A DNA stretch of 64,000 bases from Amoebidium appalachense (lineage: Eukaryota > Protista > Ichthyosporea), in the NCBI GenBank assembly GCA_963693365.1, contig CAVNZM010000017.1:4826708-4890707 (forward strand), read 5' to 3'. The position numbers and the translations under genes were made by a program. The notes under the pieces are model-generated. The model was not told the DNA's origin. It was given only the letters and a program-made list of their open reading frames with translations, and made no database searches. Below are positions 1-64,000 of the stretch, piece after piece; the stretch's first letter is position 1; each line of letters starts with the position of its first letter.

Positions 1-29
1 GCAAAAGAATTTAAAAGCATAGTTCAACC

Positions 30-1147
30 ATGTCACAGCTTTGTTTCTTTCAAAACACCCAACCTGCTCCAAGCAACAAGCCACCGGCTGGTTCTTCACT
101 TTCGTTTTTTATGCAGGGCTCAAATTCGCAACCAAGCACACCACCAGGCAGTATGCTTTCCATGGGTGGAATCAATAATATCAGCAGTTTTCACTCTCGG
201 TCCGCATTTCATGCCCCGACCTCTGTAGATGGACTTCAACAAGGCTGTCACGAGGATTCGACGGCAGTTATTGGTGATAAACGCTTTAAGGTGTGTGCGT
301 TGAGATATTCTTAAAATTATAATGTGCAAGTTCTTGTCTTAATCCGGTACTTTTGATATTCACAGTGCTTCTGTTTTTGGTTTGCCTTATTTCCTTAGGT
401 TACAGGGTTTCTTGCATTTGTAAGATATTTTGTATATGCATTCGGCTGAATATTCGTTGTTTTTTATTCCCGTGCAGATTTTGGAGGATTTGGAATGTGT
501 TCGATGAATTTAAATAAGTGGCTAGGTTAACCAAATTTTGTTTGCTTAGTTAGTCGCCACCACCGAACTCCCCCTCTCACCGTGCACGTGCGGCACGGAC
601 ACACACACGCGCGCGCGCGCGCGCCGCGCGCACACGCACACGAGCGCGCATGCGCAGACATGCACAGACACGTACACACAAAAAAACACACATCCAAACA
701 CGCACACATGTGCACACACACACAAAGATCATGACATGCACACACACACGCGCGCGCACACATACACACACTATGACACACACACACACACACACACCAG
801 TCGCACAGTATACGTATCCAGTCAGCATGTTGCAATGTGACACAATGACTGACTTTAGATAATTCTGACACACGCAGATTGGCAAAGTGATCGAATCCGG
901 TCACACCGCCGTTGTATTAAAAGCATTCGACACCCTAAGGGGAGAAGACGTTGCTGTTAAGCGCATTGTGAAGACACAGGTTGCCAGGCAGGTTGTGATT
1001 CGTGAATCGTCAGTTCTGAGGGGGTTGGATCATCAAAACATTATTAAGCTTCACGATGTAAGTATCCAATAAGAGCACACAATACAAAGAAATGCCCCCC
1101 CCTCCCCCCCCATACACACACACCACCACCACCACCGCCCACACACA

Positions 1148-1194
<47 letters not shown>

Positions 1195-1506
1195 ATGCAG
1201 GGCACACAGATGTGTGGTGCATGCAAGGCCCGTTCAAGTCCGCTCTGAATTACCACATGCACAAAGCACCCCTAAATTACACACATGCACATGTGCTCAC
1301 ACATACAGCCAAGGGGTACACCTGCACGAACACACACACACACACACGTGCACATGCACGGACGCGCGTACACGCGCGCATACACACACACACACATGTG
1401 GGCCCGCCAGCAGCATGGCATATTGTAACACAAACACAGCACACACATAATAAGACCACGCATGCGTGTACATTTCCAACCTTACATGTACATTGTGATT
1501 GTGTGG

Positions 1507-1547
<41 letters not shown>

Positions 1548-1922
1548 TGCAGGTTCGAGCGCAACCTCGACCTTCGGCCCCTTCCCCCCCCCTCCCTCGC
1601 CCCCTTCGCACCACACAATGCGCTCTTATTGAGCACAATCACACACGTTTCACTGGTGGGCGTGTTTACAATCTATCTTCAGATATTATCTGACGCCCAC
1701 ATCCACACACAGGTTGTCGAAACACCCCACCATTTTCTCCTTGTTATGGAGTACGTGTCTGGCGGGGACCTCTTTGCCAAAGTTTGTGAGGATGGCCCCA
1801 AGGATACCTCCGAGCTGCCTCACATAATGCTCTTCCGCCAAATTCTTTCGGCTTTGGCCTACATGCACGAAAACGGATATTGCCATAGAGATGTAAGTGG
1901 ACCCCCCCCCCCCCCAAAAAAA

Positions 1923-1976
<54 letters not shown>

Positions 1977-3048
1977 CAAAAAAAGCAAAAAAGAGAAAAA
2001 AGAAGAGAGAAGAAAAGAAAATCTAATACTTCGCATAGTCCCACCTGTTTTTTTAGCGTGCATTTATTCCACTTGTACTGTCATTCGTGCACATAAACCC
2101 CGAATTGCCATGTATTCAGAATCCATCCAACCCCCCCCCCCCCCCCCCCCCCCCTTCCCCACCTCACACCCCCCTCCCTTCCCCCACCCAATCTAAATCG
2201 GAATGCTCTTTAGGAGTTTCGATACATGATAGTGAATCACATTCTGACGCCCGCTTCCCTCGTTCCACAGATCAAGCTCGAGAACGTCCTTCTCACACCC
2301 GACGGCAAAACGGCCAAACTGTGCGACTTTGGGTTCTCATGCAAAGCAACAGAAAACAGCGTCACAACGCTTCCAGGAACACCGGAGTATATGGCACCAG
2401 AATTGGTTGCTGGTAAACACGGGCTGTGTCTTCGTGCTACAGATGTCTGGTCTGCTGGTATTCTGCTGTTTGCGATGCAGGCGACGAATCATGGGCTGGA
2501 CTTCCCGTGGGAGATGGCAACTGAAAAGCAGGTTTTCGTGCAATGCCATGCAGCTAGAGCAGAGTGCGTGTGTGTGTGTCTACTTTTATTTTGAGTTTTT
2601 GGAAATGTTCTATAGTATTGTTGTAATCCGTTGTAGTGGTAGGAAGTGGGTGGGGGCGGGAGTCTTTTGTACTCAATAGCAAACGTGCAACATCACACAA
2701 GATTGACCCGATTAGAAAACTTCTATAAACGAGATCATTCAAATTAACATGTCCCCATTTCCCAGGAACGCCATATTCCGTGCATACATGCATGGCCAGC
2801 TAGCCCCCCGCCCATGGACGCTCTTCAGCCCCTGCCTGGTGGGTCTCCTGCGTATGATGCTCACTGTGGAGCCAAGCAAACGATGCACGGCACAACATGT
2901 ACTCGACTACATCGACATGCATTACGGTGCAGAGCTGAACATGAATGCGCGAACAAGTTCACAGCTGATGGTGGAGGTGGCAGAGTGTGTTCCGATGGAG
3001 GTTCAGGAACCACAAGCAGAGGCCCACACCTGCGTTGCTGGCGCGTGA
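30..3048 (+). CDS. Ser/Thr protein kinase (CAMK-group or SBK1-like); 5 exons at about 30-290, 878-1057, 1713-1892, 2271-2527, 2766-3048
   Basis: The spliced translation has the kinase subdomains in order: IGKVIESGHTAVV, VAVK, HQNIIKL, LVMEYVSGGDLF, YCHRD|IKLEN, LCDFG, GTPEYMAPE, DVWSAG, FPWE and EPSKRC, ending at TGA 3046-3048. Introns 1-3 are GT-AG and in phase. Intron 4 needs a GC donor at 2528 or a 1-nt indel. Confidence 0.92.
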
Positions 3049-4837
3049 GATGTGATGCTTTTTCTTGTGCCATGGATGATTTAAGAAGGATCACGTTTTG
3101 ATTTGACCACGTTTTGTGGCTATGTCTTGTATTTCTTTTGCATATTACATGTGCCTATGTCTTGATGAACAGAACAGCTTATGAAGGATCTCAGAACAAG
3201 TATAACGTGAGCCCCCATGGCCACGGCACAGAAACATTCAGCGGGACAACGCACTGGCTGCGCTCCCCCGAATAAAAGGGTTGAATGCGTCTTTTTAGGT
3301 TGAGAAAATAACTGCTCCAGAAATCAGACTAAAACAATTTTGGGCTAGGGCCTCTTACCCAGAATTGCCATCGTTACATGTTGTCCAGTGGTCCGACGCT
3401 TGGCTGGCTCGCTGTGTTTGCGCCAGCACGATGACGTCACAATAGCACCAACAATAATCTCATTTATATGCCGAGGTTGCAATTATCTAGTCATTATCTC
3501 CTCCGTATCCGAGAGTGAGGGCTTTTAAAAAATTTGTATATTCTTCTCCGAGGTATCAGTGATATCTCGATGGCTTCTATTTTGCTGAGCATATCAATAA
3601 AGTCACTATAATTTTTACGGCCGACTTTCGAATATGGACTTCCGCTATTGGCCTGCGCCCCACCTCGCGGCACTGGCGCTGAGACCTTTTCTACGTTAGA
3701 CGAAATTGTTGCCTCTTCTTGATTGGTACACAGTGTAATCGAGATTTTGAGCGGTGCAAAAATAATATCCTTCAAGACTTTTCTTAGGACTACTAAAGAG
3801 TGTTAAAAATTAGTAACATCATTACAAACTAGTATTTCAGCCTGATTGTAGCCCATTGGCAATGTTATAAAGTTATATAAAATTGCTATGACTAACGTTT
3901 TTTGTCATCAATGAAGGACACAAGTGAGCCAGAATAGAGGAATCTTGATCGGTTTTTTGCTACTTTAGTAAATTGATGTACGATTGGATTATCTTGATGT
4001 CATTGTGCAGTGGACCAGTCGGGTGTCGGGCAGATCTGAAATACCAACTTCTGTTTGATTGGTCCGGGTGTGGGACAGTTCGTTCGATTGGAGGATCTCA
4101 AACGTCTCTAACGTCGAACAATGAAAACCCTCCAAGATGGAGTGTACTGATGGGTCGGGCAGGCAATGAAGCTACCACCTACTGAGCCGGTGTCTCCTTT
4201 CTTTCTTTCTTTCTTTTTTTTTTTTATACTTAAAAGCCGCCTGAGTAGATGCAAAACGTCGCACGTGCGGCAACACGTCAGTACGTGTTAGGCAATGAAG
4301 AGTTTGACGATTTTCAGGGTACTGCGCTGCGCACTTTGTTTCGTACTCGGTTTGTGCCCCCCTTTTAATCAGTATGTTTGGATTGTCGTCTGCTGTTTGT
4401 CGTATGGAGGAATTGTCTCTTCGTTTTTGTCTTCAATTAGTTAGGATACCTGACGGTCACCCTCTTTATGCTTTCTTCCCCCCCCCCTCCCTCCATCCCT
4501 CTTCCCCCCCGATTCACCAACGCTACTTCTGAATGTCCTCAGCCTACCCTCTTTCAACCTGATTCTTCCTCTCGCTATCTCACTCCCTCTTTCTTTTCTC
4601 TTCCTGTTTTTTCTGCCTTTTCGCGTAATTACCATACGCATTTTAAGTTTCTCTCTCGTTCTGATAGAGAAATCAAAGGTAAAACTCAGTCGGCATGTGT
4701 TATGTTCCTTAGGCAACACCGTACTGATCATTATCGCTTTTTGGGAGCTTTGGCAGGATATATATTTCGCCTGCTGTACGTATGGATACCACCCTAGTAG
4801 ATAAGTCTGTATGGTGCTCTGATGTTGATATTGCCTG

Positions 4838-5153
4838 TGGGGTTTACACACTTTTTATTGCGTGGACACTGCCGGAGGCCCAGCCACATTCGACGGCCTA
4901 CTGCTTTTTCCAGTGCGGCAATCAAATGCAGCCAGTGACATATGTTAACATGCTAGGCAACAATGAGCGCCATTGTCATCGTAGTATATGACACCCCTAT
5001 TACATATTATGGGTAAGCAGAGGCTAGTAGCATCGGTAGCTCCGAAAGAAAGTTAAGGCACCGGATCACAATATCATACTGTGCAGCATTAATAAGGTGA
5101 TCTAGGATAGTCATCTTAAAACGGATATATTGAGAAGAGAGGAAGAAAAGAGA
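4838..5153 (-). mobile_element. Dispersed ~315-bp non-autonomous element, copy 1
   Basis: Reverse complement of 43062-43357 and in part of 12753-12905. Flanked by the direct repeat TATTGCCTG (4829-4837 and 5154-5162), extendable to GATATTGCCTG. Confidence 0.8.
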
Positions 5154-6181
5154 TATTGCCTGGGAAGTTGTGCAGTACGTGGCGTTGTAATTTTTGTTTC
5201 CATCGCCGCTGGTGCCACTTTTGTGCTGAACTTTTTAATCGCAAGCATGTTGATAGGTGTGAGTTTTTATGTCGCGTTTTACCTCTTTCCCTACGGGTGT
5301 CTGCTACACTGGCTGGCAATGTGACCACTTTAGACTTTTTGTTGAATTCTGTTGGTCGTCACATTGAGTATGATTTTCACACAGTGTTCAGGTACCTCAG
5401 TATGCACTTGTTACTGGATAACTCGTGAAGTTTTTATTGTCTTCTCAGTATGCCGTGCATACTTGCATATCTTTCCGTCGAATAAATCCAGTCAAAAGAG
5501 AAAAAAAAAATAAAAAAAATAAATAAATAAATAAATAAAATTGCAATGCTTTGATGGGCAGGGCTAAAATTCCAGTCAAAAGAAAGAAAAAAAAGAAAAA
5601 TAAAAATAAAAATTCAGCGTCCTTGCAATTTGTGCTCTTGGTTGGGCTCAGAATGATATATTTGGTAAATCTCGTGTGTATGGCCCCAGGGCCGGGAGTC
5701 AGTACATGTGATTTATTTGCGGCCCAGTGGGGGCCTGCGGGGACGGCAGCCGGGTGCTGCCTCTCATCATCAGACCGGCCATAAAGCAATCGAAAAGCAG
5801 TTTGGTGTCTAAAATGGAGATATCAGTTTGTGGCGCGGAAATCTCTGACTTTAGGATACACCGGCCTATGATCCAGCCCCCACGGACAAGAATTCGCAAG
5901 GCTTGTCGACACCACATCTCTTTTGAATGGTTAACTATTGTAAACAGCTGCGGCAGCGATGCCACCGTCAATGTGTCACGTGTGATGCCATAGTGTTTAC
6001 TTGCCAAGCGCACATTGGCCCTCATGTTCTTGATTCCCTCACATTTATTGGCATGTACTTTTCGAATCTGGTCATTCAGGCCGTAGAACACTTACTGATC
6101 GATTCAGTGACAGTAGCACGAGCACGCTCCCAAACACCAGAAACGTACATCAATACATGAAAGGGAAAACAAAGCAGCAAC

Positions 6182-10526
<4,345 letters not shown>

Positions 10527-11322
10527 TATTTTCGTATAGTAGTATATCTACCTGTACGTATATCCACACACACACGTACACACACACGGAGGGACATGTA
10601 GTTTTAAAGTAATTATCTCCGCATGCGTCTTTGGTTTCCTCCCTCTTCCAACCGTTTTCAAAGAGTTTTTGTGTAACTATCAGCTGCTATCATCGAATTT
10701 CTTGGCTTGAATGAATGTACTGCTGTGTCTAAAGACTTTCACCTATGCTACCAAGTTTTCCATGTTGTTCATAAACTGAGGGATAATATATTACCTCATG
10801 AATGGTAAAAGTTGTGTGTTTGGTTGTATTTACTGTTGAAGGATGTCCCTGTTGGGCAGATGAGCTGGAACAAAACTAATTAACATTGTATCTGATTCAG
10901 CCAACAATTGCAATGTGATAATAATTTGAACGATATCAACCGAATGTAATTTATATTTTTGTTGTTGCAACTACATTAGCGCATCATATCTGGGTTATGT
11001 ACCATAATAATTAAAGTGGCCGTGGTATGTATACGTAATAAAACAAAGTAGTTGTACCAGTACTGGTATATTTTCCTCTAAGGCAACATGCACACCAACA
11101 TGACAGAGACAACAGGCCTAGGGGAAGTGTGGGCATGGCCGCTTTCAAATTGAACTTTATGCAGCCATATGGCCATGCATGCATGAAAGCTGCAGGCATA
11201 TAAACTGTTGAGGCCTAGGACAAGCAAAAACTGTGTGCATGCATATGTGCCAATGGCCAATCTGGTGCCCACCCACCAGTTTGTTTTCATTTATCATGTG
11301 GCAGTTGACACCAAGAGCAGCA

Positions 11323-11357
<35 letters not shown>

Positions 11358-11370
11358 CTCCCTCCCTAGG

Positions 11371-11535
11371 CCTTACTCACTCCGGACTTGACAGTGTAGC
11401 ACGGCCGCTTGATGTTCAGCTAGCTAAAATTAGTTAGTAGGTCTTCCGGGCTCTTCCACCTCGGTTCCCCGGCCGGGTATGGCAGAGGGACTCAGGGACG
11501 AATTCTTTTTCTTATTCTTTTCTTCTTCTTCTTCT

Positions 11536-11571
<36 letters not shown>

Positions 11572-11593
11572 TGGTGGTGGTGCACGTGGTGGT

Positions 11594-11631
<38 letters not shown>

Positions 11632-11855
11632 TGGTTCGGGGAGGCTTGAAAATTTACCAAGACCATGTATAGACAGATCGCCGAGACAAACGTTACCAGG
11701 AGACAAACCCTTAAGGTCGGACGTTGTTCCGAACTCCTGGGCCGGGCCAATTGTGGTGGCGCCACTGCCAGTGGCCCAGTGCCTGGGGCCGCCCAATCGA
11801 AAACACCACCGTCACTGCCACGGTCCACCATACATTCCTTTTCCACCAAAAACAA
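11371..11855 (-). CDS. Possible small spliced gene or gene relic with a hydrophobic segment (type II membrane-like)
   Basis: ORF ...RPTLRVCLLVTFVSAICLYMVL is followed by a GTAAAT donor (~11659), an intron ending TACTAAC...TTTTAG (~11424) and a short exon ending at a GTGAGT donor (~11370). No family recognised; downstream exons uncertain. Confidence 0.3.
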
Positions 11856-12752
11856 GAAACATAAGATGGGAAATCATCATCAAGGAAATAACGGGGCAGT
11901 GTGGAGCCTCTGACAGTCTGTCTGCTGTCTGAGAGGGCTCACAGACACAGGGACCTGGCTGTCAGGGGCTTTGGCCGACTTCCTCATGATCAGTGCCTTA
12001 CCGACCATATTCAATGTACACCAATAGATAAGCCTAAACTGCTGAAAAATACATACCTAAGTTCTTCCACCAACACCGTAACGTTTGGTCAAGTGTGATC
12101 AAATTTTTGGTCAACTCACAACTCAAGAGGGCTAGCAGTCTACGAACAGGTTGGTCATGGTTGTAAACCTCAGATAATCATCTCTAACATGCTGCTTGAT
12201 TTCTTAGGGTGCCAACATATGTAGCCGGCATCACCCGCGAAAAGTTGGTCCGCCAGTTGCCAGCGCCGCAGCTACTCCGGTCCCTTGACGCCTTGACACT
12301 TTTGACCGAGCGCGTAATGCCGCGCATGGCGCCACGCATGCCGCGAGTCAGCTGGGCTAGCTAGGCCGAGGCGCTGCTCTGTCACTCTGTTGCAGAGAAT
12401 GGGAAAAATGCGAAAATCCCTGTGGAATTTCGGTTTGTGATTGAATAGCGCATACCTGGGCGGTTACTCAGGGACCGTCAGAAAGTCCGACAAATTTTGA
12501 TTCAGCCGCCGCAGAAGAAGAAAAGCAAGGCCTCTGTGTACTGTACGTAGCCTAGATTTGGAGGGGGGGGGGGGGGGGGGGGGAAACATTACATATTACT
12601 TGACGCTAGCAAATATTACATAATACTTGACGCTAGCATTCACCGTGGAGCATCAATGACTCGCTATACGAATCATCAATAGTAGCCAATAAGTTTATTA
12701 ATTTGGCGCTCTGATTGGACGGTAATAAAGCCCATCCTTCTGAGTTGGTATT

Positions 12753-12905
12753 AGGGGTGTCATATACTACGATGGCGCTCATTGTTGCCTAGCATGTACA
12801 TATGTCACTGGCTGCATTTGGTTGGCTGCGCTGGAAAACGCAGTAGGCCGTCGAATGTGGCTGGGCCTCCGGCAGTGTCCACGCAATAAAAAGTGTGTAA
12901 ACCCC
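12753..12905 (+). mobile_element. Short copy (153 bp) of the dispersed element, copy 2
   Basis: AGGGGTGTCATATACTACGATGG...AATAAAAAGTGTGTAAACCCC, flanked by the 8-bp direct repeat TTGGTATT (12745-12752 and 12906-12913). Confidence 0.8.
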
Positions 12906-13313
12906 TTGGTATTGTTACAACCCTTTGTAGCTGTCACTAACCCCCTAAGCTGTGTCTGGGCCACACGTGCGCTCATTGGTTGTTTTGTTTTGGCCACGCC
13001 AAATTTGGCAAAATGCCCCCACGCATTCCATTCCGGAGAAAAATCAAAATACTCAAGCCTTCCGGCGCTGCTACGGAGATAATCTCGGACCCAAAACTCG
13101 AACAGTTGGTGCATAGTAGTATAGTTTATATACTGTTACGAAGCTCTAAGGAATCTTTTTGTGCAATATAAATGGCTCTGCAAGCTCTTGTATGGTCATT
13201 AGAGTATGTACATGGGATGAATTGTGAAATGTGAACCCGGGGACGCCGGTTCATCATCCCCGGGTCAGATCCCCCCACACTTTCAGCTACGGGGCGTATT
13301 CTCTGTGAGTGGC

Positions 13314-13630
13314 CACATTTTCGTTGGTTTGATGACATGTTAACACCTGACAGTGTACAACACCAATACATACCCAAGAAGCACCAATAGCCAAGGTATC
13401 AATAACATCCCGAATAACATTTCTAAGAAGAAGGAAAAAAACACTATGGAACATAAAAGCAAACATATTCACACATTTTCGTTGGTTTGATGAAATGTTA
13501 ACACCTGAGAGTGTACAACACCAATACATACCCAAGAAGCACCAATAGCCAAGGTATCAAGAACATCCCGATTAATATTTCTAAAAAGAAGAAAAAAAAA
13601 CAATATGGAACACAAAAGCCAACATATTCA
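13314..13630. repeat. Tandem duplication, 2 x ~158 bp
   Basis: CACATTTTCGTTGGTTTGATGA...AAACATATTCA starts at 13314 and again at 13472 with scattered substitutions. Confidence 0.9.
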
Positions 13631-13971
13631 TAATACACGTGAATGTAACAGTGTATTGTCATGACTACACGTGTTCAAATAACGTTTTGATCACTGAGTG
13701 ACCACGCAATTAGGCATGTATGGAAAATTTACTGTAAGAACTTTTTTCCTTTAAGAGGGCATCAAATATTTTCAAAGCGGAACTTTTTTGGGCTTCGAGC
13801 TCACTAGTGCTCACTGTGACTGTCGAATAATTATGAAGAGCTTTTGGAGTTGTTTTGAGCCCCCAAAATCAGGGGTAGTTAGGGGGACACTTTTCGCCCG
13901 TGCTGATAAAGTCATCCAATCAGTGACTGTACCCAAAAATTCCTTAGATCTAAGGAATGCACTTCAAAGAC

Positions 13972-13980
13972 TATATAAAT
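13972..13980 (+). promoter_or_regulatory. Putative TATA box of the chitinase gene
   Basis: TATATAAAT lies ~115 bp upstream of ATG 14088 and is preceded by the perfect palindrome ATTCCTTAGATCTAAGGAAT (13939-13958). Confidence 0.5.
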
Positions 13981-14087
13981 CCCCAACATCCACACTCCTA
14001 GGACGTAAACAAGCAAGAAGCTTCAAGCATCAACTACAATTTTTGGATCCTCTTCCAAGTCAGCTACAACTTCAAATCCAACTCAAA

Positions 14088-16493
14088 ATGCACGCATTCT
14101 TGGCGCTTGTAGCTACCGCGGCCGCCCTTTCGAGCGCCAAAGCCCAAAGCTGCATCGCAGAATATGGCCAGTGCGGTGGCCAGGGTTTTGTCACCAACCA
14201 AGCATGCTGCGATGGAATGGTGTGTGAAGGCACCGAGTGGTGGCAGTCGTGCAAGAAGGGAGCAAACACAGTCACCACGTCGGCCATCCAAACAACTACA
14301 ACTACAACTACAAGTAGGACTACCACTACTACGGTTGTACCCACCACCACAACGGTAAAGCCCTCCACCACCACAACTGCAGTAAAGCCCCCCCCCCCTC
14401 CCCCCACCACCCGCACATCGACCACCACAACCACAACACGGCCCCCTTCGACCACCGGTACCACCACAAGTACAAAGCCGTCAACAGCTACGACCACAAC
14501 GAACACCCCATCGGTATGTGTTTCGCTTTCGGCATTGTGATTTTTAATTTTTTTCCTACACCTTGATAACTTACGCCGTGATCACGGCATGTTTGTTTTC
14601 GTGCATGACTTGAACAATGTATACTCTCAGCACATGTTGCACATTTGCTAATATCCTACGTATACGGCACAGATAATATATGCTTCCATTTGCTTCAGCT
14701 TTAGGGGTATTCGTTAAGAAGTCGAATAAGTTATATATGTAATAATAGCTAACCATCCTCTTTGTTCCACAGTCCACATGCCCCCGTCGGACCAGCCGGC
14801 CACCAGCAACCCAACCCTTCTGGACCGCATCAAGTTCCAAACACGCACCCTGCCAGGCACTCCCACCATCAACCTGGCAAACCCCGCAAACAACCCTGCA
14901 AACGTGCAGCGTGTGATGCGCATTCTACCCGAGTCTTCTTTCAACTATCTGTTCCCCCGCCGCAATGAGGTCTACACGTACCTTGGACTGCTCAAGGTGG
15001 TGGCCAAGTGGCCGGCGTTCTGTGACGATGCATTCGATGGCACCAAGAAGGATGAGGTCTGCAGAAAGGAGCTGGCTTCGACTTTTGCAGATTTTGTTCG
15101 GGTGAGTCAACATTAAGGTCTTGTACAGGCTATCATGATGTAATAAGGTGAGCTGTGTTTTATTTCCTTCTTTCTATTCCTTTTTTCCCCCTGTTTGCCT
15201 TCCTTTTGAAAATCCTTTTTTCTCTCTCCAACGTTTGTTTTGCATAAATGCAGGTCACTGCTCGGAGTTAGATATGGAGATACAAAATATCAGAGTATCT
15301 ATAACATATATATTTAATAAGAATTCCCCCTTTTTTCAACAGGAGACGGGAGAAAACTCGCCGTACACGGAGCAGACCATGGGCTTTGCGCTGTGACGGC
15401 AGGGCCTCTTCTTTGTCCGCGAGGTCAACCAGGCGCCGTACCGGGACCAGTGTGACGACAGCACGTGGTGGGCCAAATACTACCCATGCAGTCCCAGCGG
15501 CCTCTACTACGGCCGGGGGGCCAAGCAGCTCACGTACGTACATGTACAACTATGGGCCCTTCTCCGACATTGTGTTTGGCGACAGGACCGTGCTGCTGAA
15601 CAACCCCGACCTCGTGGCCACCGACGGCTTCCTGGCCTTTGCCTCCGCCATTTGGTTCGGAATGACACCCCAGGTAACCAACCCCCCCCCCCCCCCCCTC
15701 CCCCCCTCCTCCTCCCCCCAACACACACACACACACAAAACACCCAAAAAAAGGTCCACCCCGGCACAATTACTGTTCAGTTATAGAAAAGGAAAACCAC
15801 ACATATTGAACGGAAAGAAGGGGGGGAAAAAAACAAAATATCCTATCCACCTGCCACCTGCTCACACCCAACCATCGGCAGTCGCCCAAGCCCAGCATGC
15901 ACGACATCAACAGCGGCTGGTACCGGCCGGGGGCCGTCGAGGCCTCCCTCAACATCAGCGCTGGGTTTGGGGCCACCGTCAACGTCATCAATGGGGGACT
16001 GGAGTGCGGCAAGGGGGGCCCAGCAGAGAAAACACAGGTGCAGACCAGAACCGCTGCCTACCGAAATTTCGCCGCATACCTAAACGTGAGCTACAGCGAG
16101 GCCGAGCTTGGCTGCCGTAACATGGGCGCATTCCCGGCCAATGGCGTGGCTGCGCTGGACCTCTACTGGTATGTGCCCTTGCACTGTGTGATTCGAATGT
16201 ACAGATTGTTTCTTTGTTTTTGGGTGGAGGTGGGCGGGAGGGGGGTGGGGGGGGGGGAAGGGGGTGGAGGGGAGGGGAAGGGGGTCATAATTTATCGCTA
16301 AGTTGGAGGGAGTAGAAGCAGAGGATTCGAATTCGATTCGGAATGAGGGATGGGGCACGGCCATCTAGGGTGTTTCTAGATGGCCGTGGGGATGGGGGTA
16401 GGTGGATGAGTTATGAGGAATGGGGACAGCAGGCACGTGTCATATACATTGTGATAAACATGTTTTGCTGCGGAATCCCCCCCCCCCCCCTTC

Positions 16494-16545
<52 letters not shown>

Positions 16546-16946
16546 AGATACATACACACACACACACACACACGAATCCCCTCCCCTCCCCCCTCCCTTC
16601 CCCCAATACCGTACTCGGAGAGAGAGAGAGATGCACACACACTCGAGCCCCCCCCACCCCCCCCCCCCCCCACCCCATCCCCCCCCCCCCCCCCCCCCCC
16701 CGCCCCAAACATACAATGCACCCCACAGCCATATTCCCACTCACCCACTGCTCAAACCACACCCCATATAAGGCTACGAACGAGCTCTAATCATTGGCCT
16801 ATTCATTCCGCAGGGACCGCGCTTGGGACTGGCAGGCGTGCCGCTGCAAGCAGGTGACCTACCAGACGCCCTTTAACATGCTCAGCCCCAGTCTGGGCTA
16901 CAACGAGTGCACCTGCCACTTCTTTTTCGTCAACTGCAAGGCGTGA
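14088..16946 (+). pseudogene. Secreted CBM1 + Thr/Pro linker + GH19 chitinase, disrupted; exons at 14088-14513, 14773-15101, 15343-15673, 15882-16168, 16814-16946
   Basis: Signal peptide MHAFLALVATAAALSSAKA, CBM1 YGQCGGQGF...CC...C...WWQSC, Thr-rich linker, then GH19 motifs YTYLGLLKVVAKWPAFC, ETG, YYGRGAKQL, YNYG, AFASAIWF.MTPQSPKPSMHD, GFGATVNVINGGLECG. Lesions: frame break at the C5 run 14781-14785, in-frame TGA at 15394-15396, and a 4-bp duplication at ~15534-15541. Confidence 0.88.
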
Positions 16947-17739
16947 AGACAAAACTTCCATATAAGAAAATGGTTAAAGGAGGAAGCGGTGTGTTCGTAT
17001 GAGAATTAACGGAACTTAGGTGTGGGGTAAGTTTGATTCCAAAGTTAGGAGCTCCGATTGATGGGAAAAAAACGTAGTGACCGGCATTTACTAATTAAAG
17101 AAAATGCTAGTGATGTACCTACTGGTGCTTATTTTAGTGTCACGTATGTTGAACAACTAAGGACATTACTCTTAAGCGATAACAATTTCAGCAAAGCGAG
17201 TTGTAATGATAGTTAGTAGAAGCCAAAATTTTGGTGCTTAGTAACTATCAATACGATAGGATGGTTCTGTGACTCAATCTGCCATTCTTACTGCAGGAAT
17301 TTCACAATTCTAAGCTTTTTTTTTTTTTTTTTTTGAGAAGTTCCTCTCAATTTAGATGCCGCATATGATAGCATATATAAAGCGTGTGAATTTCTGGTGC
17401 AGAATGCGCAAGTTACCAATTTGAACTTGGGATAATGGCCGCTCGGCTAATTAGTGTTGTTCATGAATACAAATAAACACACAAGCCAATGAAAAAGCAT
17501 TGACGATTTCCCGAAAAAGAGGACCAACTCAAGTTATATTTTACGAATGATAAAAGCCGATTTTTTTCGTTACACATTAGTAAGAAATGTAGTGCTGTGA
17601 CAGTAACGTGATACTGTGTGGTCTTGAAACCACAGCATGAAAACACACACACATAGACACACGCGCACCCACACAAACACACACACGTGCGCACATGCGC
17701 GCACGCGCGCCCACGTGCGCACGTGTGCGCACGCGCGCG

Positions 17740-17825
<86 letters not shown>

Positions 17826-17916
17826 CACCGACCGTCTACACGCACGTACACATACACGGAGGCACATGCGTAGCTTTCCGTGTTTTCTCCGAATCCCTAA
17901 CACAACCGTACGGCCT

Positions 17917-18130
17917 GCACTCTACCACTATTTGCACTGGGTCACTGCTTGCACACTACCACTATTTGCACTGGGTCACTGCTTGCACTCTACCACTATT
18001 TGCACTGGGTCACTGCTTGCACTCTACCACTATTTGCACTGGGTCACTGCTTGCACTCTACCACTATTTGCATTGGGTCACTGCTTGCACTCGACCACTA
18101 TTTGCACCGGGTCACTGCTTGCACTCTACC
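17917..18130 (+). repeat. Minisatellite, ~6.3 x 34 bp (GCACTCTACCACTATTTGCACTGGGTCACTGCTT)
   Basis: Six near-perfect head-to-tail units with no spacers; each unit is a dimer of related 17-mers. Confidence 0.95.
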
Positions 18131-18421
18131 TATGTGCAACCCGAAGCTTCCGCACACCCATGTCTTGTATTCCATGCACACACTCATAAGGGAGGGAGGC
18201 AGGAGGGAGAGAGGGAGGGAGGGAGGGAGGGAAGGAGATAGGGAGGGAGGGAGAGATGGAGAGCGCGAGCGAGGGAGAAAGAGCAAAACTTGAGTGGGGC
18301 GAGATCTAGGGCCCAAGGTGGGGGGAGGGGGGGGGGGGGGGGGAGGGGGGGGATGGGGTGGGCGGGGGAAAGACCGGGACTGAGGGAAAGGGGTTGTGGT
18401 TGTTGTTGTTTGGAGGGCGGT

Positions 18422-18459
<38 letters not shown>

Positions 18460-18843
18460 AATACTTAATGGGGGTGATACTTGTTTTGAGGGCTGTTAAG
18501 TTTTAAGGAGAATTGCAGTGCTCAAGATGGTAACTTGTGTGTATGAATGTTGTCAAAAAAAAAGGAAAACAAGGAAGCATGAGAGCGGAAGAAGAAAGGG
18601 GAGGGGGGGGAGGGGGGGGGGGGGGGGGGGGGGGATTCAAAGAACTCAATCTGGGAGCGAGATATCGAAACTTTGATAACAATTAAGGTTCGTGATAGTA
18701 AAATACAGGGAGCCGAGTCACCATGTCGGGGGAGGGACTAGACTCTTCATCTTCCTCGCCCGGAGGGTAATTTATCTTCTATCAGACCCCCCCCCCCCCC
18801 CCCCCCCCCCTCTCCCCCCCCCCTCCCATTGGCCGCTACCCCG

Positions 18844-18883
<40 letters not shown>

Positions 18884-19285
18884 TCTCCCCTCCTCTTCTC
18901 CCTTCCTCCCTTCCTCCCTCCCCCGCCCCCTGTCTCGTTGGATCCTCAGTGGGATGTAGCCGTGGGTTTTTTTTTTTTTTTTTTTGGGGGGGGGGGGGGG
19001 GGGAGGGGGGGGGGGGGGGGGGTGAGGGAAAGGGGGGGGGGGGGGAAGGAGGGGGGGGATGGTAAGGGGAGGAGCCCCTTCCCCCCCTCACTCACTCACT
19101 CACCCCCACCTCCCCTCCCCCCACACCCAACTTGGGCCCCCCCTCCTCCTCCCCGCCGCTCCCTTTCCCCCTCCCCTCCCTTCCTCCCCCCCACCCCGCC
19201 TCTTATCCAACGTTTCGGAAAGGAAAGAAAGTGGATAGGGGGGGTGAGGAGGGGGGGGGGGGGGTCCATCTCTCTTCTTCTCCCG

Positions 19286-19318
<33 letters not shown>

Positions 19319-19504
19319 GTTCTCTACAGAGCTCTCTGTGTGTGTGTATATGTGGCGTGTGCGCGTGTGTGATGTTGGTGGTGGTGGTGGTGGGTGAGTG
19401 GGTGGGCGCACAGGGTCGGACCAGGGGGGGGGGCTAAGAATTTGTTACTGTATGTGTCAAAATACGTCGAATTCGAACACGACGGCCATCACCCTGCAAT
19501 ATGT

Positions 19505-19538
<34 letters not shown>

Positions 19539-19642
19539 CCCCAAGGAGTATGCATTACATATGTACCCTCTGCGCGGGTGTGTGGGTGTGTGCGTGTGTG
19601 GGTGGAGGGAGGGAGGGAGGGGGGGGGGGAGGGGGGAGGGGG

Positions 19643-19721
<79 letters not shown>

Positions 19722-20363
19722 CGGGAGAGGAAGGGGGGGAGATATTTCTTCAATGCACCGTAATGATGTGGGCTCGCGACAATATTCCATTAATTCGGTT
19801 CATATACTCATCAATAGCTAGAGATTTCAGGCCCGCTGAAAAAACAAAAAGAAAAGATTTCAGACCCGCTGAAAACAAAAACAAAAAGTAAAATTTACGC
19901 CCGTCTTTCCACTAATTTATATAAAATTAAAAGAAAGGAGGAAAAGAGAACAAAAAAATAGTTGCAACGGTTATATATCCAGTCGAACTTCTATCGATCG
20001 TTCCGGATTTTTTTAACAAATAGACTTATGTAAACAACACACGAGCATACAGTCACATACTCCTTCCGTTACTATTTGAAAGCAACTTCATTGCCGTTAA
20101 AATTTATCTTTATAAATTTAATACACAAGTGCATAAAATGGATATGTTAAATCAATGCAACATACAAACACACCATAAACAGAAATCGATTTAACCGTTC
20201 ACATGATGTCGGCTGGCGACACTAAATTTGGTGCATTTCCGGGTTAACCCATACTCTGCTAGTTGTTAGGTTAACACATTACGTGTATGTACTATGCACT
20301 ACAGCTTAGGTTCTGACTTTCTTCACCATTTTTTCCATATAATATCCTTATCCATTTCAATCC

Positions 20364-20394
<31 letters not shown>

Positions 20395-20820
20395 GCGCCC
20401 CCTCCCCCCCTCTCTCCGGCACTGCGGCGCCTACACCCACAACCACCTGTCCACCTATCCACCCACCCACCCACCAACACACACACACACCCCCACCCAC
20501 ACCCACACAAAACACACGCACGCACACACACACACACACACACACACCGTGATACCCCGCTAGCATCCATCCGGTAACATTTCAAAACTAACTAACGGAA
20601 CCCCCCCCCCCCCCCCCCCCCCCACCACACACACACACCAAAACCACCACCCACCCACCCAAAAGGGGTTTCCTTCTTATAACTAGTCAGACACAAGAAC
20701 ACACACAAACAAGCAATCACACAAATGTCACATACATTTCACATCACTCATATTGTTTTTCCACACCCCTTTCTTGCACAATGTTTTGTATCGGAACCGA
20801 AATTTCCTCAAAGTCGAAGT

Positions 20821-32946
<12,126 letters not shown>

Positions 32947-35138
32947 TTTGTGCAGCTACGAGCACAGTACCCTTGTGCCGTCTGAGCTCTTAAAAGATTT
33001 TAATCATAACTTTAAACTTTCAAACGCGTGGCCAAACCATGCTCGAGGGCAACCCAAAAACGGTCCGACTAATCATAGCGTTTGGATATTCGTCGATTAT
33101 CTATGTATTTTTGTCTAAGTTGTTAACAAGTCTCGGTGCCACTACTGTCTGGTCAGTGACGGGGGCCCGCAGGCCGCCAAATCTTCACTGGTCAGGCCCA
33201 AGTTGTAAACTCTGCGGGACACTCGGAGCAGAAGACTGGCTCGGTCTAGGAGTCTCTGGGCCTTGAGAAGAATGAATGAAGTGTGGGTTGCTGTCTGTTT
33301 CAACTCCCGCTGGCAAGCAGCAAGAAACACGTATACCGTTGGCAATGCTACTCCCTGCCAACAGCTGCCGGGAATACCGGAATCAAACATGCACACAATT
33401 TGCACATGTAATCGGTGAAGAAGATGCTACAGGGTTGGCCACCGTGGGCCAAGACTAAGTTACTGTAATGGACTCAATTGACGTTTTTTGTTGCACCGTG
33501 TACCCCCGCTCCCCAAAAAAGTAGAGAGAAAAAATTACAACGAATGCAAGCACATATTATATATCAACAATAAAATACAGCTCTTCAAAACCACAAAGTA
33601 CCATTGCATGACTCACGCAGGATCCAATAGTAAAGCTTGACTCGGGCAAAACACAAAACTGTGACTCGGCCGGGCCCGGCGTTTGTGCTCTGCGGACGGT
33701 CTCCGTTTCTCGAGAGCCGGCAGCGGCACTCTCACGCACGACAGGCACTGCCGGCAGCCGGGAGCCGGCCGGGATTAGCCAAATATTTTTAGGTAAAAGC
33801 TTGCACGATTGGACATCACCCTAAATATGCAAAAAATCTCTTTTGATAACATGATTGGTCGATGGCCACGGGGGATGCGCATTGCTACGCGTTGCCGCTT
33901 TGGGGCTCGGGAATGTATACGGGAATTCGGTATCATTATTCGTTTTCAGTGTGGGGCTGTATGCCAGGCCCATATTGGATTGGGAATAGCTGAAAACGTT
34001 TTTGTTGGTTTAGTGTTACCCCTGAACTCTTGGTCTCAATAATAAAATATATTTTTGTTGATTTATCTCAAACCATGGGGTCTTATACTGTTAATTTAGC
34101 TATAGCGCGGTCCGCGGACCTGTGGAAAGATCACCGCCCGGCCCAAGTTACCGTAAGGCCCAGGCTTCTTAGGTCCCGGGAATTGTAAAGTTTCCAACCC
34201 TGAAATAGGATCCAAAGGTTCCTCTGATTGGTTCCTAAAGTTTTTTTTTTCTTTTGGCTGCGGCCCGGGTACCATATCAGGAGCGGGCAATTTTTGAAAT
34301 CTCCCTCCCCGGCCCCGCCGGGGAAAATTTGAGGTTTTTGGACCTCAAAGAAGTCAAATCCTGCAAAATCCACTACCGGGAGGCCAAAAAGGGTGATTTT
34401 ACAAAAAAGGAGGGACATACATGAAAAAGAGAAAATGGGCGAGTTCAGTGGGCTGCCGATAAGTATATTTCGTGCTGGGCCGGTATACATGCTGCCGTGG
34501 TTGTTGCTGTAGACGGCAGTATGGCATCGCATGTGTCACGTGACCTGCACGTGAATGCGACCATGTGCAGGCACTGAGTCTAGGGGGATTTGTATGTGTG
34601 TTTTGGAGCACCGACAAGGCAGAGCCAGGGTGAGGGATGTGTAAACATGGAGTTTAGGGAGATCGTGCTGCTATTGTAACATGTGCACAAAACAGCCACG
34701 TGCACCGGCACACTCCGGTGTACAGAACAATAATATGCACATGCGTCACTGTAATATCATGTATGCGCATGCCGCACAAGGTTTAGGAGACCACCACAGT
34801 ATATACTATTTTCTTTTGGTTGATATCCATGTAGGAATGGTGTGTTGCAGTTGTCATGATCAGCCTGAGGCAGGCACGTGCACTCACTGAATCACTAGAA
34901 CTCATGAATAAAAAATACATTCGCTAAAAACGGCAAGGTAAATTTGGGGCCAAGCTATTATTTCCCCCTTTTAAACGTTTTTTTAGCTCCAAGAACTTCG
35001 ACGCCAAAATTTCTATATTTGGCCATCGTATATGATAATGAACACGTGTACTTAAATTAAAGTAGTTATATAAATATGAGCGGCCCGTTACAAATACAGT
35101 GACGAAAAACAGTGACCCACGAGCAGTTTTTCTTTCTA

Positions 35139-35192
<54 letters not shown>

Positions 35193-36512
35193 ACACACAC
35201 ACACCAGACACACACACCACCACCACGGTGACCACCACCACCACCACCACCACCACTCACCCCTTAAAAAAACCACACACATACGTGCACGTGTACACAC
35301 ACACACAGAACACCACCACCACCTCCACTGGACCCCATTTCCTCGTTGTTTTCTTAAGCCTTCAGACCAGTCCTGCACACTGGAGTTAAACAATTGAATT
35401 CACCTAGGCTGACATGCATCCACCCCCGCCTTCCACTTCCCCTCCCCCCACCCCCACCCCCCCACCCCCCCACCCCCACCCCCTCCCCCTCGATGAAGAA
35501 GGGCCCCCGTAAGCCTTGGGGGGGGGGGGGGAGGGGGGGGGAGAGGGGAAGGGGGGAGCTCTTGAGCCTCCGGGTAGGGAAGTGGGGTCCGGGGATCCGG
35601 AGAGGAGGGGGGGGGGGGGGGGGGGGAGAGGGGCATATAATATTGGGCCTAGATATCATAGTATGGGGCCCCGGACGGGGAGGGAGAGGTGGGGGGGGGG
35701 GGGGAGGATCCACGGGAAAGACCTTTAGGTGCATGTTCTTATTTATACCCCCTTCGAATCATCCCCCCTCTCCCCCCCCCTCCCCCCCCCCCTGAGTGCA
35801 GGCCGTGACGTAGCTACGATAACCCTGCAGAAGGCAACAAAAATGTATTAATTACTAGCACTATACATGTGTTCATAGTGCAGCTTGCACCACGTATGAT
35901 CTCAGCAACTTTAAAGTAGTCACAAAGTTTAGTTATTTTCATTATTTTCATTGCTCTGAACTCTATTACTCTGAAATGATCACCGTGCATGTGCCGCAAG
36001 ATAACAACCCTATATGTGTGCAGCTGCTGCCTGCAGGTTAGACTCGCTGAAAAGACAATTGTCAGTGTGCATCCGACGCTTGCAGCTGCAGCTAGCCTCT
36101 GCAACATTAATACTTGCCAAGTGAATGCTCTTACACTTGATCATCATTCACTCAAAAAACCGAGGACCGACAGATTAAATATTAATGTCGATCCGAATGA
36201 TCAGCAAGTGTCTATGCGTACTACTATATATACACACACGTAAAATGCGAAGCTATCAGTTACAAGGCACACCTGCTGCACTGGCACACATACACATACA
36301 CACCGGCAGATCGATGCTGTCAAAATTTACTTTCATGTACTTCGTAGGTCCGACACAGGTGCACATGAACACGTACATATGTACAAGCCGCGCACACACC
36401 ACACCACACATACACACACACACACACACACTCACACACACACACGCACACACGCACACACGCACACACGCACGCACGCACGCACACACACACACACACG
36501 CACGCACGCGCG

Positions 36513-36596
<84 letters not shown>

Positions 36597-36923
36597 GACA
36601 CACACACACACACACACATCACTGGGTGCGCTCGCTGGGGATTAGTTTTTTGGCACGCTGTTGACTTTATCGTGTGTTTATTATTTGCTATTTATTGGCC
36701 AGCGGCCAACATTTAAAAATATACTATATACCTAAAAATAGATACTGACTACGGCCAGCAGACATTATACACCTTCCAGGACACATTAACACCAATAGTC
36801 TAACACACCATACTCTCGATCACAAAGAATTCCTAACAAACAGAGAAAAGTGCAAAGGCTCTGTACTATTACTCAGATTCTAAATTTTAATTCTTTACAG
36901 TAAACTTCGGAATGAAAGCTAGC

Positions 36924-36955
<32 letters not shown>

Positions 36956-37041
36956 CCCCTAACATGACTGTACGAAGAACAGGTATAACTTGAAGCACTA
37001 CAACACATATGAGATCCGTTACATTGGTGTACATTCCAATA

Positions 37042-38707
37042 TTAGACACTAGTTTGGCTACTCTGACTACTCTGAGATCCTGATTGGCTGCCTGCAGACT
37101 TGCGGCCACGATTACTTTGCTTTCGATCGTGCCATTGCAGCTGCGTCTCTCCAGCAGGTGGCAACGCCAGGCCCAGCACAGCAGATGCACGAGAAGGGGG
37201 TGGGAACTGCCCACCAGCCGAGGGCTGGCCCACATGGCCCAAGTAAGGATGGGGACCGTGCTGCGGCAGTAGCCCAGGCATGGGGAAGGCAGGGCCGGGC
37301 TGAGGCGGCATGATGCCCCACGGTGGGGGCCAGCCATGTGGGTGGTGCGGGCCTGGATGGGGTGCAGGGGGCATGTGCGGCACATGGCCCTGCTGCATGT
37401 CAAGCGCGGGTGCTGGTGGCATGGCATCCTGATTGGCTGCAACCCAACGTGGGCAGCTCTTGGCCCGATTGGAGCCGGGGCAGCCCTTGCCCTGGCGGCC
37501 ACACGTCTTGCAGGTCTTGGGGGCTCTCTGGGGTGGCTGCATAGGAGGGGGCACCGGCAAATCCATCTGCAGGGGCCCCTCAGGGCCAATGTTGCGATGC
37601 TTTTTGCCCACTAGCATGGGCAAGGGCCGCTCACGCTGCGCCCCTGCATCGACACCGTCTGGAACAGGGAGGGGTGGCAAGGGGGCAGGCCGTATGGTTG
37701 CTGGCACAGCGTCTGCCCTCTCCTCGCGCATACGCTTGCGGTGATCTGCCAGGCCCTCGTGTGTGGAGCGCTGTGCATGTGCCGTCTGCCAGGTCTTCCA
37801 CTTGTCGAAATGCTTCTTGATGTAGGCCGCATCCTTCATGTAGATTCCCCCAGCCACAGAGGCAGCCTTGTTGAAGTCTTGGGCCAAAGCCTCGAACAGC
37901 TGGCCGTTGGGCTTTGCATGTGCCTTGTAGGTGCCCAGGAGCAGCGTGCTGAATAGCTTGCGCTCCTGAGGGGTAAGCACCGGAAGGAAGGGGATGGCCA
38001 CATGTTGCTTCTGCGCCAGGAACTTGTAGTCGCCCCTCAGTGCAGGGTCCGGCTGTGGTGCACCACGCGCCACCTGGTTGCCCCCCCCCCATGGCAGCAC
38101 CGTCACCCTCCTCGACCTCACAGTCCTCTGGCCCGCCCATCACGCCATTGGCTGCAGGCTCGATGTTATCAGACGGAGGTGGGGGTGCGGGCACCGCAAC
38201 TGGCTCCTGCGCCGGGGCATTGGCCACACAGGAGAGCGGGGCAAAGTTGAAGTACTCCTCCGGTAGCTTGTAGCAGCCTACGGGTACCCACTGGGGGTCG
38301 AGGTGATGGCCGTACAGCATCAGCGCCAGTGCCTCCATGTCGTCAACAATCCAGGGGCTGTAGTGGGGGGGCCCCGATGCCTGGCCCAGGCGGTTGCGGT
38401 AGTGTGCACGCAGGTTGTGGCGGTGGCGCCTATTGGACATGGTGGCGTCCAGCAGGCGCAGCGACATGCGTGTGGCCCCAAAGTGGGTGGCCAGGGGGTT
38501 GTGCACTGCCCCCTCCACCTCGTTGGTGCCCCGGATGCAGCGGTAGCGCATGAGCCCATCTGCGTCGGCAGTGGTCTCGTAGTAGAGGGGCAGGCCGGGG
38601 GGGTCCGACAGACAGCCATTTTGGGCGTGTTCGAGCAGCGACTGTGGGGGCACAAGCAAACATCAGAGAGATGGGTGGGTGGTGGTGGTGGTAGTGTGTG
38701 TGTATGT

Positions 38708-38759
<52 letters not shown>

Positions 38760-38835
38760 TGGGGTTGCTAAGGAAAAAAACGAGCAGGGAAAGGCAAAAA
38801 ACAACTGGCTAGGCAGCAAGGGCCGTGCGGGCAGT

Positions 38836-38910
<75 letters not shown>

Positions 38911-38914
38911 ATGT

Positions 38915-38949
<35 letters not shown>

Positions 38950-39486
38950 GGCTAGGGTGTGCGTGTGTGTGCAGATGAACCAAGGATGACAAATAAGCGA
39001 AGAATCTTTTCTGTGGTGGTGGAGTTGTTGGGCGCCTGCAGGGGGAGGGGGGGGGGGGGGGGATGTTGCCTCGAGTCTTTCAAAGCCATCCTTCTTGAAC
39101 AGAGGCTTGCCATCCGGTCCGGGCGGCACATCCTTGTAGGTGTTTTTGAACTCCACCAGCCGCGAGACCAGCGTGTATGGGTCGGGAATAACCCGCCGGA
39201 TGCGCTCCATGAAGTAGCTCAGGTCGCCGCCCTTGAGCTCGGTTTCAATGTCGATGCCCTTCTGCTCCAGCACCCCCTGTGAGGCAGGATGCCAATATTA
39301 ATTTACTACGCACACTGCAATTTGGGTTTGGTAGACTTTGATACCTGCCGTTATTGTAGGACCCCTCCCCTCCACCCCCCCCATCTTCTCCCCCAACACA
39401 AGTAAAAAATGCATGTGGCTCTTTCCCCCCACAACCCTACATTATTTCTCTCTAGGCATATGAATAACCCCCACTCTCCTCCCCCC

Positions 39487-39529
<43 letters not shown>

Positions 39530-40568
39530 CTGCCCCCCTCTCTCTGAGGCTCAGGCTCTCTCTCTTCCCTCAGAAGTTTTGTCGAAGGTGTGCATGGTTG
39601 TGGGTGGAATGGTGAGTGTGTGCTAACGAGTGTATGTGTGTGTGCGCGTCAGTCACGCATGTTGTTGTTGCCGTTTTTTTTATTTTTATTTTTTATTTTT
39701 TATTTTGGGGGGGGGGGAGGGGGGGGGGGGCACCTTCACATGTCCGTAATCCTCTTCATTCCACACAAATATTGCCTCGCTGAGTGCGCGTGCGTACTCA
39801 GCCCTGCGGGGGTGTGACTTGTACGTGCCGTCCGCCGTGTTTGCAATGGAGTGGAAGGCGTCATTCAGCACAGTCTGCCACACCACCTCCCCAGGCGGTG
39901 CCTGGCCCAACATGCCCTCTCTGGGAGCTGCCTCGGGTCCCCCTGGGGCTGCCTCAAGGCCCCCCGGGGCTGCCTGGGGGTCCTGGGGGGGTGCCTGTGG
40001 GCCGGCAAGGGGTTGCTGCTGCTCGGCAGGGGGAGGGGCTGGGTCAGGGACCACCGGCACCTCGGCACCTGGGTCCGGTGGGGGCTGAATGGGCCGTAGC
40101 CACTGCAGGTGCACCATCAGCTCAAAGGGCGGCGGGCCCAGCTCTCCCAGGGTCTTGCCCTTGTCGGGGCCAAAGGGCACCTGCATGGCCGGCGACAGCA
40201 CCTGATCCACCCGCACCACTGCATGCTTCTTGCCCACCTTCATGCCCCCCCAGCGCTCCGGCTGCACAGCCAGCACCACCCCGGTGGCTGCTGCAGCATG
40301 TGGGCCCCGCCGGGGCACAATCTCAACCCCTTCACCGAGTGCCTTTGCATGAAGCCGCGCTGCATGTCATAGAGGGAAGCAAAAAACTCAGCCAAAAAGC
40401 CACAGCACCAACGTTTTTCTCTTCGCTCCACAAAAATCAAATGCATATTCCTTAGCAACCCCCTTCCCCCCCCCCCCCCCCCCCCTTCTCCCCCCCCCCC
40501 CCCCCTCCCCCCCCCCCTCTCCCAGTGCCCAGCTTGTGTGGCACTTGCACGTGTTAACAGTGCTATAG

Positions 40569-40613
<45 letters not shown>

Positions 40614-41670
40614 ACCCCCCACCACCACCACCAATCACCCCCTCCTTTGATAGCCACCCGACACCCAGCATAACACAACTGGAACACTGGCCCATGTGGT
40701 CAGCCACCCCCCCCCCCCCCCCCCCCCCCCCTCCCTCCCCCTCCCCCTCTCCTCTGGGGGGCCCACAATCTTTCTATATCTGGCATAAGCACATAAGCAC
40801 TGGGGCAAAAAGCAGGTGGGATACACACCTGACAGGTTTGGCCTATCGACCACGGCCGAGTAGACCTGCAGGGACGCATATGCATCAAGGGCAGCGTAGG
40901 TGGCCTGCACCTCTGATAGCGGCTCGTGCCAGTTGGAGCATCGAACAAGTGCCGGCTTGGGCAGCTTCTTGCCTATGACCTGGGCAGTGATGTCGGCCAA
41001 GCCCCGGGCCGCAGAGGTGATAGCTGCACGGGCATAGCAGAACCGGCCCAGCTCCAGATAGCTGGCCACAGGGGTGCCGTAGTCCTTGTTGAGGTGGGCC
41101 GAGTCCGTGCCGATCTGCTTGCCCACCTTGATGATGCTGGGGTCCCTAAGCAGCGCAATCAGCTCGTCCACCAGCCGCGCGGGCGGGCTGTGGTTGGGGC
41201 CCATGCGTGCCAAGTGGAAGATGTACACGGCCCGTGCGGTGGCAATCTGCAGCGTGCAAACCTTGGACCGCGCCTGGCCCACCCGATAGACCCACTCGCA
41301 GTCCAGCCCCACCACGCGGTGCTGCTGCCCCTCCAGGTCGGCACGAATGGCCGCTGTAGCCACCACCGCCCCCTGGCAGTCGGTGTACACCGGCTTAGGG
41401 TAGTTGGCCGGCAGCTCCAGCCCAGGCAGACCGTCCGTCACGCTTACCAGCGCAGCCTCGTTCAGACGGACGGGGCATTTTGGCCGGGCTAGGGTTGGAA
41501 ACATGCGCTCAACAAACGCCCGGTCTTGGCAGCACCGATCTGTGTAGAAGAAGGCCGGGCCCTTGCTGTTGAGCGCCGCCGTGGTGGCAGAGATGCGCTG
41601 GATCACGGGCTCAATCTCCTGGTGGCTGCAGTCCCGTGTAAATACCTGCGCCCGGATCTCTGGGGTGACC
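37042..41670 (-). mobile_element. Putative DDE transposase (Mutator-like DxxH class, DUF6729-type family) with an inserted DEDDy 3'-5' exonuclease; exons at about 41670-40829, 40360-39734, 39277-39070, 38642-37042; N-terminus not found
   Basis: Ordered motifs EIRAQVFT, FFYTDRCCQD, exonuclease [VVGLDCEW, TLQIA, KVGKQIGTD, GLADIT, VRCSNW...YAALDA], VLNDAFH, RIRRVIPDP, KPLF, GCLSDPPGLPLYY, YRCIRGTNEVEGAVH, FLAQKQ...PVLTPQERKLF and CKTC...CPG...C. One frame break at the C10 run 38081-38090. The exonuclease call is firm; the transposase call is motif-based inference. Confidence 0.75.
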
Positions 41671-42453
41671 CGCTTCATCAACCTCTCGTGTTTAAAAAAG
41701 AGATAACCTATGAAATTACGAAACTGAAAAAAGAGTAGAAAATGTAAAGTTATCCGATGAGCCGACCACACCGGCCGGCTTCGGAAACGCCGCAAAACCG
41801 ATCGATCGATGCTCATGATGGCACAAGTAAAGTCTTTGTTGGTTGGTTTGCGGTCCTCTCCTGTAACCTATCAGGTTGAAGTATTGGGTTTCCTAGTACG
41901 GCACTCTGATTGGCTACAGGAGAACGGATAGACCTGCATGGATTAGTGATCGAGTGGAACACCTAGGTGTATGGCACCATCCAGTAGTATTGTGAGGTTA
42001 TAACAGGGTTTAAAACAAAGAGGTGTCTCTTTTATATATACTAAACTATGCGTCACGGCGATCTACAAACGTGATATACATTTTAAACCCATTTTATCTC
42101 AATCTTTAAAAGTGCTCTCTTCACGGCCTCTTCCCTTCCCCATCGTCTCTGCCCATTGCCGAGCGTTATGTGGAATGGCTGGCGACCCCACCGGAGGTAC
42201 GGCTAGATCATAGTGTGAATATGAATAGTTTTAAGTCTATGGCTGATAGATATCTTTTTACTCTACGTGTTGAGTCCCTTCCGGTGTTAGGAACACCAAC
42301 TACTAGTAGCCTATATGGCGGATACGGTTAGAGAGTCTCGTTCGTATATACATAGATTCGTTTATTCGTAATGTGGTGTGGTGTGAAAACGCAAAGATGA
42401 TTATGGATTGGCGGTGTAATCGGTTTCTGGTGTCTCCTGCTCGTATGTGTAAT

Positions 42454-42964
42454 GGTTCGATTCGTGTCAAAAGCCAGATTGCCAGATTGCCAGAATGCCA
42501 GAATTTTGATGGCATTCCAGAAAAGCTAGATTTCGGTCCGGTTCTTGTAGAGCTAAAATCTAGCTTTTTGGGTCAAGAAGGCACTTGCCATTTTGCGCGG
42601 TAATAGAATATCTTGGCTTATCTTAATGAACAATAATAGTTTATTTTGTTAAATGGGCATTTATTACCAAGTTTTATGCATTTTTGAAAAGCTATACTAA
42701 TAAGGCAAAACGCCTAGGATTGGATACGAACTTTATATGGTGCTGGCGTGGCCAATCGTAAGGCGCAGGGTCAATCTGGCAATCTGGAAGGGGGGGGGGG
42801 GGTCGCCAGATTCTGGAATCTGGAAGAGGGGTCAAATTGAATCTGGCCTTAAAATTTTGTTTAAATTTTACGTTCCGATTCGATTGATCGACGAATAACC
42901 ATTTTTGGCGAGGCGGTTTTTAATCTGGCAATCTGGCAATCTGGCTTTTGACACGAATCGAACC
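42454..42964. mobile_element. MITE, 511 bp, with 41-bp perfect TIRs and a 3-bp TSD (PIF/Harbinger-like)
   Basis: TIR GGTTCGATTCGTGTCAAAAGCCAGATTGCCAGATTGCCAGA at 42454-42494 and its exact reverse complement at 42924-42964. AAT lies on both flanks (42451-42453, 42965-42967). Confidence 0.9.
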
Positions 42965-43061
42965 AATATGTTCGGGGGGAGGTTTACTCGCGGCTGCATA
43001 TCTATCAATAAATGCAACCTGTTAGCTAACGTATATAACCGGAGGTTATTGGCGGTTTTAT

Positions 43062-43357
43062 TCTCTTTTCTTCCTCTCTTCCTCAATATATCCGTTTTAA
43101 GATGACTATCCTAGATCACCATTAATGCTGCACAGTATGATATTGTGATCCGGTGCCTTAACTTTCTTTCGGAGCTACCGATGCTAGCCTCTGCTTACCC
43201 ATAATATGTAATAGGGGTGTCATATACTACGATGGCGCTCATTGTTGCCTAGCATGTACATATGTCACTGGCTGCATTTGATTGGCTGCGCTGGAAAACG
43301 CAGTAGGCCGTCGAATGTGGCTGGGCCTCCGACGCAATAAAAAGTGTGTAAACCCCA
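43062..43357 (+). mobile_element. Dispersed ~300-bp element, copy 3
   Basis: Near-identical to the reverse complement of 4838-5153, with a 9-bp deletion near the 3' end. No TSD recognised. Confidence 0.8.
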
Positions 43358-43445
43358 TCTACCTATTGCCGGAAAACAGCTCAGTCCTTCCCTCCCCCCA
43401 TACCCCTCTTCTATCTCCTTAAACCCACTTCGGTCATGTTACCGG

Positions 43446-43599
43446 GCCATATCTGACGCCAAAAAAAAAAAAAAAAAAAAAGCGAGGGTATGCCAATGGA
43501 TAGCATTGAGATTGGGAAGCATGCTCATGGGCATACCCTCGCTTTTTTTTTCGACTGAGATTGGGAAGCATGCTCATGCTATCCGATGGCATACCCTCG

Positions 43600-43634
<35 letters not shown>

Positions 43635-43673
43635 AAATTTAGAACAAAAAAAAACCGGGGCATCAGACAGGGC
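43446..43673. repeat. Foldback or inverted-repeat element upstream of AASDH
   Basis: (A)21-GCGAGGGTATGCCA (43461-43495) pairs with TGGCATACCCTCGC-(T)n (43587-43633). Outer arms are GCCATATCTGACGCC and GGCATCAGACAGGGC. A 23-bp internal direct repeat sits at 43507 and 43556. Confidence 0.75.
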
Positions 43674-43711
43674 TAGGAGTGTATAAGGCCCAACTATGGC
43701 ATGGGGCAGCT

Positions 43712-43719
43712 TATAAAAA
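43712..43719 (+). promoter_or_regulatory. Putative TATA box of AASDH
   Basis: TATAAAAA lies ~105 bp upstream of ATG 43817; an alternative in-frame ATG is at 43763. Confidence 0.4.
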
Positions 43720-43816
43720 GGTCTTATTTTTTATGTGAAAGCTTACTGTTTATATCCTTTCAATGTGCAGCCTTACTTACAAACGTTATGTGATACATGC
43801 GAAGTTCGAATTCAAC

Positions 43817-44424
43817 ATGTCCCCTCCCTCTCTATTTGACCTTTTTAGAGGTCAGGCATTGGCTGCTCCTGACAGGACCGCTGTCGTTTTTGACCGGACG
43901 CTGCAGCTGACGGCACATGATGAGACGGAAGGGGAGCTTCAAGTTGAAGCAGTCAAATATGGTGTGCTGTTGTCAAAGGCTCTTGAACTAGCTAGGGTAC
44001 TGGAAGAGAAGGTAGGCTGTTTTCGTCAGAGGAGAGAGTTTTGAATACCTGAACTTCTAATCGGACGATAAGGTCTGCTACTTCTCGAACATAACATGCT
44101 CCTGCTTCAAATTCGTAACTCCTCCTCCGCAGCCACTCCCCCCCCCACCACCACCACCTCTCCCACTCTCCCTCTCCACGATCCCTCCCTCACTCCCTCC
44201 CTCCCTCCTTCCCCTTTCCCCGGGGCCACCCCTCCTCCCTGCCCCCTTCCCCCCCCCCCCCCCCCCCCCCCCCCCTCTTCCCCTCTTCCTCCCCTCCATC
44301 CCTCTCTCTCTGCCTCTCACACTCTCTTTGTCTCTGCCTCTGAGATTCTCTACGTTTCTCACTCTAGATCTTACTCTCCTCTCTCTCCATCCATCCCCCC
44401 CCCCTGCCTCTCTTTCCCTCTCCC

Positions 44425-44466
<42 letters not shown>

Positions 44467-44823
44467 CCCCCCTCTCCCTCCCTCTCTCCCCCCCTCTCTC
44501 TCTCTCTCTCTCTCTGTCTCTGTCTCTCTCCCTCTCTCTCTCTTTCTCTCTCCCTCTCCCTCTCTCTTCTCTCCCTCCCTCCCTCCCCTCCCCCCCTCTC
44601 TCTATTTCTCTCTCTCTCTCTCTCTCCCCCCCCCCCCCCCCCCCTCCCCCTCTCTCCCCCTCCCTCACTTACTCCCCGGGTCTCTCCCCCCCCCCCCCCC
44701 CCACCCCCTTCTCTCTCCTCTCTCTCTCTCTTTCTCCCTCGCTCCCTCCCTCCCTCCCTCCCTCCCTCCCTCCCTCCCTCCCTCCCTCCCTCCCTCCCTC
44801 CCTCCCTCCCTCCCTCCCTCCCT

Positions 44824-44877
<54 letters not shown>

Positions 44878-45471
44878 CTCGCTCTCTCTCTCTCTCTCTC
44901 TCTCCGTCCACCCCATCCCTTCCCCCTCCTCTCTCTCTTTGTCTCTCTCTCTCTCTCTCCGCCCCCTCCCCCCCCTTTGGGCCCTCCCTGAGGATGGGCT
45001 CCGCTTATGACGCATACTGTGCGCATGGCTGATGTTGCATACTTGAATGTTTGCCTTTGCATGTGTCCTGCACCATGCTTCTCATCGTGTATGCGTACTT
45101 CGTACCGTGTTCCGCATTCAAACCCCCCCCTCCTCTCTCTCTCTCTCTGCCTCTCTCTCACTTCCCTCCTGCCACTCCCCACCCAATCCTTCCCCTCGCT
45201 TCCCATCTATTTTTCCCCTCCTTCCCCTCACCCCCCACCTTTTTTTCCCCCTTTTCCTCGTACGACTTGCCCTTCCCTTCTTCCGTCCGTCAAGCTTTAA
45301 CGGCTTCTTTAACGGCATCCGACTGCTTCTGTTTTGTGCCGTTAGCCTCTTTTCAACACGCCTCTTCCTCGGCCTTGTTGCCAAAAGGTGTCCTCTATCT
45401 TCTCTCCCCTTCCCCCTCCCCCCTTCCCCCCTCCCCCTCCCCCTTCCTCTCCCCCTGGCCCACCCCTTAGA

Positions 45472-45502
<31 letters not shown>

Positions 45503-45553
45503 CACTGTGTGTGTGTGTGTGTGTGTGTTTGTGTGTACATGTGTGTGTGTGTG

Positions 45554-45594
<41 letters not shown>

Positions 45595-46078
45595 ATGTCA
45601 GTAATTCTCAACCCCATTTCACACATGCACAGGTGGGCAGACATCAACCGATAGCCCTTCACATGGAACCCAGTGTGGAGATGGTAACTGCTATATTAGG
45701 GTAATTGATTTGCCTCACCCTCTTCCCCCCCCCCCCCCCCCCTTCCCCCTTCTCCCCCCCTCCCCCCCCCCCCTCCCCTGCCCTTACCCGGCTTATAGTG
45801 GAATTCGATACTCCTTAGGCGTGTTTTGCAAGATTATCTGCATTGTGCTGTCAGCAATGAATTTATATTCCATACTCTTGCTACACAGTCTCCCCCTCCC
45901 CCTCTCTTCCAACTCTACCTTCTCTGCTCGGAAACTATCACATTCTCCCGTTAGTTGTTACGTTTCATTTGTGTGAGAGCGCACATGTGGGCACGTGGGC
46001 ATGTGCCGGTGTGTGTGGGCGTGTGGGTGTGTGGGTGTGTGGGTGGATGGTTGGTGTGTGAAGCGGGTTTCAGGCAAT

Positions 46079-46116
<38 letters not shown>

Positions 46117-47426
46117 GAAAGGAAAAGCAAGATAGAAGAGAAAAAGAAGAGACAAGAACCACTCGAGAAGGATGTGCTTATCCCCCCTGGATGACGTGGG
46201 CCCCCCCTGAGGATGGGCTCTGCTTATTATGCATACTCTTTATGTATGGCTTGCATTCTGCATCGTGTTATCCGTTTGTTCTTGTGTACTTCGTACTTTT
46301 TGACGCATTCAAAACCCCCCCCCCCCCCCCCAACACACACACACACACAACCTTCCACCCACCCATCCAAAAAATATATAAAAAAAATATAGGAGTAAGG
46401 AAACAACAAAAAGAAAAAAATAATGGATTTAGACACACCCACAGTGCCCACACACACGAGCTCTATACAACCACGCTCGCACACATGAGAAGTAGAGGAC
46501 AGGTAAGCAAAAACTTGCCATAAATCGAGAGATACACATTCGTTTTATGTTTTAGCGGTACCGTACATTTTACCGGTTCGATTTTGGGTTTATTTTGTAA
46601 AGGGTGAGATATTGTCTATTTCCAATCCTTTAATGCACACATCTTCCCGTTCTCCCCCCTCCTCCCCCCCTCCCCCCCCCCCCCCCCCCCCCCCCCCCCC
46701 TTCTCCTATCGGCCTTTTCTTCATCTATGATCACTCGTTGTCACACCAAAGCCCCTTTTAAGCAGCGGAGAGCTAGTTTGGGCTTTGTAGGCTATTTTTT
46801 TTCTAAGGGTTCTTCTATCGTCCAGGCCCGGGCCCGGGCAAAAAACGATGATTCAAATAAAGTTGATATGCCATGATTTGTGTCAGGCGTCGCTCAAAAA
46901 CCATGAGTGTAGCGCAAAATGTCAACCCCCCCCCCCCCCCCCCCCTCCCTCCCCTCCAAAAAAAAGAATCCCTCCAAAAAAAAGAAAAAAGGCTATGCAC
47001 GAACACAGGTGGGGCAGGACCCCATGTGTTAGTCTGTGCGTGTGTTCTGTGTGTGTGTGTGTGTCTCACGGTGTGTGTGTGTGTGTGTGTGTGTGTGTCT
47101 GTGTGTGTTTGTGCGCGCGCGCGTGTGTCTGTCTGTCTGTCTGTGTGTGTTTGCGCGCGCTCGCGCACGCGCGAGTGTGTGTGCATGTGCATGCATGTGT
47201 GTATGTGCGTGTGCGCACACTTTCTCTTCTTCTTCTTGTTTTTTTTTTTTTTGGTGGTGGTGGTGGTGGTTGGGTAGGGGGTAGAGGGGAGGGGGAGAGG
47301 GGGGGTTGGGAGAGAGAGAGAGGTGCTGTAGTCGTAGTGGAGGGAAAGGGAAGGAGGCGGGTAGGTACATACGTGCTAAGAAACATGAAAATGTGGCCGA
47401 GACCCACGGCATGCTATGGTACTCGT

Positions 47427-47476
<50 letters not shown>

Positions 47477-48062
47477 TGGGTATATTCCTCCCTGCATATC
47501 ACCTCACATCGTATAATTATGCAATCGCCACCGCTGTCATCGTTGCTGATCTTTTTTCTTTTGGTTGTGTTTCAGATGGAATGTGTAGTAGAAAGGGGGT
47601 GGGGGCGTTGGGGAGCGATGCCGGGGGGAGGGGGGGTCAAAAGAAAAAAGGTGGATTTTTTTTTTTTTTTTAACCGTGTGATTGGGATGGGACAGGGTCC
47701 TTGCCGCAGGGTGCCATTACATCCCCCTAAACCCAACGTCACCCCCTGCGCACAATGCAAATCTCATCGAAAAATATGAACCGGCAGCACTTCTGATTGG
47801 TCCGCACCAATCCCGTTCGGTCTTGCCGCCGCTTTTGGAAATCGACTCCACCAACAATGGCTGTGATTGGTCGATTTGCCAATCTGGATTGTGTGGGGAC
47901 CTGTCCTTGTTCGTTTCTGCCCCTCAACCAAAGGACTGGGCAGGTATGAGTGGTGGTGGTGATGCAGGCCCGTGGTGGGTGGGTGCATGGATTTTTTTTT
48001 TTTTCGTCCTTTTTTTTTTTTTTCCCTTCTTGGGTGGGTGGGGTTGGGGGTGGGGGGTGGTT

Positions 48063-48113
<51 letters not shown>

Positions 48114-48222
48114 GGGGGGGAAGGGGGAAGGAGGGGAGGAAGGGGAGGAGGGTTGTGGGGTGTTTTGGGTGGGTGGATGGGCGGGTGTTGGTCGTGTGTG
48201 GGTGGGTGGTGGTGGTGGTGGT

Positions 48223-48255
<33 letters not shown>

Positions 48256-48386
48256 TGGGGTGCCCAAGAATGGGATACGTGTGTGTATGGGGTGGGTGGC
48301 TGTGGGTGGGAAACCGAGACAGAGAAAAGCGGCGGGGGGAAGGGGGGGATGGGGGGGATGCCACACCATGGTCACTGGCGATTATG

Positions 48387-48432
<46 letters not shown>

Positions 48433-48466
48433 GCACACACGACGCGCATGCACGCACGCACGCGCG

Positions 48467-48497
<31 letters not shown>

Positions 48498-48640
48498 ATA
48501 CATACACACACATTCACACACACACAGACTCTGCCGGCCTTGCCTACATCATGACCACATCAGGGACTACAGGCACACCCACACCCGTACGTGTGCCCCA
48601 TGCATCTATTTATAGAAACGTTGTGGAGGTAAGAGTTTTA

Positions 48641-48706
<66 letters not shown>

Positions 48707-50845
48707 ACCCCCCCCCCTCCCCCCCCCCCCCCCCCCCCCCCCCCACCCCTCCCCCCTCTGCTCACAAGAAAAATGCACAAAAAACGCATCCCCCCCCCCC
48801 CCCCACCCCCTCGCTTCCTCCCCCTTCAAACCCCCCCCCCTCCCCCCCCCCCCAAAAAAAAAGAAGAAGAAAAAACAACCCCCCCACCCGCCTCCCCCCT
48901 GGCTTCCTCCATTCCCCCCGGCCCCCTCTCCCTCCCCCTCCTCTTCTTTCTCCCTCTTTCCCTCGTCTATTGCTAAAAAACGTGCCCCCCTCCCCGACCC
49001 ACTTCATTCATTCCCTTCCAAATAGAAGATGATCTGTTTAAACTTTCCAGTGACGGGTGCACACTAAGCACACGTAAGTACATGTATATTCATGTACACA
49101 AACATATTTACACAACACTTTTTTTTTTTTTTTTTTTTTTTTTCCCTCCCCGATTAGCAGGTGACATACAGGCTCACACACAGAGAAAGACAGGGACATT
49201 GTGTCTGAAATCATATTCTCGTTCACCTTTTCCCGACCGCCGACTCTCCATTTCCCTCCAGCTCGCGCTTTCATGCACTTATGTGCATGCACATGCATGA
49301 CATTGTATGTTCATATACATAAACACACTCAGCACAAGCACACAAACACACGCACACCTGCAATTCAACACACACGTGCGCACGCGGGTGTGTGCACACA
49401 CACGCACACACACATTGGGAGAGGCAGAAATATGCACGCACACGCGCGCACACACACACACCACACGCACATACAGGGCGTCGGACATACCACCCGCAAA
49501 TGCATATCTGCACATATTTGCAATGGCTGTTTTATCATTGATGATCTTACCTGCAACCAATCAGATGCGAAATCTTCTCCACCTTGACCAATCAGATGTC
49601 GTCCTGATGACTGCCCCATATACATTCGATCCTTCCGTCATTGGTCCCCCCTCCCCCCTCCCCCTCCCGTCGTCCCCCCCCCCCCCTCCTCTCCCCCCCC
49701 CCCCTCCCCCCGGCTTCCCCCACCTCGGCCTATTCCCCATTCACTCACCTCCTTTGGGCTGCCCACCCATTCATAAGTGTTGAATAGAAACGTTAGAGAG
49801 AATGATAGATAAGAAAATATTCCCTTTGTGTTCACGAAACTAGGAGCCGAATAATGCGAAAGCTTGCTAAAATGAAAGAAACAGGAAACCTCCCCTATGA
49901 CTTAGTTTCTCTTTACCAAATTGAAGCCCCTAAGCGGTGATCTTGGTGATATTCATAATTTTAAGTGACGTTATTTTGTCTCTTTAAACCCGTCTTTTAA
50001 AGGCTACGTTGCATTTGTTTTAGTGTGTTTTTCACAATGGCCTATTTCTCATGTCAGAGAGAGAGAGGGGGGGTGCGAGGGGAGTGGGGTGGGGGGGGGG
50101 GGGGGGGGGGGGGGGACGGTTAAGAGGGAGTAATGGGTTGAGAGAGGGTGGCAAGAAGGTGGAGAAAAAGGAGGGGAGAAGGGGGAGGGAAGGGGGTTAG
50201 GGGGGGGGGACGGGGGGGGGGGGGGGGGAGGGGGGGGAGTTCAATGAGCAGGTGTGTGGCCCACGTTTGTACTTATACCCGTCACACTGAAACATTTTCA
50301 CATGTGCAAGCATGCACTCTTCCTAACCGCCACGTTTTTATGTTCCGTCACCACAGATATTTTTGCCCCCCTCTCGTGCGGTGCCACCCTATTGGTCCTT
50401 TCCAACCACATCCGCGCTGCCCCACGTCTCTGTTACGAAGCTTTGCTTCGTAACAGAGTGAGTTGACCCCCCCCCCCCCCCCCCCCCCCCCCCTTCCCCT
50501 CCCCCCCCCCCCCCCCCCCCCACACTACCACCACCAGGGATACACCACCCACCTACCTAACCACTAACACCCTTTCAGTCCTCTTCCCCTGCCCCCCCCC
50601 CCCCCCCCCCCCCCCTCCATCATCCCCCCCCCCCCCCCCCCCCCCCAACAGGTCACATACAGATTTCGAAGCATCTAATATTGGCACCATGTTTGGTCGT
50701 TTCTCCTCGGCGCTTCATTCACCGTCACCCCCCCCCTTCCCCCCACCACCACCACGTCCTTTGTTTGCATAACCCCCGCTTACTTCCGTTTCTCTCCCAC
50801 CATTCTTGACTCTTCTCCCCCCTTTCCCCCCCCCCCCCCCCCCCC

Positions 50846-50898
<53 letters not shown>

Positions 50899-52295
50899 CC
50901 CCCCCCACATCCTACACAGACACACCACCACCACCACCCGGTGAATACTCTTTGTGTGTGTGCTTTGCAATGTCCTCGTTGTGATGTCCGTTGTCTGGAT
51001 ACCACGTAGCACGACCCTCCCACCTACACACCCCAAAATGCACAAACACAAACACTCAAACACCACACGTAAACAGAGACGTAGAGCCCCACCGACACCC
51101 AAGGCACCCACACCCACACAACCCACACACACAGGCAGCATGCCCAACCTGCAGACACACACATAGAACAAACCAACCATGCAACCCTAGACTCTTAGAT
51201 CATTACACCATAGCCACCCAATATGTACAACACCATATACTATTAGGCAGCCACCCACCACCACCAGACCCCACCATACACCACTATCCCCCGTAAACCC
51301 ACCCACACCACACCACACATTCCACCACTCTAGATAAACCAATGAGAGCCCAGATTTCAAGTTTATTCGTAGGTTCTGAGTGGAGGGGAAGCCTGGTGCT
51401 ACCCACCGGCGTGGCTGGGGTTGATACCCTGGGCAAAGTGTGTACATATAGTTAGGATTGTTATAGGTGTGTTAGTTTAGCTAATAGCATCGTAGCACCC
51501 TAGCTAGAGTACTGTCGGTGCTGGGTGAAAGACGTTAGTTCCCCCTGAGGGCCCCTAGGGGCACCTCCGGGAACAAAACGGGATAAAGTAAAAAAATGAT
51601 GTCCGTTGTGTACTAGTGTGTACGTCGTACTCTGTCACACATTCTAACCACCCCCCTCCCCCCCTTCCACCACCTCCCCCCCCCCCCCCCCCCCTTTAGG
51701 TCAGTGTTCTCCACTGCACCCCCGTGTTTCTTGCAAGGTTCGGTACTAATTCCATCCACCAACTGCTCACTCCAAATGGCCCAATCAAAACTGTCGCATT
51801 GGTTAGTGACAATTTCCCCCCCTTCCCCCCCCCCCCCCCCCTTTTCCCCCCCTTCCCCCCCCCCCCCCCCCCCCCTTCCCCTCCCCCCCGCCCCCCTTCG
51901 CCATTTTCTTCCTTGGTATACCCCACCTTCCATCTCTCCCTCCTTTCTCATCATTCACCCCTCTCCCCCCCCCCCTTTTTTTTTTTGGTTCGATCGATCC
52001 CGCCCCTGCTGGCTTCTTCTTTTTTTTTCTTATCCTTTCTTTCTTTTTTTTTCTTTCTTTTTCTTTTCTTTTCGTTTTTTTTTTGATAGCCGGCCCCATA
52101 TTGTAACATGAAGTCCCGTGCAAGATGTTCAGCAGTGCCCCCTTGTAACTGCCCCTTTTCGCTGATGACAAGCAGGCACACACACACCTGTGTGTGTGCA
52201 CACTAGTATTCCCGTGGCCACCCACCCACATCCCGCACGCGCACACACACACGTACACATGTGACACATGCATGCATGCGCGCATACAATTGCAG

Positions 52296-52386
<91 letters not shown>

Positions 52387-52679
52387 ACGGACACACAGAA
52401 CCTACAAACTAATCTGCCGATTTGTGCAAACACTAATAGGTGTTCTGCGAACCAACTACCCAGCAAGGCAAATTAAGGGTTGTTCCTTCCTTCCCAGTCC
52501 CTACTTTTTTAGTTGTAGTAAAAGAAGGTCGGATTACCGATGGCTGTGTGCCTAACGTGCCTGCCTCAGGGTGGAGAGAAATTTCCATCAAAGAGTCAGT
52601 GGCAACGATGGGTACCTGCCGGTAAAATGCTGCTCTCCCCCCCCCCCCCCCCCTCCCCTCCCTCCCCCTCCCCCTCCCC

Positions 52680-52716
<37 letters not shown>

Positions 52717-53881
52717 CTCCTCCCCCCCCTCTCCCCCCCCAGCCCTCTATCCGCACCCCCACCCCCCTACCCATCTACCCACCCACCCACCCACCCACCC
52801 AACCCCTTTCCCGGGACCCTCCCCTCCTGATAATGTGGTCTGTTCAAGAGTATTTTTACTTACACAAATTCTTGCTGTGTTTTTTGTCTTTGTGATGTCT
52901 GAATGCCTTTTGTTTCATGTTTGTTGCTGTTAGTTCGCCCTCTGATGGATACATCTCTCCCCTCCCCCTCCTCCCCCCCCTCCCCCCTTCACCCTTCTTC
53001 CCCCCACCCCCTCCCCTTTTCCAATCTCCCATACCCTCAACCCCCGGCCAAATCTCCCTTCTTCTCTTATCCCTTCCCCTTCCCTCTTCCCCACAACAAT
53101 AACCCCCCCCCCCCCCCCCCCCCCCCCCTCCCCCCCCCCCCCCCTCCCCCCCCCCCCCCCCCCCCTTATACACACCCTCACACTCAGACACAAACACGCT
53201 GCCCACTCCCTCCCTTCTTCTCAGCATTATGTTCACGGTTTTGATTGGTTGCCAAGGGCCTAAGGCCTTACCTGATTGGTGAGTTTCATGCAGCCAGTAC
53301 TGTCCGTATTTTCAACGTCTACGGCACCACCGAAGTCTCCTGTTGGGCCACGGCAACGACTTTGAACCTAAACCCAACAAGTGTATTGACCCCTACTACC
53401 CGTCCCCCCCCCCTCCCCCCCTCCCCCCCTCCCCTCCCTCCCCCCTCCCTCCCTCCCCCTTCCCCCTCTCCCCCCACGCCCCAAACACACACACAATGGT
53501 GCACAGGGTTGCTCATGCACACACATGAGCACTTCACACACGAACGCTACACATAACACTCAAACATGCACGCACACACGAATACATACGTGCACCCACG
53601 AAGACACACAACCATTCCCTCCCCCCCCCTCTCCCTCCCCTCCCCCCATCCCCTTCCCCCCTCCCATCCCAGCCCCCCCCCCTCTCCCCCTTCCCTCCCC
53701 CGGGTGTCCCCCAGCCACCACAACAGCGCTCATTGGAAAAGTGAGTCCACATTAGTTACCCATTTCACCACCTTCTTCTCTGGGCCCACACTAACACACG
53801 CGTGCTCACACGCGGACACAGAGGTACATAGGCACAGGAGCGTACAAACACACACATACATGCGCGCGCACACACACACAC

Positions 53882-53956
<75 letters not shown>

Positions 53957-54062
53957 CACATACGCACGCACACGCACACGCACACGCACACACGCACACG
54001 CACGCGCACGCACACGCACACGCACACACACACACGCGCACGCGCACGCGCACGCGCACGCG

Positions 54063-54111
<49 letters not shown>

Positions 54112-55955
54112 GCGCGCGCGCACACACACACGCACACACACAGTGCACGTCTTCTATATGCCAAGAGCATGTGGATGACACACACATCGGCCAGCCGTTG
54201 CCATCGATTGAATTGATGGTACCCCCCCTCCCCCCCCCTCCCCTCCCCCCCCCCCCCCCCCTCCCCCCTCCCCCCTCTCCCCCCCCCCCCCCCCCCCCCC
54301 CCCTCCCCCTCCACCCTCCCCCCGCCGGCGTGCCCAAAGATAAAAAAACACCCTACGCCCACCATATTTCCCTTTCATGATACCACACATCACACATTAG
54401 ACTCGGGTGTACCCCCCCCCCCCCCCCCCCCCCCCTTTTGACCTCAACACCATATACACGTGCTTTGCGGTCGATGTGTTTGTAAACCAGACACCAGAAA
54501 CATACGCACACACTGGCAAAAAGAGGACAACACTGGTGGCAGCGCAGACGGGTGGGGGGGGGCGGGTGTGTGTGTGTGTGTTTGGGGGGAAGGTGGGGGG
54601 GGAGGGTAAGGGAGCAGAGTAGGTGATGTTTTGGATATAGTCAATGACACGACCTTAATGTCAAATCTCACAGAATAATGGCATTTCGGACTGGCTGAGT
54701 TTGTAGCGGTGGTCATTCCCCTGAAAAGCTCTTTTTTGGTCGTGAAACTTATATTTCCTGAAAGTTCAGATGATAATTTTTACTATGTTGTTTTGTAAAA
54801 ATAATAGTCTTGCAGGCAGCGCTGCAGTCAAAATAGTTTGCCGGCAAGGTGACAAAACTTACCTTTTATGGTTAGCCACCTGCCAAAAATAGCGCGTAAA
54901 TATTTGGCTAATTTTGATTGGGTACCACCTTCCATCATGCCAAATCTCACAGGTAGTCGATGAAAACGGAGAACCAATAGAAGCTCAAAATGAGGGTGAG
55001 GGCCTGCTTTTTATTGGTGGAGAGGGTCGATCATGCTGGATTGGGGACGAATCGGTGGGAACGGAGACACCAAAGTGGAGACGCACGGGGGGTAGGTGGT
55101 TGGGAGGGTTTTCACGGGCTTTCACACGTTTTCCCACACGTTTTCCCACTTTCCCACACGTTTTCCCACACGTTTTCCCACTTTCTTCATGATCATCGAG
55201 CAAAACGCGGATTTTTTGCCTTTTCAGCATGACTCGATATTCTTAAGATCAATCTTGCGCAGTTCTGTATAGGGGAGGGGAAAGAGGGAAAACAAGGGGG
55301 GGGGGGGGGGGGGGGATAGAAAAAAGAGGAGGGATATTGGAAAATAAGGATGCTCATTGCTTCGTTTTCTTCATAATTGCCCCATTGGCAGGAATCGCAC
55401 CTGTTCTTTGTCAGCCTTATCTTTGTCACCCTTACTTTTTCCCGACACGGCCCGACACTTACCTATAGAACAACCTACAGTCACTTGGCATTTTTCGTCA
55501 AAATTGCATTTTAACTTTGTGTGTCATTCTGTGTGATATGTGCGCTGTTTTGCCACCTGTCTGTCCCTCTATTTTTTTTAATAAAAAATAAAAAAATAAA
55601 AAATAAAAAATTCGCCTTTGCCTTTCTAAAAGATCATGGATAAATACTGACTTGAGATATGGTACTCGTGTACCCAACACTTTGGTAGCTTGTTTTTATC
55701 ATCAGATGTTGCGCATGTGTGTATATACACCTTTTTTTTTTAAACGGCCTGGTTCTATTGTCCAATTTCGTACTTGTTTGTATAACAAATTTTTACGGCC
55801 CGTTTTTATTGGCAGATGTGGTTGTTAAATGCGGCACGTGTGGCCGCATATACTATGTGGGGAGGAAGGACGGACAGATTAAGCGGAGGGGCCATCGCAT
55901 GCACCCAGCCACCGTGGATAGAGTTATTATGAGCACGCCGGGTGTGCCTGTGATG

Positions 55956-55986
<31 letters not shown>

Positions 55987-56178
55987 GGGGGGGAGGGGAG
56001 GGAGGGGGGGGGAGGGGAGGGAGGGGAGGGGGAGGGGGGGGGGGGGGGGGGGGGGGGAGGGGGGGGAGTTTTTCTTTGAGTGTGTGTGTTGGGGGGGGAA
56101 GAGGGGAGGTGTGTGTGTGGGGGGGGGGGGGGGGGGGGGGTGAGTGTTGGTGCGTGTGTGGGGGGGAGAAGGGGGTGG

Positions 56179-56239
<61 letters not shown>

Positions 56240-56584
56240 GGGTGTGTGTGTGTGTGTGTGCGTGTGTGTGTGTTTGTGGTGTGTGTGTGTGTGTGTGTGT
56301 GCACGCGAGTGTGTGCATGTGCATGTGCGTGTGCATGTGTGTGGGGGGGGGAGGGGGGGGGAGGAGGGGGAGATGAAGGGAGTGGTTGGTCGTGTGTGTT
56401 TGTGTGAGTTTGTGTGTCTGTGTGTGGGGGGGGGGGGGGGGGAGGGGGGGCACATGGGTGTGGGTGTGGGTGTAGGTGTTGGTGTGGGTGCTTATGGGTG
56501 TGTGCATGTGTGTATGTGTGTATGTGTGGAAGGGAAGAGGGGGCGAAGCGGGGAGGGGGAGGGGGGGGGGGGGGCTCGTGTATG

Positions 56585-56627
<43 letters not shown>

Positions 56628-57289
56628 GTGCATGCTACCTCGCCTATGTGACTGTAAGCACAACTCTACGTGCCCACGTGTGTGTAAGCCACCATTGCTG
56701 CAGAAAACTATTTCTACATTTCGCAAAGTTCAACGTTGTACAGAAGTTCCAGAGTCACACACGCGAAAATTCCGCCTTTATAAACACTGCTATCTGTCTT
56801 TGTTTATAATGACCCCTTTCCCAGGCATCCAGTGTGATCCATCACGTCACGGGGGATCCGCTCACGGGGGATCTTCTGTTGGCTTTTGTAGTATTGGATG
56901 GTCAACCACAGGTACCAGCCCCCCCTCCCCCCTCCCTGCCCCCTCCCCCCGCCCACGCGCCTGCCGCCGCCACGGAAAATCTGCATTTCGTTGCAAGCCG
57001 TAAATCTTTACTTCGTACTCGATGTCACGTTCTAACCCAACCTCTTCACTTCTCTCCAACCTCCCCCCCCCCTCCCCCCCCCCCCCCCCCCCCCCCCGGC
57101 TTCCCGCCATCCACCCTATCCAACCCCCAGGGGGGAGGGGGGGGGGGGGGGGATGGCTTCTCCTTTCTCCTTTTCCTTTCCGCGTGAAAGCTAACCCTCC
57201 TGAGGAGACCCCCTCGTGCATGTATGGCCACACGCACACACACAGAATTTGTGTGCACCTCTGTAACCGTGGGTGCATGCACACGTGTA

Positions 57290-57348
<59 letters not shown>

Positions 57349-58446
57349 GCACAAAGTCAAACACAACCACCCACCCACCCACACATACACATGATGAAGT
57401 GATGACATCAAGGCCTCCTATAAGTAAACTTATAGCAGACCTTGGATGACATCCCTAACATCCCCTCCCCCCCCTCCCCCCCCCCCCCCCTCCCTACACC
57501 CTGCTCGGGCGGTGGAAAATATCAGCACATTTGGATCCCATTAAGCCCTCACACTGTGACGAGAATAAGGTTTTTGCATCATCATGTAAGAACCCCCCCG
57601 CTCCCTTCAATCGACAGTTCTGTTGAATTTTTACAATTTTAAAATCATCTGACTGTTTTCTCTCCAAACCTTGCAGGAGGCACATGCAGCCATCCAATCA
57701 CACGTGGCCAGGTCCCTCCCCTCCCACTGCCACCCAGATGACGTCATCCTCCTCCCTTCCCTCCCCACCAACACCAACGGGAAGGTCGACAGCGGGGCAC
57801 TATTGTTGCTATGGAAGAGCCAATCAAAACAAACGGTTAAAAAATTTAACGGCGACATGCAATTGGATAAACTCGACGATGATTATAGTAACCACGCTAT
57901 CCAATCGGAATGGACGACACGCGCAAGTTTGACCAATGAGCAAACTGCTGAAGGAACCATTTGTGGAAACGGCACTCACAATGATGAATCCTCATTTGGG
58001 AAAGAAGAAACAAGCGAGTTTGTGTGGTCGGTGTTGATCGCAGCGCTCCAAAAAAGGAAACCGATTAGCGGTCTTTCGATACCTTCACCCAATCAATCGA
58101 ACATGAGAACTGGGAGGAAATCCGAAATACAGGATAATCGCGAGATAGCAGATGCCGATTCAAGTCGCCACCAGATCGCTAATCGGTACCTTATGGCAGA
58201 GGGGTACACGTCGTTTGATGTTGTTGCGGTGTGCCAGGCTGTATTTAGCGGCCTGGGATTGGTGGAAAATTACGATGTCACCCTGCAATCATTGGTCGAT
58301 ATAGCACTGCACCAACCAATAGGAAGTGTGGTGGCATGGGGGGTGGAGAGGATACAAGAAAACCGCACATGTTGTGGGGAGGTATGTTTTCTGTTTGGCG
58401 GATGGGAACAAAAGGTGTGTTCTTGTCTGTCAGAGTGTGTGCGTGT

Positions 58447-58486
<40 letters not shown>

Positions 58487-58511
58487 GAAAAAGGGTGTGG
58501 GATATTGGTGT

Positions 58512-58581
<70 letters not shown>

Positions 58582-58608
58582 CTTGCGTGAATGCGTGTTT
58601 CTTGCGTT

Positions 58609-58697
<89 letters not shown>

Positions 58698-59183
58698 ATG
58701 TGTGTGTGTGTGTGTGTGCGCGCGCGCGCGCGCGTGCCTTGTGCGTATGTGTGTGCGTTCGCGTGTACTGGCGCACACATGCCATGTGTGTGCATGCGTA
58801 GCAAGGAGTGTCGCATCCCAGTGTACATGTGTGCCTCTTCCCACATCTGTATCCTATGCACCCTCCTACGGGCACACTGATATCTCATATTCATATTGGT
58901 GAAAATGTCGGTTTATACCCACCGGTCTAGTAAAGAGCCTAAAAGAAGAAAACCAAGGTGGCCCCCGAGGGGCAAAAGGAGGGGGGGGGGGGGGGGGGAA
59001 GGGAGAAAGAGGGGGGTTTGTTTTTTCCCCCTCCCCCCTCCAGTTTTTGTAGTTTCAAAGGCCAATCTGTGTGCTGATTTATATGTACTTGTGCTCCGAT
59101 AATGTAGTTAAGACCTATAATCACCCACACAACCACCCACAAATGCATGCATCCAAACACGGGCCAGTACGCATACACACATG

Positions 59184-59229
<46 letters not shown>

Positions 59230-59463
59230 CTGCACCGCGCCCTGCCAGTTCCAACGACGACCAAGAAAAACCAACCACTCTCATCGATACCAACCCGTCC
59301 AACGACTCCATTGGTTCTTTATCACGTGATCTAGAGGAGGGTAAAACGATCAAGCGAAGGAGGATAGATGAGGCCATTATCGGCCGTCAAGTGGTCAATA
59401 AGGGAGAATGCCTCCAAGTGGAAAACCGGCAAATAGATGGAAAGGTGTGTGTGTGTGTGTGCG

Positions 59464-59539
<76 letters not shown>

Positions 59540-60619
59540 TGTGCATGCGCGTGTGTGTGTAGGGGGGGGGGTGTGCGTGTGATGTAATCACAGATTCCTG
59601 GGTGAACATGCGGTCATTGCCTCCCCTCCCCCCTCCCCTCCTCCCCCCACTCCCTACCCTCCTTTTGTTGGCAAACACTTGTGCAGATCACACTCACACC
59701 ATGTACGCAGTTATCCCCCTTTAGCCACCCACCTCTCCCCCCCCCCCCCTTCCCCCCGCTTTGTGTGTACCTCATCTACCCGGGCTTAGCAAAACCCCCA
59801 TCCTTTCAAGATTATTCCACATTTTCCCACATGTCCAACAACCCCCTCCCCCCTTTACCCCCGCCTCCTCCTTCCCTCCAATCTCTATCTTTCTCACCCC
59901 TCCCCCCTCCCCTGTCCTCCCCCCCCCCGCCCCCAGCACCCCCTCCGCCCCCTTCCTCCCCCTCTGCCTGTCAACCCCCCTCCCCCCCCCCCCCTCCACA
60001 CACACACACACACACACTCACTCACTCACACTCACACTCACACGCACACTCACACCCAACAGCTGGAGTTGTTGTGGAAAGTGGACACGAAGAAATGCAT
60101 TGATGCATCACCTGTCTACTTCACGATTCAAAGGTATGTGTGTGTGCACCCATGCACATCCTACACGCACATATGCATGCACACATCCCCCCCCCCCCCT
60201 CCCCCCCCACCCCACCCCACCCCACCCCACCCCCTCTCTCTCCCCCCCCTTCCCCTCCGCCTCCCCCTCCCCACTCTCACCCCACCCCTCCCCTCCCCTC
60301 GGCCCACGGGTACCATCCGTATCTTTACTCTTCCAACTAACAAGACTCTCAACCAGAAACGACACAATTCAAGATCTCGTGTGTGTGGGGTCTCATTCCG
60401 GGGACGTTGCATGTGTGTCTGCCCAGGACGGGGGGGTTCTATGGAGGACGAATTTGAGCCATCGGGTGGAGGGGACGGCTGCACTTGTCTGTGACGGAAG
60501 ATATTTGACCGTGGGTACTTGTGCCCCCCCCCCCCCCCCCCCCCCCGCTTAAAAAAAAAAAAGAAGAAGAAGAAAAGAAAAGAAAAGAAAAAGAAAGAAA
60601 GACCCCCCCCCGCCCCTTC

Positions 60620-60650
<31 letters not shown>

Positions 60651-61520
60651 AAAAAAAAAAAAACCTGCTACAACAGATGGTAACTGTTAAATAAGAAGTT
60701 AGAAAAAGACAGCGGAAACGAAATCGAAAAGCAAAAAGAACCACTGAAAGCATACATGTGTGCACAGCCCTCTCCCTATGCGTGAGTTCCTTCTTGGTGG
60801 TGTTCGTTGTTCCTTTTTCTTTTATTCTTTCATTCTTTTTTGCGTGTGCACGTATGTATGTCGTTGGGTTGGGCCAAGTGTGTGTGTGTGCATGTGCATG
60901 TGAATGTGTGTACATGTGTGTGACGGTGGTTGTGATTATGGGGGAAGGGGCGGGAGACGCGCGGTGGGAAGGGGGGGGGGGGGGGAGAGGTGAGGGGGGT
61001 TTCACTGGAGTTCAACATACAACACTTACGATGTAATCTTGCTGCGTAAGGCCCTCTTTCCCTTATTTGGTATATGTGTCCAATAAATAATAAAAACAAA
61101 TGACCATGCAGGTTGCTACGATGGCAAGATCTACTGCCTGCACACGCAATCGGGCGCTGTTGATTGGTCGTTCCAAACGGGCGATCTGATCAAGTGCACA
61201 CCATGCTGGCATCCTAATATGGGAACTTTGGTATGTTATCCCCGTTATACTTAAAGATCCCTCCCTTCCCCCCCCCCCCCCCTTCCCCCCCCGCGCTCCC
61301 CCCTCTCCCCCCCCACACAAACACACGCATTCTCCCCTCCACGTCCTCTCCTTCGCACAACCATCGAAACATCGACATTATGATGGCTTGTGATTCTTCC
61401 AAAGTTGCGCTCTATTTATGGTTGAATGTCCGATTTCGCACACACACATTCAAGAACGTTAGTTTCCAGTGCAGATGCACACGAATGCACATTCATGGAC
61501 TAAATAAGAACCTTCCCCCC

Positions 61521-61556
<36 letters not shown>

Positions 61557-61775
61557 ACCAACCAACCAACCAACCAACAAAAAAAAAAACATTACACTAA
61601 TTCATAAAACCAGGTGGTGTGTGGGTCACATGACAACCACGTGTACGGGCTAGATCCAACCAATCAAACGTGCAGATGGTCCGTGGACTGCAAGGCACCC
61701 ATATTCGCATCACCGGCATATGGTGGGTTCTTCCTTAAGCAGTTTCATGTTGGGCAGGAGTGTTTTTTTTTCCTT

Positions 61776-61816
<41 letters not shown>

Positions 61817-62040
61817 ATTGAAGTGGCGGTGGTGGTGGGAGGGGGGAAGGGAATGGGGGGAGGAGGGAAGGGATGGTTGTGTGTTGGGGGGAGGGGGGGG
61901 GGGGGGGGGAAGAGGGGGGGGGGAGGGGGAGGAGGGGAAGGAATGGGGAGTCGGGGGATGGGAGGCAATGCAAAGAGGGGAACTGGGAGCAAGACGAAAG
62001 CGGGAGAGGTTTTGGTGGGGGGTTTGGGGGGGAGGGAGGG

Positions 62041-62071
<31 letters not shown>

Positions 62072-62875
62072 GGATTTGGATGAGCAAGGTATCGTAGAAG
62101 TATGGGCTTCTAAGGGGAGGTCTGTGAAAATAAGAGACGGCATGGGCGGAAGTTGGTGCGTCAGGGGGGAATGGGGGGGGAGGTGGGGAGGGAGGGGTTA
62201 AAGAGTGTGATTTGTGGGGCAGGGGCGGGGGGGGGGGGGGGGGGGGGGGGGGGGAGGGATTCGGAGCTCTAGAACGTGAATAGAGTGTGAGAGTATTATA
62301 AGAATAGGGGGGGGGGGGGGAGGAAGGAGGTATGTGGAGGGATTAAAGAGGGTGGTTTGGGGGGGAGGGGAGGAGGGGAATCTGAGCATTGTCTTGTTTT
62401 CAGATGCAGCTGGAGGCCGGTTGTATGTTGCCACACAGGCGGGGGGTGGTGTGGTGCTTCGAAATGAACTCAGATGCGTACGAAACACCCCTCCTCCCTC
62501 TAACCCCTACCCCACACCTTTCTCCCTCCCCCCCGACCCTCCCCCCTTTCCCCCTTCCCCGGCCTATCTTACTGTCTCTATCTCCCTATCTCCTGCGCGC
62601 AACCGCACACTCCTTCCCTCCTTCCTCCTCTTCTCCTCTCTCCCTCCGGTCTCCCTCGCTCACTCGCTCCTTCCCTTCTCGGTCCCTTCCCCACCCACCT
62701 TTTCTCTCGTCCTTACCCTCTTTTGGCATTTCTCTACATACTCACACACCAGCACTCCCACTCCCCCCCCCCCCCCCTCCCCGGGGATATGGAGTCTCCC
62801 CCCCCCCCCTCCACCCCACCCCATCCCCCCCTCCCCCCCTCCCCCCAGAACCCCCCTCCCCCTCTCCCCCCCCCC

Positions 62876-62906
<31 letters not shown>

Positions 62907-63624
62907 AAGCCACCCTCCCCCCCCATCCCTACTTCCACATCCCCGGAGTCCTGCAGTATATATTTATATGCATGTTCTGCAGTACCCGAAAGCCGGATTT
63001 AAACGAGATATTTGCCCTGTGGCCTTCTGTTTCTTTGAATTAATCTCCATGATTTATAAGGACGTGCACCAAACATGTCACCCTCACCCCATGTATGACG
63101 GTTAGCTTTACATGCACTCGGGCAAGAATATGATTCTGGCAGAGCTGCTCCAACAATTCTATTTGAATAACCAACAACCCATTTATCGATTATCCTTTCT
63201 ACATTTCTCCGTATATTTCGCCCGTGCCTGTGCCAATACAATCTAGGAAAAAAAAATAAAAGTAAATTGCTATTAACTCCAATGTTTAGGGTGGGACCAT
63301 TCAATCTAGGAGTAAGAAAAACATCGTAGTAAATACAGAAGTTGGGAGAATGAAAAACACTGCAATAATGGTATTAGACCAGTTAACCTAAGGAAAGACC
63401 TTTAAAGCACTACGAGCAGACACACCATCCAACTTCCCTTTGTCTTTCCATATAACTTCAACTTCTCCCCGTTCTAACCATAATCCACCACCAGGCCACC
63501 TACTCATCAGTGGAGTTGTGACATAGGCAAACCACTATTTTCAAGCCCTGTAATTCACAATGGTTCGGTATTCATTGGATGTGTGGATGGATATTTCTAC
63601 TCGATCTCAAGCGCTGGTTCTATA
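43817..63624 (+). CDS. AASDH: Beta-alanine-activating enzyme-like NRPS-type protein (adenylation domain + PCP + PQQ-type beta-propeller); at least 21 exons, continuing beyond the window
   Basis: Exons give [26 protein letters not shown] (48528-48628), [37 protein letters not shown]|[22 protein letters not shown], the PCP Ser in EGYTSF (~58210), then [36 protein letters not shown] and GKPLFSSP...IGCVDG. This domain order is characteristic of AASDH/ACSF4. One +1 G frame break at 62441-62446. Confidence 0.92.
44985..45123 (+). repeat. Poly-C-associated dispersed repeat, AASDH intron 1
   Basis: CCCTGAGGATGGGCTCCGCTTATGACGCATACT...GTACTTCGTAC...GCATTCAAACCCC. Confidence 0.75.
46203..46314 (+). 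repeat. Poly-C-associated dispersed repeat, AASDH intron 2
   Basis: CCCCCTGAGGATGGGCTCTGCTTATTATGCATACTCTTTATGTATGG...GTGTACTTCGTACTTT...GCATTCAAAACCCC. Confidence 0.82.
50995..51596 (+). mobile_element. ~600-bp non-LTR retro-insertion (5'-truncated LINE or SINE) in an AASDH intron
   Basis: Flanked by the exact 13-bp direct repeat TGATGTCCGTTGT (50982-50994 and 51597-51609) and ending in an A-rich tail, AAAGTAAAAAAA. Confidence 0.78.
55121..55183. repeat. Short 12-bp tandem repeat (TTTCCCACACGT)
   Basis: About 5 imperfect units just after an AASDH splice donor. Confidence 0.8.
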
Positions 63625-63670
63625 GTAAGTAGCCCCCTCCCTGGCTTCCCATGTGTCCCCCTCGACAGCC

Positions 63671-63711
<41 letters not shown>

Positions 63712-64000
63712 AAAAAACACACACACACACACACACACACTAGCAACCCCCCCCCCCCCCCCCCCCCTCCCCTCCCCCCGTCTAAGTATGTATATAATCA
63801 GAGTAAAGGAGCAGGCGTATGTTCACTTCGGACATACCAACCACATCTTTCTTCAAATCTTCCATGTTCGTATCATTCTTGCGCCAGCCTCCCCCCTCCC
63901 CCCCCCCTCCCCCCCCTGGTACCTTCCCCCCTCCCCCAACCCCGGAGCCCACCCCCACCGCTCTTCCCCTTCAAAGCCTACCCATTCCATCACACCATTC

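What the first reader, a model, noticed from the sequence alone, without database searches (positions are those of the whole stretch)
37042..41670. Spliced putative DDE transposase with an intact WRN-like 3'-5' exonuclease embedded in its core
Seen: four exons splice into one protein of over 1000 aa. A complete DEDDy exonuclease (ExoI GLDCEW ~41292-41309, ExoII QIGTD, ExoIII YAALDA ~40881-40898), a beta-rich segment and a Pro/Gly linker sit between YTDRCC (~41530-41546) and NDAFH (~39851-39865). GCLSDPPG and RGTNEVEG (~38510-38533) and a terminal CxxC...C...C cluster follow. Known: D...[C/D]xxH...TN..E is the layout of Mutator/IS256-related transposases, where DxxH normally follows the second Asp closely; WRN/EXD-type exonucleases trim 3' ends. 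From memory, these motifs resemble uncharacterised DUF6729-type proteins. Inference: a poorly characterised DNA transposon lineage whose transposase carries its own end-processing exonuclease, or a domesticated derivative.
Basis: partly seen in the sequence, partly recalled or inferred. Interest (0 to 1): 0.82.

Follow-up and report, generated by a model that had tools for sequence, protein, structure and literature searches.

The report
Truncated Dada transposon with exonuclease
This is the rear two-thirds of a jumping-gene enzyme in a single-celled relative of animals, very likely of the known Dada superfamily, with a DNA-trimming (WRN-like) domain set inside its predicted cut-and-paste core; that design was described in 2013 for mushroom and brown-algal Dada elements, and its proposed role in trimming transposon ends is still untested.

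Summary
The motifs and exons are real. Two of three introns are seen as RNA joints. The window matches residues 447-1533 of a 1533-aa Amoebidium transcript protein exactly, apart from one extra G in a G-run. The window copy lacks residues 1-446, which hold the first catalytic Asp and the DUF6729 zinc-finger region, so YTD is the second Asp. A model puts a WRN-type exonuclease (Z 26) inside a split DDE fold that matches the IS256-family ISCth4 transposase (Z 13.3). This is the layout Kojima and Jurka (2013, PMC3706591) reported for Dada transposons of Laccaria and Ectocarpus: a DEDDy exonuclease between the second D and DxxH. Dada-type motifs and D-D spacing match (compared by eye). Of 62 proteins with both core halves, 61 carry the exonuclease. 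Element ends, target-site duplication and any small-RNA target were not found. The scan had reached the same reading in three other genomes. Verdict: a 5'-truncated new member of a known kind. Still open: what the exonuclease does.

The parts
40829..41659 (-). First exon present in the window (internal exon of the full gene; P0015 residues about 447-723): end of the N-terminal half of the DDE core, then the exonuclease. The acceptor AG at 41661-41660 is inferred.
   Evidence: tblastn 100%; RNA-like run X11 continues at 41660 into an upstream exon reading N-E-L-G that is absent from the window (loose end)
41529..41546 (-). YTDRCC: second catalytic Asp (D487 of P0015)
   Evidence: D in 62 of 62 aligned rows with a residue there
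40854..41333 (-). DEDDy (WRN/EXD2-like) 3'-5' exonuclease, with D566, E568, D632, Y701 and D705 of P0015 all intact
   Evidence: Pfam PF01612 E 2.9e-15; model matches mouse WRN exonuclease 2e6l, Z 26.0, rmsd 1.9, 183 aligned
39734..40359 (-). Second exon: beta-rich domain (about 40327-40085), low-confidence Pro/Gly linker, then DxxH
   Evidence: joint 40359-40829 in X11
39851..39865 (-). NDAFH: DxxH motif (D890, H893 of P0015)
   Evidence: D and H each in 123 of 123 rows with a residue there
39070..39276 (-). Third exon (predicted helical insertion domain); ends at a GC donor
   Evidence: joint 38641-39070 with GC-AG ends in X11
37042..38641 (-). Last exon: LSDPPG, RGTNEVEG, helical region, Cys cluster, Pro-rich tail, stop codon
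38510..38533 (-). RGTNEVEG: the second Glu (E1044 of P0015) is the conserved catalytic E
   Evidence: E in 127 of 128 rows with a residue there
38081..38090 (-). Run of 10 G that shifts the frame in the window; an assembly slip or a mutation of this copy
   Evidence: one base shorter in contigs of the runs laid
37453..37512 (-). C-terminal Cys cluster C-x2-C-x6-C-x8-C (C1378-C1397), likely the counterpart of the Dada C-terminal zinc finger
   Evidence: compared with the text of PMC3706591
41667..41668 (.). 5' truncation junction: only the last few bases of the upstream intron remain; other sequence follows in the window
   Evidence: loose end at 41667 in X1, and X15 record 21 leaves the window at 41667; residues 1-446 are not in the window

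Best explanation
The window holds the 3' two-thirds of a spliced gene for a DDE transposase, very likely of the Dada superfamily, with an intact DEDDy exonuclease between the second Asp and DxxH; this copy lacks the first Asp and so is likely inactive, while intact copies would mobilise the element and the exonuclease would trim the 3' DNA ends made during transposition. Shown: exon structure, an intact 1533-aa transcript-derived protein from Amoebidium, domain order, and conservation of both sets of catalytic residues. Predicted: one RNase H-like core built from the two halves, with the exonuclease and a beta-rich domain looped out where fish Dada transposases have about 20 residues. Inferred: the N-terminal DUF6729 zinc-finger region binds element ends or target DNA; D418, D487 and E1044 cleave and join DNA; DxxH assists as in IS256, MULE and hAT enzymes; the exonuclease resects 3' overhangs or flanking bases at the cleaved ends, as Kojima and Jurka proposed. 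Odds: Dada membership about 0.9; end-trimming as the exonuclease's job about 0.5.
For: Layout the same as in the text of PMC3706591 for Dada-1_LB, Dada-2_LB and Dada-1_ES. D-D spacing is 69 in P0015 against 68 in Dada-U6_DR. Motifs that I translated by eye from fish Dada DNA in the 2022 supplement line up with P0015: FPAILCGKCAIDK / FPAYLSHRSGLDLK, VLNEWGQF / CVNELGEI, IYADNNCC / FYTDRCC. The exonuclease of agaric relative P0004 resembles Dada-1_LB in Fig. S1 by eye. Model of P0001: mean pLDDT 74.5; ISCth4 transposase 6xg8 aligns over residues 10-725, across the exonuclease, Z 13.3, rmsd 4.5, 249 aligned. Model of the exonuclease-less relative P0188: top hit ISCth4, Z 11.2, rmsd 3.6, 261 aligned, then integrases, TnsB, Hermes and P element. 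DDE plus DxxH intact in 39 of 40 rows covering all five columns; DEDDy intact in 49 of 61. Relatives are mobile: four pairs of metagenome loci, 95-99.6% alike inside, start at the same 5' boundary motif with different flanks. X1 and X15 hold other sequence upstream of 41667, and X11 splices to an exon absent from the window, so at least one other, intact locus or allele exists.
Against: No alignment to a published Dada protein was computed: Dataset S1 of 2013 could not be read and the comparisons are by eye. The zinc-finger ligands differ from the published patterns (His for the second Cys at the N-terminus; Cys for His at the C-terminus). No element end, target-site duplication or split tRNA/snRNA gene was found in the window. 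Copy number could not be counted (no genome held). 12 of 61 relatives have a changed exonuclease site, so the activity may be dispensable. Foldseek gave no hit at E 0.001 or better for the core (best 1.9e-3, ISCth4). No test of the exonuclease turned up in my searches. X11 and the transcript-derived proteins may not be independent data.
Confidence: 0.82

Rival explanations
1. It is a Dada transposase, but the exonuclease is an accessory not used on transposon ends. It might act on RNA, like its MUT-7, Nibbler and EXD relatives, for example against host silencing, or help repair the donor site.
For: Fish Dada elements transpose without this domain: the 2013 text names it only for Laccaria and Ectocarpus. 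The next structural matches after WRN are Nibbler and RNase D (Z 19.7-19.8). 12 of 61 relatives have altered catalytic residues.
Against: WRN, a DNA exonuclease, stands well above the RNases (Z 26.0; E 7.7e-45). The domain sits next to the DDE site, just before DxxH, where insertion domains contact flanking DNA in ISCth4 (PMC7780238 passages).
Confidence: 0.3
2. The locus is an intact element, and the truncation and extra G are assembly errors.
For: The window-encoded part is 100% identical to P0015. The runs laid show the shorter G-run. No listed contig bridges the 41667/41668 junction (tables were cut).
Against: Residues 1-446 are absent from all 64 kb, including 22 kb upstream. The upstream region is a patchwork of other repeats with its own junctions and a polymorphic MITE, as in a nested repeat cluster.
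Confidence: 0.15
3. It belongs to a separate MULE/IS256-like lineage that gained an exonuclease independently and is not Dada.
For: The best fold match is ISCth4. There are weak Pfam MULE hits in two fungal relatives (E 0.13, 0.15). No small-RNA target was seen.
Against: No Dada structure appeared among the hits, so ISCth4 is only the nearest listed. The motifs, D-D spacing and exact insertion point match Dada. DUF6729 look-alike clusters are commonest in chordates, where Dada is abundant.
Confidence: 0.07
4. It is a domesticated single-copy host gene derived from a transposase.
For: It is spliced and expressed. A domesticated Dada exists in carps (PMC8869645).
Against: That domesticated gene has mutated DDE and DxxQ, whereas P0015 keeps every residue. 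The window copy is truncated while intact transcripts exist, and two variants differing by a 5-aa duplication occur (P0015, P0018).
Confidence: 0.05

Closest known systems
Exonuclease-bearing Dada transposons Dada-1_LB, Dada-2_LB (Laccaria bicolor) and Dada-1_ES (Ectocarpus siliculosus); Kojima and Jurka 2013, PMC3706591
   Same: Spliced DDE transposase with DxxH; DEDDy exonuclease with all catalytic residues between the second D and DxxH; zinc-finger-like clusters at both ends; same proposed role in 3'-end processing.
   Different: Ichthyosporean host, not listed in the 2013 table. A beta-rich domain follows the exonuclease; it is shared by part of the relatives and is not mentioned in the parts of the paper I read. 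Zinc ligands vary. This copy is 5'-truncated.
Target-specific animal Dada families (Dada-U6, -U1, -tA, -5S and others); PMC3706591, PMC8869645
   Same: D-D spacing 68 against 69; shared NExG, YxDxxCC and FPA motifs (read by eye).
   Different: No exonuclease is reported for them; they insert in tRNA, snRNA or 5S genes with 6-7 bp duplications, which was not seen here.
IS256-family transposase ISCth4 (PDB 6xg8; PMC7780238) and the Mutator/MULE transposases
   Same: RNase H core interrupted by a helical insertion that begins with C/DxxH; best transposase fold match (Z 13.3 and 11.2).
   Different: About 400 aa, no exonuclease, terminal inverted repeats, 8-bp duplications; 12% identity.
WRN exonuclease domain and EXD2
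   Same: DEDDy fold and catalytic residues; Z 26.0, 33% identity to mouse WRN exonuclease.
   Different: Host enzymes; here the domain is inserted into a transposase.

Membership tests
Dada superfamily | DDE triad in an RNase H-like fold | tested here: met
   D418, D487, E1044 in P0015, conserved in 39 of 40 covering rows; fold match to ISCth4 across both halves. The window copy itself lacks D418.
Dada superfamily | C/DxxH motif after the second D | tested here: met
   D890-A-F-H893; D and H each in 123 of 123 rows.
Dada superfamily | Sequence kinship with published Dada transposases | tested here: met
   By eye only: three short motifs from fish Dada DNA, D-D spacing 69 against 68, and the exonuclease of relative P0004 against Dada-1_LB in Fig. 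S1. No computed alignment; Dataset S1 was unreadable.
Dada superfamily | N-terminal CCCC zinc finger (C-x4-C ... C-x2-C) | tested here: inconclusive
   P0015 has C207-x4-H212 ... C255-x2-C258 inside DUF6729; relatives P0038 and P0039 have C-x4-C. Absent from the window copy.
Dada superfamily | C-terminal CCHC zinc finger | tested here: inconclusive
   C-x2-C-x6-C-x8-C at 1378-1397: similar place and pattern, Cys where Dada-U6_DR has His.
Dada superfamily | Insertion in a tRNA, snRNA or 5S gene with a 6-7 bp duplication | tested here: inconclusive
   Ends not located. No tRNA, no Rfam hit at gathering score, only low-complexity miRNA-type hits below cut-off in 30000-50000. These tools would miss halves of a split gene. 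The Laccaria and Ectocarpus families carry numbers, not target names, in the 2013 table.
Dada superfamily | No terminal inverted repeats | tested here: inconclusive
   Ends unknown in the window. In relatives the 5' boundary motif had no close inverted copy downstream of the gene (one 2-mismatch match inside L017); L001 has one just upstream.
Exonuclease-bearing Dada (Dada-1_LB, -2_LB, -1_ES) | DEDDy exonuclease with intact catalytic residues between the second D and DxxH | tested here: met
   D487, then D566/E568/D632/Y701/D705, then D890xxH893.
Mutator/MULE and IS256 | Pfam MULE domain; terminal inverted repeats with 8-11 bp duplications | tested here: inconclusive
   No MULE hit for P0015; sub-threshold hits in two relatives; ends unknown. 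It works like this group by fold, which does not make it a member.
Domesticated Dada (dDada type) | Mutated catalytic residues at a conserved single locus | tested here: not met
   All catalytic residues are intact in P0015; synteny was not testable.

The most novel reading that the evidence does not exclude
The exonuclease-bearing form is a very large, old, cross-kingdom branch of Dada: 1300 clusters of relatives at 50% identity, in fungi, aphelids, marine eukaryotes and now an ichthyosporean. It may have no small-RNA target and may use its built-in WRN-type exonuclease as an obligatory end-trimming step. The expressed, intact 1533-aa Amoebidium enzyme would then be a young active member on which to run the first biochemical test of a transposase with two nuclease sites.
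Probability: 0.3. Interest if true: 0.5.

Novelty: new member of a known kind. Interest (0 to 1): 0.22.

Why it matters
The architecture has been in print since 2013, so the finding is not a new kind of element. What it adds is modest: a likely first ichthyosporean Dada (no paper; 'Dada' does not occur in the main text of the Amoebidium genome paper); an RNA-supported intact protein; a likely identity for Pfam DUF6729 as the N-terminal domain of Dada transposases (no paper holds that term); and a predicted fold tying Dada to ISCth4. The open question is why a DDE transposase keeps an active 3'-5' exonuclease beside its active site, and this protein would be a usable test substrate.

Tried and rejected
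No whole genome was held, so copies and flanks could not be counted. No listed holder run is on record as RNA; X11 is taken as RNA because of its splice joints. Depth: flanking bins had no cover in X1, X15 and X18 while the element had some; the tool says this is no copy number, so I did not use it as evidence. A contig start at 36627 looked like the 3' end but probably reflects the tool skipping the (CA)n tract; rejected. A CCCCAGCGAG near 36640 resembles the Dada-U6/U1 target, but 41 such matches (up to 2 mismatches) occur in the window; rejected. GGCC-N6-CCAT at the repeat boundary 34262 resembles the relatives' 5' boundary, but 7 matches occur against 8.7 expected; left as a remark. The idea that 43327 is the element's 5' end was dropped: that stretch belongs to another repeat family ending at 43357, with its own duplications. 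An apparent 3' boundary in L002/L015 is the end of a small inverted-repeat element. No tRNA in 60 of 80 related loci scanned and no Rfam hit in 10 of 80; weak, because split genes are missed. Viral contigs gave no relative. The profile search with A2 returned only the query's own cluster. The exonuclease tree (67 rows, quick method, 29 of 64 inner branches open) could not tell one capture from several. The repeat scan of the whole window was swamped by microsatellites. P0048 was first scored as lacking the exonuclease, which was my script's error on a threefold tandem protein; corrected. The exonuclease-less Apophysomyces protein (P0147/P0188) may be a gene-model skip and is used only as a fold aid. 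Look-ups of earlier findings by sequence and by place were empty.
Full report
Observation. Three introns have GT-AG, GT-AG and GC-AG ends. Run X11 joins 40829 to 40359 and 39070 to 38641. A homology search returned a transcript-derived protein identical to the first exon. Its cluster is 18 EukProt records, of which the 15 listed are all named Amoebidium parasiticum; the longest are 1533 and 1538 aa (P0015, P0018). The window is therefore likely from an Amoebidium, an ichthyosporean. The spliced window sequence equals P0015 from residue 447 to 1188 in one frame and from 1189 to the end in the next; a run of 10 G at 38081-38090 causes the shift. Contigs of three of four runs (the fourth, X16, shows no such row) and of four of four have that run one base shorter. 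Whether the 10-G form exists in reads could not be told.

The copy is truncated. tblastn finds no trace of residues 1-446 in the 64 kb. X11 continues at 41660 into an exon reading N-E-L-G, as in P0015. X1 has a different sequence beyond 41667, and X15 record 21 leaves the window there too. So the window keeps only the last bases of the upstream intron and then runs into other repeats, and the ATG at 41678 is fortuitous. The lost part holds DUF6729 (residues 155-342, E 2.7e-17) and the first catalytic Asp (D418). No listed contig bridges the junction, so an assembly error remains possible.

Anatomy of the full protein. In order: DUF6729 with a C/H-rich motif; D418; D487 (YTD); the exonuclease with D566, E568, D632, Y701 and D705; a beta-rich domain; a Pro/Gly linker; D890xxH893; a helical region; E1044; a Cys cluster at 1378-1397. 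A search with the exonuclease-free C-terminal protein P0021 found 1300 clusters at E 0.001 or better, and the best 150 were listed. Of 158 proteins examined, 62 had both core halves (two are the Amoebidium protein itself), and 61 of these have the exonuclease between them. These are the closest relatives only, so the figure says nothing about the whole superfamily. In a 131-row alignment the DDE and DxxH residues are intact in 39 of 40 rows that cover them, and the five exonuclease residues in 49 of 61. Named relatives are from agarics and other basidiomycetes, Apophysomyces, Amoeboaphelidium and Siphonaria.

Structure. The model of P0001 (residues 385-1533 of P0015 behind a different N-terminus; 108 sequences; mean pLDDT 74.5, pTM 0.60) matches the mouse WRN exonuclease at Z 26.0 and rmsd 1.9. 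Outside the exonuclease it matches the IS256-family ISCth4 transposase over residues 10-725, Z 13.3, rmsd 4.5, 249 aligned. Foldseek listed only exonuclease-type hits for this model. A model of the exonuclease-less relative P0188 (pTM 0.80) gave ISCth4 first (Z 11.2), then retroviral integrases, TnsB, Hermes and P element. Foldseek ranked ISCth4 and Hermes first, but none at E 0.001 or better.

Mobility. No genome was available. In 80 related metagenome loci, four pairs that are 95-99.6% identical inside begin at a shared 5' boundary with different flanks (L001/L002, L004/L017, L018/L020, L034/L036), which is what mobile elements look like. In Amoebidium, an intact transcript, a truncated copy and two variants differing by five residues point to more than one locus or allele; the number is unknown. 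The ends of the window's element, a target-site duplication and a small-RNA target were looked for and not found.

Comparison with print. Kojima and Jurka 2013 (PMC3706591; parts 1-3 of 4 of the text and Fig. S1 read; Dataset S1 unreadable) define Dada by a DDE triad, DxxH after the second D and zinc fingers at both ends, with no terminal inverted repeats and 6-7 bp duplications in small-RNA genes. They state that Dada of Laccaria and Ectocarpus encode a DEDDy exonuclease between the second D and DxxH, which likely processes cleaved 3' ends. D-D spacing is 68 in Dada-U6_DR and 69 here. From Kojima 2022 (PMC8869645; parts 1-3 of 5, part 1 of 109 of the supplement and one search in it) I translated fish Dada DNA by eye and found three motifs that match P0015 in order. 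The Ectocarpus TE survey lists one Dada family with 15 copies (PMC12477816, one passage). Passages of PMC7780238 describe the ISCth4 insertion domain with C/DxxH and its contact with junction DNA. The Amoebidium genome paper has no occurrence of 'Dada' in its main text (PMC11244446, passages; supplements not read, and they may list it). PMC6431247 mentions DEDDy domains only for retroelements (passages). Searches for DUF6729 and for Dada with ichthyosporea found no paper; 'Dada transposase' with 'exonuclease' found only the 2013 paper. The library lacks most subscription journals and Repbase. Three earlier notes of this scan reached the same Dada reading in other genomes; I saw them after forming my reading, and they are not independent evidence.

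Mechanism. Shown: domain order, splicing, conserved residues. Predicted: one DDE core with the exonuclease looped out just before DxxH. Inferred: the intact enzyme cuts and joins element ends with D418, D487 and E1044, and the exonuclease trims 3' overhangs or flanking bases; the reported replacement of target bases at some Dada insertions shows that end handling in this family is unusual, though those families are not reported to carry the exonuclease. The rival is an accessory role, on RNA or in donor repair, since fish Dada move without the domain. The window copy, lacking D418, is likely a dead fragment.

Verdict. It is a new member of a known kind; interest 0.22.

Noticed in passing
window 42454-42964: A 511-bp MITE with about 41-bp terminal inverted repeats and a 3-bp AAT duplication, absent from contigs of runs X15 and X18 (skip of 514), so a polymorphic insertion. 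Its repeats begin with GGTTCGATTC, which resembles a tRNA B-box (consensus recalled).
   Followed up: partly
window 43085-43357, 4838-5131, 12748-12905: A family of short non-coding elements sharing one end (91-93% alike). The copy near 12750-12906 is flanked by an 8-bp direct repeat and has short inverted ends, hAT-like by recall; the copy near 4838-5152 is flanked by an 11-bp direct repeat.
   Followed up: partly
window 34262-34275: Boundary of another repeat (contigs of X15 and X18 end here; X11 has loose ends at 34269). It starts with GGCC-N6-CCAT, like the 5' boundary of related Dada-type loci, but the pattern is common in the window. It may be the far end of this element or the start of another.
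   Followed up: partly
window 41668-42126 and junction 42126/42127: A 459-bp piece of unknown origin between the truncated transposase and another repeat; X1 and X15 hold different sequence at 42127.
   Followed up: no
window 39069-38642: GC-AG intron of 428 nt, confirmed by an RNA joint.
   Followed up: yes
window 29941-31584 (minus strand): Exons of a host protein kinase gene (PF00069, E 1.9e-28 and 1.7e-10), STE20-like by recalled motif.
   Followed up: no
window 43460-43626: A long hairpin with a 46-bp internal direct duplication between poly-A and poly-T tracts; gives sub-threshold miRNA hits.
   Followed up: no
L001 1433-1470: The 5' boundary motif of a related element has an inverted near-copy six bases upstream: possibly two elements head to head, or a short terminal repeat with a 6-bp spacer.
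   Followed up: partly
proteins P0147, P0188, P0190 (Apophysomyces): The only relative cluster examined with both core halves and no exonuclease; the second Asp and DxxH are about ten residues apart. It may be a real loss or a gene-model skip.
   Followed up: partly
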